Positions 1-64,000 of a DNA stretch of 64,000 bases are shown here, in pieces; within the stretch, counting starts at the first letter, position 1, and every line of letters begins with the position of its first letter. Below the pieces are notes generated by a model. The model worked only from the letters and a program-made list of their open reading frames with translations. It did no database searches and was not told where the DNA came from. The stretch is from Bacteroidia bacterium (GTDB lineage: Bacteria > Bacteroidota > Bacteroidia > 2-12-FULL-35-15). The translations under genes were made by a program, and so were the position numbers. The stretch covers positions 119,527 to 183,526 of the forward strand of contig JAVHPE010000177.1 of NCBI GenBank assembly GCA_036170475.1. Reading direction: 5' to 3'.

Positions 1-1218
1 GTCAGCTGCCAATTCAATGATAGATTTAAAACGCTCCTCACTTTCTTTTAAAGCCTCTTCTGACAGTTTTCGAGCGGTAATATCATTCCAATGAACCATC
101 AACATATTTTTATTTTCAAATGGAATAACCGAAAGAGTAATGTCCATAAAAATAGGTGTGCCATCTATTTTATTGTGAACCCATTCAAACTTTGTGCTCC
201 CATGTTTATATCCATTTTTTATCATTTGCTCCGCCTTAATGCTGGAAAGTTGTCCATCGGGCTGGTATTTGGGAGATACATCTGATGGATGAATTGGAAT
301 TAGTTTTTCTTTTGATTCGGCGCCCAGAATTTTTACTGCCGCCTGGTTACAATCAACAAACTGAAATGTGTCATCAATTAACAGAATAGGGCTACCGGCA
401 TTTTCAAAAAGAGAATAAAACTTTTCCTCACTTTTTTTTAACGCCTCTTCCGCTTTGCTGCGTTCTGTAATATCAATAATCGTTAAAAGAAGGTGTTTTT
501 CGCCTTCCATGAAAAGAGAAGCCATTTGACAATCCAACCATACATTTCTTCCAAAAGAGGTTGTAAAATGAGCTGTAAATTTCCGTCTTTCGCCTGTTTC
601 CGTTACTTGAATAGCATTTTCTAACAATTCTGAATCTTTCCAGGAAGGTATTTCCCAGAAGTTTTGATCCAGCAGTTTCTCAATTGAAGCTCCAATAGCT
701 GTTTTTGCGGCATTATTCGCTAAAACACACTGCCCCGAAGATACTTTATATAGCAATGTGCCTATCGGCGAATTTTCTATAAGGCGTTTGTTAAAACTCA
801 GCAGATAATCTTTTTCAATTTCAGCCTCCTTGCGTTCGCTAATGTCACGAACCATTCCAAGCAGTGAACCATCTGGTAAAATTGATGCACTGATTTCAAC
901 CGGCAACAATTTTCCATCCTTGCATATTATGTGATGTTCCCCGGAAACAACTTTTCCTTCCCGGATTTTAGAAAATGTTTTATACGTTGATTCTATTTGT
1001 TCTAAAGGAATTAAATCCTTTAAATTTAACCTAAACAATTCCTCTCTGGTATATCCCAGCATTTTTAAACCAACATCATTTACATCCGTATAATTGCCCT
1101 GATTATCGGAAATGAATATTCCTTCGGAAGCATTTTGAAAAATTGTTCGAAATTTTTCTTCACTTTTTTTTAATAAGAGAATATCGTTATTTTTGTCGGG
1201 ACCAATGATTGTAGTCAT
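1..1218 (-). CDS. Multi-PAS sensor protein (probably a histidine kinase), N-terminal part; runs off the left edge
   Basis: Missing from the ORF track. Manual translation from ATG 1218 stays open to base 1 (MTTIIGPDKNNDILLLKKSEENFRTIFQNASEGIF...GMVRDISERK...IIDITERSKAEEALKKSEEKF...HWNDITARKLSEEALKESEERFKSIIELAAD). Three PAS/PAC units with DIT/DIS-ERK linkers. Confidence 0.9.
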   Translation of the reverse strand, partial: MTTIIGPDKNNDILLLKKSEEKFRTIFQNASEGIFISDNQGNYTDVNDVGLKMLGYTREELFRLNLKDLIPLEQIESTYKTFSKIREGKVVSGEHHIICKDGKLLPVEISASILPDGSLLGMVRDISERKEAEIEKDYLLSFNKRLIENSPIGTLLYKVSSGQCVLANNAAKTAIGASIEKLLDQNFWEIPSWKDSELLENAIQVTETGERRKFTAHFTTSFGRNVWLDCQMASLFMEGEKHLLLTIIDITERSKAEEALKKSEEKFYSLFENAGSPILLIDDTFQFVDCNQAAVKILGAESKEKLIPIHPSDVSPKYQPDGQLSSIKAEQMIKNGYKHGSTKFEWVHNKIDGTPIFMDITLSVIPFENKNMLMVHWNDITARKLSEEALKESEERFKSIIELAAD

Positions 1219-1549
1219 TTCAAAAGATTTATTTTAAATTCTTTGTTTTATATTATGGCGCTGTTAAGAAATAAATGGTAAAGAATTGGCGATTTATTTT
1301 GTTTTTTCAAAGCACGGCAACCAGCCAGTGACCGAATGAGCGAGACGTACCCAATCGATTAAAAAAATTCTTTGGCAATTTATAAAAAGTTCCTTGATTA
1401 TTTCATGCGAAAAGGAGAAAAATTAGAGCTTGTTTCCCATACTTTCAGGAAAATCTAAGTACAGAGTGCTCAATGTTGGAATATTTTCTATTCGAGGAAA
1501 TATTCTTTTTCTTAGAAAATGGGAAGTTTATCAGGTTGGAACATCTTCA

Positions 1550-3109
1550 CTAACGCTCTTTCCCAAATAGAAAAAAGCTGTTTAGAAATGCAAAAAAAGT
1601 AACGCCGGCCTGTGTTTCAAGGGTGTCTTCCGTAAAAAACGAAACAATTGCGATAATAAAAAAAGCTACATACAAAAAATTGAATCCTTTGGGAGAATAT
1701 AGCAATGGGTATATTAATGTTATTAGAAACCACAACAAACCAATGATGCCAAAGGCAACAGCAATTGATAAATATTGATTATGTGAACGTAACCGCCACT
1801 CGTTGCTTAAAGACGAATTCTTTTTTATATACTCCTGTTCAAAAGCTTTTGGAACATCGCCCGTGCCAACACCAAAAAACAAATTATCTTTTATAATACA
1901 CAAAGCTGTAGCCCAATATTCAAAACGTTGTGTGAGTGAATGTCCGTTAACTACTCCGGTTTTTTTATACAAATCAATTTCCCATAAAGTCTCATAGATT
2001 CTCCCTTTTAGGCTGCTTAAATTTTGATAATTTACATTGGTAGCTCCTTTCTCAATAGCTTTAACTTCCTTTTCCGTTAACAAATTTACAGCGTCCGCAT
2101 CTTTTCTCAATCCTTTTGATGCCAAAAACCGGATGAGTGTAAAATAAACATTATTCCATTTTAACATATTGCTGTCAATCTTAATAGAACTTCTATTGTT
2201 CCACGTTTCCTGCAATTCATCATTGCAATAGTACATCCAAATAAGATGGCCATTTTCAGTAATCCTTGATTTTAAATCGTGTTCGTATAAATTGCCATGC
2301 GAAGTATAAACATCAAGTTTATTATAATCGACAATGTCTGTTTGTTTGTTTTCATTTGCAATGGAATGGATATAAAAAAAAATAATTGTTATTGAACCGC
2401 AGAGTAGCAGCAGGGATCCATATTTTAACACAGGATTATTCGATTTTATAATAATATAAATTATAAAAGCGGATGTTGTAAGCGATAGCGCTATCAGACC
2501 TGTTAGCGACTCCATTAATACTAAAAAAAATATCAGCCAGAGAATAATTACAGACCACATTATTTTACCCCAGATTATTTTGTTGCTGAAAATAAAATAA
2601 GATGAAATAAAAATGGCAACGCTGATTAATAATGCAAACCTGATATGGGAAATAAAAATGGAAATGTCGCGAATATCAAAAACCGGGCGGTGGACAACAT
2701 CAATTAATATAAGCGCGCTAAATACGGTTGCTATAATAATTGATAACACAAATAACTGTAAAATAATATCAAATACTTTTCGGGAAAGGGGCTTTGAGGT
2801 AGAGATAATCAATGGAAGAATAAATAAAGGAGCCTTAATTCGAATATCTTTAAAAGCGTAATTAAAATCTGAAGTATAGGTAAGACCGATAAGAAGCAAT
2901 AGTAATAAGGAACTTACGATGACCGCAATTTTATTTTCCCAAAAGATTATAAATTTATTTTTAAGGTTTCCTTCTAATAACCAGTTGCAAACCAATATTA
3001 TTTGCGACAAGCTCATCAAAAATTTTGACATTGGTAAGCCCGCCAATAAAACAATTAAGCCAAAAATGTAAATGTAATAGTGAACCCTTTCTGGGAAAAT
3101 TGACTTCAT
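1550..3109 (-). CDS. O-antigen ligase (WaaL/Wzy_C) family polytopic membrane protein
   Basis: Many TM segments, a large periplasmic loop, and QRFEYW...FFGVGTG...RSHNQYLSIAVAFGIIG motifs. ATG at 3109 (alternative TTG at 3121). Confidence 0.8.
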   Translation of the reverse strand: MKSIFPERVHYYIYIFGLIVLLAGLPMSKFLMSLSQIILVCNWLLEGNLKNKFIIFWENKIAVIVSSLLLLLLIGLTYTSDFNYAFKDIRIKAPLFILPLIISTSKPLSRKVFDIILQLFVLSIIIATVFSALILIDVVHRPVFDIRDISIFISHIRFALLISVAIFISSYFIFSNKIIWGKIMWSVIILWLIFFLVLMESLTGLIALSLTTSAFIIYIIIKSNNPVLKYGSLLLLCGSITIIFFYIHSIANENKQTDIVDYNKLDVYTSHGNLYEHDLKSRITENGHLIWMYYCNDELQETWNNRSSIKIDSNMLKWNNVYFTLIRFLASKGLRKDADAVNLLTEKEVKAIEKGATNVNYQNLSSLKGRIYETLWEIDLYKKTGVVNGHSLTQRFEYWATALCIIKDNLFFGVGTGDVPKAFEQEYIKKNSSLSNEWRLRSHNQYLSIAVAFGIIGLLWFLITLIYPLLYSPKGFNFLYVAFFIIAIVSFFTEDTLETQAGVTFFAFLNSFFLFGKER

Positions 3110-3281
3110 AAAAACCTTCAAATGTTATTTTTTATGAAGGAAACGCATTTAATGTAAAAAAATTGTGTCCTTTAAAATTGATTGAATATTAGTTATAATT
3201 GCCAACTCCTCTGGCTTTGTCTTTAGGAGGTTATACGCTAAAAAATTCCCCGACAGTGGGGCTTGGAAACTTTATAGGTTG

Positions 3282-3427
3282 TATACCAAACGCACATAGC
3301 TTTCACGCATTATCTACGAAGTACGAATTAATACGAATTTACGAAACCCGTATCAATTCGTATATTGGCACCCATTCGTTATCGTAGATATTAACAAATT
3401 TTTCGAGAACCTATTTGTTTTGGTATA
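3282..3427. mobile_element. MITE-like element family A, copy 1 (~146 bp)
   Basis: Ends TATACCAAA...TTTGGTATA (TA-flanked). Internal TACGAA-periodic hairpin. Near-identical to 3447-3594 and 10819-10966. Confidence 0.85.
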
Positions 3428-3446
3428 ATCTAAATTTCTTCCTGTT

Positions 3447-3594
3447 TATACCAAACGCACGTAGCTTTCACGCATTATCTACGAAGTACGAATTAATACG
3501 AATTTACGAAACCCGCATCAATTCGTATATTGGTATTAATTCGTAGTTCGTAGATATTAGCAAATTTTTCGAGAACCTAAGTTGTTTTGGTTTA
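3447..3594. mobile_element. MITE-like element family A, copy 2 (tandem, 19 bp after copy 1)
   Basis: Same sequence as copy 1 with a few substitutions. Internal arms atctacgaagtacgaattaatacgaatttacgaa / ttcgtatattggtattaattcgtagttcgtagat pair at 31/34. Confidence 0.85.
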
Positions 3595-3605
3595 ATTGGA
3601 ATTAC

Positions 3606-4007
3606 CTACATTATTTCCTGACACAGTTCAATTAAAACACCATTGGTGCTTTTAGGATGTACAAAACAAATCAGTTTATTGTCCGCCCCTTTTTTAGGCT
3701 CTTCAGAAAGCAGTGTAAACCCTTCATTTTTCAAGCGTTTCATTTCAGCATAAATATCTGATACTTCAAATGCAATATGATGTATTCCTTCGCCTTTTTT
3801 TTCAATAAATTTAGCAATAGGGCTATCAGGGTTTGTTGCTTCAAGCAACTCTACTTTACTATTACCCATCCTAAAAAATGATGTTGAAACATTCTCACTT
3901 TCTACTGTTTCCGATTTATAAGCAGCCGTTTCAAAAAGCTTGGCAAATAAGTGGTTAGACTGCTCCAGATTTTTTACAGCAATGCCCAGGTGCTCTATTT
4001 TTAACAT
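3606..4007 (-). CDS. mce: Methylmalonyl-CoA epimerase
   Basis: VOC-fold motifs IEHLGIAV, VELLE, GEGIHHIAFEV, FVHPKSTNGVLIELCQ. Confidence 0.93.
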   Translation of the reverse strand: MLKIEHLGIAVKNLEQSNHLFAKLFETAAYKSETVESENVSTSFFRMGNSKVELLEATNPDSPIAKFIEKKGEGIHHIAFEVSDIYAEMKRLKNEGFTLLSEEPKKGADNKLICFVHPKSTNGVLIELCQEIM

Positions 4008-4030
4008 TTACATTGATTTTACATTAGCAC

Positions 4031-4066
4031 AAAAAAAATCCCGATTTTTTAATTCGGGATTTTTTT
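4031..4066. terminator. Intrinsic terminator hairpin (symmetric A/T tails)
   Basis: aaaaaaaATCCCGA-loop-TCGGGATtttttt, downstream of the minus-strand gene at 4116-4922. Confidence 0.75.
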
Positions 4067-4115
4067 GAATATTTTTTGCTTTGAAAGTTTGTAATTACAG
4101 CTTTCAAAATGAGTA

Positions 4116-4922
4116 TTATTTTTTAATAAATTCGCCCATCTTATTGTCATAGTTCAGATAATATGCACCTTTAGGAAGATTAGAGGCATCAATGGTAGAG
4201 GCAAAGCCACGTTTAACAATATTACCATATTGATCATAAATCTCAAACATTGTTTCAACCGGAGTATCGCCTGCAATAAGGAAGTTAATCGATTTTGAAA
4301 CTTTTTGAGGACTAAATGAAACTTCAGGTGTGACGGACATATAATCAACTGTTTTTGAAAATCTAGGCTGACCGGTATAATCAATCTGTTTTACACGATA
4401 TTGATTTTTCTTAAAATGAGGAATCACTTTAAACGAATAATTATTTAAATCAGCAGTTCCCAAACCATCTACATCACCTACTTTAACCCATTTGTTCCAG
4501 CGGAACTGTTCGATTGTATAAGTAAGTTTACCACTTTCACCCTTAGTCGACCATTTTAATGTCAAGCTGGGTTCAACAGCCATTGAAACAATATCAAAAG
4601 TGCTTTTAGGTTTTAATACCTCCGGATTTAATACTTTTGGCTTGCACTCATCCTTGTGCGTAATTTTCACTTCTATTTTATCTCCTATTTTTAATTGCAA
4701 ATTTCTGAAATCAATTTCAAATGCGCTAGATGCAATCTCATCTGTAGTAACATTGCCATTAACCCTTACCTCCTGAACACAATACCCTACACCGGAACTG
4801 GCAAAAGGATTTTGCACATAAAGATTTTTCCCTTGATAGTTCCCTTCCAACACAATTACGCCAGTGGCAAAACCAACGGTTGAAACAAACAAACTAAATA
4901 CAGCAAAAAGTGTTTTTTTCAT
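4116..4922 (-). CDS. Secreted beta-rich hypothetical protein with a T9SS type-A-like C-terminus
   Basis: Signal peptide, Ig/Fn3-like segment (LKWST...YTIEQ...YRVKQIDYTG), C-terminal EIYDQYGNIVKRG..IDASNLPKGAYYL. Confidence 0.65.
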   Translation of the reverse strand: MKKTLFAVFSLFVSTVGFATGVIVLEGNYQGKNLYVQNPFASSGVGYCVQEVRVNGNVTTDEIASSAFEIDFRNLQLKIGDKIEVKITHKDECKPKVLNPEVLKPKSTFDIVSMAVEPSLTLKWSTKGESGKLTYTIEQFRWNKWVKVGDVDGLGTADLNNYSFKVIPHFKKNQYRVKQIDYTGQPRFSKTVDYMSVTPEVSFSPQKVSKSINFLIAGDTPVETMFEIYDQYGNIVKRGFASTIDASNLPKGAYYLNYDNKMGEFIKK

Positions 4923-5202
4923 ATTCCCTTTAAAATTAAAAACAATACCCCTTTATTTATTTAATGACCAATAATTTTCGATACAATATTATAAATCTTA
5001 TTTAACAATTTCAAAATAAAAAAATAATTTTTTACAATCGTTTGCAAAAATAAACAAAATTGTTTCACTTAACACATCTTTTAACTATTTTTCTAAATCA
5101 TTCGCCAAAGAGCGTTATTTTGTAAATTTATTTGTTTTTTTGTAAAAGATCGAGTAATCTTGCATTTAATCTAAAAAGGTATTTAATCTTTATATTATAG
5201 TT

Positions 5203-6969
5203 ATGAAAAAATCATTATTTATTTTTCTTATATTAACAGTGTTTTACACTTCCTGCTCTAATCAGGGCGCTGGTAATTCGGGAACAAAAGTAGCCAAAGG
5301 CGACAAAGTTTATGGCGGAACATTGCGGGTTAATGCCACAGAGCAGATTCAAACGCTTTATCCCGCCTCCATTATAGATGTTGTTTCAAATCATGTTGCG
5401 GACCAAATTTATGAAGGACTGGTAAAATTTAATTCCAAGGACTTATCTATTATGCCCAGTTTGGCTGAAAAATGGGACATTGACGCTGCCGGAACCACCT
5501 ATACATTTCATTTGAAGAAAGGTGTGATGTTTCAGGATAATGAATGTTTTTCAGGAGGGAAAGGAAGGGAAGTAAAAGCGACTGACGTAAAATACTCATT
5601 TGATTTGTTATGTGTTGACAGCAAAGACAATGTAAACTTTCCCGCTACTTTTAAAGACCGGATTGTAGGAGCCAATAAGTTTTTTGAAACCAGTAAAGAT
5701 AAGCCGAATGGTTCAATTGAAGGAATTAGCGTGGTTGATGATTATACTATAAAAATTACATTAACAGCACCCAGTACTTCATTTTTATTTGTTTTGGCTT
5801 CTCCTGCAACAAGTGTGATTCCTAAGGAAGCTGTTGAAAAATATGGCAAAAATACAAAAGTAGGTACAGGTGCTTTTGTTTTTGTTGAGAATGCGGGAGC
5901 AGATAAAATAATTTTGAAGCGAAATAATAACTATCATGGTGTTGACTCATTGGGAAACCAATTGCCTTTTCTTGACAGCGTCATTGTGAGCTTTTTGCCA
6001 ACAAAAAAAGAAGAATTGGAGACTTTCAAAAATGGTAATTTGGCTGAAGTTATTGAACTTCCATCTGAATCCATTAAAGAAATGATAGAAAAAGAAATTA
6101 CAGACTTCCAAAATAAACAACCCAAATATATATTGGAGCGTTTACCGGAAATGGCTAGTCAATACTATTTGTTTAATCTTACCAAAGAACCGTTTACGAA
6201 TGTAAAAGTGCGTAAAGCCTTTTCCTATGCTATTGACAGGAATAAAATTATTGAAGAAGTATTAAAAGGTGAAGCTTATGGTCCTGGGATAAATGGTATC
6301 TCTCCGCCAACATTTAAAGGATATGACATTACCAAAATTAAAGGATATGATTTTGACCCTAAGGAAGCTAAAAAATTATTAGCGGAAGCGGGATTCCCAA
6401 ATGGTAAAGGATTTCCTAAAGTAAAGGTGGAGTTGAATAGTAGTGGGTTGAAAAATGCTGATGTGGTTGTAGAGGTACAAAAACAATTGAAAGAAGTGTT
6501 AAACATTGATATTGATTTTGAAATAGTAGCATCACTAAAACAAAAACTGGATGATCAAAAATATGGAAAGGCTGAAATTTTTCGTGCTTCATGGATTGCC
6601 GATTTTCCAAGTCCTGAAAACTTTTTATGGATGTTTTATGGCGGTAGTGTACCAGCTGACAACACTCAACCATCATGGCCCAATACTTCGCGCTATAAAA
6701 ATGCGGAGTTTGATAAATTGATTCAGGCTGGAAAAACTTCAAAAACTATTGAAGAAAGTTACGCTAATTTTATGAAAGCAGAGCAATTATTAATGGATGA
6801 AGCTCCGGCTATTATGCTTTGGTATGGGGAAAATTATCGTTTGGTAAAATCTAATGTACATAGCCTTTTCTCGAATCCTATGCGTTACAGAGATTATTCA
6901 CTGGTATATTTGAAAGATGTGAAACCAGCAGCCTCTGCTGAAACAGAAAAAAAAGATGATCATAAATAA
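5203..6969 (+). CDS. ABC transporter substrate-binding lipoprotein, family 5 (OppA/DppA-like)
   Basis: Lipobox YTSC; IYEGLV..PSLAEKW...YTFHLKKGV.F; VGTGAF; VRKAFSYAIDR; YDFDPKEAKKLLAEAG. Confidence 0.9.
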   Translation: MKKSLFIFLILTVFYTSCSNQGAGNSGTKVAKGDKVYGGTLRVNATEQIQTLYPASIIDVVSNHVADQIYEGLVKFNSKDLSIMPSLAEKWDIDAAGTTYTFHLKKGVMFQDNECFSGGKGREVKATDVKYSFDLLCVDSKDNVNFPATFKDRIVGANKFFETSKDKPNGSIEGISVVDDYTIKITLTAPSTSFLFVLASPATSVIPKEAVEKYGKNTKVGTGAFVFVENAGADKIILKRNNNYHGVDSLGNQLPFLDSVIVSFLPTKKEELETFKNGNLAEVIELPSESIKEMIEKEITDFQNKQPKYILERLPEMASQYYLFNLTKEPFTNVKVRKAFSYAIDRNKIIEEVLKGEAYGPGINGISPPTFKGYDITKIKGYDFDPKEAKKLLAEAGFPNGKGFPKVKVELNSSGLKNADVVVEVQKQLKEVLNIDIDFEIVASLKQKLDDQKYGKAEIFRASWIADFPSPENFLWMFYGGSVPADNTQPSWPNTSRYKNAEFDKLIQAGKTSKTIEESYANFMKAEQLLMDEAPAIMLWYGENYRLVKSNVHSLFSNPMRYRDYSLVYLKDVKPAASAETEKKDDHK

Positions 6970-6986
6970 TAAAATACCACTTTAAT

Positions 6987-7021
6987 AAAAAACGCCCCGC
7001 ATTTCTGTGGGGCATTTTTTT
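6987..7021. terminator. Bidirectional intrinsic terminator
   Basis: aaaaaacGCCCCGCA-tttc-TGTGGGGCattttttt between convergent genes. Confidence 0.8.
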
Positions 7022-7084
7022 ATCATTAGTGTCAAAAAATCACTTACGCATACTCCTTGTATGATCATCGAGGATTTTATTCTG

Positions 7085-8041
7085 TTAAAAATTTCTGAAT
7101 CTGCCAAAAACACCAAGTGGCAGTTTATTCCCTTCTGTAGCTTGTAAATATAATTCACCTACATTCAAATTCTTTTCTGCTTTTTGTTTCAATAAGTTTT
7201 CAATGATAAGTGGCGAAAATCCCAATGAGTATGCATTAAGAATAAGAAAATGTTCCTGATCACTCAGTAAATTTAATACCCCTTTTATCATTTCATTTAT
7301 ATTATCTTCCAGTTTCCATTTTTCACCATTTGGACCGTGACCAAAGGCTGGTGGGTCAAGAATAATTCCGTTGTATTTGTTACCTCGTTTTTCTTCCCGT
7401 TTCACAAATTTCAATGCATCTTCTACCACCCATCGTATATTGGTTAACCCCGATAAATCCATATTTTCTTTTGACCAGGTAACAACTTGTTTTATCGAAT
7501 CAACGTGTGTAACATCTGCCCCGGCTGCCTTTGCAGCTAAGGATGCACCACCGGTATAGGCAAATAGATTCAATATTTTCGGTTGGGGAACAGACATGGC
7601 TTTCACCGATTCAAAGATATAGTCCCAATTAGGTGCTTGTTCAGGAAATATTCCAACATGCTTAAATGAAGTCAATCCTAAACGGAAGGAGATGTGAGAT
7701 GTGAGATGTGAGATGTGAGATTTTTCCTCCTCATGATTCTTAATTCTCGATTCTTGACTCCTGGTTCTTGATTCTTGATTCTCCTTCTCACCTAACTCAT
7801 AACTAATCCTCCATTGATCGGGCATTTGTTTCAGCTTTTTCCATTCTCCTGATGAACTTGAACGTGGTATAAATTTAATGTGAGCGCGTTTTTCCCATTC
7901 GGCAGCACTCAATGATTTATCCCAGACAGCTTGTGGCTCGGGGCGAATCGTAATATATTGACCAAAACGTTCCAGTTTTTCAAAACCGCCAACATCAATT
8001 AATTCATAATCTTTAAAATTGTTCGGAGTAAGTAATTGCAT
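7085..8041 (-). CDS. Class I SAM-dependent methyltransferase (RlmI/RlmK-like), with a repeat-derived in-frame insertion
   Basis: FKHVGIFPEQ, ILNLFAYTGGAS, VEDALKF and IILDPPAFG motifs. Confidence 0.85.
   Translation of the reverse strand: MQLLTPNNFKDYELIDVGGFEKLERFGQYITIRPEPQAVWDKSLSAAEWEKRAHIKFIPRSSSSGEWKKLKQMPDQWRISYELGEKENQESRTRSQESRIKNHEEEKSHISHLTSHISFRLGLTSFKHVGIFPEQAPNWDYIFESVKAMSVPQPKILNLFAYTGGASLAAKAAGADVTHVDSIKQVVTWSKENMDLSGLTNIRWVVEDALKFVKREEKRGNKYNGIILDPPAFGHGPNGEKWKLEDNINEMIKGVLNLLSDQEHFLILNAYSLGFSPLIIENLLKQKAEKNLNVGELYLQATEGNKLPLGVFGRFRNF
7689..7782. repeat. Two heptamer tandem arrays inside the methyltransferase CDS
   Basis: (GAGATGT)x4.7 at 7689-7721 and seven TGATTCT-like units at 7734-7782. 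Confidence 0.9.
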
Positions 8042-8182
8042 TTTTTTGATGTGCTAATTTGAATTTGTGCTAATTTGAAAATGGAATTAACAAATATATT
8101 AATTTAAAATTCTCATTGATGAAGGCCAGATTCTGAGGTGCAGAATAAATTATTTTGAAATTAAAAACGTAAAAGCAATATG

Positions 8183-9556
8183 CTAACCAAACAGCAGACT
8201 AAAGACTTCTTCAATTTTACCAACCATGGTAATTTTGATGCGATAGTTTGTTAGATCAAGTCCTTTTTTATTGTATTTAGAAATAAAAATATGTTCGAAT
8301 CCTAATTTCTCAGCTTCCGAAATACGCTGATCAATGCGATTTACAGGGCGTATCTCACCACTCAATCCTACTTCACCTGCAAAACAAGTCTTAGGTGAAA
8401 TAGGCATATCTTCATTACTTGAAAGTACAGCACATACCAATGCTAAATCTATTCCGGGATCTTCTACTTTTATTCCTCCTGCAATATTTAAAAATACATC
8501 TTTTATGCCCAACCTGAAGCCACAGCGTTTTTCAAGGACAGCAAGCAGCATTGCCAATCTTCTCAAATCAAAACCGGTGGAGGATCGTTGTGGTGTTCCG
8601 TATGCAGCACTGCTCACCAAGGCTTGTGTTTCAATCAGCATAGGGCGTAACCCTTCCATAGTAGCAGCAATAGCAACGCCGCTTACTAATTCTTCACGGG
8701 CAGTAATTAATATTTCCGATGGATTAGTTACTTCCCGTAAACCGCTTCCCTGCATCTCATAAATGCCTAATTCATTGGTAGAACCAAAACGGTTTTTTGT
8801 GGTGCGCAGTAATCGATACACATGGTTTCTGTCTCCTTCAAATTGCAAAACGGTATCTACCATATGCTCCAAAACTTTTGGTCCCGCAAGGCTTCCATCT
8901 TTGGTAATATGTCCAATCAAAAACACACACGTTCCGCTTTCTTTTGCATACCGCATCAACTCCGAAGTACACTCTCGAATTTGTGAAACACTGCCGGGGG
9001 AAGATTCAATGTGAGCAGAATATAATGTTTGAATGGAATCTACAATCAATAAATTCGGTTCCAGCACCTCTATCTGTTTAAAAATATTTTGTGTAGAGGT
9101 CTCCGTTAAAATATAACATTTCGGATTATTCATTCCGATACGTTCAGCGCGCATACGAATTTGTTGTTCGCTTTCTTCACCTGATACATAGAGCACTTTC
9201 AGGTTTTTCATGTTTAACGCTACCTGTAACATCAATGTCGATTTACCGATACCGGGCTCCCCGCCAAATAACACCAATGAACCGGGAACCAGGCCACCAC
9301 CTAATACTCTGGAAAGCTCCTTATCATAGACAGGAATGCGGTGTTGTTCTGACAAGCTGATTTCGCTTACTAATTGCGGCTTTGAGGCACGCTGAGTGCA
9401 GGTGCTGATAATGCCGGGAGTTTTCGCATCATCTCCTCTTGAAACAATTTCCTCCACGTACGTATTCCACTCGTTACAGGAAGGGCAACGACCAATCCAT
9501 CTTGCAGATTGCGCTCCACAACTCTGACAGAAATATGTTGACTTTGTTTTTGCCAT
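8183..9556 (-). CDS. radA: DNA repair protein RadA/Sms
   Basis: C4 zinc finger CQSC..CPSC, Walker A GEPGIGKS, KNRFG motif, Lon-like C-terminal domain. Confidence 0.97.
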   Translation of the reverse strand: MAKTKSTYFCQSCGAQSARWIGRCPSCNEWNTYVEEIVSRGDDAKTPGIISTCTQRASKPQLVSEISLSEQHRIPVYDKELSRVLGGGLVPGSLVLFGGEPGIGKSTLMLQVALNMKNLKVLYVSGEESEQQIRMRAERIGMNNPKCYILTETSTQNIFKQIEVLEPNLLIVDSIQTLYSAHIESSPGSVSQIRECTSELMRYAKESGTCVFLIGHITKDGSLAGPKVLEHMVDTVLQFEGDRNHVYRLLRTTKNRFGSTNELGIYEMQGSGLREVTNPSEILITAREELVSGVAIAATMEGLRPMLIETQALVSSAAYGTPQRSSTGFDLRRLAMLLAVLEKRCGFRLGIKDVFLNIAGGIKVEDPGIDLALVCAVLSSNEDMPISPKTCFAGEVGLSGEIRPVNRIDQRISEAEKLGFEHIFISKYNKKGLDLTNYRIKITMVGKIEEVFSLLFG

Positions 9557-9654
9557 TTGTTAAAATAGTACTAATAACGAATCGTTGCGAATTTACGAAT
9601 CTCTGTTGGTTAAATTGTCAATTGTTAAATTGATTAATTGTTTTTTTTACCTAA

Positions 9655-10776
9655 TTACTTTTGAGTATTTGAATAAAAAAATTTAATTGTTGTATTCACA
9701 TTAGGACGAGTATACGTTATTCCTGAATTGAGATCAAGCAGAACTTTATCAAGTCGCCTGAAAAATTTATTTACATTGGTTAAAGGCACTGTTTTAGGAT
9801 TCTTTTTCAGATCGGATAGTGAATAATTGAGAAAGTTTTCCCAGTGGCAAGTAATAATATGTTTTGGTTTTAAATAGCTGACAATATCCTTGGGATAGTT
9901 TTTTACATTGTTGAAAGAGGCAACGCATATCATTGCAACATCAACAGGATGTTGATCTAAAATAGATTGAGCCGGAAAACCATAAGGGAAACTGCATGCC
10001 GAAGAGTTGACATAAGATCTGAAATTAATACTTCCATCATCATTCAAAAAATCAATTAAATAGCAAAGTGTTTGTCCTGAAGAATATTGTCTCCAGTATT
10101 TATGTTTAATAATTTTTTTTTCGTTTTTTTGAGATGCTAAATTAATATTGATACCTGCTATCCTTAAATGTGGCGCATGTTCATCTATGACAGGTAATAC
10201 TCTTATTTTATTATTAATGTATATCCATTTTCCTTCAATAGATTGAAAGGAAGCCGATGATTCTACCTGTCGGATAATATTTTTCTCCGGAATTTTTTCT
10301 CCGGCTAAATAGTTTTGTGTGGTAGTGTTACTAATAATTTTTACAGTATCCATATTAAAATGCCCGCTTTGAAAAAGATAAGGCACATCACCATAATGGT
10401 CAATATGACCGTGGGTAATTAAAAGAGTTTTAATTAATCCGGAATGATCAATAGAATCGCCAAGAACATGTGAAAAAACAGAATCAATTAAATTTTTGAC
10501 TTCAACCGAAATAGTTGACTTATTTGTTAATTTCCCGAAAAAATAAGTATGTGCTTTTTTATTAGAGAAATAAGGGTCAATCAACACTATATTATTTCCC
10601 TTCCGGATGAAAAAACCACTACAGCCAATGTAATGAATAGAAATACTATCATTCACTTCTTTCGAAAGATTAAAAAGTGTGTCTTGGTTTAAGATTGATT
10701 GGGATTTCAGTGCGTTTGTATGTGCCCCATATAATAAGAAAAAAATGATAATGGAGATGTATAAATAAGGTTTCAT
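9655..10776 (-). CDS. Secreted metallo-beta-lactamase-fold hydrolase
   Basis: Signal peptide, LIDPYFS, THGHIDHYGD (HxHxDH), HAPH and CHWENF motifs. Confidence 0.8.
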   Translation of the reverse strand: MKPYLYISIIIFFLLYGAHTNALKSQSILNQDTLFNLSKEVNDSISIHYIGCSGFFIRKGNNIVLIDPYFSNKKAHTYFFGKLTNKSTISVEVKNLIDSVFSHVLGDSIDHSGLIKTLLITHGHIDHYGDVPYLFQSGHFNMDTVKIISNTTTQNYLAGEKIPEKNIIRQVESSASFQSIEGKWIYINNKIRVLPVIDEHAPHLRIAGININLASQKNEKKIIKHKYWRQYSSGQTLCYLIDFLNDDGSINFRSYVNSSACSFPYGFPAQSILDQHPVDVAMICVASFNNVKNYPKDIVSYLKPKHIITCHWENFLNYSLSDLKKNPKTVPLTNVNKFFRRLDKVLLDLNSGITYTRPNVNTTIKFFYSNTQK

Positions 10777-10818
10777 TTTAAAATTTTTCAACCATACAAT
10801 TTTAAAAAACTAATTTGT

Positions 10819-10966
10819 TATACCAAACGCACATAGCTTTACGCACATTATCTACGAAATACGAATTAATACGAATTTACGAAACCCTTATCAATTCGTA
10901 TATTGGTACCGATTCATATTTCGCAGATATTAACAAATTTTTCGAGAACCTATTTGTTTTGGTATA
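10819..10966. mobile_element. MITE-like element family A, copy 3
   Basis: TA|TACCAAAC...GTTTTGGTA|TA, collinear with the copies at 3282 and 3447. Lies 6 bp from the rfaE2 stop. Confidence 0.85.
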
Positions 10967-10972
10967 ATAGCA

Positions 10973-11539
10973 TTAGGGCATTTTCAAATCAGTACATTTT
11001 AAAATTGATTTTATTTTGTTTTCAATTGCTGTGGTAGAAAATCCTTCGAGAAATTCTATTGTTTTTACTATGCCTCCATAATTTCTAACTCTATCAGAAC
11101 CCACAATATATTTTTTACTTTGTGGATCAGTCTCATTTGCATCATAGTCAGCCCCTTTAACTAAAACATCAGGTTGTAAAAATTGGATTAAATCTTGTGG
11201 AGTTTCTTTGTCAAATAAAACCACAGCATTTACAAAATGCAATGAAGCTAATATCATTGCGCGCGATTGCTCATCCTGCAATGGTCGTGAATTTCCTTTG
11301 TTCAGCAATCGTACAGATACATCGCTATTTAATCCAATAACTAATTTTTCACCTAAATCCGATGCTTTTGCAAGATAATCAATATGTCCACGATGAAGAA
11401 TATCAAAACAGCCATTCGTAAAAACAATCTTGTCTCCACCAAAACGCCATACTGAAGCAACCTTTAATAATGTTTCAGGTGTATATATTTTTGATTGTAC
11501 AATTTCTAATGCTGGCAATTTGCGCTGATAGGGAATCAT
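10973..11539 (-). CDS. rfaE2: D-glycero-beta-D-manno-heptose 1-phosphate adenylyltransferase (HldE domain II-like)
   Basis: VFTNGCFDILHRGH, GLNSDVSVR..KG..RP, PDVLVKGADY, GFSTT. Start uncertain (ATG 11539 vs TTG 11563). Confidence 0.88.
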   Translation of the reverse strand: MIPYQRKLPALEIVQSKIYTPETLLKVASVWRFGGDKIVFTNGCFDILHRGHIDYLAKASDLGEKLVIGLNSDVSVRLLNKGNSRPLQDEQSRAMILASLHFVNAVVLFDKETPQDLIQFLQPDVLVKGADYDANETDPQSKKYIVGSDRVRNYGGIVKTIEFLEGFSTTAIENKIKSILKCTDLKMP

Positions 11540-11647
11540 ATTTGATAATTTTTTTTGAATCAACGAATCATTACAAATTTAAAGTACGGTGTTATAAGAT
11601 GGCAAATCAGCATATCAGCATATCGACACATCGACACATCAATACAT

Positions 11648-12655
11648 TCATTTCATTTCTTTATTCAAAATAGGAAGTAATATTAATGAAATAGCCCCCA
11701 GTAAAAGTATGAGTATGAATTGTGATGTCCAGATAAGCCAGGAAAAAGCAAAAGCAAAAGTGAATGAAATTTTATATACAGATGTTAATGTTTCAGTAAC
11801 CAGCGCCTGGTAGGCACCTGTTCCTCCGGGAACAAAAATAATACCCAGACTGCCAAACAGCATTATTGCCAAAGCAGCACCAATTCCTAATTGTGATGTT
11901 TCTTTAAAACAGAAAAATCCTACATACAATAATGCTGTATATAGAAACCATATAAGGGCAGTATGCAAAACAAACAGGTAGGGACGTTTGATATTTTTTA
12001 CAGATTTTAATCCTTCCCAGAAACCAAGCACTATGTCTTTCATTTTTTTAATAAACACTCCCTTGCTTTTTTTACGGAGGATGAAAATCAAAACGATGAT
12101 TGCTAGTATAACTACTGCAAAACCCAATACAAATAAATTGTTATGCTTTAGTGCAGATAATTTAGATGAAAGAGGACTAACAATTTTTTCATTTGTCATG
12201 CCCCACAACCGTTCAAACTGAAAAAAAAGTGTTGCAAAAAAAACAAGAATTAAACAGAGCAAATCAATAGCGCGTTCAGCTATTACTGTTCCAAAAGCTT
12301 CAGTAAAAGGTATTTTTTCATACTTTGTAAGTATTCCGCAACGTGATACTTCACCTAAACGAGGCAATGCAAAATTGGCTAAATAACCTACCATTACTGC
12401 AAAAAAAGTGTTGGATAATTTAGGGTTAAAGCCAAGGGGCTGAATTAATATTTTCCAGCGCATGGCACGAACCAAATGACTTAAAAAACTTAAAAACATA
12501 GATAAAACAATCCAAAAATAATTGGCTTGAGCAAAAGCTTCTTTGATGCTCGCTTTGTCATTCTCTGTAAGATTGCGAACAGCCAGCCAGATCAATAAAA
12601 TTCCTATGCCTAAAAAAAATAGAAATTTTAAAATTGTAAAAATTTTATTTTTCAA
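11648..12655 (-). CDS. Lysylphosphatidylglycerol-synthase TM region / flippase-like (UPF0104) membrane protein
   Basis: RAMRWKIL, GYLANFALPRLGEVSR, GTVIAER..D and PGGTGAY motifs. Confidence 0.85.
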   Translation of the reverse strand: MKNKIFTILKFLFFLGIGILLIWLAVRNLTENDKASIKEAFAQANYFWIVLSMFLSFLSHLVRAMRWKILIQPLGFNPKLSNTFFAVMVGYLANFALPRLGEVSRCGILTKYEKIPFTEAFGTVIAERAIDLLCLILVFFATLFFQFERLWGMTNEKIVSPLSSKLSALKHNNLFVLGFAVVILAIIVLIFILRKKSKGVFIKKMKDIVLGFWEGLKSVKNIKRPYLFVLHTALIWFLYTALLYVGFFCFKETSQLGIGAALAIMLFGSLGIIFVPGGTGAYQALVTETLTSVYKISFTFAFAFSWLIWTSQFILILLLGAISLILLPILNKEMK

Positions 12656-12657
12656 AA

Positions 12658-13008
12658 TTAGCGTAGTTTATTGGTTTTACTATCAGGAAAAATAACAGTT
12701 GGCTTGTATTTTTTAGCCAATTCGAAATCCATTAGTGCGTAAGATACAATAATTATTTCGTGACCTGCTTTTACTTTTAATGATGCTGGCCCATTCAAAC
12801 AAATAACACCTGAATCTTTTTCACCTTTAATCACATAAGTGGTAAAACGTTCTCCATTGTTATAATTAAAAATATCCACCTTCTCGTTTTCAATAAGGTT
12901 GGCAGCATCCATTAAATTTTCATCAATGGTCACACTACCAATATAATTCAGGTCGGCCTGAGTTACAATTACGCGATGTATCTTTGATTTTAAAACTTCT
13001 ATTTGCAT
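12658..13008 (-). CDS. panD: Aspartate 1-decarboxylase
   Basis: [22 protein letters not shown] (G-S self-cleavage site), [15 protein letters not shown]. Confidence 0.96.
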
Positions 13009-13096
13009 GATAGCTACAAAACTAAAGAAATAAATTTAATTGATGGTACATTTTTTGATAATGGCTTTAGGTATCATTTGCAAACAGTATTATGAT

Positions 13097-13104
13097 TATC
13101 TTTG
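13097..13104 (+). promoter_or_regulatory. Bacteroidota -7 promoter element for the leader-ORF/metal-uptake operon
   Basis: TATCTTTG matches TAnnTTTG. ATG at 13108 is 3 nt downstream. TTTG at 13077-13080 (16-bp spacer, shorter than usual). Confidence 0.6.
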
Positions 13105-13107
13105 TTT

Positions 13108-13422
13108 ATGTATAAATTGAAACCTATACTTGCTATTTTCACTTTGCTTGTTTTTCTTTTTCCGCTTATGGAAAAAGGGCTTCACGATTTTTCTCATATT
13201 AGTGATAAACATTGCATTTCGGCAGATAAACATTTTCACCCCTCAGAGCATCATTGCGAAGTATGTGATTTCACAAACGATTTTAATGGATTGCCTTCTT
13301 TTAATCAGCCCGATTTACTTTTGAGTGAACAAGGTAATTTAGATTTCTTTTCCACAAAAAATAATATACTTCTTCAGAAAAAACATTTCCATTCTCTTCG
13401 TGCTCCACCTTCCTTGGTATAG
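13108..13422 (+). CDS. His-rich, CxxC, C-terminal RAPP leader protein (DUF2946/CruR/CutF-like putative arrest peptide)
   Basis: Hydrophobic N-terminus, H-rich tract with CEVC, ends HFHSLRAPPSLV*. Lies directly upstream of a metal-uptake operon. Confidence 0.8.
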   Translation: MYKLKPILAIFTLLVFLFPLMEKGLHDFSHISDKHCISADKHFHPSEHHCEVCDFTNDFNGLPSFNQPDLLLSEQGNLDFFSTKNNILLQKKHFHSLRAPPSLV

Positions 13423-13499
13423 TTTTCTTCCGTTAAATATACGGTTGTTTACTCATTTCAATTTTGTGTAAATACTATTTACCATAAAATAATTAAGCA

Positions 13500-14645
13500 A
13501 TGTATTTAAAAAACAGTTTACTGTTTTTCATTCTGTTTATCAGCATGAAAGTTAATTCCCAAACTGAAAGCACAAAGACCGATTCGATTCTGCTTTTGCA
13601 AATTCAGAATGAAATGCAACAACAACAAACACCTCCACCACAACAACGGATTGGAGCTTCTGCTAATCCTGACATTAGCGTGATAGGCGATTTTCAAGGA
13701 TTGTACCGTAGTTATGGATCTCATAATTTTGACGCACTATTAAATGAAGCGGAACTTTCCGTTCAGTCAGTAGTTGATCCTTATGCCCGTGCTGATTTCT
13801 TTTATTCCATTGGAGAAGACCGTATTACAGGAAAATTCTCCGGAGCAATTGAAGAAGGTTATTTAACTACCACATCTTTGCCTGCTCATCTCCAATTAAA
13901 AGCAGGACGATTCAAACAAGCGATGGGTAGGGTAAATCCAACACATGCCCATGCACTTCCCTTTATTGACTTGCCTGATGCTTACGTGAATTTTTTCGGT
14001 GAAGAAGGATTAAAAGGTGATGGGGTTTCATTAGTTTGGTTGTTGCCAAACCACAGCTTTTTTCAGGAGTCGACTGTAGAAGCAACAAGTGTAGCGGAAA
14101 GTCCAAGCTTTGAACGAAGCAATAAAAATAACTATCTGTATCTCGCTCACCTGAAAAATTTCTGGGATTTAACAGCAAATGCTACAATGGAGCTTGGACT
14201 GTCTGCAATGACCGGAGAAAATCTAATGAAAAGAAAAACCAATATTGGTGCTCTTGATCTTACATACAAATGGAAGCCAATCAGATACAACACTTACAAA
14301 TCGGTTACTTTTCAAAATGAATTGTATTATAGTCAGGCTATGCTCGATAGTTCAAAAGTAAATGCACTTGGGTTTTATTCCATGTTAAATGTACAGGTAG
14401 CACAACGCTGGTTTCTTGCAGGAAGGTTCGATTATTCCAACAACCCGTATTCAGTAAAATTTGTACAGAAATCTGGCTCAATGACTCTTGGTTGGTATGC
14501 AACTGAATTTCAAAAAATAGAATTGGAAGGGAAATATACAACCATGAATCAAGGTCTTATTGAAAACAATTATGAGAAAAATTTTGTGATGGCTTATTTG
14601 CGCTGGATTTTCGTCATTGGGACGCATGGTGCACACACTTACTAA
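13500..14645 (+). CDS. Outer-membrane beta-barrel (porin-like) of a metal-uptake operon
   Basis: Signal peptide, NPDISVIGD, VDPY.RAD, EEGY, GRVNPTHAHALPF, amphipathic strands, C-terminal IGTHGAHTY. Confidence 0.75.
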   Translation: MYLKNSLLFFILFISMKVNSQTESTKTDSILLLQIQNEMQQQQTPPPQQRIGASANPDISVIGDFQGLYRSYGSHNFDALLNEAELSVQSVVDPYARADFFYSIGEDRITGKFSGAIEEGYLTTTSLPAHLQLKAGRFKQAMGRVNPTHAHALPFIDLPDAYVNFFGEEGLKGDGVSLVWLLPNHSFFQESTVEATSVAESPSFERSNKNNYLYLAHLKNFWDLTANATMELGLSAMTGENLMKRKTNIGALDLTYKWKPIRYNTYKSVTFQNELYYSQAMLDSSKVNALGFYSMLNVQVAQRWFLAGRFDYSNNPYSVKFVQKSGSMTLGWYATEFQKIELEGKYTTMNQGLIENNYEKNFVMAYLRWIFVIGTHGAHTY

Positions 14646-14718
14646 AATAATTATGAGTTATGAGTTAAAAGTTAAGAGTTTTGAATTGATAAAAAAAACC
14701 GTAAAAAATAAAAACAAA

Positions 14719-15624
14719 ATGAAAACAAAAATCATTCTTATACTAATCGCTTCCGCTGTTACGATAAATAGTTCTTTTGCATCCACAATTCATGTTGTTA
14801 CTACAACACAAGATACACGAAGCATTGCCGAATTAATCGGAGGAAACAAAATAGATGTATTCGCTATCGCGACAGGCTATCAAAACCCCCATTTTGTTGA
14901 CCCTAAACCAAGTTACATCATTAAACTTTCGAATGCTGATTTGTATGTAACACTTGGTCTGGATTTGGAAGCCGGTTGGTCGCCATCATTACTTAGCAGT
15001 TCAAAAAATAAAAAAATTCAGAAAGGCAGTGATGGATATGTAGATGCATCTGTTGGAGTAACATTAATGCAAGTGCCTTCTTCTATTAACCGCGCCGAAG
15101 GAGACATACATGCATTTGGAAACCCACATTACTGGCTCGATCCAACAAATGGAAAAACAATTGCACGCAATATTTGCAACGGACTTGAAAAAATTTCTCC
15201 GGAAAATAAAGACTTTTTTGAAGCAAATCTTAAAACATTCGATTCACAAATTGATTTAAAATTAAAAGCGTGGACCACTGAAATGGCAGGCTTTAAAGGC
15301 TCAAAAGTTATCGCCTATCATAACGAATGGTGTTATTTCGAAAACCGTTTTGGTTTAAAGATTGTAGATTTTATGGAACCCAAACCGGGCATACCACCCA
15401 CCCCTTCTCAATTAGTGAAAATCATTAAAGAAGTAAAAGAAAATAGCATAAAAGTAATTATTACTTCGCCATACTTTACTGCTTCTTCATCAGATGTTGT
15501 TTCAAAACAAACAGGAGCAAAAACCCTGATACTTGCTACTTCTGTTGGAGCATTCGATTCAATAAAAAATTATTACGATTTGTTTGATTACAATATTAAA
15601 TTATTAGTTGGCGCTTTGAAATAG
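14719..15624 (+). CDS. Zn/Mn ABC transporter substrate-binding protein (ZnuA/TroA, cluster A-I)
   Basis: QNPHF, GLDLE.GW, GNPHYWLDP, AYHNEW and EPKPGIPPTP motifs. ATG 14719 preferred over the ORF-track start 14617. Confidence 0.88.
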   Translation: MKTKIILILIASAVTINSSFASTIHVVTTTQDTRSIAELIGGNKIDVFAIATGYQNPHFVDPKPSYIIKLSNADLYVTLGLDLEAGWSPSLLSSSKNKKIQKGSDGYVDASVGVTLMQVPSSINRAEGDIHAFGNPHYWLDPTNGKTIARNICNGLEKISPENKDFFEANLKTFDSQIDLKLKAWTTEMAGFKGSKVIAYHNEWCYFENRFGLKIVDFMEPKPGIPPTPSQLVKIIKEVKENSIKVIITSPYFTASSSDVVSKQTGAKTLILATSVGAFDSIKNYYDLFDYNIKLLVGALK

Positions 15625-15722
15625 TTTCAAAATAGTATAGTTCAAATCCTCCCACGCAATTTGCATTAAGATAGGGATCAAGTAAAAATAGAATAAAATT
15701 ATAAACCTAAAACCTCATTACC

Positions 15723-16571
15723 ATGTTCGAAATGTTTCAATTAGATTTTATGATGTTAGCATTTATAGTCAGCATCATTATTGGTATAGTCCTTTCCTAC
15801 CTTGGTGTACATGTGGTAGGTAGAGGAATTGTTTTTGTTGACCTTGCACTTGGTCAGATTGCTTCACTAGGAGTTGCCTATTCCGATTATGTAGGCTATG
15901 GAAAAACAATAATTCCAATTGTATTTGCTTTAGCCGGTGCACTGTTGATGTCACTCATTAATATTCGCGATAAGCGATTAAAATTAGAAGCCATCATCGG
16001 AATAATTTATGCGGTTGCCTCTGCTGTAACAGTGATGTTTATTTCCAAGACGCCTCATGGTGATTCAGATATTCAGGAAGTATTGTTCGGAAATATTCTT
16101 TCGGTAGATTGGGCACAAATAAAAATAATTGGAATTATTTTCGGAGGAATTGCTTTGTTTCATCTCATTTTTCACAAAAAATTTTTTCTACTTACCGAAT
16201 GTTTTGAAAATGAAAATCCAAAAGTAGCAGCAACTGTTTTTAAGAAAAAAGGAGAATTTAGTTTTTGGAATTTTATGTTTTATCTATCAATTGGACTTGC
16301 TATTGTTTTTGCAGTACGTGTTAGTGGGGTAATTCCTGTGTTTTCATTTCTTATCATTCCGGCAGTAGCGGCAATTATGGTATCGAAAAACAAATTGGGT
16401 TTAATAATTACAGCTGTAATCATTAGTTTGCTCGGCGCTTTTTTCGGATTAAATGTTTCCTATCATTACGATTTCCCGGCAGGATCATCCTTAGTAGCGG
16501 TGTTGGGAGGAATTTTTCTGATGATCTCACTATTTTATCTTTTCAAAACAAGAATAAAAAAGGAGAATTAA
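15723..16571 (+). CDS. Metal ABC transporter permease (ABC-3, ZnuB/MntB-like)
   Basis: LGVHVV.RGIVFVDLALGQ, EAIIG, LFGNIL, FSFLIIPA, DFPAG. Confidence 0.88.
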   Translation: MFEMFQLDFMMLAFIVSIIIGIVLSYLGVHVVGRGIVFVDLALGQIASLGVAYSDYVGYGKTIIPIVFALAGALLMSLINIRDKRLKLEAIIGIIYAVASAVTVMFISKTPHGDSDIQEVLFGNILSVDWAQIKIIGIIFGGIALFHLIFHKKFFLLTECFENENPKVAATVFKKKGEFSFWNFMFYLSIGLAIVFAVRVSGVIPVFSFLIIPAVAAIMVSKNKLGLIITAVIISLLGAFFGLNVSYHYDFPAGSSLVAVLGGIFLMISLFYLFKTRIKKEN

Positions 16572-16929
16572 ATTGAAAAAATCAGGCATATTTTATTTCT
16601 ATCTTTTTACCTATCGTTAATCATCTCTATTAACTCCGATTCCATCATCCAACTCAGTATGGAATATGTTACGTTCTAAACAGGGCTATACTAATTACCC
16701 GGTTAAAAAACTGCAAAAGATAAATTATACACACTTACTGCTCGATTTACTCCTGAGAAGTATGATCAAAATTCGCCAATACCTTTACTATAAAGGATTG
16801 TGTCGGTTTTTGTTTTGTAAATTTTTTGGGGGATAACTTTTCTTCAAATCTGCTTTTGAGATAAGGTCATTACTTTATAGGAAAACATTTTAATATTTAC
16901 TACATTTGAACTGACCTAATTTTCATACA

Positions 16930-19080
16930 ATGAAAAAAAATCTACTTTTATTTTTGTTTATTTATCAAATAAGCAATTTGTTCTCACAGATAAATGATTG
17001 TACAACAGCTACTCAATTTTGTGCCAATACAAATAATACTTATCCTGCATCTCAAAATACGACCGAGCCTGTAGGTCCTAATTTTGGTTGTTTAGGAAGT
17101 TATCCAAACCCTGCCTGGCTTTACTTTAATGTTGTAACGAGTGGAAACCTTATCATAAATATGTCTAATTCTGCAAACCTTGATATTGATTTTATTTGCT
17201 GGGGACCTTATACATCATCTGCTGCAGGCTGCGCATCAGGGTTAACCGGTACCGCTGTTTCATGCAGCTATTCATCATCGGCAAACGAAACATGCACCGT
17301 TCCGAATGCTCAGGCAGGAGAATTTTATATTCTGTTGATTACAAATTATTCTAATCAACCAACCAATATTACCTTCTCAATAGATTCTTCGAGTACGGCT
17401 GTCACGTCCTGTGATGGAATATCTTGTACACCTGACGCATTTTGTACTACTCCATTATGTATTGATGGGACACTTCAGCTTATTGCAGATGAAAATTTTG
17501 CACTTGGCACCTATGCTTGGAGCGGGCCTAATGGTTTTTCTTCGACTCAACAAAACCCGACTATTAATAATGTTTCGACAAACGCTTCCGGCTATTATTA
17601 TGTTACTTATAACAAAGATTCCACTTGTTTAAATGAAATGGACAGTGTTTTAGTTAGTGTAGATACCTGCGGTATGCTGATAGGAAGAGTATTTGCGGAT
17701 GCAAATAATAACTGCTCTTATGATAGTTCAGAAAATTATGTTGCCAATGCCCAGATAAAACTTTCTCAAAATAATATTTTTGTGGCATGGGCATGGACGG
17801 ATGCTTTTGGTTATTACTTTTTTAACGTACCTAATGGAAGTTATACTATAGAATTAGTCTCTACTCCCGATTATACAATAACTTGTTCTAATAGTTTGGC
17901 TCATAATACGACTGTTTCATCGCCGTCTATCACAACAGAAAATTTTGCCGTAACTTGTAATACATCTGATATCGCAGCAACCGGTATTGGTTTGAATGGA
18001 CCTATTGGATTTTTTCCCGGGAATACAAAAGTGCTTTTTCCCTATGTTGGTATTTATAACCCAGCCTGCCATCAAACTATTGTTCCGGGAAAAGTTGTAG
18101 TTGTTTTAGATACGTTAACGCAATATTTCGGTCCCTATAGTTCATACCCGGCACCGGATACAGTTATCGTAACAGTTTCAGGAGATACACTGATTTGGAA
18201 TGTAGCCGATATTAGCAATATTGGGAATTTTGGTTATTTTAACTATCCCTTTGAAGTTTCTACAAACACATCCGCTACCATTGGCGATACCGTTTGTATT
18301 ACGCTCATGGTGTTTCCTATTCTGGGTGATGCTGATACCAGCAACAATATTTTTAAACGTTGTTTTATCGTCGGTAATTCATACGACCCAAATTCAAAAG
18401 AAGTATTTCCCAAAGGGAATAGTCAATTCGGATATATTCCCGCTTCAACACCAAAATTGGAATACACGATTAATTTTCAGAATATGGGCACTGTAGCTGC
18501 CCAAAACATAATTGTTTTAGACACACTTGATGCCGACTTAGATATTGCATCTTTAAAAATTATATCAAGCAGCCATCAACAAACCACTACTTTTTTAGAA
18601 GGAAATGTTCTAAAATTTAACTTTAGTAACATTATGCTGCCTGATACAGCCGAAGACGAAGCTCATAGCCATGGTTATGTAAAATATTCCATAGCACCAA
18701 TTCAGAATTTACCTCCTGGAACACAGTTAACAAACACCGCGTATATTTATTTTGATTATAACGCAGCCATTGTAACAAATACGGCGCTCAACACAATTGA
18801 GTTCCCTTCTGGTATTATGAATTATTCCGCTTATCATTTAGGAGTATTCCCTAATCCGACAAACAGCACTATTGATATTAATTTCGAAGGCAAACAAAGT
18901 GAAAATATTTACTTAAAAATTATGGATATAAAAGGGCAGATTGTTTATCAGGAAAAAGAAGGAAACTTCTCCGGTAAATATTCAAAAACGATTGATTTAA
19001 ATAATTTTTCAAAAGGAATTTACCTGCTTCAAATCATTACCGATACAGAAACAATTCAGAAAAAAGTGGTCAAGGATTAA
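16930..19080 (+). CDS. T9SS type-A substrate, Cys-rich secreted surface protein
   Basis: Signal peptide ending SQ, SprB-like N-domain (CLGSYPNPAW), NSYDPN.K...YTINFQN...NTAYIYFD domain, C-terminal VFPNP...SKGIYLL...KKVVK tail. TACATTTG at 16901. Confidence 0.88.
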   Translation: MKKNLLLFLFIYQISNLFSQINDCTTATQFCANTNNTYPASQNTTEPVGPNFGCLGSYPNPAWLYFNVVTSGNLIINMSNSANLDIDFICWGPYTSSAAGCASGLTGTAVSCSYSSSANETCTVPNAQAGEFYILLITNYSNQPTNITFSIDSSSTAVTSCDGISCTPDAFCTTPLCIDGTLQLIADENFALGTYAWSGPNGFSSTQQNPTINNVSTNASGYYYVTYNKDSTCLNEMDSVLVSVDTCGMLIGRVFADANNNCSYDSSENYVANAQIKLSQNNIFVAWAWTDAFGYYFFNVPNGSYTIELVSTPDYTITCSNSLAHNTTVSSPSITTENFAVTCNTSDIAATGIGLNGPIGFFPGNTKVLFPYVGIYNPACHQTIVPGKVVVVLDTLTQYFGPYSSYPAPDTVIVTVSGDTLIWNVADISNIGNFGYFNYPFEVSTNTSATIGDTVCITLMVFPILGDADTSNNIFKRCFIVGNSYDPNSKEVFPKGNSQFGYIPASTPKLEYTINFQNMGTVAAQNIIVLDTLDADLDIASLKIISSSHQQTTTFLEGNVLKFNFSNIMLPDTAEDEAHSHGYVKYSIAPIQNLPPGTQLTNTAYIYFDYNAAIVTNTALNTIEFPSGIMNYSAYHLGVFPNPTNSTIDINFEGKQSENIYLKIMDIKGQIVYQEKEGNFSGKYSKTIDLNNFSKGIYLLQIITDTETIQKKVVKD

Positions 19081-19243
19081 TTTACAATTTGGATCTTGAA
19101 CCCTTTTACTTCATCAAAAAGAATCTTTTAAAAAATCGCAGTTAACTCTCTGTAGAATACTTCTAAAAAAGACGATGTATATTAATTGTTTAGCAGTTTA
19201 TACACAATTTATATATTTGTGCTAAATTATTAACAGTCAAGCT

Positions 19244-21328
19244 ATGCCTAAGTCGGTAAAGGATAAAAAAAACTTCAAAAAAAACTCACATCTCCCGCCT
19301 GTCACATCCCGATTTTCTAAAGAATGGTATTTGCTTGGTGTTTTGATCATTACGCTTATCGCTTTCTTCCCTGCAATAAATAATGGTTTTACCAATTGGG
19401 ATGATGAAGGATATGTTTTAAAAAATTATTTGATCCAGGATTTATCCTTTGCCAATCTGAAAAATTTTTTCAGTGAAAATGTGCAATCGAATTTTCATCC
19501 ATTCACCATGTTGAGTTATGCGGTTGAATATCATTTTTTTCAGCTTAATCCAAAATCCTATCATATCACTAACATTATTTTACATCTGCTTAATGTAGCG
19601 CTGGTTTTTACTTTCATTTATCATTTGTTGAAAAACAAGGAAATAATGTTTGGTATAGAAAAAAAAAGTTCTTCTCTTTTACCTGTTAATTCTCAACTCC
19701 CACTAATAACAGCTACTATCACTTCCCTTCTTTTCGGAATTCATCCAATGCATGTTGAATCGGTAGCCTGGGTTTCGGAACGTAAGGATGTACTTTATGG
19801 ATTTTTCTTTTTAATTTCTCTTCTCTTTTATTTGCGTTATGCTACAAGAGAAAAAAATAAATCCTTGAATTATACTTTAGCCATCACTTTTTTTATTTGC
19901 TCCTTACTTTCCAAAGGCATGGCAGTTTCATTATCATTAGTGCTTTTTGCGATAGATTTTTTTCTACGGAGAAAGTTTTCGCTGAAACTTTTTATTGAAA
20001 AAATTCCATTTTTCCTGCTCTCTATTACATTCGGTATTATTGCAATATATTATCAGAAATCAACGGACGCAATTCAGGATCATACCTTGTTTGCCTACTA
20101 TGAACGAATTATATTTGCTTGTTATGGTACTATCATGTATTTGTTTAAACTGCTTATTCCACTTCACTTATCAACGTTTTATCCTTATCCGCTGTATGAA
20201 AATGGTTATCTACCAATTGCATTTTATCTTGCCCCTCTTGGAATTTTAGCGCTTGTTTTTTTCATTTATAAATATCTCAAGACTCCACATAAGCAAGAAC
20301 AAGATTCTATAGCAGACAGTGAAAATAAATCAGGTGTGTTGTTCGGCATCGCATTTTTTTTAGTTACCATCGTTTTTGTTTTGCAACTTCTGCCTGTTGG
20401 CAGCACCATCATCTCCGACCGATATACTTACATACCATACATAGGAATCTTTTTTATTGTAGGGCAATCTTTCGGCAGCTTTTATCTGTCAAAAAATCCT
20501 AAACAGACTTCTCTGAGAATAATTTTTTCATTGGTTCTTATTGCCTATTCACTCAGCATGGTTTTTGTAACCCGCACAAGGTGCATCGTCTGGAAGAACA
20601 GTTTTAACTTGTGGGAGAATGTAATCAAAAATTATCCTCAAGTTTCTGTTGCTCATACTAACCTTGGACTTGCTTATAAAAAATTGGGAGATAAAAGTGA
20701 CGAGCGTAAACTTTCTCATTATGATGAAGCGCTAAAAGAATACAACAAAGCCATTGAAGTGGATCCAAATTATAAAGATGCTTATGAAAACAGGGGTAAT
20801 TTGTTTTTCCTGACTCAGAAATACGATTTGGCAATGAAAGATTTGCAAAAGGCTTTGCATCTAAAATCCACATCATCCGTGGCTCATAACAGTTTGGGAG
20901 CAGTCTATTTCAGCATCGGGAAATATGACTCCGCTCTGGTACATTTTAACGAAGCGATAGAAAACGATCCTGTTCTCTCTGATGCTTATAAAAACAGGGC
21001 GAACACCTATAGCGTACTCTCCAGATTTTCGGAGGCAATTGTTGATTATAACCGATACATAAAATTTGAACCAAAGGATCCTCCCCCCTATTATTGGAGA
21101 GGACTCGCATTTCAGAATACAGGTAAATTGGATGAAGCCATCAGTGATTTTGACAATGCACTACAACTCGGATTTAACGCTGCGGATTTATATTTGAATC
21201 GTTCCAAAATTTATTTTGATAAAAAAAATTACAAACAAGCATTAGAAGATGTGCTGCAAGGGCAAACAATGGGAGTGAAAGTAGATGAAAATTACATTAA
21301 ACAGTTAAAAGAGGCAGCAAGCAACTAG
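19244..21328 (+). CDS. TMTC-like GT-C glycosyltransferase (putative protein O-mannosyltransferase) with C-terminal TPRs
   Basis: Loop-1 WDD motif, HPMHVESVAWVSERKD, LLSK, DRYTYIP, many TM segments, about 6-7 TPRs. Promoter TATATTTG at 19212-19219. Confidence 0.8.
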   Translation: MPKSVKDKKNFKKNSHLPPVTSRFSKEWYLLGVLIITLIAFFPAINNGFTNWDDEGYVLKNYLIQDLSFANLKNFFSENVQSNFHPFTMLSYAVEYHFFQLNPKSYHITNIILHLLNVALVFTFIYHLLKNKEIMFGIEKKSSSLLPVNSQLPLITATITSLLFGIHPMHVESVAWVSERKDVLYGFFFLISLLFYLRYATREKNKSLNYTLAITFFICSLLSKGMAVSLSLVLFAIDFFLRRKFSLKLFIEKIPFFLLSITFGIIAIYYQKSTDAIQDHTLFAYYERIIFACYGTIMYLFKLLIPLHLSTFYPYPLYENGYLPIAFYLAPLGILALVFFIYKYLKTPHKQEQDSIADSENKSGVLFGIAFFLVTIVFVLQLLPVGSTIISDRYTYIPYIGIFFIVGQSFGSFYLSKNPKQTSLRIIFSLVLIAYSLSMVFVTRTRCIVWKNSFNLWENVIKNYPQVSVAHTNLGLAYKKLGDKSDERKLSHYDEALKEYNKAIEVDPNYKDAYENRGNLFFLTQKYDLAMKDLQKALHLKSTSSVAHNSLGAVYFSIGKYDSALVHFNEAIENDPVLSDAYKNRANTYSVLSRFSEAIVDYNRYIKFEPKDPPPYYWRGLAFQNTGKLDEAISDFDNALQLGFNAADLYLNRSKIYFDKKNYKQALEDVLQGQTMGVKVDENYIKQLKEAASN

Positions 21329-21360
21329 CAAACCAAATATCACTAGATATAGCCAAGTCT

Positions 21361-21513
21361 AATTAGTGTCTGTCCATAGAGTCGAGAGTCTGAACTATAA
21401 TGTTCGAGTTCGAGGCTTTCGTAGTTTTGAAAATCAAGAGTTTACATTTGTAAATGACTGATTTTTAAAACAAGAATAACGAAGAAATCGGACATTATAG
21501 ACAGACTCTAATT
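21361..21513. mobile_element. MITE-like element family B (~150 bp)
   Basis: Ends aattagtgtctgtccata / tatagacagactctaatt (16/18 inverted), TA-flanked. Nested inner inverted arms agagtctg..ctataatgttcga / tcggacattatagacagactct. Confidence 0.75.
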
Positions 21514-21595
21514 AATAAAATTGGTGTAGATAAAGTACCAGGAATAACATTAAATGATATTTTTGTAAATTTGTCGTTTAACCAAATTTGTAATT

Positions 21596-22330
21596 ATGTT
21601 AAAATACGCATTAGTAACCGGTGGCTCGCGTGGAATAGGGAAAGCTATTTGTTTAGAATTAGCTGATATGGGTTACAATATTTTAGTGAATTACCAATCC
21701 AATCAGGAAGAGGCTGACAAAACACTCGAACTAATTAAAAATAAAGGTGTTGAAGCGGAGCTGATGAAATTTGATGTGTCAATACTGATGGAGGTAGAAG
21801 AGTCACTGGGTAAATGGATGGAAAACAACAAAGCGACAAAAGTTTTGGAAGTGTTAGTTAACAATGCAGGAATCCGAAAGGATAACCTGATGATGTGGAT
21901 GAGCGATAACGAATGGCATTCCGTTATGGATATAGCGGTAGATGGTTTTTTTTATGTAACGCGAATGGTGGTCAAGGATATGTTGGTAAAAAAATACGGA
22001 CGTATCATTAGCATCGTTTCACTTTCAGGATTAAAAGGCTTACCTGGACAAACAAATTATTCTGCCTCGAAAGCAGCTGTAATAGGTGCCACAAAGGCAT
22101 TATCGCAAGAGGTGGGGCGTAGAGGAATAACCGTGAATGCGGTAGCTCCTGGTTTTATAAAAACGGATATGACACAGGACTTAAATGAAAAAGATTTTAA
22201 AGCATTAATACCAATGTCACGTTTTGGCGAACCACAAGAGGTAGCGGATGTTGTTGGTTGGCTGGCTTCAAAAAAATCATCTTATGTTACAGGGCAGGTT
22301 ATTTCAGTTAATGGAGGTTTGTACTCATAA
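21596..22330 (+). CDS. fabG: 3-oxoacyl-ACP reductase (aryl-polyene/flexirubin-cluster type)
   Basis: TGGSRGIG, VNNAG, YSASK, NAVAPGFI. Promoter TAAATTTG at 21566-21573. Confidence 0.9.
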   Translation: MLKYALVTGGSRGIGKAICLELADMGYNILVNYQSNQEEADKTLELIKNKGVEAELMKFDVSILMEVEESLGKWMENNKATKVLEVLVNNAGIRKDNLMMWMSDNEWHSVMDIAVDGFFYVTRMVVKDMLVKKYGRIISIVSLSGLKGLPGQTNYSASKAAVIGATKALSQEVGRRGITVNAVAPGFIKTDMTQDLNEKDFKALIPMSRFGEPQEVADVVGWLASKKSSYVTGQVISVNGGLYS

Positions 22331-22334
22331 TAAA

Positions 22335-22388
22335 TTAGATGTTGGATATTAGATTTTGGACGTCTTACATCTAATATCCAACATCTAA
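22335..22388. repeat. Perfect 20-bp inverted repeat built from heptamer units
   Basis: ttagatgttggatattagat (22335-22354) / atctaatatccaacatctaa (22369-22388), 14-nt loop. Confidence 0.9.
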
Positions 22389-22402
22389 ATACTAAAAATA
22401 AA

Positions 22403-23623
22403 ATGAGAAGAGTTGTTATAACTGGTATGGGCATTTGGTCGTGTTTAGGTAGTAATCTGGATGCTGTCAGGGACTCTTTATTTCAAGGGAAATCAGGCAT
22501 TGTTCTGGATCCTGAACGAAAATCTTTTGGGTATCGTTCAGGTTTAACGGGCAAGGTTGAAACACCCCAGTTAAAAGGATTATTGGATCGACGTGCAAGA
22601 ATACAACTTTCACAAGAAGCTGAATATGCCTATCTTTCAACCCTTGAAGCTACCAAAAATGCAAGAATGGACATTGACTGGTTGAAAAAAAATGAAACAG
22701 GTATTTTATTCGGCAATGATAGTTCTGCAAAGGCTGTGATGGAAGCCATAGATATAGTAAGGTTAAAAAAAGACACGACATTAATTGGTTCGGGTTCAAT
22801 TTTTCAATCGATGAATTGTACTGTAACAATGAACCTTTCAACGATTTTTAAATTGAAAGGAATTAATTTTACGATTAGCGCCGCTTGTGCAAGCGGCTCC
22901 CATTCCATTGGGTTGGGCTATTTAATGATAAAATGGGGCTTGCAAAATCATATCATTTGTGGGGGAGCCCAAGAGGTAAACCCTTTTGCATTTGGCAGTT
23001 TTGATGGATTAAGTGTTTTCTCAATTCGTGAAAATGAACCCACAAAAGCGTCTCGCCCTTTTGATAAAGACAGGGACGGATTAATACCCAGCGGAGGTGC
23101 CGCTACTTTGATATTAGAAGATTATGAAACAGCGGTAAAACGCGGTGCGACTATTTTAGCGGAAGTTGTTGGTTATGGATTCTCTTCAAATGGCGAACAC
23201 ATTTCCAATTCAAGTATTGATGGACAGGTACGTTCATTGAGTATGGCATTAAAAGATGCGAATATAAGCGAACATGAAATTGATTATATTAATGCACATG
23301 CTACTTCAACATTAGGAGGAGACAGCACAGAAGCTATAGCTATTGATACTGTTTTTGGTAATTCCAAACCTTTAGTGAGTTCTACAAAATCTATGACCGG
23401 GCATGAATGCTGGATGGCAGGAGCCAGCGAAATTGTTTATTCTATACTGATGATGCAAAATGATTTTGTGGCTCCCAATATTAACTTTGAAAATCCTGAT
23501 GAAGCATCTGCTAAATTAAATATTGCAACAAAAACTACGGAGAAAAAAATTGATACTTTTTTGAGTAACTCTTTCGGATTTGGAGGAACAAATTCGACTT
23601 TAATAATTAAAAAAATAAAATAA
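22403..23623 (+). CDS. Beta-ketoacyl-ACP synthase (FabB/FabF family)
   Basis: RRVVITGMG, catalytic SAACASG, NAHATST, TGH, NSFGFGGTN. Confidence 0.92.
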   Translation: MRRVVITGMGIWSCLGSNLDAVRDSLFQGKSGIVLDPERKSFGYRSGLTGKVETPQLKGLLDRRARIQLSQEAEYAYLSTLEATKNARMDIDWLKKNETGILFGNDSSAKAVMEAIDIVRLKKDTTLIGSGSIFQSMNCTVTMNLSTIFKLKGINFTISAACASGSHSIGLGYLMIKWGLQNHIICGGAQEVNPFAFGSFDGLSVFSIRENEPTKASRPFDKDRDGLIPSGGAATLILEDYETAVKRGATILAEVVGYGFSSNGEHISNSSIDGQVRSLSMALKDANISEHEIDYINAHATSTLGGDSTEAIAIDTVFGNSKPLVSSTKSMTGHECWMAGASEIVYSILMMQNDFVAPNINFENPDEASAKLNIATKTTEKKIDTFLSNSFGFGGTNSTLIIKKIK

Positions 23624-23637
23624 GCATAAAACCAGCT

Positions 23638-23895
23638 ATGACAAAAGAAGAAATTATTTCTACAGTAAAGGATTTTTTAGTGAAGGAATTTGAAGTTGAT
23701 CCTACCGTAATTTTACCTGAAGCAAACCTTCGCGCAACCCTCGACTTGGATAGTCTGGATTATGTCGATTTAGTAGTTGTTATCGAAAGCAACCTGGGTT
23801 TCAAAGTAGTTGGCGAAGATTTTGTTACTATTCATACGTTTCAGGATTTTTACGATTATTGCTATAACAAGGTAAATCAAAAAGAAATAGTTTAA
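23638..23895 (+). CDS. Acyl carrier protein
   Basis: 85 aa, acidic, LDSLD phosphopantetheinylation motif. Confidence 0.92.
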   Translation: MTKEEIISTVKDFLVKEFEVDPTVILPEANLRATLDLDSLDYVDLVVVIESNLGFKVVGEDFVTIHTFQDFYDYCYNKVNQKEIV

Positions 23896-23935
23896 ATAAT
23901 GGAGTAGGCAATTTAACAGTAGGCAATTAATAGTG

Positions 23936-24035
23936 TCCCTCTTGCCCTTCTTCAGGAAATTGTTTCCGCTTCCCTCCTCCTATTGGAGAAGGAGCCCGAA
24001 GGGCGGATGAGGTAGAGAGGGATTAAGGGTGAGGT
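23936..24035. repeat. Nested GC-rich REP-like palindromes
   Basis: Outer tccctct...agagagggattaagggtgaggt encloses inner ttccctcctcctattggagaaggagcccgaagggcggatgaggt. Confidence 0.65.
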
Positions 24036-24042
24036 AATAACA

Positions 24043-24951
24043 ATGTCAAACAATAAAAAATGGGAAGGGAAAAATAAAGGAGGCGTTAAAGGGCAACAAT
24101 TTTTTGTTTTTATACTTAATTTTTTCGGGCTGCAAATCGCATATTTTTTTTTACGGTTTGTAGCTTTTTATTTTTTTATTACCGCTAAATCTACAAAAAC
24201 TTCTTTACAGTATTTCAGAGAAATACTTGGCTACAATAAGTGGAAAGCATATAGGGCTGCCTATCAGAATTATTACATATTCGGACAAACATTATTAGAC
24301 AAAGTCGCCTTGCTTTCAGGGTTGCGGAATAAATTCACTATCATACACGAAGGACATGACGAAAATTTAGTGTATCTGAAAAATAGGGGCAAAGGAAGTA
24401 TTTTGTTAAGTGCGCACATCGGAAATTGGGAAATAGCCGGACAAATGCTTGAAATATTGGAGACAAAATTTAATGTTTTAGTTTATGATAATGAAGCAGA
24501 AAAAATGAAGACATATATGGCTGAGGTAATGAAGAAAAAAAACTTTAATATCATCGCTATTAAAGATGGGGAAATGGGACATGTAGTCGAACTTCACAAA
24601 GCATTCAGTAATAACGAATGGGTGGTAATGCATGGCGATCGTTACCTGCCCGGCACCCCGACAATTGAAAAAATATTTATGGGTAAAAAAGCCAAATTCC
24701 CACGTGGACCTTTTGTGATGGCAGCAAAATTTGGAGTTCCGATAACTGTCGTTTTTGCTGTAAAGGAAAGCAATAAGCAGTATCATTTCTTTGCTAAAAA
24801 ACCTATAGAAGTGAAACGGGCACGTACAGAAAATGAGGTCGAAAAAACGGTTATGGAAATTTCAGATCAATACATTATAGAACTTGAAGAAATGCTGAAA
24901 AGATATCCTACTCAATGGTTTAATTTTTATGATTTCTGGGCGGAGAATTAA
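24043..24951 (+). CDS. LpxL/LPLAT-family acyltransferase (aryl-polyene/flexirubin-cluster type)
   Basis: FGQTLLDK, SAHIGNWE, GDR, FMG..A.FP.GPF, YPTQWFNFYDFW. Confidence 0.88.
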   Translation: MSNNKKWEGKNKGGVKGQQFFVFILNFFGLQIAYFFLRFVAFYFFITAKSTKTSLQYFREILGYNKWKAYRAAYQNYYIFGQTLLDKVALLSGLRNKFTIIHEGHDENLVYLKNRGKGSILLSAHIGNWEIAGQMLEILETKFNVLVYDNEAEKMKTYMAEVMKKKNFNIIAIKDGEMGHVVELHKAFSNNEWVVMHGDRYLPGTPTIEKIFMGKKAKFPRGPFVMAAKFGVPITVVFAVKESNKQYHFFAKKPIEVKRARTENEVEKTVMEISDQYIIELEEMLKRYPTQWFNFYDFWAEN

Positions 24952-25019
24952 TTTAGATTACAATAACTTGCCCGCTCTTTGACGTTGCCTCTAAATATAA
25001 GACCAATTTCCTTGCCCAT

Positions 25020-25242
25020 GGGTGTACGACAAATATCCCTCAATATTAATATTCCACCCCATCTGGGTTATTCAATTGTGAAATGTCTCATTATATTATA
25101 ATCATTACATCCCTTCGGGATTTAAAGTATTTGATAAAAAGTATTTGATAAAAGCCCGAAGGGCTGTTATTATTATAAAATAAACAAAGATTGTCATTTT
25201 AAAACCCCGTAGGGGTGGTATTAGGAAATTTGTCGTACACCC
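25020..25242. mobile_element. MITE-like element family C, copy 1 (223 bp, 8-bp TSD)
   Basis: Perfect 15-bp TIR GGGTGTACGACAAAT. Direct repeat TTGCCCAT at 25012-25019 and 25243-25250. Cargo of four REP-like hairpins. Confidence 0.9.
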
Positions 25243-25299
25243 TTGCCCATTATTACTGTAAATTTCGTATAATTGCACCCAATCTAAAAACAGGTTCAA

Positions 25300-26388
25300 A
25301 TGAGTAAAGTAGCTTTAATTACTGGAATTACAGGTCAGGATGGCGCCTATTTAGCCGAACTATTACTGAACAAAGGGTACACCGTACATGGTCTCAAACG
25401 CAGAAGCTCTATGTTTAATACCGGGCGTATCGATCATCTGTATAAAGATCAACACGAAACAAAAGTAAAATTCTTCTTGCATTATGGCGATTTGACCGAC
25501 TCTACAAACATTATTCGCATTATACAAGAAACGCAGCCCGATGAAATATACAACCTTGCCGCACAGTCGCATGTAAAAGTTTCTTTCGACTCCCCTGAAT
25601 ATACCGCTAATGCGGATGCTATCGGACCATTACGCATTTTGGAAGCGATTCGCATTTTAAAACTGGAAAACAAAACACGCTTTTATCAAGCCTCTACATC
25701 CGAGATGTATGGAGATGTTCGGGAAATTCCACAAAAAGAAACAACGCCTTTTTATCCGCGCTCACCCTATGGTGTTGCAAAGGTTTATGGTTTTTGGATT
25801 ACTAAAAATTATCGTGAAGCATACAACATTTACGCCTGTAATGGAATTTTATTTAATCACGAAAGTCCAATACGTGGAGAAACATTTGTTACCCGAAAAA
25901 TTACAAGAGCCGTTGCTAAAATACATTTAAAATTACAGACTAAATTATTTCTTGGTAACCTCGATTCAGAGCGTGACTGGGGACACGCAAAAGATTATGT
26001 GGAAGGAATGTGGTTGATGATGCAACAAAAAACCGCTGATGATTACGTGTTAGCTACAGGAAAAAAAATAACCGTTCGTAAATTTGTTGAGTTGGCTTTC
26101 GCCGAAGTAGGAATTACCTTGAAATGGGAAGGCAAAGGGGTTGAAGAAAAAGGAATAAATATCGCAACCGGAAAAGTTACTGTCGAAATTGACCCCCGTT
26201 ATTTCCGCCCCACAGAAGTTGAATTATTAATTGGCGATGCGTCAAAAGCTAAAAAAGAATTAGGCTGGAAACCTAAATATACCTTAGAACAATTAGTAAA
26301 AGAGATGGTAAAGAGTGATGTGAAATTATTTGAAAGAGATAAATATTTATTGGAAGGCGGACATGCTGTAATGAATTTTCATGAGTAG
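25300..26388 (+). CDS. gmd: GDP-mannose 4,6-dehydratase
   Basis: [51 protein letters not shown]. Confidence 0.97.
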
Positions 26389-27331
26389 GATGGAGAAAAA
26401 CGAAAAAATATACGTTGCCGGACATCGGGGAATGGTAGGCTCTGCGATTATCAGAAGACTTCAAAAAGATGGCTTTACAAATATTATTACCCGCAGTTCA
26501 AAAGAATTGAATTTAATTAATCAGCAGGCTGTCGCTGATTTTTTTGCTTCGGAAAAACCAGCGTTCGTTTTTTTAGCTGCCGCTAAAGTTGGCGGTATTG
26601 TTGCCAATAATACCTATCGTGCGGAATTCATTTATGAGAATACCATGATCCAAAATAATATTATTCATCATTCCTATTTGAATAAAGTAAAAAAATTATT
26701 GTTTCTTGGCTCCTCTTGTATATACCCTAAAATGGCTCCACAGCCCTTGAAAGAAGAATATTTACTGACAGGTATTTTAGAACCGACCAACGAGCCTTAT
26801 GCCATCGCGAAGATTGCCGGAATAAAAATGTGTGATGCATACCGCAGTCAATATGGTTGTAATTTTATTTCGGTAATGCCTACTAATTTATATGGCCCCA
26901 ACGATAATTATGATTTGAATAATTCACATGTGCTCCCCGCCCTTATTCGCAAATTTCATACCGCTAAAACTCAAAAATTATCAAGTGTTGAAATATGGGG
27001 TACAGGGTTACCAATGCGTGAATTTTTACATGTTGATGATTTGGCTGACGCCTGCTTTTTTCTGATGCAAAATTACAATAAACCAGGTTTGATAAATATT
27101 GGCGTGGGTGAAGATATCACGATTAAAGACCTCGCTTTATTAGTAAAAAAGATTGTGAATTACAAAGGGGAATTACTGTTTGACACCACAAAACCAGACG
27201 GAACACCACGTAAATTAATGGATGTTAGTAAACTACATTCATTCGGCTGGAAACATAAAATCAATTTGGAAGAAGGTGTCACATCTGTTTATGAGGAAGC
27301 TCAGGCTTTTTTTAAAAGTAATATCAATTAG
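26381..27331 (+). CDS. fcl: GDP-L-fucose synthase
   Basis: [48 protein letters not shown]. Overlaps gmd by 8 bp. Confidence 0.96.
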
Positions 27332-27439
27332 TGTTAAAACCTGAATTGCAACCTTTTAATATTCTTCATCGTCTACATTGCGGATTACAGAAAAAAAATT
27401 ATAATTCACATAGTTGTATTTTTTCTGCGAATGCGATGA

Positions 27440-27501
27440 ATTCCCTCTTGAAAAAGCGGCTGGAGGGGGGATTCCCCCTTGAAAAGGGGGTTAGGGGGAT
27501 T
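27440..27501. repeat. Tandem pair of REP-like palindromes
   Basis: attccctcttgaaaaagcggctggaggggggatt followed by attcccccttgaaaagggggttagggggatt. Confidence 0.7.
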
Positions 27502-27682
27502 AAAAACGTATTCCATTAATATAATTCGTAAATTTCCCCAACCCAACCCAACCCCCTCACATAATATAGGGATAAAAAAAATAGATGATAAAAATCAAAA
27601 ATAAAATAATATCTTTAGTTTTTAATTTTGGGGAAGCATTATAAAATAATCTTGTAAGTTTGACACTATTCAACCTGAAGAC

Positions 27683-28342
27683 ATGAAAAAAAGCGGTATT
27701 TTAAATATGAATAAAACTCAAAATTCCGGGTGGAGCACGCTGCTTCGCATTTCTCTTATTATTTTCTTTTCAGCGACTATTTTAAATATCCAAGCCCAAT
27801 GTCCAACAGTTAGTGCAATACCAATTTCTACCAACATCTGTTCAACTACCACCACATCTATTGAATTGAAAAGTGATGTGCCCGGCACAGCGTTTTCCTG
27901 GACTTCCGCTTCAAAAGATGTTGCAGGAGGAACCGACGGAACAGGCTTCATTATTGCTAACACATTGTCCGCGATGGAGTCCCTTACCGGTTCTGTTGTT
28001 TATACAATTACACCAACTGCAAATGGCTGTAAAGGAACTCCGGCAACTGTTACAATTAAGGTTAATCCTATCCCAACTGTTACTGCGATTCCAATATCAT
28101 CAACAATATCTTCAGGAACAGCTGCTTCAATTTCATTAACAAGTGATGTGGCAGAAACCGCATTTTCATGGACTGTATCACGATCTGGGGTAATTGGTGC
28201 CGCCGCTGGTTCCGGTTCGGGAATAAACCAAACGATATCAACAACTGCTAAAAATGGAAGCGCAACTTACCGGGTTACGCCTAATTTTAATGGGTGTGCA
28301 GGGAATTCAATAAATGTAAAGGTAATTGTTGTGAAGAAATAA
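27683..28342 (+). CDS. Small secreted protein with two PKD-like Ig domains and no T9SS CTD
   Basis: Signal peptide ending AQ; two units of L.SDV..TAFSWT....G...G.G..I..T......Y.(I/V)TP..NGC.G. Promoter TAAGTTTG at 27655-27662. Confidence 0.8.
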   Translation: MKKSGILNMNKTQNSGWSTLLRISLIIFFSATILNIQAQCPTVSAIPISTNICSTTTTSIELKSDVPGTAFSWTSASKDVAGGTDGTGFIIANTLSAMESLTGSVVYTITPTANGCKGTPATVTIKVNPIPTVTAIPISSTISSGTAASISLTSDVAETAFSWTVSRSGVIGAAAGSGSGINQTISTTAKNGSATYRVTPNFNGCAGNSINVKVIVVKK

Positions 28343-28494
28343 TGAGAAAAAAATAGTTCTTTTTTCGGGGGAACAGCTTTAATTTCAGAGAATTGTAAAT
28401 AGAATAAAAATAATTTAGTACTTTTAATATTCTTTTGTAGAATTCATCATTTTAGGACACATAATGAAACACTTTACAATCTTAAACTAAAAAC

Positions 28495-31400
28495 ATGCAT
28501 AGCTTTACAAAAAATATTTTTAATAAAGCTCATATTTTTCAATTGCGAAAAACTTTTCAAATTGCGATTGCTATTTTCTTTGTTGCTCTCTCTCTCAATT
28601 TGAAAGCACAGTGCCCTCCACCTACACTCGGTCCGGTAGCTATTGCAACAACTTCTTCCGATACAATCTGTTCCTTTATTATTACGCCAATAGTTTTAAC
28701 ATTTGAAAGCGGTTGGCCCGGAGCTAATTTTAACTGGACACAAATCCCTACCAATGTATCCGGGTCAGCTGATGGAAGCGGCACAACCATTGCTGATACG
28801 TTAGATTCTTATGATGAAATAAATGCTGGAACCGTAGTTTATACTATCACGCCGGATTCCGCTGGTTGTCCAGGCACTCCAATATTCGTTACAATAACAG
28901 TTAATCCAAAACCTGTTGTTATAGTGACACCATTGACACCAATATGTTCGGGTAGTAATACTTCCACTTTATTATCAAGTCTTGTTTGGGGAACTACTTT
29001 CACTTGGACAGTCAGCCAATCTAATGTATTAGGGGCAACTGATGGTTCCGGCGATTCAATTTTTCAAGTTTTAATTTCTACTGGAACTTTTTCTTCCGTT
29101 ATGTACAGCATTGTACCTACAGCAAATGGATGTATTGGAGAGACGGTAAATGATAAAGTTAAAGTTAATGCTTTACCTTCGCTTACTCTGGTTTCTGATT
29201 CTCTTTTGGTATGCCAGGGGACCAATGTTGTTAGCCTTTTCTATAGTGCTACCGGAGGAAGCCCAAATCAATATAGCATCGATTTTGATATAATTGCTGA
29301 AGGACAGTTATTTTCGGATGTACCAATTTCACTACTGCCTTTTAGCCCAATCCTTATTAACGTTCCGCCCGGTGCCCTACCCGGTGTATACAATGCGGTT
29401 TTGTCTGTAAATAAGGGCGCATGTCCGGGGGCATCCTACCCAATAACAATTACGATAATGGGTCCGCCAACACCTGCTAATGCCGGTCCGGACCAAACAA
29501 TTTGTGGTGCGGACTCCACAACTCTTGCTGCAGATTCTGTAATATCAGGAACTGGAATTTGGACTGTTTTAAGCGGAGTTGGAGGAAGTTTTGCCGATTC
29601 AAGTGTTTATAATACAGTTTTTAGCGGAACATCGGGCACTACCTATGTTTTATTATGGTCAGTTTTAAATAATCCCTGCCCTCCTTCCACAAGTACTGTA
29701 ACAATTACATTTAATCAATTACCGACACCTGCTAATGCCGGTCCGGATCAAACAATTTGTGGATCAAATTCCGCATTCCTTTGGGCAGATACTGTACTGA
29801 TAGGAACTGGGAACTGGAGTATTTTAAGCGGAATAGGAGGTAGCATAGCTGATTCAACTAGTAATAATACCACATTTACAGGAACAACAGGGAATACCTA
29901 TACTTTGTTGTGGACTGTTACAAATGATTCTTGTGCATCTGCCGACAGTATTACAATAACTTTTAATCAATCTCCAACTCCCGCTAATGCCGGTCCTGAT
30001 CAGATAATTTGCGGAGCAGATTCTGCGACCCTTGCCGCTAATCAACCTGTATTGGGTATAGGAAACTGGAGTATATCCAGCGGAGGTGCGGGCAGTTTTG
30101 CGAATTCAGCCGATTCGGCAACAGTATTTACAGGGACAATAGGAAATACCTATGTTTTATTATGGACTATCACAAATGATTCTTGTGCTTCTTCCGACAG
30201 CGTTACAATTACTTTTACTCAATTTCCCACTCCCGCAAATGCTGGTCCTGATCAAACAATTTGTGGTGCGGATTCTACAACACTTGCCGCTAATGAACCA
30301 ATAGTAGGAATAGGAAACTGGAGCATATCCAGCGGATTGGGTGGCAGTTTGGCAAACCCGGCTGATTCAGCAAGCGAATTCTATGGAACAGATGGAAATA
30401 CGTATGTTCTGGTATGGACCATTTCTAATGATTCTTGTGTCTCTCCCGACAGTGTAACAATTACTTTTAGCTCAAAGCCACTTTTGCTAACCTGGGCCCA
30501 AAGTATATGCCGTCCGGATTCTACTATAGATATAACTGATTCCATAGTAACATTTGGTTCCACTCCCGGACTGACTTATACTTATTTTATAGATGCCGGA
30601 GCTGATACTGTATACACTACTCCATGGGCTGCAACAGCGGATACCTACTATATTGTTGGAACATTGGGTGCGGGATGTACAGATACCGCCACGGTAACCG
30701 TTACGCTTAACGATAGCGCTATTGTAAAAACCAATCCCCAACTGGTATGTTCGCCGGCAACAGTTGACCTTACGGATTCACTCGTTACACTGGGTTCATC
30801 AGCAGGTTTAACCTTTACCTATTTTATGGATTCTTCTGCAACAGATTCTATTTTAAATCCAACACAGGTAGGATCGGGAACCTATTATATTGTGGGCGAA
30901 ACCGTATATGGATGCCGTGATACAGCTGCTGTTGTTGTAACTGTTAGACTTGCATCGGTAGTCACTGTTCCCCAATTTGCATGTTTCCCGGGAACAATCA
31001 ACCTTACTGACACTGCTGTCACTTCCGGTTCTACCCCGGGATTATGGTTTCTTTATTATACCGATTCAACGATTACAACATTTTTGATTCCTCCAATTAC
31101 TGACACTACAGGTACCTATTGGATTGTTGGCTCAGATGGCACTTGTAAAGACACCGCAGCAGTAACGGTAACCATTAACCCGAAACCAACCGTATTTACC
31201 ACTCCACCGCCTGCAGTGTGTGCACCTGCAACTATTGACCTTACCTTACCGGCTGTTACAGCGGGTTCAACAGATAGTTTAACATTTACCTATTATACAA
31301 GTCTAACACCGCCAATTCATACAGCAGATTCAACAGCTATAACAACAAGTAACTGGTATTTTATTGTAGGAACAACATCAATGGGCTGCTCAGATACCAC

Positions 31401-34400
31401 ACCTGTATATGTTACGATTACTCCAAAACCGGTTATTAATACTGTGAACCAGGTAAGGTGCTCTCCGACAAAAGTTGATCTTTCAGCTCCGGCAGTTACA
31501 TGGGGTTCAACTCCTTGGGGAGGCTTAACATATACTTATTTTGCTGACTCTTTATTAACAGTGCCAATATTATTTCCGGCTTATTTAGCTGTAGATTCTG
31601 GTACGTATTACATTGTGGGGACAACATTTGGAGGCTGCAAAGATACAGCATCAGTAAAGGTTACCATTAAGATTTCCCCAATAGTGCTTACCACTCCACC
31701 GCCATCAGCATGTTTCCCACCTACAACGATTGATCTTACTGACACCTCTATCACTTCAGGTTCAACAGCCGGGCTGTCTTATACTTATTATACAAGTTTT
31801 TTACCACCAACTCATACAAACGACTCAACATCTGTTTTTAGTGGTACTTATTTTATCGTTGGGACAGCCGGTTCGGGATGCTCCGATACCACAAGCGTTA
31901 CTGTTGCAGTCAACGCAACACCAAATGTCAATACCGTTCCACTTGCGCTATGTGACTCTTTAACGGTTGATCTTACAGACCCTGCGGTTACCGATGGATC
32001 CACATCGGGTTTAACATTTACTTACCTTAGCGATTCACTTGGTACAATGATTCCGATTCCGGATCCAACACAAGTGGGAGCAGGAACCTATTATATTGTT
32101 GGAACAACACCACAAGGATGTTCAGATACAACGGCGATAACTGTTGATACAATGCCAACTGTCACTACTTCACCAATAGATCAGTGTTTCCCTGACACTA
32201 CTACTAATCTTTATTGGAGTATTGCTTTTGGTAGCACAACACCGGGCTTAACATTTACTTACTTTAGCGATTCACTTGGTACAATGGTTCCTGTTCTGGG
32301 TGCGGATACTGCCACAGCATTAGTGGGGAATTATTATATTGTAGGTACAACCCCTGGCGGCTGCGCCGACACTACACCGGTAAGTTTTGCGGTACATGAA
32401 TTGCCTGTTGTTTATTTAACGGATTTAGAAGTTTGTGCCCCCTCAACAGTTAACCTTTCTGATGCAATAGTGGCTGATTCAACTACTTCTGGTTTATGGT
32501 TTTCATACTACAATAGTGGTTTTGCTTGGATAGGCTTTCCTGCATATACGATGGTTGGTAGCGCTGGCATTTATTATATACGAGGGACAACGGGTTGGGG
32601 CTGTTCTGATTTAGAACCTGTAAATGTCATTATTGATACACAACCCACTTTAAAAACGCACGACCAAAACGTGTGTCAACCTGTTTCGACTGTGGATCTT
32701 ACCGATTCTATCATAACATGGGGATCCGACCCTGGATTAACATATTCTTATTATTCTACTTTCTTCCCTCCTATTCCTGTTCTGGATCCAACACAAGTTG
32801 GAGCAGGTACCTATTGGATTGTAGGTACAGCCGTAGGAGGTTGTTCTGATACTGCTGCCGTCACTATTAATATTAATATAAAACCAAATGTAAACACAAA
32901 TCCACAATCAACTTGTTTCCCCGGTACAATTGATCTTACTTTAAACGCTGTTACCCTTGGTTCTTCTTGGTTTATTTCTGTTTTTACATATCTGGATTCA
33001 GCAAACACACCAATTCCACCACCAACAGCAATTTCGGTAAGCGGAACCTATAATATTATTGGAACAACGGGAGCGGGATGCTCTGATACTACATCAGTAT
33101 CGGTTACCATTAATCCAAAACCTGATTTAGTTGCAACCGCCCCAACGTTATGTTTCCCCTCTTTAACTGTCGATCTTACTGACACAGCAATCACTTCCGG
33201 TTCAAGTGCAAATTTAATACCTCCTGGCATTCCCTTTACCTACTGGTGGGATTCGGGAGCATCCGTTTCACTTAATTCCCCCGATCAAGCAGTGGCTGGT
33301 CCTACTTATTATATTGTTGGGGTAACAGCAGCAGGATGCCGTGATACAGCATCAATAACATTTTTAGTAAATCCTAAGCCAGTCGTTTTTACTGTATCTC
33401 AGCAACTATGTAGGCCGGATACAACATTTAATCTTACACTACCAAGCGCAACTGCCGGCTCAGACGCTGCATTAACGTTTACATATTTTACAAATGATAC
33501 TGTACCGATAGGTTTCCCAGCGGATACAATGGTGGGTCCCGGCAGCTATTGGATAGTGGGCACTGCTGCTACCGGTTGCTCAGATACTGTTGCTATTAAT
33601 ATTTCACTTAATGCTAAACCAATATTGTTTATTAACGATCCGGCACCAATATGTTCCCCGGGTTCAGCAGATCTGACACTTTCTGGAGTTACAATGGGCT
33701 CAACCGGAGGCTTAACTTTATCTTATTACACGGACTCTTTAGCAACATTTGTTTTCAACACTCCTGACTCTGCATTAGCAGGTACCTATTATATTGTTGG
33801 TACAACATTAACAGGATGTACGGATACAGCTGCTGTAACCGTTACAGTAAATTCAAATTCCAACCTGGATTCTGTAGCGGGATCACCTACACTTTGTATG
33901 TTAGACAGTACAACATTTATTGCCTATGGTGTAGTGCTGGGTGGCGGAACTGGCACCTGGAGCAGCAATGATACATTAGTTGCCACGGTGAGTGGAACAG
34001 GCATGGTAACTGGCGTTGGCGTTGGTAACTGCGATATCATTTATACCATATTAGGTGGATGTAGCGGAACAAAAAAAGACTCCGCCAACATAACAATAAG
34101 CACATCGCCAACTGTAGGTTTTACAGTATCTCCAAACGATAGTATCTGCTTAGGAGCTAGTGTTACTTTATCGGGTACGGGCGCTATTAGTTATGTCTGG
34201 ACAGGCGGAGTTCTTGATAATGTTGCCTTTACGCCGCTTGTCACAGGAAGCTATACAGTAACAGGTACTGCTTTTGGCTGTAGCGATACTGCAATAGCGA
34301 CAATAACAGTAAATCCAACAATACCAATAGTAGGATTTACGGCTTTTCCAAACGATAGTATTTGCTATGGCGACAGTGTTACTTTAGCGGGCACAGGTGC

Positions 34401-37400
34401 CATAAGCTATGTATGGACGGGTGGAATTACAAACGGTGTAGCCTTTTTGGCAACAAATGCGACCTATACAGTAACCGGCACAGACGCTTTTGGCTGTACA
34501 GATACCGCAGTAGTAACTATTACTGTAAACCCTTTGCCTACTGTTAATTTTATAGTAACTCCAAACGATACCATATGCTCAGGGGCGAGTGTTACCTTGT
34601 CAGGCACAGGAGCCATCAGTTATGTATGGACTGGTGGCATTACAGATGCTTTAGCCTTTACACCCTTAGTACCAGACAGCTATACTGTTACAGGTACAGA
34701 TGCATTTGGCTGTTCTGACACAGCAGTAGCGACTATTATGCTAAACGGTTTACCAACTATCGGTTTTACAGCTTCTCCTAACGATAGTGTCTGCTTTGGC
34801 GATAGTGTTACTTTATTCGGCACAGGAGCCATCAGCTATGTATGGACAGGAGGGATTACAAATGGTGTAACCTTTTTGGCAACTAATGCAACCTATACAG
34901 TAACAGGTACTGATGCTTTTGGTTGCAGCGATACAGCAGTAGCAACTATTACAGTAAACCCACTGCCTACTATTGGTTTTACAGCAATACCAAATGACAG
35001 TATCTGTTTAGGATCGAGTGTTACTTTATTGGGTACGGGTGCCACTAGTTATGCTTGGACAGGAGGAGTTATTAATGGTGCAGCCTTTTCGCCAGTCACA
35101 ACAGACACTTATTCCGTAACAGGCACTGATGCCCTTGGTTGCACCAACACAGCAACAGCAACCATTACTGTAAATCTTCCGGACAGCGCAACTTTCTTCT
35201 ATTCGTTATTAACGTATTGTAAATCAGATCCCATCAATCCTACACCAACTATTTGGGGTTTATCCGGTGGAATATTTAGTTCTACACCGGGATTGGTATT
35301 TATAAGCACGGATTCGGGCAAGATAAATTTAGCCGCCAGCACACTTGGGACATATAACATAACCTATACCACTAACGGGTCATGTCCGAATTCTTCAATT
35401 TTTAGCATAACAATCACAAGTGGATTCTCGGCAACATTTACGTATGATAGCGTAGCATACTGTCAGGGAGGAAATCCAAACCCTTCTCCGGTATTCCCTT
35501 TAGGATCTAGTGCAGGAATATTCACAGCTAGCCCTGCAGGTTTGGTGTTTGTTGATACAACCACCGGCGAAATTAATTTAACATTGAGTTCGCCCGGAAA
35601 CTATACGGTAAAAGATTCAATTCCGGCATCGGGTGGATGTATTTACGCTGTTGCAACTTCAACCGTAACAATAACAGCATTACCGGTCGCAACATTTACT
35701 TATGTTGATACCTCCTATTGCCAGAATGCGGGCAATCCACTTCCTACCTTCAGTGGTGGTGGTGTAGCCGGTGTATTCAGCTCAACACCCGGTTTAGTAT
35801 TTGTTAGTACCACTACCGGACAAATTGATTTGGCTGCAAGTTCAGCAGGAACATACACGGTAACCAATACGATTGCTCCATCTGGCGGATGTGCCGCCGT
35901 TGTTGCAACTTTTGATATCAAAATTACAGCATTGCCTGTTGCAACATTTAGTTATACAGGGACACCTTATTGTCAGAATGTGGCTAATCCATTTCCAACA
36001 TTTCCTCCGGGAGGAAGCTCAGGAATATTTTCAGCCGTTCCATCAGGATTAGTTTTTGTCAGTACAGCCACCGGACAGGTTGATTTAGCGGCAAGTAATC
36101 CGGGGGCTTACATTGTAACTGATTCAATTCCTGCTGCAGGAGGCTGTCCTGCCGTTACCTCAACAACACCAATTACTATTATTACCTTGGATAGCGCGGC
36201 TTTCAGTTATCCATTATCCACTTATTGTAAAACAGGCGCTAACCCTATTGCGACAATAACAGGGTTACCCGGCGGAACGTTTACAGCCCTCCCTGCTGGT
36301 TTAGTGTTTTTAAATCCTACCACAGGACTGATAGATTTAACAGCGAGTGCTGAGAATACATATACTATTAGCTATCTTACTAATGGTCTATGTCCGAATA
36401 CTGCTACTTTTAGCCTCACAATTACATCAACCCCTAACGCTACTTTCAATTATTCGAGTCCATCCTATTGCCAGGGAGGAGGTTCAAATCCTTCTCCAAT
36501 ATTCCTTCCGGGAGCAAGTGCGGGAATATTTTCAGCTATGCCGGCAGGATTAGTATTTGTAAGCACCTTAACAGGACAGATAGATCTTACGGCAAGTGCA
36601 GCGGGCAATTATTCTGTCACTAATTTTATTGCCGCATCAGGCGGATGCCTTGCAAATTCTTTTTCATTGCCAGTAACTATAAACGCTATTGACGATCCTT
36701 CTTTCAATTATCCTTTATCCACATATTGTCCCACCGGTTCTGATCCTACCGCAGCAATTACGGGATTGTCCGGAGGTACATTTACTGCTCTCCCTGCCGG
36801 CTTGGTGTTTATTAATAATACAATAGGGCTGATTGATTTATCTGCAAGCGCAACGGCAACATATATTATAACCTATACTACTAATGGTTCTTGCCCTGCT
36901 ACCGCTACTTTCAGTCTTACCATTACATCCACTCCAAATACCGCATTTAGTTATGCGGGTCCATATTGCCAGGGAGGGAATCCAAATCCTTCTCCAACTT
37001 TCCTTCCCGGAGCGAGCGCAGGAATATTCTCGGCTATTCCGGCAGGTTTGGTATTTGTAAATACTAATACAGGTCAGATAGATATTACAGCGAGCGCCAC
37101 AGGTACCTACATCGTCAAAAATCTTATTTCTGCTGGAGGTTGTCCGGCAGATTCATCCATAAATGCTGTTACAATTAATGGTGCGCCAACAATTGCTGTT
37201 GCAGGTCCTGACCAGATTGGCTTTGCTACCTGCGGGCAAACGACTGTTACCCTTGCAGCAAATGCAGCAATAGTTGGAACAGGAAACTGGAGTATTTTCA
37301 GCGGAGGTGCTGGAAGTTTTGCAGATCCAACTGATACAGCAACTATATTTACCGGAACAGCAGGAGCTACTTATGTTTTAATCTGGACCATTTCAAATAA

Positions 37401-40400
37401 TCCTTGTACTGCTTCAACTGATAGTGTAACTATTAAATTTAACCAAGCCCCGACTGTTGCGGATGCCGGACCCGACCAAACAGATTCTGCTACCTGCGGA
37501 TTAACTTCTGTTACTTTGTCCGCAAATATGCCAGGCATCGGAACAGGCAGCTGGAGTGTATTTAGCGGAGCGGGAGGTAGTTTTGTTGATCCAACTGATT
37601 CGGCAACTGTATTTAGCGGAACAGCAGGATCCTCTTATGTTTTATTATGGACAATTACCAATATCTGCGGAAGCTCTATTGATAGTGTAAAAATTAAGTT
37701 TAATCAGAATCCAACAATTGCTGTTGCTGGTCCGAACCAGACAGGTTCCTCTACCTGCGGATTAACTTCTGTAACCCTTGCGGCAAATGCGCCAATAGTC
37801 GGGACAGGAAGTTGGAGTATTTTTAGTGGAATAGGTGGAAATTTAGCACTTGTAACAAACCCTGTTACTGCATTTACCGGAGTTTCAGGGTCTACCTATG
37901 TTTTAGTTTGGACAATCACTAATGCTCCATGTGTTTCTACCGATAGTGTAACGATTACATTTAATCCAATGCCAACGGTAGTTACTAATGCTCCGGCAGC
38001 AGTTTGTTCTCCGGCAACAGTTGATCTTACATTACCGGCAGTTACAGCAACATCAACAGTAGGTTTAACATTCACCTATTTTACAGATTCCACTGCAACC
38101 ATTCATATTGCAGATTCATCTGCCGTTGCAACAAGCGGAACGTATTATATTGTTGGTACAACAGCAGCAGGGTGCACCGATACAACAGCTGTAACAGTTA
38201 CCGTACATCAAAGTCCGTCTGTTACATTAACCAAAACAGATCTTGCCTGTTTTAATGTTTGCACAGGTACTGCAATTGCAACTGTAATTGGTGGTGCTCC
38301 TGTTTATACATATGTTTGGTCATCCGGCACTAACGATACCTCTGTTTCTACTACTGATACTATAACTGGATTGTGTGCTATAGGCTACACAGTAACAGTT
38401 ACAGATGCAAATACTTGTTCTGATACCGACAGCATAAATATTACACAACCTCCACAAATTAGTGCAAATATCACAACCACCAATGTTTCTTGTAATGGTA
38501 TTTGTGATGGAGCTTCATTAGTTGTTCCAACGGGAGGTACAGTTCCATTTACTTTTGCCTGGAATACGGGGGCGATTGACTCGGCAATTGTTGGTCTCTG
38601 CACGGGAACGTATACTGTAATTGTTACAGATTCCATGTCATGTAGTGTTGCACTAACGGATACAATTTTCTCTGCGCCTCCGATATTATCTAATGCCGTA
38701 ATTTCTAATGCTACTTGTGGATTATGTGATGGACAAATTACGTTAGCTCCAACAGGGGGAATCATACCTTACACTTTCTTATGGGGGAATAATGACACTA
38801 CTGATGTAGTATCCAATTTATGTGCAGGATTATATTCTGTTAATATTACTGATAGTTCAGGTTGTCTTGCGCATTTTTCAATTCCAATTAGCAATCCCGG
38901 AGGTCCAATAAGTGCAGTCATAACAGGTACAAACTTAAATTGTTATGATCAATGTATTGGAACAGCAACTATTGATACCGTCATAGGAGGAACAGCACCA
39001 TATTCTTACCTTTGGATACCGGGAGGACAAACAGCTGCTATGATACCTAATTTATGCGCAGGTGTTTATTATGTTGAGATAGCCGATTCTAATGGATGTT
39101 CGTTAATGGATTCAGTAACCATTACTCAACCGGCACCTATTTTAGCTAACCAATTTGTTACAGCTGTTACTGCTTGTGATAGTTGTAATGGAAGTATTTT
39201 CATTGCACCAACCGGTTGTGGAGGTTCGTATTCTGTAGTTTGGATGCCGGGAGGACAAACAACTGATACAATAATTAATTTATGCGCAGGCATGTATACT
39301 GTTGCAATTTCCGGCTCCCTTGGTTGTACCCAAAATGTGGTAATCCCCGTGAACAGTCCGAATGGTCCGGCACTTACAACCTCAACCACTTCGCTTTTAT
39401 GTCATGATTCATGTAATGCTTCTGCAAGTGTTTTGGCTATTGGCGTATCTCCTTTTTCTTACTTATGGAGTGATCCTGCTCCACAGCAAACAAGCTCAAT
39501 AGCAACAGATCTTTGCGCCGGGAATTATCTTGTACAGGTAACAGATAATGTTAACTGTGTTTCTTTTGCTTCTGTTGTAATAACAAATCCTGCTCCAATC
39601 GGATTTGCTTTTGCAAATGTTATTGATCCTTTATGTTATGGCAGTAGCAATGGCTCTATTGCAGTGATACCGAATGGTGGAGTATTGCCCTATTCTTTCG
39701 TATGGTCACCAAATATAAGTACCAATAGTGATACGGCATTAAACCTTTCTGATGGACTATATACCGTAACCATAACAGATATGAATGGTTGTATTGCCAT
39801 AGACTCAAACACATTGGTTAATCCAGATTCATTAACAATTTCTCATAATGTAACACCAGCAAGTTGCAATACCACGCCTAATGGAGCGATAGGTATTAAT
39901 GTTGGCGGTGGCACTCCCGGGTATGATTATTCCTGGTCGCCAAATGTCAGCACAGTTGATACTGCATCCAACCTTTATACTGGACTTTATACTGTGACTG
40001 TTACAGACACGAATGGGTGTACCATTGCGGATGCTATTACCTTATTGTCAACGATAACAATAATTGCAGATGCAGGTAATGACACCATGTTCTGTGAACC
40101 GGGCTCAATGATATTAAATGCCGAAGGCAGCAGTAATAACGTTATTAATTATCAATGGTACCAGATTCTGTTACCTTCGGATTCATTAATTGGAAGTGTT
40201 GTGGACATAACTACAACTCCACCGGTAGGTTCAACAACTTATTATGTGGTGGTGGATACGATAGGATGCTCAAATAGTGATACTGTTGTCGTTACAGCAA
40301 ACCCATTACCTGTGGCAAATGCAGGCGCAGATGTAACAATATTGGAAAATACAGGTACTATAATTGGTGGTAATCCTACGGGACCTACGGGATCCACTTA

Positions 40401-40815
40401 TATATGGACACCTACAATTGCTCTGGATAATTCAACTAACGCAAACCCTTTTGCTAATCCAATAACTACAACCTCCTATACGGTAACTGTTACTTCTTCG
40501 CAAGGCTGTGTGTCCAGCGATATAATAATAGTAACGGTAGTAGCAAACATTACATTCCCTAATGGTATTTCGCCTAATGGAGATGGATCAAATGATGAAT
40601 GGGTAATAGATAATATTGAACTTTTTCCGAATTCCGTGGTAGAGGTATATAACAGATGGGGAGAATTATTGTTCCAATCAAAGGGATATGTTGAAAAGTG
40701 GAAAGGTATATACAAAGGCAAACCGCTACCGATAGGAACCTATTATTATATTATTAATTTGAATGATCCTTTGTTCCCGGATGCATTTACGGGACCGATT
40801 ACGGTGTTGAGATAA
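28495..40815 (+). CDS. Giant (4106 aa) SprB-like repeat adhesin, T9SS type-B (CHU_C) substrate
   Basis: Signal peptide ending AQ, about 50 Ig-like repeats of several classes, 8 SprB-type repeats, C-terminal FPNGISPNGDGSND...VYNRWG...GTYYYII...GPITVLR. Confidence 0.93.
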   Translation: MHSFTKNIFNKAHIFQLRKTFQIAIAIFFVALSLNLKAQCPPPTLGPVAIATTSSDTICSFIITPIVLTFESGWPGANFNWTQIPTNVSGSADGSGTTIADTLDSYDEINAGTVVYTITPDSAGCPGTPIFVTITVNPKPVVIVTPLTPICSGSNTSTLLSSLVWGTTFTWTVSQSNVLGATDGSGDSIFQVLISTGTFSSVMYSIVPTANGCIGETVNDKVKVNALPSLTLVSDSLLVCQGTNVVSLFYSATGGSPNQYSIDFDIIAEGQLFSDVPISLLPFSPILINVPPGALPGVYNAVLSVNKGACPGASYPITITIMGPPTPANAGPDQTICGADSTTLAADSVISGTGIWTVLSGVGGSFADSSVYNTVFSGTSGTTYVLLWSVLNNPCPPSTSTVTITFNQLPTPANAGPDQTICGSNSAFLWADTVLIGTGNWSILSGIGGSIADSTSNNTTFTGTTGNTYTLLWTVTNDSCASADSITITFNQSPTPANAGPDQIICGADSATLAANQPVLGIGNWSISSGGAGSFANSADSATVFTGTIGNTYVLLWTITNDSCASSDSVTITFTQFPTPANAGPDQTICGADSTTLAANEPIVGIGNWSISSGLGGSLANPADSASEFYGTDGNTYVLVWTISNDSCVSPDSVTITFSSKPLLLTWAQSICRPDSTIDITDSIVTFGSTPGLTYTYFIDAGADTVYTTPWAATADTYYIVGTLGAGCTDTATVTVTLNDSAIVKTNPQLVCSPATVDLTDSLVTLGSSAGLTFTYFMDSSATDSILNPTQVGSGTYYIVGETVYGCRDTAAVVVTVRLASVVTVPQFACFPGTINLTDTAVTSGSTPGLWFLYYTDSTITTFLIPPITDTTGTYWIVGSDGTCKDTAAVTVTINPKPTVFTTPPPAVCAPATIDLTLPAVTAGSTDSLTFTYYTSLTPPIHTADSTAITTSNWYFIVGTTSMGCSDTTPVYVTITPKPVINTVNQVRCSPTKVDLSAPAVTWGSTPWGGLTYTYFADSLLTVPILFPAYLAVDSGTYYIVGTTFGGCKDTASVKVTIKISPIVLTTPPPSACFPPTTIDLTDTSITSGSTAGLSYTYYTSFLPPTHTNDSTSVFSGTYFIVGTAGSGCSDTTSVTVAVNATPNVNTVPLALCDSLTVDLTDPAVTDGSTSGLTFTYLSDSLGTMIPIPDPTQVGAGTYYIVGTTPQGCSDTTAITVDTMPTVTTSPIDQCFPDTTTNLYWSIAFGSTTPGLTFTYFSDSLGTMVPVLGADTATALVGNYYIVGTTPGGCADTTPVSFAVHELPVVYLTDLEVCAPSTVNLSDAIVADSTTSGLWFSYYNSGFAWIGFPAYTMVGSAGIYYIRGTTGWGCSDLEPVNVIIDTQPTLKTHDQNVCQPVSTVDLTDSIITWGSDPGLTYSYYSTFFPPIPVLDPTQVGAGTYWIVGTAVGGCSDTAAVTININIKPNVNTNPQSTCFPGTIDLTLNAVTLGSSWFISVFTYLDSANTPIPPPTAISVSGTYNIIGTTGAGCSDTTSVSVTINPKPDLVATAPTLCFPSLTVDLTDTAITSGSSANLIPPGIPFTYWWDSGASVSLNSPDQAVAGPTYYIVGVTAAGCRDTASITFLVNPKPVVFTVSQQLCRPDTTFNLTLPSATAGSDAALTFTYFTNDTVPIGFPADTMVGPGSYWIVGTAATGCSDTVAINISLNAKPILFINDPAPICSPGSADLTLSGVTMGSTGGLTLSYYTDSLATFVFNTPDSALAGTYYIVGTTLTGCTDTAAVTVTVNSNSNLDSVAGSPTLCMLDSTTFIAYGVVLGGGTGTWSSNDTLVATVSGTGMVTGVGVGNCDIIYTILGGCSGTKKDSANITISTSPTVGFTVSPNDSICLGASVTLSGTGAISYVWTGGVLDNVAFTPLVTGSYTVTGTAFGCSDTAIATITVNPTIPIVGFTAFPNDSICYGDSVTLAGTGAISYVWTGGITNGVAFLATNATYTVTGTDAFGCTDTAVVTITVNPLPTVNFIVTPNDTICSGASVTLSGTGAISYVWTGGITDALAFTPLVPDSYTVTGTDAFGCSDTAVATIMLNGLPTIGFTASPNDSVCFGDSVTLFGTGAISYVWTGGITNGVTFLATNATYTVTGTDAFGCSDTAVATITVNPLPTIGFTAIPNDSICLGSSVTLLGTGATSYAWTGGVINGAAFSPVTTDTYSVTGTDALGCTNTATATITVNLPDSATFFYSLLTYCKSDPINPTPTIWGLSGGIFSSTPGLVFISTDSGKINLAASTLGTYNITYTTNGSCPNSSIFSITITSGFSATFTYDSVAYCQGGNPNPSPVFPLGSSAGIFTASPAGLVFVDTTTGEINLTLSSPGNYTVKDSIPASGGCIYAVATSTVTITALPVATFTYVDTSYCQNAGNPLPTFSGGGVAGVFSSTPGLVFVSTTTGQIDLAASSAGTYTVTNTIAPSGGCAAVVATFDIKITALPVATFSYTGTPYCQNVANPFPTFPPGGSSGIFSAVPSGLVFVSTATGQVDLAASNPGAYIVTDSIPAAGGCPAVTSTTPITIITLDSAAFSYPLSTYCKTGANPIATITGLPGGTFTALPAGLVFLNPTTGLIDLTASAENTYTISYLTNGLCPNTATFSLTITSTPNATFNYSSPSYCQGGGSNPSPIFLPGASAGIFSAMPAGLVFVSTLTGQIDLTASAAGNYSVTNFIAASGGCLANSFSLPVTINAIDDPSFNYPLSTYCPTGSDPTAAITGLSGGTFTALPAGLVFINNTIGLIDLSASATATYIITYTTNGSCPATATFSLTITSTPNTAFSYAGPYCQGGNPNPSPTFLPGASAGIFSAIPAGLVFVNTNTGQIDITASATGTYIVKNLISAGGCPADSSINAVTINGAPTIAVAGPDQIGFATCGQTTVTLAANAAIVGTGNWSIFSGGAGSFADPTDTATIFTGTAGATYVLIWTISNNPCTASTDSVTIKFNQAPTVADAGPDQTDSATCGLTSVTLSANMPGIGTGSWSVFSGAGGSFVDPTDSATVFSGTAGSSYVLLWTITNICGSSIDSVKIKFNQNPTIAVAGPNQTGSSTCGLTSVTLAANAPIVGTGSWSIFSGIGGNLALVTNPVTAFTGVSGSTYVLVWTITNAPCVSTDSVTITFNPMPTVVTNAPAAVCSPATVDLTLPAVTATSTVGLTFTYFTDSTATIHIADSSAVATSGTYYIVGTTAAGCTDTTAVTVTVHQSPSVTLTKTDLACFNVCTGTAIATVIGGAPVYTYVWSSGTNDTSVSTTDTITGLCAIGYTVTVTDANTCSDTDSINITQPPQISANITTTNVSCNGICDGASLVVPTGGTVPFTFAWNTGAIDSAIVGLCTGTYTVIVTDSMSCSVALTDTIFSAPPILSNAVISNATCGLCDGQITLAPTGGIIPYTFLWGNNDTTDVVSNLCAGLYSVNITDSSGCLAHFSIPISNPGGPISAVITGTNLNCYDQCIGTATIDTVIGGTAPYSYLWIPGGQTAAMIPNLCAGVYYVEIADSNGCSLMDSVTITQPAPILANQFVTAVTACDSCNGSIFIAPTGCGGSYSVVWMPGGQTTDTIINLCAGMYTVAISGSLGCTQNVVIPVNSPNGPALTTSTTSLLCHDSCNASASVLAIGVSPFSYLWSDPAPQQTSSIATDLCAGNYLVQVTDNVNCVSFASVVITNPAPIGFAFANVIDPLCYGSSNGSIAVIPNGGVLPYSFVWSPNISTNSDTALNLSDGLYTVTITDMNGCIAIDSNTLVNPDSLTISHNVTPASCNTTPNGAIGINVGGGTPGYDYSWSPNVSTVDTASNLYTGLYTVTVTDTNGCTIADAITLLSTITIIADAGNDTMFCEPGSMILNAEGSSNNVINYQWYQILLPSDSLIGSVVDITTTPPVGSTTYYVVVDTIGCSNSDTVVVTANPLPVANAGADVTILENTGTIIGGNPTGPTGSTYIWTPTIALDNSTNANPFANPITTTSYTVTVTSSQGCVSSDIIIVTVVANITFPNGISPNGDGSNDEWVIDNIELFPNSVVEVYNRWGELLFQSKGYVEKWKGIYKGKPLPIGTYYYIINLNDPLFPDAFTGPITVLR

Positions 40816-40874
40816 AAGCCCCTTCCGCTTTGCACAGACAACAGGGAAGTTAATTGAAAGATACAAAAAGATAA

Positions 40875-41981
40875 ATGAAAAATAGTAAATATAAAATTAG
40901 CATAATCCAAAGCCCTTCCTTTGCGAGGATTGGGCGAGGCTTTCTTTTGGTATGCGTGTTGGGTCTCCTTCCCTTTGGCGAGGCAGGAAAGGGCTTCGCC
41001 CAGCAGTTGCCACAATACACTAATTACATGCTTAATAATTATGTGATGAATCCTGCCGTTGCCGGAAATAATAATTATTTTGAAGGAGTATCAAATAATC
41101 GTTATCAATGGGTTGGAATTACGGATGCGCCGCGCACCTACATATTAAGTGTGTGTGGTCCAACTAAATCATTAAATGTTGGCTTAGGTGGGTTGATGTT
41201 TACTGATATTGTAGGTCCTACCCGCAGGACTGGTTTTTACCTTTCGTATGCTTATCATATTAAAGTGGCGGAAAAAATAAAAGTGTCAATGGGCTTATCG
41301 GGAGGTGTTTTGCAATTTATGGTTGATGCTTCGAAAATTACGTTACGCGATCCTTCTGATGTAGCGTTTAGCACTGGCCTGCAATCAGTAATAGCTCCTG
41401 ATTTTGGTGCGGGCGTTTATGCATACTCAACTGATAAAAAATGGTATGCCGGAGCAAGTATGCCTCAAATATTGCAGAACAAAATTAATTTTTTTGAAAA
41501 TTCTACCTCCAAATTAAGCAAGCTGGCAACACACTTTTATATTACGGGTGGATATAAATATAATTTAAACGATAATTTTACATTAGAACCCTCTGCTCTG
41601 ATAAAATTCGTAAAGCCAGCGCCTGTTCAATTTGACCTCGGTTTGCGTGCCCTCTATAAAGAAAAAATGTGGATAGGCGCCTCTTATCGCTACTTAGATG
41701 CTGTTTCTGTAATGATTGGTTATACCATGCAGGAAAATCTAACTTTTGCTTATGCCTACGATTTTACGACTTCAAATATCCGGAAATACAGTACAGGAAC
41801 CCATGAGTTAATGATTGGAATCAAATTTCATAAAGTGGATAAAGTAGTAAAAGTTGAGGAACTCCAAAAAGTGGAAGAACAGGAAAAAGTAGAAAAAGGA
41901 AAAAAATCGGAAAAAGGAAAAAAGGTAGAAAAACCTGTGAAACCAGAAAAAGGAAAAAAACCAGAAAAAGAGAAAAAATAA
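40875..41981 (+). CDS. PorP/SprF-family T9SS outer-membrane protein
   Basis: AQQLPQYTNYM.N...NPAVAG, RYQWVGI.DAPRT, YAYH, PDFGAG, LEPS, YAYD, GTHE. Immediately follows a type-B CTD gene. Confidence 0.93.
   Translation: MKNSKYKISIIQSPSFARIGRGFLLVCVLGLLPFGEAGKGFAQQLPQYTNYMLNNYVMNPAVAGNNNYFEGVSNNRYQWVGITDAPRTYILSVCGPTKSLNVGLGGLMFTDIVGPTRRTGFYLSYAYHIKVAEKIKVSMGLSGGVLQFMVDASKITLRDPSDVAFSTGLQSVIAPDFGAGVYAYSTDKKWYAGASMPQILQNKINFFENSTSKLSKLATHFYITGGYKYNLNDNFTLEPSALIKFVKPAPVQFDLGLRALYKEKMWIGASYRYLDAVSVMIGYTMQENLTFAYAYDFTTSNIRKYSTGTHELMIGIKFHKVDKVVKVEELQKVEEQEKVEKGKKSEKGKKVEKPVKPEKGKKPEKEKK
41831..41978 (+). repeat. 18-bp (hexapeptide) Lys/Glu repeat tail of the PorP/SprF protein
   Basis: KVDKVV KVEELQ KVEEQE KVEKGK KSEKGK KVEKPV KPEKGK KPEKEK. 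Confidence 0.85.
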
Positions 41982-42013
41982 TTTTTTCGGAATACTGATT
42001 AATTTGATATCTA

Positions 42014-44767
42014 TTAACCCCCAATCATCTTTTTTATTTCATTGAGTTTCATTAGTGCTTCAATCGGTGTTAAGGTATTAATATCTGTTTTCTGAAGCTC
42101 CTCTTTAATATTTTCCAAAACAGGATCGTTTAACTGAAAAAAACTTAATTGCAGATTTTCTGTATTTTGTTTGTTACCGATAGCGGGTACAAAACCATCT
42201 TGATTTCTGACTCTTGATTCTTGGCTCTTAGAATTTGAAACATCGAAACTGGAACCCTCTTCTTTTCTGCCCGAACCACCGATTCCCGATTCTTTTCCTT
42301 CACGTTCTCCTTCTAATTGAGCAAGTATTTGATTGGCTCTGTCCAATACTTTTTTGGGCATTCCAGCCATTTTTGCAACATGAATACCAAAGCTGTGTTC
42401 GCTTCCACCGGGAACCAGTTTGCGGGTAAACAATATTTTATTATCAATTTCTTTTACTGAAACACTAAAGTTTTTGATACGACGCATTGAATTTGTCATT
42501 TCATTTAATTCATGATAATGAGTGGCAAACAATGTTTTCGCTTTTACAGAAGGATTTTCATGAATAAACTCTGCAATTGCCCAGGCAATAGAAATTCCAT
42601 CATAGGTACTGGTTCCTCTGCCTATTTCGTCCAGCAATATTAAACAGCGGTTGGAAAGATTATTTAAGATACTTGCAGTTTCATTCATTTCCACCATAAA
42701 GGTGGATTCTCCCGATGAAATATTATCGGATGCGCCAACACGAGTAAATATTTTATCAACCAAGCCTAAATTGGCGTGCTTTGCAGGCACAAAACTCCCA
42801 ATCTGTGCCATCAGCACTATTAATGCAGTTTGCCTTAAAAGAGCTGATTTTCCTGACATGTTAGGTCCGGTAATGATAATTATTTGTTGCTTTTGGTTAT
42901 CCAGATAAATATCATTGGCAATATATTCTTCGCCGATAGGCAATTGTTTTTCAATTACCGGATGTCGACCATCTTTAATATCTAATATGTCATTTTCGAA
43001 AAGATGAGGACGAACATAATTATTTTTTTGAGCTATTGCTGCGAAAGATATTAAGCAGTCCAACCGCCCTATTAATGAAGCATTCAACTGAATCACAGAA
43101 ATGTAATCCATTAACCAGATTACTAAATCGTTAAATAATTTTATCTCCAGTGTTACAATTTTTTCTTCGGCGCCTAAAATTTTCTCTTCGTATTCTTTCA
43201 ACTCCGGTGTGATGTATCGTTCGGCAGTGGTAAGTGTTTGTTTGCGCATCCAGCTACCCGGCACTTTATCTTTATGAGTATTGGTTACTTCCAGATAATA
43301 ACCATACACATTGTTAAATGCCACTTTCAGGGAAGTTATCCCCGTAAGTTCGCTTTCACGTTGTTGTATCTGCAATAAATAATCCTTACCCGAATACGCA
43401 ATTTTGCGCAAGTCATCCAACTCGGCATTAACCCCTTCAGCAATTACATTTCCTTTAGCAACAAGGTAAGGAGGATCGGGCATGATTTCTTTTTCGATGC
43501 GATCAATAACCAGTTTGCAAGGATTAAGTTGCTCGGCTATTTTTTGTAAGGAAGGATGTTTTGATTTTTCGCAAGCATTTTTTATTGGTTCAATGGCTGT
43601 TAAAGCACGTTTCAATTGCACAACTTCCTTTGGCGAGATACGGGCTGTTGCCACCTTTGAAATGATACGCTCCAAATCACCAATTAATTCAAGCTGTTCT
43701 GTGATACACCTGCTTGTTTCCTGGTTTGATAAAAAATAATCCACTACCTCCAATCGTTCTTCAATAGAAATTTTATCTTTCAATGGCAATGCCAACCAGC
43801 GTCTTAACATTCGCGAACCCATTGGAGAAACTGTTTGATCAATTACATCAATCAGTGTTTTTGCATTATCGTTTTGCGAATTAAATAACTCTAAATTGCG
43901 AATGGTAAACCTATCCAGCCAAACATATTTTTCCTCTTCAATACGTGAAATGGTGGTAATGTGTTTTACTTTATCATGGGCGGTATCAGCAAGATAATGC
44001 AACGCGGCGCCGGCTGCAATAATGCCTTGTTTCAGGTTTTCGATCCCAAAGCCTTTTAACGATTTGGTATCAAAATGTTTTAATAATAAATCGTTACCAA
44101 ACTCAGAAGTAAATGCCCAGTCGTCCAATCCGTAAGTATAGAATTTTTCGCCAAATGTTTCAGTAAATAATTTTTTTTTGTTTTTTTGAAATAGAACCTC
44201 GCTTGGGCGGAAGCTTTGTAAAAGTTTATCAATATATTCAAGATTGCCTTCTGCTACTAAAAATTCGCCTGTAGAAACATCAAGAAAGGAAACACCACCT
44301 TCAACCTCCCTCTCCTTTGGAGAGGAGCTGGGGCTGAGGTATACACTCGCTAAAAAATTATTTGATTTATGCTCAAGCACTTTATCATTATAAGAAACAC
44401 CCGGAGTTACCAACTCTGTAACGCCTCTCTTTACAATAGTTTTAGTCAATTTTGGATCTTCCAGTTGGTCGCAAATAGCGACACGATATCCGGCACGCAC
44501 TAATTTAGGGAGGTAAGTATCTAAGGAATGGTAGGGAAACCCTGCTAATTCAATAAAAGTAGCATAACCATTCGCTCTTTTGGTAAGTACAATGCCAAGT
44601 ATATTAGCTGTTTTTACCGCATCACTCCCAAAAGTTTCATAAAAATCACCTACACGAAACAATAATAAGGCATCAGGATATTTTGCCTTGATAGCATTAA
44701 ACTGTTTCATAAGCGGAGTTTCGCTTTCAGAAGTTGTTGTTTGGGTTGCCGCTTTATTCTTTGCCAT
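42014..44767 (-). CDS. mutS: DNA mismatch repair protein MutS
   Basis: [55 protein letters not shown]. Confidence 0.98.
44304..44340. repeat. REP-like palindrome in-frame within mutS
   Basis: acctc-CCTCTCC-ttt-GGAGAGG-agctggggct-gaggt, read on the minus strand as [12 protein letters not shown]. Confidence 0.8.
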
Positions 44768-44856
44768 CTTTGGTAAAAATACAAAACCTATTTACACCGT
44801 CAATGCAAAGTTTTTAACACTTTTTCAGCATTTGTTTTATAGCTTTGCTTTTGAAA

Positions 44857-46305
44857 ATGAGTCTAAATTCAGAACATAGCTCCTATCAACATTATTTCAG
44901 GTATAAAGTCATTACCGATATTCGGTTTTGGATTGTATTGTTTTTTATTTTACGCATCTATGGCGTTACTAATGCCCCATTGGAGATTGGTCATAACTGG
45001 CGTCAGTCATTAACCAATATGATTGCCCGCAATTTTTTGGAAATTGATACTAATATTCTATATCCCCGGATAGATATGGATGGTAATAAAACCGGAATCA
45101 TTGGCTCAGAGTTTCCATTATTTAATTATTTGATTTATCTATCTGCAAAAATTTTTGGCTATGCTCACTGGTATGGACGGCTTATAAATTTGATTGTTTC
45201 CTCTATTGGAATATTTTATTTCTATAAAATAATAAAACGTTTTTTTACCGAACCCATTGCTTTTTATGCATCGTTGTTATTATTATCCTCCATCTGGTTT
45301 GCTTTTTCAAGGAAATCAATGCCCGACACCTTTTGTATGTCACTTGTTATCATTGGCATTTATTACGGGCTTGTTTATTTGTATGATAAACGAAAACTGA
45401 GCCTGTTTTTGTTTTTTATCTTTTCTTCAATCGGTGTTTTGTGTAAGATACCAGCATTGTATTTATTGAGTGTGCTTGTAATTCCATTTTTTGATAAACA
45501 AATTTCATTTTCGCTTAAACGAAACATAGCAATAGCAGGTATATTTATTTTAATAATTACTTATGCCTGGTATTTTTATTGGGTTCCGCATTTGCTCGTT
45601 ACTTATGGTTTTCAATTGTATTTTCCAAAAGAATTTAGAGAAGGATTAAATGAACTTGTTGCTTACGCACCCAAAACATTTGAGAAATTTTATTTCAGTG
45701 CTTTGCAAAGCTTTTTAGGGTTTGTAGCATTTCTGGCGGGTATTTATTTTATTGTTAAACGGAAGCAAATAAAGTTGCTGGCGGTTTTTATTGTTGCCAC
45801 ATTATTCTTTATCCTGTTTATTTTCAAAACTGGATTTGTATTTTCGATTCACAATTATTACGTGATACCTTTTGTCCCAATAATGGCATTGGTGGCTTCA
45901 TTTGCTTTGAATGAAATAAAAAATGTAAAGATTAAAACAGGCTTGATTATTTTAATGATGATGGAAGGTATTTTAAATCAACAGCATGATTTCAGGATTA
46001 AAGAGTCGGAAAAATATATGCTGGCGATGGAATCCGTTGCCGACAACGTGTCGGATAAAAATGATTTATTCGCAATAAACGGAGGGCAAAGCCCGCAACA
46101 AATTTATTTTCTGCATCGCAGAGGCTGGTCTACAGATAATGATTCGTTGGCGGATTCAGCCTATATACAGCGTTTAAAAGAAAAGGGCTGTAAGTTTCTT
46201 TTTATAAATAAAAGAAATATAACCGCTAAAAAAATCCAAAGACCCACTGAAGAGGTAGTCTATAATGATGAAAATTTTGTAGTCTATTCATTAAAATCAA
46301 AATGA
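44857..46305 (+). CDS. ArnT/PMT-like (GT39/GT83, GT-C fold) membrane glycosyltransferase
   Basis: HNWRQ..T...ARNF, EFP, GRL, SR..MPD, CKIP, HNYY. TAGCTTTG at 44840-44847 favours ATG 44857 over TTG 44845. Confidence 0.8.
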   Translation: MSLNSEHSSYQHYFRYKVITDIRFWIVLFFILRIYGVTNAPLEIGHNWRQSLTNMIARNFLEIDTNILYPRIDMDGNKTGIIGSEFPLFNYLIYLSAKIFGYAHWYGRLINLIVSSIGIFYFYKIIKRFFTEPIAFYASLLLLSSIWFAFSRKSMPDTFCMSLVIIGIYYGLVYLYDKRKLSLFLFFIFSSIGVLCKIPALYLLSVLVIPFFDKQISFSLKRNIAIAGIFILIITYAWYFYWVPHLLVTYGFQLYFPKEFREGLNELVAYAPKTFEKFYFSALQSFLGFVAFLAGIYFIVKRKQIKLLAVFIVATLFFILFIFKTGFVFSIHNYYVIPFVPIMALVASFALNEIKNVKIKTGLIILMMMEGILNQQHDFRIKESEKYMLAMESVADNVSDKNDLFAINGGQSPQQIYFLHRRGWSTDNDSLADSAYIQRLKEKGCKFLFINKRNITAKKIQRPTEEVVYNDENFVVYSLKSK

Positions 46306-46311
46306 GTCCGT

Positions 46312-46839
46312 ATGCGAAAATTATTAAATGAAGAATTAAATCGAAAATCGGTGGATGAATTTAAGCAAGCCTCCAAAACACCTATTATTATTGTACTTGA
46401 CAATGTGCGAAGCTTGAATAATGTTGGTTCTGTTTTCAGAACTGCGGACGCATTTTTAGTTGAAGCAGTTTATCTGTGTGGCATAACAGGCTGTCCGCCC
46501 AATAAGGATATTCAAAAAACAGCATTAGGTTCAACCGAAAGTGTTGCCTGGAAATATTTTAAAACTACGATAGATGCGGTTGAAGAATTGAAGCAAAATA
46601 ATTACAAGGTATACGCTATTGAGCAAACGGAATCTGCAATTATGTTAAATGATTTTATGCCTGTTAGGATGCAGAAGCTTGCCATTATTTTTGGCAACGA
46701 AGTAAAAGGTGTGCAGCAGGAAGTGATTGATGCAAGTGTAGGTGTTATTGAAATACCACAGGTTGGTACTAAACACTCTATCAATATCGCAGTTAGTGTT
46801 GGTGTGGTTATCTGGGATTTATTTCAGAAAATGCTTTGA
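46312..46839 (+). CDS. TrmH/SpoU family RNA methyltransferase
   Basis: LDNVRS.NNVGSVFRTADA, FGNEVKG, EIPQ.G.KHS.N.AV. Confidence 0.92.
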   Translation: MRKLLNEELNRKSVDEFKQASKTPIIIVLDNVRSLNNVGSVFRTADAFLVEAVYLCGITGCPPNKDIQKTALGSTESVAWKYFKTTIDAVEELKQNNYKVYAIEQTESAIMLNDFMPVRMQKLAIIFGNEVKGVQQEVIDASVGVIEIPQVGTKHSINIAVSVGVVIWDLFQKML

Positions 46840-46869
46840 TTTATTTGATGTTAATTAACCCTTCCAAAT

Positions 46870-46904
46870 AAAAACGTCCCGCAAAAAAATTGCGGGACGT
46901 TTTT
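46870..46904. terminator. Bidirectional intrinsic terminator
   Basis: aaaaaCGTCCCGCAA-aaaaa-TTGCGGGACGttttt between convergent genes. Confidence 0.9.
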
Positions 46905-46927
46905 GCAATAAATAGGATATATTATTT

Positions 46928-48661
46928 TTAGTTTATTATCGCTTTAAAATCAGCATTATCACGGAATTTAATAAACTCGGCATCATCTTTTGCCATTGTT
47001 TTAAAGGAGGCATCTTTTTGAATAGCAGTTTTTAAATTATTCGTCAAAATATCTGCTTTATCCTGACGGGCACCCGCAATTGCTTTTAAATAAAAAGATA
47101 TTGCGGCATCTTTTTCAGTGGAGTTATCAATAGTTGACATGGCGCCATCAGGATTATTATTCAATAATTTAGCTAAAGCAGAATTGAATGTATTGTAATT
47201 ACCAAAATCAGAAATAGCAGTAGCGTAGTTACCATTTTGAATTTCGATTACACCCATATTATAGGCTACTTCCGGTCCGCCATTTGCGGCTGACTTATAA
47301 AGCTCCATTGCACCTTTGCGATCCCCTTTCCAACGGGCAACAATACCCAAATTGTTACTAACGATTGCATTGTTAGCGGAAAGGACATCTGCCTTTTTTA
47401 AATGCGTTTCAGCATCATTTAATTTATTTTGCATCAAATAAATATAACCAACATTGTTGGATGTTCTCCAATCATTAGGATATTTTGATTCCGCTTTTTT
47501 GTAGAAATCTAATTTTGTACTAATATCATTCGTTAACGTAGCGGCGTAAAGAAGTTCCTCTACCGATAACCCATCAGCGGAACCCGCAGCTAAGGTTTTA
47601 ATTTCTTCATCGGTGCGGCTTCTTTCTTCAGCATTTAATGTAAGTACCGCTCTGCGCAATTTTGGTAAAATCTTATCCGCTACTTCAAGGTATGTTTTTG
47701 ATAAGTTTTTGATTTCTTTTTCGCGGGTATCGCCATCGGGATACATCGTTAATACACGTAAAATTAAATCTTTATCGGCAATTGAAGATACTTCCATCGC
47801 TTTTTTGAAACCGTCCCAATCTTCAGCAGTAGTAACTTTATTGTAAAAACCTTCTGAAGTGGCAGCATCAACTTTCATTTTTTTATCCTTGAACATTGCC
47901 ATCATTGCTTTAGTAGCTTCTTTTGCACGGTTTTCCGCAAGGTTACCATTTAACGTTAACTCACCATCCGGAGAAGCATAAGCAGACACATTCATGTTTT
48001 TAAAGAAGAATGATTTTGAAATGCCTGTTGTTACAAAGTCTTTAAAGGCTTTCATTTCATCATTATTCATTTCCGCCGGACGAACCTGAGATTGGTTAAT
48101 TACAAAGAAAATGTTTGCTGTTTGAGAGCGAGGAACTGTTTTTGTGAAATTATCTTTCGCCATTAATGCCTTTTCATCATTTTTAACTAATAAAGAGGTA
48201 ATGATTGTTCCATCAGCTACTTTCATCGGAGGTAAATCCTTCACTTTTTTCTTTACTTGTCCTGAGGCTTTTAACTCTAAAGTTGCCACTTTCATTTCGG
48301 GTACAAAAGCAAATTTTTCAGAGGTATAAGAGAAGTTACCGCCTTTTGCGTTAGGTATTTTCTGACCGGCACCTTCCACTTTTTCTCCAATTAACACTAT
48401 TGGTTTGAGCGCTTTTTCGCCACCATTATATTTAACAACCGGAGTAGTGGTAACTACAGCTTTTTTAGGAAATATTTTTGCCGGGTAAGTGCCAGAAATA
48501 CTGACTGACATACTATCCCCAATCATTTCCATAGGATTAGGAGTAACTTTATAAGTAATTTTATCAGCATTTTTAACTAATTTACCAAGCCCGTCACAAG
48601 CGGTAAAGCCAACAACAGCGATAAACGCTAAACCAAATGTTTGCAAAGATCGATTTTTCAT
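46928..48661 (-). CDS. TPR lipoprotein with an OmpA-like central domain
   Basis: Lipobox FTAC, AYASPDG...N..LA..RA (OmpA-like), EDWDGF, LRR, C-terminal TPRs. -7 box at 48716-48723. Confidence 0.8.
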   Translation of the reverse strand: MKNRSLQTFGLAFIAVVGFTACDGLGKLVKNADKITYKVTPNPMEMIGDSMSVSISGTYPAKIFPKKAVVTTTPVVKYNGGEKALKPIVLIGEKVEGAGQKIPNAKGGNFSYTSEKFAFVPEMKVATLELKASGQVKKKVKDLPPMKVADGTIITSLLVKNDEKALMAKDNFTKTVPRSQTANIFFVINQSQVRPAEMNNDEMKAFKDFVTTGISKSFFFKNMNVSAYASPDGELTLNGNLAENRAKEATKAMMAMFKDKKMKVDAATSEGFYNKVTTAEDWDGFKKAMEVSSIADKDLILRVLTMYPDGDTREKEIKNLSKTYLEVADKILPKLRRAVLTLNAEERSRTDEEIKTLAAGSADGLSVEELLYAATLTNDISTKLDFYKKAESKYPNDWRTSNNVGYIYLMQNKLNDAETHLKKADVLSANNAIVSNNLGIVARWKGDRKGAMELYKSAANGGPEVAYNMGVIEIQNGNYATAISDFGNYNTFNSALAKLLNNNPDGAMSTIDNSTEKDAAISFYLKAIAGARQDKADILTNNLKTAIQKDASFKTMAKDDAEFIKFRDNADFKAIIN

Positions 48662-48816
48662 TTTATTTTTTGTTCTTAATGAGTTTTTTTTTATTTACTA
48701 TTCCCAACAGATGCGCAAAAATAATTAATTTTTCAACTAATCGGGGTTTTTCTGCAATTAAAAATTTAATCTGAAAAATGAAAAAGTTTTTCAGGCTCAA
48801 GCCCTTCATTAATAAT

Positions 48817-49464
48817 TTATGCTGTTATCCTTGTTATACCCTGATTGTAGGGCTGATTGATAATTTTCATGAGTTGATTATAGTCGTCATTATTATTGGC
48901 AAAGTCAACGTTATTTACATCTATTATCAGCACCCTCAGATCATTTAGCTGTTTTATAAAATCAAAATAAGTGGTTTGTACCTTCATCAGATAATCGTCG
49001 GTTATGTTTTGCTCGTAACTTCTTCCTCGTTTTTTTATATTTTCCTGCAAACGTTCCACACTATGATACAGGTATACAAACAAATCAGGTCTAGGGAGCG
49101 AATCATTGATGATATGAAAAAGTTTGGAGTACAGTCCAAATTCATCAATCCCTAAATTAGCTTTTGCAAATATCAAAGATTTTAAAAAATAATAATCCGA
49201 AACGACACCAGGTTTAAAAAGATCCTGATTGTTGAGTTCATCTTTTAATTGTTGATATCGTTCTGCCAAAAATGAAAGCTCGAGAGGGAAAGAGTATTTT
49301 TCCTGATCGGAATAAAATTTTGGTAAAAAGGGGTTTTCGGCAAATTGCTCCAAAATCAGACGTGAATTAAAATCATTCGAAAGTTTTTTTGCAAGTGTAG
49401 TTTTGCCCGCCCCAATGTTTCCTTCAATGGCGATAAAGTTATAGAATGTTTGTTTGTCAGCCAT
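48817..49464 (-). CDS. Deoxynucleoside kinase
   Basis: IAIEGNIGAGKTT, NPFL.KFY, ELSFLAERY, KRGRSYE. Confidence 0.92.
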   Translation of the reverse strand: MADKQTFYNFIAIEGNIGAGKTTLAKKLSNDFNSRLILEQFAENPFLPKFYSDQEKYSFPLELSFLAERYQQLKDELNNQDLFKPGVVSDYYFLKSLIFAKANLGIDEFGLYSKLFHIINDSLPRPDLFVYLYHSVERLQENIKKRGRSYEQNITDDYLMKVQTTYFDFIKQLNDLRVLIIDVNNVDFANNNDDYNQLMKIINQPYNQGITRITA

Positions 49465-49465
49465 T

Positions 49466-49575
49466 CAAAGTTCAAAGTTAAGAGTTCAAAGTTAAGAGTT
49501 ATGAGTTGAAGGTTGCGAGTTTTCGTATCTTTTCTTTTGATTTGTTACTCATTACTCTTAACTCATCACTCTTAA
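49466..49575. repeat. Opposed heptamer arrays between folK and the kinase gene
   Basis: ttcaaag ttcaaag ttaagag ttcaaag ttaagag ttatgag ... actcatt actctta actcatc actctta. Confidence 0.8.
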
Positions 49576-50066
49576 TTATTTAATTTAATCGGTAATACTT
49601 TTAATTCATCCATGCAATCCGAAAGCAGCGTTTTAATAGTTTTTTTTAATACCGGATGAACCAACAATGGCGCTATTTGTGCCATTGGAATTAATACAAA
49701 TCTTCGCTCCTGAATAAAAGGATGAGGGATTTTCAAATCGGGTGTGTCAATACTATCATCGTTATAAAACAAAATATCAATATCCATCGTTCGTTCCATC
49801 CACTTTTGCTGATTGCGTATACGACCCAGGACTTGTTCAATCGCTATTAATTCCTTCAATAAATCAGCGGATGTTAAAGGTGTTTGAATGCACACCGCTT
49901 GGTTTAAAAATTCAGGCTGGTTAGTATTGCCCCATGCTGCGGTTACAAAAACATCCGATTTTTCTGCAATTACCCCCACTTTTTCTGTTATTAATTGAAC
50001 TGCCTGTTGCAGATTATCGAGCACATTGCCTTTGTTCCCACCCAATATTAGGTATGCTGTATTCAT
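49572..50066 (-). CDS. folK: 2-amino-4-hydroxy-6-hydroxymethyldihydropteridine pyrophosphokinase
   Basis: AYLILGGNKG, FLNQAV, IEQ.LGR, RTMDIDIL, PHP.IQERRFVL. ATG 50066 lies just after a minus-strand TATCTTTG box (50072-50079). Confidence 0.95.
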   Translation of the reverse strand: MNTAYLILGGNKGNVLDNLQQAVQLITEKVGVIAEKSDVFVTAAWGNTNQPEFLNQAVCIQTPLTSADLLKELIAIEQVLGRIRNQQKWMERTMDIDILFYNDDSIDTPDLKIPHPFIQERRFVLIPMAQIAPLLVHPVLKKTIKTLLSDCMDELKVLPIKLNN

Positions 50067-50115
50067 TTTGACAAAGATAGAAAAATAGTTATTAATTTTT
50101 AGTGTTGCTGAAATT

Positions 50116-50242
50116 GGGGTGTACGACAAATTTCCCTTTTTTGCAATGAATCCTCAAGACCTTACCCCCTGCCCCTCTCCTTGAAAAAGGAGAGGGGCAG
50201 GGGATAGGTTTAAACTAATAAGGGAAATTTGTCGTACACCCC
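50116..50242. mobile_element. MITE-like element family C, copy 2 (127 bp, different cargo)
   Basis: Perfect 23-bp TIR ggggtgtacgacaaatttccctt. Cargo cccctgcccctctcctt-gaaa-aaggagaggggcagggg. No TSD visible. Confidence 0.85.
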
Positions 50243-50309
50243 TAGACAGGGACTTAACAAAATCAAAATTAATAACGGTACATTTGTTCTTTATAAATAT
50301 CAATACACA

Positions 50310-51554
50310 ATGATTTTTTTCGGTTTGTTTAAGGAGAGTGTTTTTTTTGCAATCAATGCGTTAGCGGTAAATAAATTGCGAACCTTTCTTTCCTTGTTAG
50401 GCATTACCATTGGTATCTTTGCCATTATTACCGTATTTACAGTGGTTGATTCACTTGAACAAAACCTTCGGAAAAGTGTGCAAAGCCTGGGAGACGATGT
50501 TGTTTTTGTTCAAAAATGGCCATGGGCTTTTGACGGGAATTACCCCTGGTGGAAATACATGAATCGCCCAGTACCGGATTATAATGAGCTGGACGAGATA
50601 ATCCGCAAATGCAATGGGGCACAATCTGCTGCATTTACTGTCAGCACACAAATAACCATCAAACACAAAAGCAATAGTATCGAAAATGTAACTATCATCT
50701 GCGCTTCTCATCAATATGAAAAAGTGAAAAACTTTGAAATAGCGGATGGTCGTTATTTTGCCGACATAGAATCATCCGCGGGTCGCCCCGTAGCCGTTAT
50801 TGGCGATGTTCTGGCAAAAGCATTATTCCCGAATCAGAGCCCTTTGGGACAGAGTGTAAAATTAAACGGAGCAAAAGTAACCGTCATTGGAGTTTTTAAA
50901 AAAGAAGGCGAAAGCATTTTGGGCGGTAGCCCGGATACCGAGGTACTTGTCCCGATAAACTATGCACGCAGCCTGATAGACATTCGTAATGAAGATATTG
51001 ACCCCTCCATTATGGTAAGAGCTAAACCAGGTGTAAGTAATGATGAATTAATAGCTGAACTTACCGGATTGATGCGTTCGATGCATAAGCTAAAGCCCTT
51101 GGTAGAAGATAATTTTTCACTGAACCAGACCAGTTTAATTTCCAAGGAATTTGATGGATTGTTCGGTATTGTTGGTATTGCCGGTTGGATCATTGGCGGA
51201 TTTTCAATTCTTGTTGGGGGATTTGGCATCGCCAATATTATGTTTGTTTCGGTTAAGGAGCGCACGAATATTATCGGTATACAAAAATCGTTGGGAGCAA
51301 AAAATTATTTTATTTTGTTGCAGTTTTTATTTGAATCCGTTTTTTTATCCTTAATTGGAGGTATTATAGGGTTGTTGATTGTTTTTGCAATTACCCTTAC
51401 AGCGGGCGATTCATTCGGCATGGAAATTACCTTGAGCAAATCAAATATAATTTTAGGATTTACTATTTCTATTTTAATTGGTGTTGTTTCGGGTTTTATT
51501 CCGGCATACAGTGCATCACAACTGGATCCTGTGGAGGCGATAAGGGCTAATTAA
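50310..51554 (+). CDS. MacB/FtsX-family ABC transporter permease
   Basis: NKLRTFLSLLGITIGI, periplasmic core domain, VGGFGIANIMFVSVKERT.IIGI.K.LGA, LDPVEAIR. TACATTTG at 50279-50286. Confidence 0.92.
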   Translation: MIFFGLFKESVFFAINALAVNKLRTFLSLLGITIGIFAIITVFTVVDSLEQNLRKSVQSLGDDVVFVQKWPWAFDGNYPWWKYMNRPVPDYNELDEIIRKCNGAQSAAFTVSTQITIKHKSNSIENVTIICASHQYEKVKNFEIADGRYFADIESSAGRPVAVIGDVLAKALFPNQSPLGQSVKLNGAKVTVIGVFKKEGESILGGSPDTEVLVPINYARSLIDIRNEDIDPSIMVRAKPGVSNDELIAELTGLMRSMHKLKPLVEDNFSLNQTSLISKEFDGLFGIVGIAGWIIGGFSILVGGFGIANIMFVSVKERTNIIGIQKSLGAKNYFILLQFLFESVFLSLIGGIIGLLIVFAITLTAGDSFGMEITLSKSNIILGFTISILIGVVSGFIPAYSASQLDPVEAIRAN

Positions 51555-51628
51555 TTTGGCGATTTTTCAATTAATCAGTGGGCAAATAAAACAATTTATC
51601 AATTTTGCAGTAGGCAAATTAGAACATA

Positions 51629-51762
51629 GTCCCCCTTATGTGTTGTTTGTGGGGAAGAGAAGGGGGGGAGCGGAGGAACGTGTGTTGCAGAGCCTGTACT
51701 GAGCGAAGTCGAAGTAGGGATGTTTTTTGATTCGTAAATTCGTAAAATTTCGTAATTCGTAG
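51629..51762. repeat. Composite repeat cluster (REP-like hairpin, ctgagcgaagtcgaag motif, TTCGTA array)
   Basis: gtccccctt...aaggggggg, gcctgtactgagcgaagtcgaagta, ttcgtaaattcgtaaaatttcgtaattcgtag. Confidence 0.65.
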
Positions 51763-51765
51763 ACA

Positions 51766-52110
51766 ATGGAATCTATCATCAGAAAGCGGCCAAAATTACT
51801 CACACTTGTTTGTGTTTTAGGGTTTATTTGGATCGTATTTAGTTTCCCCGCTGTGTTTTCTCCCTCCGTAAAAAAGCTTGGCGATTGGTATCCCGCTCTG
51901 TTTGGATTAATTGTAGCGATAAGTTTTATCTCTTATATCGGAGTATGGCACATGAAACGATGGGGTGTGAGTTTATACATTATCGCTTTTTTTATTAAGG
52001 GAATAGTTCTTATTCTTATCAATGACTTAGATTATATTGGAATAGTCTTTTCTACATTATTTATTATCACAATGGTGTTTTATTATAAACGGTTGGATGT
52101 GAATTTATAG
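51766..52110 (+). CDS. Small hypothetical membrane protein (about 4 TM)
   Basis: KRPKLLT.VCV start, hydrophobic helices, GVWHMKRWG motif. Confidence 0.7.
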   Translation: MESIIRKRPKLLTLVCVLGFIWIVFSFPAVFSPSVKKLGDWYPALFGLIVAISFISYIGVWHMKRWGVSLYIIAFFIKGIVLILINDLDYIGIVFSTLFIITMVFYYKRLDVNL

Positions 52111-52389
52111 TTGTTAATTGAGCTATCGTTTTAACCATTCATTGTATCTCTTAAAAATAAAACCAATTTTCTCAGCGCTTATCTTTGAATTGTAATTTAT
52201 CAAAATAATTGCTGTAATTTTTTTATGACCATGCAACCTTTTCATTTGAGGTGCCATCATGTTTTGTATGAAAATTTAAAAAGATAGCTTGGAATGCCTC
52301 ATTTATTTCGACTAATTGATAAAAACCAAGGTACCAAATAGCTAAATTTCATATATTTGTAAGTTAATCACAACAAAACAAAATTCATA

Positions 52390-54576
52390 ATGGTAAAATT
52401 AAAAAAATTCCATAGCTTATTTTCAGGCATTGTTTTTCTGGTTTTGATTAGTATCACTCCCATTGCTAAAGCCCAATTAATTGTTAATAACACATTAACG
52501 CCTGCCCAATTGGTGCAAACCGTATTATTAGGTAGCGGAGTTACGGCATCTAACATTACCTATAACGGAGCCCCGGTGGCTATCGGTTCATTCAATGGTG
52601 TGCCCTCAAATATTGGACTGGCAGCTGGAGTTATTATGTCTTCCGGCGATATTGCAAATGCTGTTGGACCCAATAACCAGTCTGGGGCATCAGCAGGAAA
52701 TGGTTTGCCCGGGGATCCAGATTTGGATCAGATTATGTCGCCATCATTAAGTTACGATGCTTCTGTTTTGGAGTTTGATTTTATTCCAACTTCCGATACT
52801 GTAAAATTTCGTTACGTTTTTGGTTCAGAAGAGTATATGGAATATGTAAGCCTTCCCCCTTGTAATGTTAATCCAGGTATTAACGATGGATTTGGTTTTT
52901 TTATCAGCGGACCCGGTATTACCGGCCCCTTCAGCAATAATTCAAAAAACATTGCTTTGATTCCGGGAACCACTTTGCCTGTTACTATGTGTAATCTCAA
53001 TTTGAATAATAATGGAACCTATTATTTTGATAATGGTGATGGATATGGCTCTGGAACTGCGCCTGATGGGCAAACTGTTCAATACGATGGATTTACAGTT
53101 CCGCTCACAGCAATTTCAAATGTACAATGCGGTGTAACGTATCATATAAAAATTGCTATTGCTGATGGTGGGGATGGAATTCTGGATTCCGGTGTTTTCC
53201 TTGAAGCAGGGAGTTTTGCCAGTTCCGGAAGTATTGTTTTAAGTTCGGGAACTTATTTCGGAGGAGCAATAGCTGCTGGAAATGATTCTACAATTTATGA
53301 AGGTTGTGGTTTCGCTTCTTTGTTAATTGACAGAGGAGCCAATAGCTCCACCGCTCAGACATTTTACTATTCGGTAGGTGGTACTGCTACTAATGGCGTT
53401 GATTATGATGCAATTGGTACTAGCGTTTCTTTTGCCGCAGGGCAGGATTCTGCGTATATAATCATTAACTCCCTTCCCGATGCAATAATTGAAGGTACAG
53501 AAACTGTTTTACTTTCTCTTTTTGCAACTTCGCCTTGTAATGGAAATGATACGCTGAACAAAATAATATATATTATTGATACACCTCCACTTAAAGTGAG
53601 TTTGAATGATGATACATCCTTGGTTTGTCCTTCACAAAATTTATTTTTGACAGCAACAACGGCTGGTGGTGTCGCCATTGGAGGGTATTCATATAGCTGG
53701 ACAAATTCTACCGGAACACATGATACCATTCATATTCACCCAACGGTGACCACAACTTATGTCGTAACTGTAACTGATAGCTGCGGACATACCGCATCCG
53801 ATACAAGCATTGTACATTTTATCCCTTACGTTCCCTTACAACTAACATTTAATAGTGATACCGTAATTTGCCAGGGGAATCGAATATTGCTTGATGCCAA
53901 TGTTAGTAATGGATTGCCAAGTTATTCCTATCTTTGGTCGTCCAATATTACCACGGCAGATACTATAACGGTGCAACCTGCAAGTTCAACTACATATACG
54001 CTAAAGGTAACAGATGCCTGTGGTTATTCAAAGTCAGATTCCGTAGACATCACTGTTTACCCAATAAATGCCGCATTCCAATATTCATTTACTACCAACC
54101 AAACAGTAGCATTTACTAATCTTTCAAACGGAGCGATTGCATATTACTGGAATTTTGGCGATGCCTCTGATGATTCGGTTTCAACAAGGGAAAACCCGGA
54201 ACATTTTTATATTGATGATGGCACCTATACTGTGATGATGGTTTCTGTTAATCAAAATGGCTGTGCCGATACTGCCTATGAAACAGTTACCATAATGCCC
54301 GATTTTTATTTCTATTTCCCGAATGCCTTTACACCTAACAAAAATGGCACTAATGATTTCTTTACAGGATCCGGAGCGGGTATAAAATCATATCGTATGC
54401 GCATTTTCGACCGTTGGGGACAATTAATGTTTGAGTCATCTGATATTACTATTGGCTGGGATGGGACTTATAAAGGAGCGATGATGCCTTGTGCTGTTTA
54501 TGTTTGTGCTTTTGATGTGGAAAGTTTGCGTGGGAAAAAAGTAAGGAGAATGGGAAGCGTTACGCTGGTTCATTAA
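52390..54576 (+). CDS. T9SS type-B substrate: choice-of-anchor-L-like + Calx-beta-like + PKD + CHU_C
   Basis: LEFDF.P.SDTVKFRYVFGSEEY..NDGFGFFISGPGI..YHIKIAIAD..DSGVFLEAGSF; YWNFGD; FPNAFTPN...IFDRWG..WDG. TATATTTG at 52352-52359. Confidence 0.88.
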   Translation: MVKLKKFHSLFSGIVFLVLISITPIAKAQLIVNNTLTPAQLVQTVLLGSGVTASNITYNGAPVAIGSFNGVPSNIGLAAGVIMSSGDIANAVGPNNQSGASAGNGLPGDPDLDQIMSPSLSYDASVLEFDFIPTSDTVKFRYVFGSEEYMEYVSLPPCNVNPGINDGFGFFISGPGITGPFSNNSKNIALIPGTTLPVTMCNLNLNNNGTYYFDNGDGYGSGTAPDGQTVQYDGFTVPLTAISNVQCGVTYHIKIAIADGGDGILDSGVFLEAGSFASSGSIVLSSGTYFGGAIAAGNDSTIYEGCGFASLLIDRGANSSTAQTFYYSVGGTATNGVDYDAIGTSVSFAAGQDSAYIIINSLPDAIIEGTETVLLSLFATSPCNGNDTLNKIIYIIDTPPLKVSLNDDTSLVCPSQNLFLTATTAGGVAIGGYSYSWTNSTGTHDTIHIHPTVTTTYVVTVTDSCGHTASDTSIVHFIPYVPLQLTFNSDTVICQGNRILLDANVSNGLPSYSYLWSSNITTADTITVQPASSTTYTLKVTDACGYSKSDSVDITVYPINAAFQYSFTTNQTVAFTNLSNGAIAYYWNFGDASDDSVSTRENPEHFYIDDGTYTVMMVSVNQNGCADTAYETVTIMPDFYFYFPNAFTPNKNGTNDFFTGSGAGIKSYRMRIFDRWGQLMFESSDITIGWDGTYKGAMMPCAVYVCAFDVESLRGKKVRRMGSVTLVH

Positions 54577-54697
54577 AGGCAATTGATCAATTATACAATT
54601 TTACAGTAGGCAACATATTAAAATAAATTGATAATTTCCGGTTTCTAATTTCCTGTTGTATAGTTGAAAAATTGTTTATTGAAACAATATAATTTTT

Positions 54698-57298
54698 ATG
54701 ATTTCCTCCAAAGTAGCGATAATAAGAGCTTTTCACTGTCTAATTATTTTATTTACATTTTATTCCGCCCAGGCACAATTAACAGTAAACAGCACCATGA
54801 CACCCACTCAATTGGTGCAAAATGTATTGCTGGGTAGTGGTGTTACCGCATCTAATATTACCTATAACGGATCTCCATTAGCCATTGGTTCATTCAATGG
54901 GTCGACATCAAATATTGGACTTTCTGCCGGAGTGATACTTGCTTCCGGAGACATCAACACGGCAATAGGTCCGAATAACAGTGGCAGTGCCGGGTCAAGT
55001 TTAGGAGAATCTTCAGATCCTGATCTGGACTTAATTTCAGGGAACACTACCTATGATCGCGCTGTTTTGGAATTTGATTTTGTCCCAACATCCGATACTG
55101 TAAAATTTCGCTATGTTTTCGGTTCCGAGGAGTATATGGAGTTTGTTAATGGAGGCGTAAATGATGCTTTCGGTTTTTTTATAAGTGGTCCTGGAATAAC
55201 AGGTATTTATTCAAATAATTCAAAAAATATTGCACTAATTCCCGGAACAACAACCCCTGTAACAATTGATAATGTTAACGCCAATTTGAATGGTGCTTAT
55301 TATTTTGATAATGAAAACCCTCCCGGACTAACTATCCAATACGATGGGTTTACTGTGCCATTAACAGCTATTTCTCAAGTGCAATGCGGGGAAACATATC
55401 ATATTAAAATAGCAATTGCCGATGCAGGAGATGCTGTTTGGGATTCTGGTGTGTTTTTAGAAGCAGGAAGCTTTTCAAGCCATAGCGTTAGCATTATTCC
55501 TCAGATTAGTTATGGAGGGCCGAATGATTCAACTCTTTTTGAGGGTTGTGGTGCTGCCTGTATTTATTTTGTCAGAGTTTCAAATCTTTCCAATCCGGAT
55601 ACGATTAATCTGGTAATAAGTGGAACTGCCACCAACGGTGTAGACTATTATGATAATAATGTAGGACTGGGAACACCTTTCCCAAATCAGTTAATTTTCC
55701 CGGCCGGAGAGGATTCCGTTTCTTTTTGTGTTAACGCTGTTGCTGATGGCGTTACAGAAGGCTTAGAAACATTTGAGATAACAATAACCGGGGGAGGAAG
55801 CGGATTGTGTATCCAGCAAGGATCGTCTGCGACAATTTATTTAAATGAATATTCACCGCTGACATTAACAACCAGCAATGACACAACATTATGCAATATA
55901 CTTGCTCCGATTCCATTGGTGGCCAATGTAACAGGTGGCGTGGAGCCATATACCTATTCATGGACCAATGGAGCGGGCACAGTTGCAAATCCAACAGTGA
56001 ATCCGATAACCAATACAACCTATGTAGTAACTGTTAATGATGCTTGTACCGGGTCGCCGGATCCCACTCCCGCCCTTATTGATAGTGTAACTGTTTCTCT
56101 TGTTACTATTCCTGTAATTACATCTACGGTTAGTCTGGGTGGTAGCAATGATTCTACTTTCTATGAAGGTTGCGGTCAGGCTTGTATTTATTTTGTTCGT
56201 ACTATTGATATTGCCCATCCCGCAACTTTTACTTTAAATGTTGCTGGTTCTGCAACCAATGGCAGCGACTACACACCTACATTACCTTCACAGCTTGTTT
56301 TTACAGCCGGACAGGATTCAATATTCTATTGTTTAACAGCAGTTGCGGATGGTACGGGAGAACCTGTTGAAAATGTTCTTGTGTCAATTAACATTTCAGG
56401 GGTTTGTACCCTAACCACTAATACAACACTTTACATTGCCGAACCTCCTCCGATACTATTAACGACCAATAACGATACTGTGTTAAATTGCGAAACCGGT
56501 CCGGTTAATTTATCCGTTAATGCAACTGGCGGTATTCAGCCATACACCTATCTTTGGTCAAATATTTCAGGCTCCGTTGCTTCCCAAACCGTTACACCTT
56601 CTTCAACCACCACTTACATAATCACAGTATCCGATGCCTGTAACGGGGGGGGGCCAGATCCTACTCCGGCTAATTCGGATAGCATCTTGGTAACATTAAA
56701 TATCCCCACTCCAATCATTGTTAATGCGGGAAATGATGTAGGAGCTTGTCCGGATGATGTGGTTGCATTAAATGCGACAGCAAGCGGAGGCGCACTTCCT
56801 TTGAGTTATTCCTGGACAAGTACAGGAGCCGACTCAGTAAATTCAGCAACAACATTGAATACAAGCGTAAACGCTACCACTACCACTGTATATACTCTTA
56901 CTGTTCAGGATGATTGTGGAAATACGCAGAGCGACCAGGTAGTGGTAAATGTTGAACTCAATTGCCTGTTGAATCTTCCGAATGTAATAACGCCGGATGG
57001 GAAAGGTCCTGCGCTAAACGAAACTTTTTATATTGAAAATCTCGACAGGTTTCCCGCTAGCACTCTGGCAATTTATAATCGTTGGGGAAAAAAAATTTAT
57101 GAAGCCTCAAATTACCAGAACAACTGGAACGGAAGCAAATACGAAGATGGCACGTATTATTACGTGTTAACCATACCTCCTGCCGGACAAGTATCAGCTA
57201 AAGTAAAGCCAGCAAGCGGACATCTGAGTTATAATGAAACTACTGCTGGCAGTGACAAAGTATTTGCAGGTTTTTTTCAGATTGTAAGATCGAAATAA
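54698..57298 (+). CDS. T9SS type-B substrate, paralog of the previous gene with a duplicated internal module
   Basis: Same N-domain. NDST..EGCG.ACIYFVR module occurs twice. LPNVITPDG...IYNRWG...YQNNWNG...GTYYYVL. Confidence 0.88.
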   Translation: MISSKVAIIRAFHCLIILFTFYSAQAQLTVNSTMTPTQLVQNVLLGSGVTASNITYNGSPLAIGSFNGSTSNIGLSAGVILASGDINTAIGPNNSGSAGSSLGESSDPDLDLISGNTTYDRAVLEFDFVPTSDTVKFRYVFGSEEYMEFVNGGVNDAFGFFISGPGITGIYSNNSKNIALIPGTTTPVTIDNVNANLNGAYYFDNENPPGLTIQYDGFTVPLTAISQVQCGETYHIKIAIADAGDAVWDSGVFLEAGSFSSHSVSIIPQISYGGPNDSTLFEGCGAACIYFVRVSNLSNPDTINLVISGTATNGVDYYDNNVGLGTPFPNQLIFPAGEDSVSFCVNAVADGVTEGLETFEITITGGGSGLCIQQGSSATIYLNEYSPLTLTTSNDTTLCNILAPIPLVANVTGGVEPYTYSWTNGAGTVANPTVNPITNTTYVVTVNDACTGSPDPTPALIDSVTVSLVTIPVITSTVSLGGSNDSTFYEGCGQACIYFVRTIDIAHPATFTLNVAGSATNGSDYTPTLPSQLVFTAGQDSIFYCLTAVADGTGEPVENVLVSINISGVCTLTTNTTLYIAEPPPILLTTNNDTVLNCETGPVNLSVNATGGIQPYTYLWSNISGSVASQTVTPSSTTTYIITVSDACNGGGPDPTPANSDSILVTLNIPTPIIVNAGNDVGACPDDVVALNATASGGALPLSYSWTSTGADSVNSATTLNTSVNATTTTVYTLTVQDDCGNTQSDQVVVNVELNCLLNLPNVITPDGKGPALNETFYIENLDRFPASTLAIYNRWGKKIYEASNYQNNWNGSKYEDGTYYYVLTIPPAGQVSAKVKPASGHLSYNETTAGSDKVFAGFFQIVRSK

Positions 57299-57325
57299 AT
57301 CAAACGATTAGTTTTTATCCAGAAA

Positions 57326-59500
57326 ATGAAGATTAAACAACTACTTGTTGTGTTGCTTTTGACGTTTGTATCGTTAGAAAGTTTTGCAACTCACATTGTG
57401 GGAGGAGAAATTTTTTATGATTTTTTAGGTGGGAATAATTATCAGATTACATTAAAACTTTACAGGGATTGTTATACCGGATTAGCTCCTTATAATGATC
57501 CGGCAACCGTTTTTATATTTGATAACTCCGGAAATTTTGTGGAAAGTGTAGAAATTCCTTTCCCGGGATCGGTAACCCTGCCAATTACTATTAACAATCC
57601 CTGTTTTACGCCCCCTATAGATATTTGTGTGGAGGAAGCAATCTATATAAAAATTGTTAATTTACCTCCTATTTCCGGCGGATACAATATTATGTACCAA
57701 CGTTGCTGTAGGAATAATTCGATTCTGAACCTGGTAAATCCTGGTGATGTAGGTTCCACATATATGGCGCATATCCCAGATGCCTCAATAGGCGCAACTA
57801 ACAGCAGTCCCCACTATATTAATTTTCCCCCTATTTTTTTATGTTCGGGTGTTCCTCTTAACTTTAATCATGCAGCAATTGATACCGATGGTGATTCATT
57901 GTATTATGAACTATGCGATCCGTTCACAGGTTTAGATGCAACCTGTCCGATTTTGGGTGTGCAGGCAGGTGGTGGCAGCTGTCCGGTGTTAGGTTCCCCG
58001 CCACCTTACCCATTTGTTCCCTGGCTTTCTCCATATAATGCAACTTATCCGCTTAGCTCTTCACCCGCACTGGCAATTGATCCTCAAAGCGGATTGATGA
58101 CCGGAACACCCAATATGCTTGGACAGTGGGTTGTTGGTGTTTGTGTCAGCGAATATCGAAATGGTGTTTTGCTTGATGTTAATAAAAGGGATTTTCAATT
58201 CAATGTGGTGGACTGCCCCAATTTGCCTGTGGCATCGATACCACAGCAAACTCAGTTTTGTTCCGGATATACAATAAATTTTACACAAAACAGTGTGAAT
58301 GCAACCAGCTATCAATGGGATTTTGGTGATCCAAGCACAAATCTTGATGTGTCAAACCAGCTAGCACCTTCCTGGACCTACGCTGATTCCGGAACCTATT
58401 CAGTAACATTAATTATTAACCCAGGAAGTTTATGTGCCGATACTCAGGCTACTATTTTTCATATTTACCCTTTACTGGTGCCAACATTTACGGCACCTCC
58501 GGGAGAATGTTTTGATAATAACAGTTTTGATTTTTCTGTCGGTGGCGCTTATGTGGGTAATGGAATGTTTAGCTGGAATTTTGGTGCCGCAGCATCTCCA
58601 TCAGTTTCCAATCAGCCGAATCCGACAGCTATTGTTTATAATTCAGCAGGTGTTTTTCCGGTACAATTTACTATCACAGAAAATGGCTGCACAAAAACGC
58701 TTACCGACACTGTTGATGTGTATCCTAAGCCAGTTGCCCTTTTTGACTTATCTACTGTGACCGGCTGTGTTTTAAATCCCGTTCAATGCACAGATAACTC
58801 GCTTTCTTCTGCACCTTTAACTTATTATTGGAATTTTGGAAATGGGGCATCTTCAACTGCACAAAATCCGGTAGCTATCTATTCATCAGCCGGAGCGTAT
58901 ACAATTAGTTTAGTGATTGTCAATGAATATGGATGTAAGGACACGGTTGTGTCGCCGAATCCATTAGCAGTTTTAGCTTCTCCCATTGCAGGTTTTAGTC
59001 TTAGTCCAACCGTTGTATCTATTGCAAATCCTGACATTGCCATGATCGATCAAAGCTCACTTGCTACCGGGTGCGAAGTGTTTTGGGGAGACGGAAGCAG
59101 CAATAGTAACTGCGATTCAACGCATCATTACACGGTAGTTGGAACATACACTGTTATGCAGGTGGTTGTAAATTCTTTAGGGTGTTATGATACAGCGTAT
59201 TCTGACATTACTGTTCAGGCGGTATATTTCTTTTGGATTCCAAATGCCTTTACTCCAAACAAAAATGACTTGAATGATGTATTTAAGCCTAAAGTAATGG
59301 GGGTACATGATTATTCGTTTTTAATTTTTGATCGTTGGGGAAATAAACTATTTGAAACATCCGATAAGGAAATGGGTTGGAATGGCTATTATAAAAATGT
59401 GCAATGTAAAAGTGATGTATACGTCTATAAAATTAATTTTAGAGATGATGTACAGAATGAATTTCATGAATATATTGGCAGAGTGACGTTGCTGAGGTAA
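57326..59500 (+). CDS. T9SS type-B substrate with PKD domains
   Basis: ATHIVGGEI.Y, LYRDC, RCCRN, DGDSL.Y, RDFQFNV, several WDFGD/WNFG PKD motifs, IPNAFTPN..IFDRWG..GRVTLLR. Confidence 0.9.
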   Translation: MKIKQLLVVLLLTFVSLESFATHIVGGEIFYDFLGGNNYQITLKLYRDCYTGLAPYNDPATVFIFDNSGNFVESVEIPFPGSVTLPITINNPCFTPPIDICVEEAIYIKIVNLPPISGGYNIMYQRCCRNNSILNLVNPGDVGSTYMAHIPDASIGATNSSPHYINFPPIFLCSGVPLNFNHAAIDTDGDSLYYELCDPFTGLDATCPILGVQAGGGSCPVLGSPPPYPFVPWLSPYNATYPLSSSPALAIDPQSGLMTGTPNMLGQWVVGVCVSEYRNGVLLDVNKRDFQFNVVDCPNLPVASIPQQTQFCSGYTINFTQNSVNATSYQWDFGDPSTNLDVSNQLAPSWTYADSGTYSVTLIINPGSLCADTQATIFHIYPLLVPTFTAPPGECFDNNSFDFSVGGAYVGNGMFSWNFGAAASPSVSNQPNPTAIVYNSAGVFPVQFTITENGCTKTLTDTVDVYPKPVALFDLSTVTGCVLNPVQCTDNSLSSAPLTYYWNFGNGASSTAQNPVAIYSSAGAYTISLVIVNEYGCKDTVVSPNPLAVLASPIAGFSLSPTVVSIANPDIAMIDQSSLATGCEVFWGDGSSNSNCDSTHHYTVVGTYTVMQVVVNSLGCYDTAYSDITVQAVYFFWIPNAFTPNKNDLNDVFKPKVMGVHDYSFLIFDRWGNKLFETSDKEMGWNGYYKNVQCKSDVYVYKINFRDDVQNEFHEYIGRVTLLR

Positions 59501-59525
59501 ACCATTACTAGTAATCATATAACCT

Positions 59526-60317
59526 ATGAAAGATTTTGTAAGAGCAAAAAAACATTTAGGACAACATTTTTTGAAGGATGAAACAATTGCTCTTGACATA
59601 GTAAAAAGTCTGAAGCATACTACTCAGTATAAAAAAGTATTGGAGGTGGGTCCAGGAATGGGCGTATTAACAAAATATTTAATTGCGGAACCCTCTTTCG
59701 AAACACATATTATAGAAATTGACAGAGAGTCGATTGCCTATTTAAGACAAAATTTCCCGGCACTCGAAAACAAAATTATTGAAGGTGATTTTTTAAAACT
59801 CGATTTTGATACTTTGTTTCACAATGAACCCTTTGCAGTAATTGGGAATTTTCCTTATAACATTTCCACCGAAATATTATTTAAAGTATTGGATCATAAA
59901 AATCAGGTTCCGGAAGTAGTAGGTATGTTTCAAAAAGAAGTTGCCGGGCGTATCGCTTCCAAGCCTGGAAACAAAACGTATGGGATTACAAGTGTGTTAT
60001 TGCAGGCTTTTTATGATATCGACTATTTATTTACAGTTAATGAAAATGTATTTAATCCACCACCAAGAGTAAAATCTGCTGTAATACGTTTAACACGAAA
60101 TGCGGTGCAACACTTAGAATGTAACGAAAAATTATTTAAACAGGTAGTGAAAGCGGGATTTAATCAACGCAGAAAAACGTTACGCAATTCTATTAAAGCA
60201 TTTACACTAAAGCCGGAATTTTTAAATCATAAATATCTTACCCAACGTGCAGAGGAGTTGTCTGTGGCTGATTTTGTGGCCTTGACTAACATGGTAGCGG
60301 GGTCAGAACTTTTTTAA
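59526..60317 (+). CDS. rsmA: 16S rRNA m6,2A dimethyltransferase
   Basis: KKHLGQHFL, LEVGPGMG, EID, GNFPYNIS, MFQKEV, PPPRVKS, QRRKTLRN. Confidence 0.97.
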   Translation: MKDFVRAKKHLGQHFLKDETIALDIVKSLKHTTQYKKVLEVGPGMGVLTKYLIAEPSFETHIIEIDRESIAYLRQNFPALENKIIEGDFLKLDFDTLFHNEPFAVIGNFPYNISTEILFKVLDHKNQVPEVVGMFQKEVAGRIASKPGNKTYGITSVLLQAFYDIDYLFTVNENVFNPPPRVKSAVIRLTRNAVQHLECNEKLFKQVVKAGFNQRRKTLRNSIKAFTLKPEFLNHKYLTQRAEELSVADFVALTNMVAGSELF

Positions 60318-60341
60318 TAAGTGGCAAAGGTAATGTGTGGT

Positions 60342-61169
60342 TTATTGAATAATCTTATTTCGTATTTCAGCTACTTTATTTGAAAATTGTTTAAGCTGTT
60401 CAGGGTTGAATGTATTGGGAGAGCTGTCGTACATGTTTTTTACCTCGTATAAACTTGTCAAAACCTCTTGCGCGCCATCTGTCTCTTTTTTATACGTTTC
60501 CAATAAAGAAATTAAATTTTCTAAGGTTACTTTTTCTGCGACAATTTTGTTAATGATGGCTTCGTTGTTTGTTGTATTTGCAATCTGCAAAGAAATATAC
60601 ATACCTTCAATCCAGCCACCAGCTACCATCAAAGTAGAAACCCCGGCCTGACCGTTTTCTTGTAAATAATTGTCCGCACTCCTGTAGGAATCCGTAATAA
60701 TGGAAAGCAAAGAATCTTTGTTGTCTGAGTTAGCGTCAATACGAGAGCTCATGTTTTCATCAAATGCCCCACTAATTCCCAAACTGCTCGCCATTTTATT
60801 GGTACATCGCAAATACAACATTGATTCCTGGGTTTGATCAAAAATGTTGGTAACGCCCAAGTCAAGCCCATAAACGCCCAAATTAAGTGCCTTTGCTTTA
60901 ACTGTTAAATATTTGGTGGTGTTTTCAATTGGATTCAAATACTTTGAACTGTATTTTGCCCCTGCAGCAGTAAGCATATTGTTGGTTTCGCTTTGCGACT
61001 GAATGGAGGAAAATATTTTTTGTACTTTATTGTTTTTTTCTCTTTGAATTACCGCGTTTGAATCCACAGCATTGAGTGTATCATCCACATCCGTTGGGGT
61101 ACCGCAAGAAACCAGCATTACAGAAGTTGCAATGCACAAAAAATAATTAATTAATGTAGTAAAATTCAT
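60342..61169 (-). CDS. Hypothetical helical lipoprotein
   Basis: Lipobox LVSC; ALNLGVYG.DL and GGWIEG.Y motifs. -7 box at 61192-61199. Confidence 0.75.
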   Translation of the reverse strand: MNFTTLINYFLCIATSVMLVSCGTPTDVDDTLNAVDSNAVIQREKNNKVQKIFSSIQSQSETNNMLTAAGAKYSSKYLNPIENTTKYLTVKAKALNLGVYGLDLGVTNIFDQTQESMLYLRCTNKMASSLGISGAFDENMSSRIDANSDNKDSLLSIITDSYRSADNYLQENGQAGVSTLMVAGGWIEGMYISLQIANTTNNEAIINKIVAEKVTLENLISLLETYKKETDGAQEVLTSLYEVKNMYDSSPNTFNPEQLKQFSNKVAEIRNKIIQ

Positions 61170-61315
61170 GTAGTTTATTTAAAAAACGCATCAAAGATAC
61201 TAAATAGATTTGAGTACTGAGACCTGAGACTTGAGATATGAAAAAAATATCTCGGATTTTTCAAAACTAAGAATATTCTCCTTTCCAATATCTCACATCT
61301 CAAACTAATAAATAG

Positions 61316-63247
61316 TTATCCAACCATGGTATTTTTCTTCAGTCCGATCATTTCAATAGCAACTTTAATAATAGCGTCTGAATCAAACCCACATTCTCTA
61401 TGAAGTTCTGCCTGCTCACCATGTTCAATAAATTTATCCGGGATACCCAAACGTATTACCTGCGCGTTGTAATTATTATCAGCCATAAATTCAATTACGG
61501 CACTGCCCATCCCACCCATAATGCAGCCATCTTCAACCGTAATTATTTTGCCGTGTTTTTTAAATACTTCATGCAATAAATCTTCATCAATTGGTTTTAC
61601 AAAGCGCATATCATAATGAGCGGCATTAATATTTTTTTCTTCTAACTTTTTACAGGCGGCTATCGCGTAATTTCCTATATGTCCAATAGTTAATATGGCA
61701 ATATCGTCTCCGTTTTGTATTCTTCTGCCCTTTCCTATCGTTATTTTTTGAAACGCTTTTTTCCAATCTGTCATTGCGCCATTCCCTCGCGGATAGCGTA
61801 TTGAAAATGGAGCATTTGTTTCAGGTAACTGAGCTGTATACATTAAGTTGCGTAACTCTTCCTCATTCATCGGAGCGGAAACAATCATGTTTGGAATGCA
61901 ACGGAAATACGCTAAATCATACGCTCCATGATGTGTTGGTCCGTCAGCTCCAGCAAAACCACCTCTGTCCAGACAAAAAACCACATGCAAATTTTGCAAC
62001 GCCACATCGTGTATTACCTGATCGTAGGCACGCTGCATGAAAGTAGAATAAACATTACAGAAAGGGATTAATCCCTGACTAGCCAGTCCTGCCGAAAAAG
62101 TTACCGCATGTTGTTCCGCGATACCCACATCAAATGCCCTGTCAGGCATAGCTTTCATCATTATATTTAAAGAACATCCACTTGGCATGGCGGGTGTTAC
62201 ACCCATTATTTTGGTGTTTTTCTCAGCAAGTTCTACTATCGTATAACCAAATACATCCTGATATTTTGGTGGTTGTGGCTCTTTGGGTGCGATTTTTATT
62301 ATCTCTCCGGTATCTTTATTAAACAAGCCGGGAGCATGCCATACCGTTTGATTTCCTTCTTCCGAAAATTTATAGCCTTTGCCTTTTTGAGTTAAACAAT
62401 GTAATATTTTTGGTCCCGGGATATTTTTCAAATCCTGCAATACTTTTGTTAAACGAACCACATCATGGCCATCAACAGGTCCGAAATATCTAAACTTCAA
62501 AGATTCAAACAAATTACTTTGCTTAAGTAAGGACGTTTTTATGCCGTTTTCAATTTTAGAAACAATATCCTGGGCAGAAGGTCCAAACTTGCTCATCTTA
62601 CCCAATAGGTTCCAGAGTTCATCTTTGAATTTATTGTAGGTATGAGAGGTGGTAATATCGGTTAAATATTCTTTCAATGCACCTACATTAGGGTCGATGC
62701 TCATACAATTATCATTCAACACTACCAATAGGTTAGAGTTGGTAATACCGGCATGATTAAGCGCTTCAAATGCCATACCCGCAGTCATGGCTCCATCGCC
62801 AATAACAGCAATGTGCTGGCGTTCTTTTTCCCCTTTATAGACTGAGGCAACTGCCATGCCTAACGCTGCGCCAATGGATGTAGATGAGTGCCCTACACCA
62901 AATGCGTCATATTCGCTTTCCGAACGTTTCGGAAAACCGCTGATTCCTTTATAAATACGGTTAGTTTGAAAGTTTTCTCGTCGCCCCGTTAAAATTTTAT
63001 GTCCATAAGCCTGATGTCCTACATCCCAAATCAATTGATCGTAAGGAGTATTGAATACGTAATGCAAAGCCACCGTAAGCTCTACCACACCAAGGCTCGC
63101 ACCAAAGTGGCCGCCTTTTTGCGAAACCACATCAATAATAAATTGACGAAGTTCATTGCTTATTTGCGGAAGGTCTTCTTCTTTAAATTTTCTTAAATCA
63201 CTCGGATAATCAATCTTTTCGAGCAGCTTACCAGCTTTAAATTCCAT
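61316..63247 (-). CDS. dxs: 1-deoxy-D-xylulose-5-phosphate synthase
   Basis: GGHFGASLG, WDVGHQAYGHK, GDGAMTAG, DVGIAEQH, DGPTHHG, IRYPRG. -7 box at 63274-63281. Confidence 0.98.
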   Translation of the reverse strand: MEFKAGKLLEKIDYPSDLRKFKEEDLPQISNELRQFIIDVVSQKGGHFGASLGVVELTVALHYVFNTPYDQLIWDVGHQAYGHKILTGRRENFQTNRIYKGISGFPKRSESEYDAFGVGHSSTSIGAALGMAVASVYKGEKERQHIAVIGDGAMTAGMAFEALNHAGITNSNLLVVLNDNCMSIDPNVGALKEYLTDITTSHTYNKFKDELWNLLGKMSKFGPSAQDIVSKIENGIKTSLLKQSNLFESLKFRYFGPVDGHDVVRLTKVLQDLKNIPGPKILHCLTQKGKGYKFSEEGNQTVWHAPGLFNKDTGEIIKIAPKEPQPPKYQDVFGYTIVELAEKNTKIMGVTPAMPSGCSLNIMMKAMPDRAFDVGIAEQHAVTFSAGLASQGLIPFCNVYSTFMQRAYDQVIHDVALQNLHVVFCLDRGGFAGADGPTHHGAYDLAYFRCIPNMIVSAPMNEEELRNLMYTAQLPETNAPFSIRYPRGNGAMTDWKKAFQKITIGKGRRIQNGDDIAILTIGHIGNYAIAACKKLEEKNINAAHYDMRFVKPIDEDLLHEVFKKHGKIITVEDGCIMGGMGSAVIEFMADNNYNAQVIRLGIPDKFIEHGEQAELHRECGFDSDAIIKVAIEMIGLKKNTMVG

Positions 63248-63300
63248 TAATTTGTATTAATATTAATTCAGAACAAAGATAATTTAATAATTTGAAATGT

Positions 63301-63430
63301 GAGTCTCCTCCAAAAAGAGTTTTCTACACAAATTGCACGAATTGTTTTTTAAAACATAATTGGGAATCAGCGTATTAAAATAGTGAAATTAGTGCCGAAT
63401 AGCGTTTAAAGAGTTCTTCGGAGTGGACTC
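63301..63430. mobile_element. MITE-like element family D (130 bp, degenerate)
   Basis: Imperfect TIR gagtctcctccaaaaa / ttcttcggagtggactc. Cargo cacaaattgcacgaatt...tagtgaaattagtg. Confidence 0.55.
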
Positions 63431-63439
63431 AAATTAGTT

Positions 63440-64000
63440 TTATTTCAGCAAAAGGAAAATAATTATCCCAATTAATAAAATGGCAATCACTACAGATTTT
63501 ATAAAAAATTTCTGGGCTGCAGCTGATTTTTGTTTATTAAGATTTTCCAGCCTGATGCACTCTTGTTTTTCGCTTTCTGAACTTATCCTTTGCCCGTCAT
63601 TATAATGGTTTACCATTTGCCCTTCTTCCTGCCACAAGCCGTGTCGGAGACCATTCAGATAAGACCCTTTTTCAGTAATGTTTCCATGTATATCATAATA
63701 CACCCATTCTCCTTCCAATTTATCATTTTTATATTGACCCTTCCAGTTTAATTGACCTTTACTATAATACGATTCACAGTTCCCTTCTAATATTCCATCA
63801 CAATAGGTGTTTATTAAATGTAAATTCCCTTGAACATATTCCCTCCATTCCCCATCAAATTTCCCCATTTTATAATTCCCCTTTGACTTTAGTTGTCCTG
63901 TATACCAATATAATTCCCAATATCCATTTCTTTCTCCATTGGCATAACTTCCTTTTGATTCAATTTTTCCATCTTTAAAATAGGTAATGCTTTCTCCATC
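63440..64000 (-). CDS. MORN-variant repeat protein with a C-terminal TM anchor; 5' end lies beyond the window
   Basis: Frame open from base 64000 (DGESITYFKDGKIESKGSYANGERNGYWELYWYTGQLKSKGNYKMGKFDGEW...). Repeated G.Y.NG..EGEW..Y units and a hydrophobic C-terminus. Confidence 0.85.
   Translation of the reverse strand, partial: DGESITYFKDGKIESKGSYANGERNGYWELYWYTGQLKSKGNYKMGKFDGEWREYVQGNLHLINTYCDGILEGNCESYYSKGQLNWKGQYKNDKLEGEWVYYDIHGNITEKGSYLNGLRHGLWQEEGQMVNHYNDGQRISSESEKQECIRLENLNKQKSAAAQKFFIKSVVIAILLIGIIIFLLLK

Follow-up and report, generated by a model that had tools for sequence, protein, structure and literature searches.

In many Bacteroidota, a conserved leader that probably jams its ribosome unless bound to metal precedes an operon for a porin and a zinc-type importer

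The copper leader CruR of Bordetella pertussis (Bp2923, 145 residues, DUF2946; Roy et al., 2022, PMC9426467) is a proteobacterial protein whose small gene opens a metal-uptake operon, with a sizeable intergenic spacer (162 nt) and a TonB receptor and PepSY downstream. It carries an N-terminal export signal and a CxxC motif followed, at 45 ± 1–2 residues in DUF2946, by RAPP three residues from the C-terminus, and a C-rich stretch lies close to where the ribosome stalls; the operon follows importer logic, in that metal frees the stall and turns the operon off. RAPP and RGPP stall bacterial ribosomes, and arrest of CruR at RAPP was demonstrated in vitro (PMC12992588); they are the two strongest arrest variants in the studies of ApdA, ApdP and SecM-type peptides (PMC10987492, PMC12992588). 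In these arrest peptides the same four residues lie close to the C-terminal end of a small protein that carries a localisation signal and whose ORF precedes the gene under its control; the classical members, however, report on Sec/YidC activity and stand before sec or yidC. In CutF of Rhodobacter capsulatus (Ozturk et al., mBio 2023, PMC9973294; 10.1101/2025.02.05.636593), an exported nascent chain also has a Cys motif (CxxxC) and a C-terminal proline stall motif (PPP) acting only in cis on the next gene; there, copper strengthens the stall, which melts a stem-loop over the Shine-Dalgarno site and turns on a detoxifying oxidase. Bacteroidota are the second largest holder of CutF-like proteins, with 19% of a list of 5,334, and the same survey proposes that some members sense metals other than copper (PMC9973294). 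In the main text of that survey, ZnuA, ABC transporters, porins and zinc have 0 occurrences. In Gram-negative phyla broadly, RAPP/RGPP uORFs have also been reported ahead of genes for TonB-dependent receptors (EMBO J 2025, PMC12992588).

We analyzed a leader of this kind in a 64-kb stretch of Bacteroidota DNA (hereafter the window; all features below lie on its + strand). An ORF of 104 codons plus a TAG stop (13420–13422) runs from the ATG at 13108 to 13422, with the His and Cys residues quoted by an earlier, sequence-only reading of this DNA. At 13097, where that reading began the element, stands not the ORF start but a sigma-A –7 promoter box of the Bacteroidota type, TATCTTTG (13097–13104), which ends 3 nt before the leader ATG. 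In 20 of 44 leader copies an exact TAnnTTTG box ends 3–8 nt ahead of the start codon, against a background of 0.00069 per position. Such boxes span –12 to –5 relative to the transcription start (PMC9723704, PMC6847099); a box abutting the start codon predicts an mRNA that is probably leaderless or near-leaderless, with the transcription start placed from the box.

The N-terminus, described earlier as signal-like, contains Lys and is followed by a hydrophobic segment (codons 6–21, 13123–13170). In an AlphaFold2 model residues 4–29 form a helix (pLDDT 88–96), and L13, F16, L17 and P19 are conserved at 0.84–0.89 in an alignment of 92 family members; from its hydrophobicity, predicted helix and conservation, the segment is probably an export-type signal or anchor, as in CruR. 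Next comes a 29-residue His/Cys cluster (codons 26–54, 13183–13269), the proposed metal-binding module, comprising H26, H30, H35-C36, H42, H44 and H48-H49-C50-x-x-C53, in which C50-E-V-C53 (13255–13266) forms the CxxC motif. A spacer of 44 residues (codons 54–97, 13267–13398), kept in length and variable in sequence, separates CxxC from RAPP at residues 98–101 (CGT GCT CCA CCT, 13399–13410). The LRAPP end was thus read correctly except that it is near-terminal, being followed by S-L-V and the stop codon (13411–13422), and this three-residue tail equals that of CruR.

At E ≤ 1e-3 to the profile and clustering at 50% identity, the leader family comprises 460 clusters from Bacteroidota, which are unannotated. 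The motif pattern is far beyond chance; the CxxC and LRAPP residues are kept in 10/10 closest homologues and the pattern extends to the wider family. R[AG]PP occurs in 143 of the top 150 clusters, with RGPP (70) as frequent as RAPP (73), which sets the family apart from CruR, and both of the strong arrest variants are therefore in use. CxxC lies 43–46 residues before the motif in 142 of these 143 clusters (44 residues in 109), as well as in 87 of the 92 aligned members, and the tail after the motif has 2 residues in 47 and 3 in 76 of the 143. Across the 92 members H26, C36, H42 and C50 are invariant, H30 (0.93), H35 (0.85), H44 (0.80), H48 (0.92), C53 (0.99) and D54 (0.89) are strongly kept, and the arrest motif shows R98 at 0.98, P100 at 1.0 and P101 at 0.99. 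The sensor is much richer in His than that of CruR, with 4–5 conserved His and 3 Cys accompanied by Asp/Glu, and conserved Met is absent. Between these elements, residues 57–94 have a mean top-residue frequency of 0.21 and an entropy of 3.59 bits, compared with 0.54 and 2.05 bits for the His/Cys cluster. A spacer that is constant in length but free in sequence is what a nascent-chain ruler would require, and is at odds with a folded protein.

This pattern bears on whether the 104-residue product might instead be a working, membrane-anchored periplasmic metal-binding protein, for example a chaperone to the binding protein encoded downstream, with the R[AG]PP end a structural or sorting feature and not a regulatory stall. 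The anchor, the conserved His/Cys cluster, co-transcription with transport proteins and the single genome copy beside the only ZnuA-type gene would all suit such a protein. However, a 38-residue near-random stretch of fixed length is atypical of folded-protein evolution, and the remaining conserved element is a ribosome-arresting motif that is under-represented in bacterial proteomes, including those of Bacteroidota (PMC12992588), and that lies 2–3 residues from the stop in 123 of the 143 motif-bearing clusters. AlphaFold2 finds no fold, and the CruR and CutF proteins are undetectable in vivo in the reports on them. We thus regard a working protein as improbable. The model does count against the regulatory reading at one point, in that the His/Cys module is coil (pLDDT 61–77) with no compact fold.

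The relation to DUF2946 (PF11162) is indirect. The window leader scores 14.0 bits, under the Pfam cutoff of 23.7, and a whole-genome search of the window's genome with PF11162 gave no match at E ≤ 1, both of which count against the CruR/CutF reading. PF11162 is nonetheless the most frequent Pfam match in the family, reaching E ≤ 1 in 20 of the 92 members with a best value of 5.2e-4, and two Bacteroidota relatives exceed its cutoff (24.6 and 25.0 bits) while matching the leader-family profile at 22.2 and 37.3 bits, one of them directly upstream of a porin orthologue. Hence the window leader fails a DUF2946 search and intermediate relatives pass it. The earlier idea of a Bacteroidota counterpart of CruR/CutF gating a porin, binding protein and permease agrees with the comparative tests, this sub-threshold score apart; its core draws support from the spacing of 44, the three-residue tail, the hydrophobic N-terminus, the first-gene position, and CxxC/R[AG]PP conserved upstream of porin-ZnuA operons, both the orthologous ones and more distant ones.

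Downstream, as the sequence-only reading had it, lie genes for an outer-membrane barrel, a cluster A-I binding protein and an ABC-3 permease, in place of the TonB receptor and PepSY of the CruR operon and of the sec or yidC genes that follow Apd and SecM-type peptides. The 381-residue porin (13500–14645), which belongs to an unnamed family and has no Pfam or NCBIfam match, is modeled by AlphaFold2 as a 16-stranded β-barrel (pLDDT 75.7), with OprP, OmpT, Omp32 and OprO as best Foldseek matches (TMq 0.50–0.57 for general porins and OprP); all 4,957 of its homologues are named ‘hypothetical’. The ZnuA-type binding protein (PF01297, E 9.6e-53) occupies 14719–15624, its start corrected to the ATG at 14719, and the ZnuB/AztB-like permease (PF00950, E 1.6e-37) occupies 15723–16571, matching the AztB model at E 4.7e-30, below that model's cutoff. 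No ATPase gene follows the permease in the window operon or at loci L004, L006, L007 and L008, and a genome search found none that reaches the ZnuC cutoff, so that the importer is not fully accounted for, which counts against the reading. In having a zinc-type A-I binding protein, an ABC-3 permease, an outer-membrane entry route and an expected induction by zinc scarcity, the operon resembles Zur-repressed znuABC/ZnuD systems; it differs in its 16-stranded porin, in lacking an ATPase gene, and in the proposed control by a nascent peptide instead of a Fur-family repressor.

The leader travels with this operon. In a sample of 401 Bacteroidota genomes, which yielded 25 porin loci, ZnuA is downstream at 23, and a leader ORF is upstream at 20, ending in R[AG]PP in 19 and in HAPP in 1, with CxxC 43–46 residues before the motif in 16 of the 20. 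The conservation check upstream of orthologous operons proposed earlier was thus run and passed. The linkage persists down to porin identities of 24–30%, within an overall range of 24–100%. Five porin loci (L084, L086, L087, L094 and L101) have no leader, so the operon can exist without it, and this counts against the reading. These leaderless loci, together with the one FUR-family protein encoded in the window's genome, are what could be said for a chance ORF with coincidental motifs in front of an operon under a conventional repressor only, for example of the Fur/Zur family. Set against the 460 homologous clusters with invariant His/Cys/Pro positions, and a leader kept across porin operons throughout that identity range, coincidence is scarcely credible.

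Which metal is sensed was considered from the neighboring genes. The window's genome has one leader copy, adjoining its sole ZnuA-type gene, and the binding protein has a three-His site (His58, His137 and His201; kept in 6/6 orthologues) that aligns with the His of the zinc-binding ZnuA/YcdH. Its best solved relative is Synechocystis ZnuA (2ov1/1pq4), whereas the manganese-binding MntA and PsaA have Glu at the His201 position and Asp at the Thr274 position. Because of this zinc-type site, zinc is the most likely signal, in place of the copper of CruR, and the suggestion is supported by one leader-family member that precedes ZigA (605.5 bits, cutoff 600), by TonB receptors behind other leaders that match ZnuD and heme-type models, and by a His/Cys sensor cluster without conserved Met. 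It is nevertheless conceivable, if unlikely, that the leader senses copper, nickel, cobalt or iron, or that the metal differs among family members. CxxC is the copper-sensing motif in the published accounts of CruR and CutF, and His-rich CutF-like clusters have been linked to Ni/Co HupE/UreJ genes. A TonB-dependent transporter lies downstream in 30 of 38 scanned leader-family members, and these receptors, which could have another substrate, score highest on heme/hemoglobin receptor models (all below cutoff) and also match a copper-receptor model. On the other side stand the three-His arrangement, that of zinc-specific cluster A-I proteins and not the His2-Glu-Asp of Mn/Fe binders, the relative heading zigA above the equivalog cutoff, the finding of no copper-homeostasis gene beside any of the 43 leader copies with an inspected downstream gene, and the absence of copper-related uORFs from Bacteroidota in the EMBO J 2025 survey as reported there (PMC12992588).

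On the observed anatomy, family-wide conservation and operon linkage, we consider, with a probability of roughly 0.6, that the 104-residue ORF acts in cis as a regulatory leader like CruR and CutF, being the first gene of its operon and probably translated from a leaderless mRNA. By analogy with these systems, the hydrophobic segment would bring the nascent chain to the membrane, and peptide-bond formation would stall once the ribosome reaches R98-A-P-P101. At that point the His/Cys module (H26 to D54) would be ~47 residues from the peptidyl-transferase centre, far enough to have left the ribosomal tunnel and to have reached or passed the translocon; metal ligands clustered at a set distance from the arrest motif are a feature that the classical Apd and SecM-type peptides do not share. 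With metal available, most likely zinc, the module would bind it and compact, and the pull on the chain would free the arrest, with termination three codons on and the operon then shut off. Under metal scarcity the stall would persist and the porin, binding protein and permease would be expressed. A precedent for such release is the zinc-dependent folding of a 29-residue zinc finger, which frees SecM arrest with a sharp dependence on tether length (PMC4571824). Metal strengthens the CutF stall and does not relieve it, and homology therefore does not settle which way the response runs; with an importer downstream, in a phylum without Shine-Dalgarno-led initiation, the polarity is expected to be opposite to that of CutF, and metal probably turns the operon off, as in CruR.

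For the output we favor the CruR route, in which the ribosome stalled over the C-rich, G-poor 3' end of the leader would block Rho, and after release Rho would terminate in or just past the spacer. As in TnaC, a ligand-dependent stall at the leader's 3' end would govern access of Rho. In the E. coli tna operon, a tryptophan-induced stall at the end of the TnaC leader blocks Rho and the downstream genes are transcribed; there the ligand induces the stall inside the tunnel, whereas here it is proposed to free it from outside. The candidate Rho loading site is a patch at 13340–13427 (C 20, G 6, C/G 3.33; 99th percentile of 78-nt windows in the 64-kb window), and a ribosome arrested at RAPP would sit over part of it. 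Among 43 copies the median C/G percentile is 88–93 in windows ending within 60 nt of the stop on either side; the coding of Ser, Leu, Pro and Phe may be the source of part of this skew. The gap to the porin gene (13423–13499) measures 77 nt, as reported earlier, and is shorter than that of B. pertussis, a difference counted against the analogy. Of the C-rich, G-poor character ascribed to both ORF end and spacer, only the last ~80 nt of the ORF bear it out; the spacer is mildly skewed (C/G 1.57), which weighs against the Rho route.

The spacer also contains small stem-loops (13430–13444 and roughly 13461–13491), which raises the fairly unlikely alternative of the same sensor with another output, in which the position of the lead ribosome, at RAPP or at the stop, determines whether a stem-loop forms that either covers the site of porin translation initiation or serves as an intrinsic terminator of low strength, and Rho is uninvolved. 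The fold of 13396–13530 (MFE –22.3 kcal/mol, z –3.1) is matched in stability by 0/200 shuffles, and 13464–13475 can pair alternatively with 13502–13513, over the porin start (inverted repeat I1). In the 60 nt that follow the stop, 27 of 44 copies have a perfect-stem hairpin (dG ≤ –4 kcal/mol) compared with 15% of shuffles, several with U-rich tails behind them, and this enrichment suits an output of the CutF or attenuator type no less than one through Rho. In CutF the stem-loop shields the downstream ribosome-binding site (10.1101/2025.02.05.636593), and initiation in Bacteroidota, which lack Shine-Dalgarno pairing, is sensitive to structure (PMC6847099). Conversely, the hairpins are unconserved in sequence and in position, which ranges over 0–43 nt past the stop, and in the window itself the stems are short and consist largely of A and U (4 bp at 13430–13444). 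The first window hairpin begins 7 nt past the stop. If the ribosome stalls with Pro100 in its P site, this is by estimated geometry ~10 nt ahead of its expected leading edge, and the stalled ribosome should not melt the hairpin.

The novelty first claimed for this architecture is narrower than supposed, given the published list of Bacteroidota CutF-like proteins, the published TonB-linked RAPP uORFs, and the frequency with which family members themselves head TonB transporters; what was not found in print is the porin-ZnuA-ZnuB context and the link to zinc. If the regulatory reading is true, the recently described copper-sensing leader mechanism extends to a new phylum branch, to a new type of operon and probably to a new metal.

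The leader is a 104-codon ORF on the forward strand, reading from an ATG at 13108 to a TAG stop at 13420–13422. A short N-terminus with Lys is followed by hydrophobic residues 6–21, then by a His/Cys cluster (H26, H30, H35, C36, H42, H44, H48, H49, C50-x-x-C53 and D54), by a featureless spacer of 44 residues between the CxxC and the motif, and finally by R98-A-P-P101. The sequence-only reading had placed the RAPP at the very end of the protein and the start of the ORF at 13097; three residues (S-L-V) precede the stop, and 13097 is the first base of a –7 promoter box (13097–13104, forward strand) that ends 3 nt 5′ of the ATG. On the same strand, an intergenic spacer of 77 nt separates the leader from a porin gene (13500–14645; 381 aa, without a match in Pfam or NCBIfam), which is followed by genes for a ZnuA-family binding protein (14719–15624; PF01297, E 9.6e-53) and an ABC-3 permease (15723–16571; PF00950, E 1.6e-37). 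The description of a 104-aa ORF upstream of an outer membrane barrel, a cluster A-I binding protein and an ABC-3 permease was therefore right, as judged by translation, Pfam and AlphaFold2/Foldseek. A 716-aa ORF at 16930–19080 begins 358 nt past the permease gene and apparently lies outside the operon.

The ten closest homologues of the leader (52–100% identity) keep all of the His and Cys positions as well as L-R-A-P-P. A profile search of 1.84 billion representatives recovered 460 clusters at E ≤ 1e-3, of which 153 reach E ≤ 1e-10, with nearly all family members being 100–110 residues in length. Among the best 150 clusters, 73 carry RAPP, 70 carry RGPP and 7 carry neither. In the 143 motif-bearing clusters the CxxC is missing only once, the distance from CxxC to motif is 43 residues in 7, 44 in 109, 45 in 22 and 46 in 4, and the motif is followed by two residues in 47 and by three in 76 (2–3 residues in 123). 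The same picture was obtained from an alignment of 92 members, in which H26, C36, H42, C50 and P100 are invariant, H30, H48, C53 (0.99), R98 and P101 have a frequency of at least 0.92, and the CxxC-to-motif spacing is 43–46 in 87 members. Between the cluster and the motif lie 38 residues of near-random sequence (mean top-residue frequency 0.21, entropy 3.59 bits), whose number is fixed. Fixed length with variable sequence between a ligand cluster and an arrest motif is the pattern one would look for in a nascent-chain ruler, and is unlike that of a folded protein; in keeping with this, AlphaFold2 run on the 92-sequence alignment found only an N-terminal helix, at residues 4–29, as the confident part of the model. 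No metal-binding fold was seen in this model, which is uninformative either way on a metal-dependent fold.

Family records with names are all annotated as ‘hypothetical’ and all come from Bacteroidota; none has a precomputed Pfam domain, and the window leader itself matched no NCBIfam family at E ≤ 1. In an even sample of 401 Bacteroidota genomes covering 179 genera, the family profile matched in 63 genomes and 35 genera, with a patchy distribution by taxonomic family (for example, 25/28 in one and 0/87 in another); in genus g4 of family f3, 14 of 15 genomes gave a match. The genome of the window has a single leader copy. Weak matches to the NCBIfam model NF047702 (‘LIC10965 family’) were found in 13 of the 92 aligned members (best E 0.0043), and that family may represent related leaders of a different phylum.

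The DUF2946 family (PF11162) is defined by an export signal, a CxxC and a RAPP three residues from the C-terminus, with a CxxC–RAPP spacing of 45 that varies by one or two residues over more than 2,000 proteins, and DUF2946 genes are described as the first in copper-related operons (PMC9426467). The window leader shares the CxxC (C50-x-x-C53) and the RAPP (at 98–101 of 104, with a tail of three), its spacing is 44 as compared to 45 in DUF2946 (PMC9426467), and, as in DUF2946, it is the first gene of a metal-homeostasis operon, with a –7 box directly upstream and the 77-nt spacer downstream. With regard to the export signal, its N-terminus has the Lys, the hydrophobic stretch at 6–21 and the AlphaFold2 helix predicted from the alignment at 4–29. 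The HMM comparison with DUF2946 gave a divided result: the window leader reached 14.0 bits (E 0.088; residues 38–101 on profile positions 52–117) against a gathering cutoff of 23.7 bits, and by the Pfam threshold is not a DUF2946 member, whereas two relatives, at loci L053 (24.6 bits) and L054 (25.0 bits), clear the cutoff as proteins. This pair also matches the leader-family profile, at 22.2 and 37.3 bits, respectively, and L053, in genome G161, sits immediately 5′ of a porin orthologue. No Pfam model matches the family as often as PF11162, which hits 20 of the 92 aligned members at E ≤ 1 (best 5.2e-4) and is found above cutoff in 4 of the 401 Bacteroidota genomes. Because intermediate relatives pass PF11162 and match the family profile, we read the leader family as a divergent Bacteroidota branch of a DUF2946/CutF-like superfamily.

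CutF-like proteins have been reported to be common in Bacteroidota, where some may sense other metals (mBio 2023), and RAPP/RGPP uORFs to precede TonB receptors across Gram-negative phyla, with copper-related ones lacking in Bacteroidota (EMBO J 2025). Zinc, ZnuA, ABC transporters and porins do not appear in the main texts of these two surveys, whose supplements may list such neighbours. Among the papers listed by our literature searches, none links ZnuA or the uptake of zinc to an arrest peptide or uORF. The class of mechanism is known already from CruR, CutF and the RAPP/RGPP peptides and is not a new principle; the finding itself is real, strongly conserved and directly testable.

The proposal had leaned on CxxC/RAPP ORFs being conserved 5′ of orthologous operons. 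In a pattern-based scan of species genomes, 12 loci were found, and the order leader–porin–ZnuA–ZnuB is shared by L003, L004, L006, L007 and L008, with differing flanking genes. A porin profile search of the 401-genome sample returned 25 loci in 20 of the 179 genera, and at 23 of these a ZnuA homologue follows on the same strand. Conservation was upheld at 20 of the 25 porin loci, where an upstream ORF ends in R[AG]PP (19) or HAPP (1); the CxxC lies 43–46 residues before the motif at 16 of the 25. An upstream ORF of either kind was absent at L084, L086, L087, L094 and L101, and at L094 the upstream ORF has a proline pair near the C-terminus with neither CxxC nor R[AG]PP. The linkage persists where the porin is only 24–30% identical to that of the window and the leader is otherwise unrecognisable. 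This persistence, taken together with the five loci without a leader, argues for an architecture that is old, widespread and not obligatory.

We further analyzed the genes behind other family members. The 42 loci L001–L042, among which L013 is that of the window, hold 44 leader copies, and the downstream gene was readable for 43 (at L012 the contig ends). The porin-ZnuA-ZnuB operon follows in 7 of the 43, a minority. Leaving out five porin-type loci already found by tblastn, a Pfam scan of the remaining 38 first downstream genes identified 30 TonB-dependent receptors with Plug and CarboxypepD_reg domains, two porins (that of the window and one behind the RGPP leader of L026), one CobW-family GTPase, one ABC ATPase, one DUF4625 protein and three without a match. 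Most family leaders, like CruR, thus precede a TonB receptor. A monitor of Sec/YidC function of the ApdA/ApdP type was considered and rejected: the next gene after the window leader encodes a porin, and none of the 38 scanned contexts is a Sec/YidC gene. In G363, a genome of the window's genus, a leader stands before a TonB receptor (L014/L081) and no porin orthologue was found at E ≤ 1e-20; the genome of the window has the porin-type context only. Porin and TonB-receptor contexts seem to be interchangeable between close relatives.

Five full-length TonB receptors were compared with receptor subfamilies, and the best match was to heme/hemoglobin receptors in four and to ZnuD in one, all below cutoff. 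No further clue to the metal was gained from the second genes behind 20 of the TonB receptors, which include DUF4625 in 4 and are otherwise unrelated (prolyl oligopeptidase, aminotransferase, DsbD-like and others), and the Riemerella ZntR paper (PMC11960050) provided no usable link to these receptors. DUF4625 recurs either beside leaders (L030, 1 of 38 first genes) or straight after TonB receptors (L062–L081, 4 of 20). Two loci carry paired leader-like ORFs, at 2459–2821 and 5335–5647 in L009 and at 6001–6312 and 9932–10279 in L011, one before a TonB receptor and the second before the following lipoprotein of ~190–220 aa, which is of no known family; this arrangement suggests separate control of consecutive genes.

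The porin of the window matches none of the Pfam porin families, and its 4,957 homologues are all unnamed. AlphaFold2 with a 42-sequence alignment modelled it as a signal peptide and a 16-stranded β-barrel (pLDDT 75.7, pTM 0.67), and Foldseek placed OprP (2o4v; E 1.3e-7, TMq 0.55) at the top, followed by OmpT, Omp32 and OprO (TMq range 0.50–0.57). The protein ends in Tyr, its C-terminus reading H-G-A-H-x-Y. Five His residues are invariant in the 42-sequence alignment (H130, H149, H151, H376 and H379), and H149 and H151 are located in the long loop that joins strands 5 and 6 in the AlphaFold2 structure. This is the usual position of the constriction loop. The porin may be metal-selective.

Among solved structures, the binding protein is closest to Synechocystis ZnuA (2ov1, 1pq4) and B. 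subtilis YcdH. His58, His137 and His201 align with His residues in conserved motifs of both, at positions which we take to be metal ligands of cluster A-I proteins. Three His residues in a cluster A-I binding protein mark zinc specificity; in contrast, MntA and PsaA, which bind manganese, carry Glu at the third position (here His201) and Asp at the fourth (here Thr274). All four site positions are identical in 6 of 6 orthologues, and the scores against the NCBIfam equivalogs (ZnuA, AztC) are all below cutoff. No ABC ATPase gene follows the permease gene in the window operon or in L004, L006, L007 and L008, the loci with enough flank. Searching the genome with the ZnuC model NF007090 gave 27 matches that score at most 77.2 bits, under the cutoff of 306 bits; the top five loci were inspected and have no ZnuA- or ABC-3-type neighbour, and two of them look MlaF- and LptB-like.

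At L038 (G040:C31), a leader with a RAPP ending is followed 301 nt downstream by the CobW-family GTPase, which is the zinc metallochaperone ZigA (605.5 bits, equivalog cutoff 600). This ZigA case, the likeness to ZnuD and the His-rich, Met-free sensor add to the three-His site in favour of zinc, which is probably the signal metal, with copper or another metal as a possible signal in its place. The genome of the window has a single FUR-family gene (L061, G000:C29:14912-15271; 96.6 bits), a single ZnuA-type gene and a single ABC-3 gene, and since each is present only once, it is possible, and unproven, that zinc uptake in this organism is governed by the leader and not by a Zur protein.

A scan for sigma-70 promoters and terminators detected 14 promoter-like sites against 15.7 expected, and no terminator on the plus strand. 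Such a scan does not cover Bacteroidota promoters, so TAnnTTTG was searched for separately. This –7 box of Bacteroidota sigma-A spans –12 to –5 and lies 4–5 nt from the transcription start (PMC9723704, PMC6847099). An exact box ending 3–8 nt before the start codon was found for 20 of the 44 leader copies, where the background rate (0.00069 per position) would give ~0.3. Its distance to the start codon is 3 nt in 2 copies, 4 in 5, 5 in 3, 6 in 7, 7 in 2 and 8 in 1; at four porin-type loci the match to the box is near and not exact, and the start codon is GTG or TTG. Because the box abuts the start codon, its placement predicts 5′ UTRs of 0–4 nt and hence a leaderless mRNA. Such 5′ UTRs are reported for only 3.7–5.5% of transcripts in two mapped Bacteroidota.

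RAPP and RGPP have been described as the strongest RAPP-like arrest motifs, and CruR has been shown to arrest in the PURE system with its pair of Pro codons occupying the P and A sites (PMC12992588). When Pro100 occupies the P site, the peptidyl-transferase centre is 47 residues from C53 and 74 from H26. In work on ADR1a-SecM, zinc-dependent folding of a 29-residue Cys2His2 finger released arrest at tethers of 24–26 residues only, with no effect by ~30 residues, the length that spans the tunnel (PMC4571824). By analogy, a 47-residue tether would be too long for folding inside the tunnel and would roughly span the tunnel plus a docked translocon, which favours sensing outside the cytoplasm. The exported His/Cys module would there sense the metal, as proposed for CutF. 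The polarity of CruR is favoured because it is the only one that gives an importer negative feedback: metal would compact the module, pull on the chain and free the stalled ribosome.

How the stall might be passed on to the operon was addressed by base composition and by folding of the spacer. The sequence-only reading had called the 3′ end of the ORF and the spacer pyrimidine-rich and G-poor; this holds for the last ~80 nt of the ORF (78-nt windows ending at 13417–13427 have a C/G of 3.33, at the 99th percentile of the window) and only mildly for the spacer, with a C/G of 1.57. In the 43 other leader copies, the median C/G percentile is 88–93 for windows whose ends fall within 60 nt of the stop on either side, and about half of the copies reach or exceed the 90th percentile. 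This C-rich, G-poor stretch would lie under a ribosome stalled at RAPP, as in the CruR route through Rho, and the skew together with the position of the stalled ribosome would speak in favour of that route. Output through RNA structure, by way of a hairpin in the spacer instead of Rho, is a possible alternative. Within 60 nt past the stop, 27 of the 44 copies can form a perfect-stem hairpin of dG ≤ –4 kcal/mol, compared to 15% of shuffles; the window spacer has a more stable fold than any of its 200 shuffles (z –3.1), and its segment 13464–13475 can pair across the porin start. Conversely, the hairpins differ between copies in place (0–43 nt) and in sequence, and the first hairpin of the window starts 7 nt past the stop, which by the geometry assumed here would be beyond the reach of a ribosome stalled at RAPP. 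These hairpins were only counted, the seven porin-type loci being too divergent or too few for covariation. Rfam gave no match at E ≤ 1 between 12600 and 17000, so no known riboswitch or leader RNA explains the spacer.

Taken as a whole, we would put at roughly 0.35 the probability that the leader is the first zinc-sensing nascent-chain switch. In this reading, a 29-residue His/Cys module, exported during translation, would fold around periplasmic zinc on leaving the translocon, and a fixed ruler of ~47 residues would pass the pull on to an R[AG]PP arrest site on a leaderless mRNA; the switch would set the whole zinc entry route instead of Zur in many Bacteroidota, this route consisting of a dedicated His-lined porin or a ZnuD-like TonB receptor in the outer membrane, a ZnuA/ZnuB-type importer in the inner membrane and, in one lineage, ZigA. 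A leaderless mRNA, if true, would set the first ribosome directly behind RNA polymerase. In the 460 clusters, where RAPP and RGPP are used equally, conservation is confined to a ligand cluster, the length of the ruler and the four residues of the arrest motif; as a natural data set, they would be useful for asking how force or folding outside the tunnel releases arrest. The linkage would also provide a first functional hint for a large unnamed porin family. Metal-sensing arrest peptides have been known for a few years, from two copper examples, CruR and CutF, both of Proteobacteria, and the leader family would bring this form of sensing into Bacteroidota in concrete form. If true, the link with ZigA, a dedicated porin and an importer of the zinc type would add zinc as a second metal to which nascent chains respond, and would point to a route of control other than Zur in Bacteroidota, where little is known of zinc regulation.
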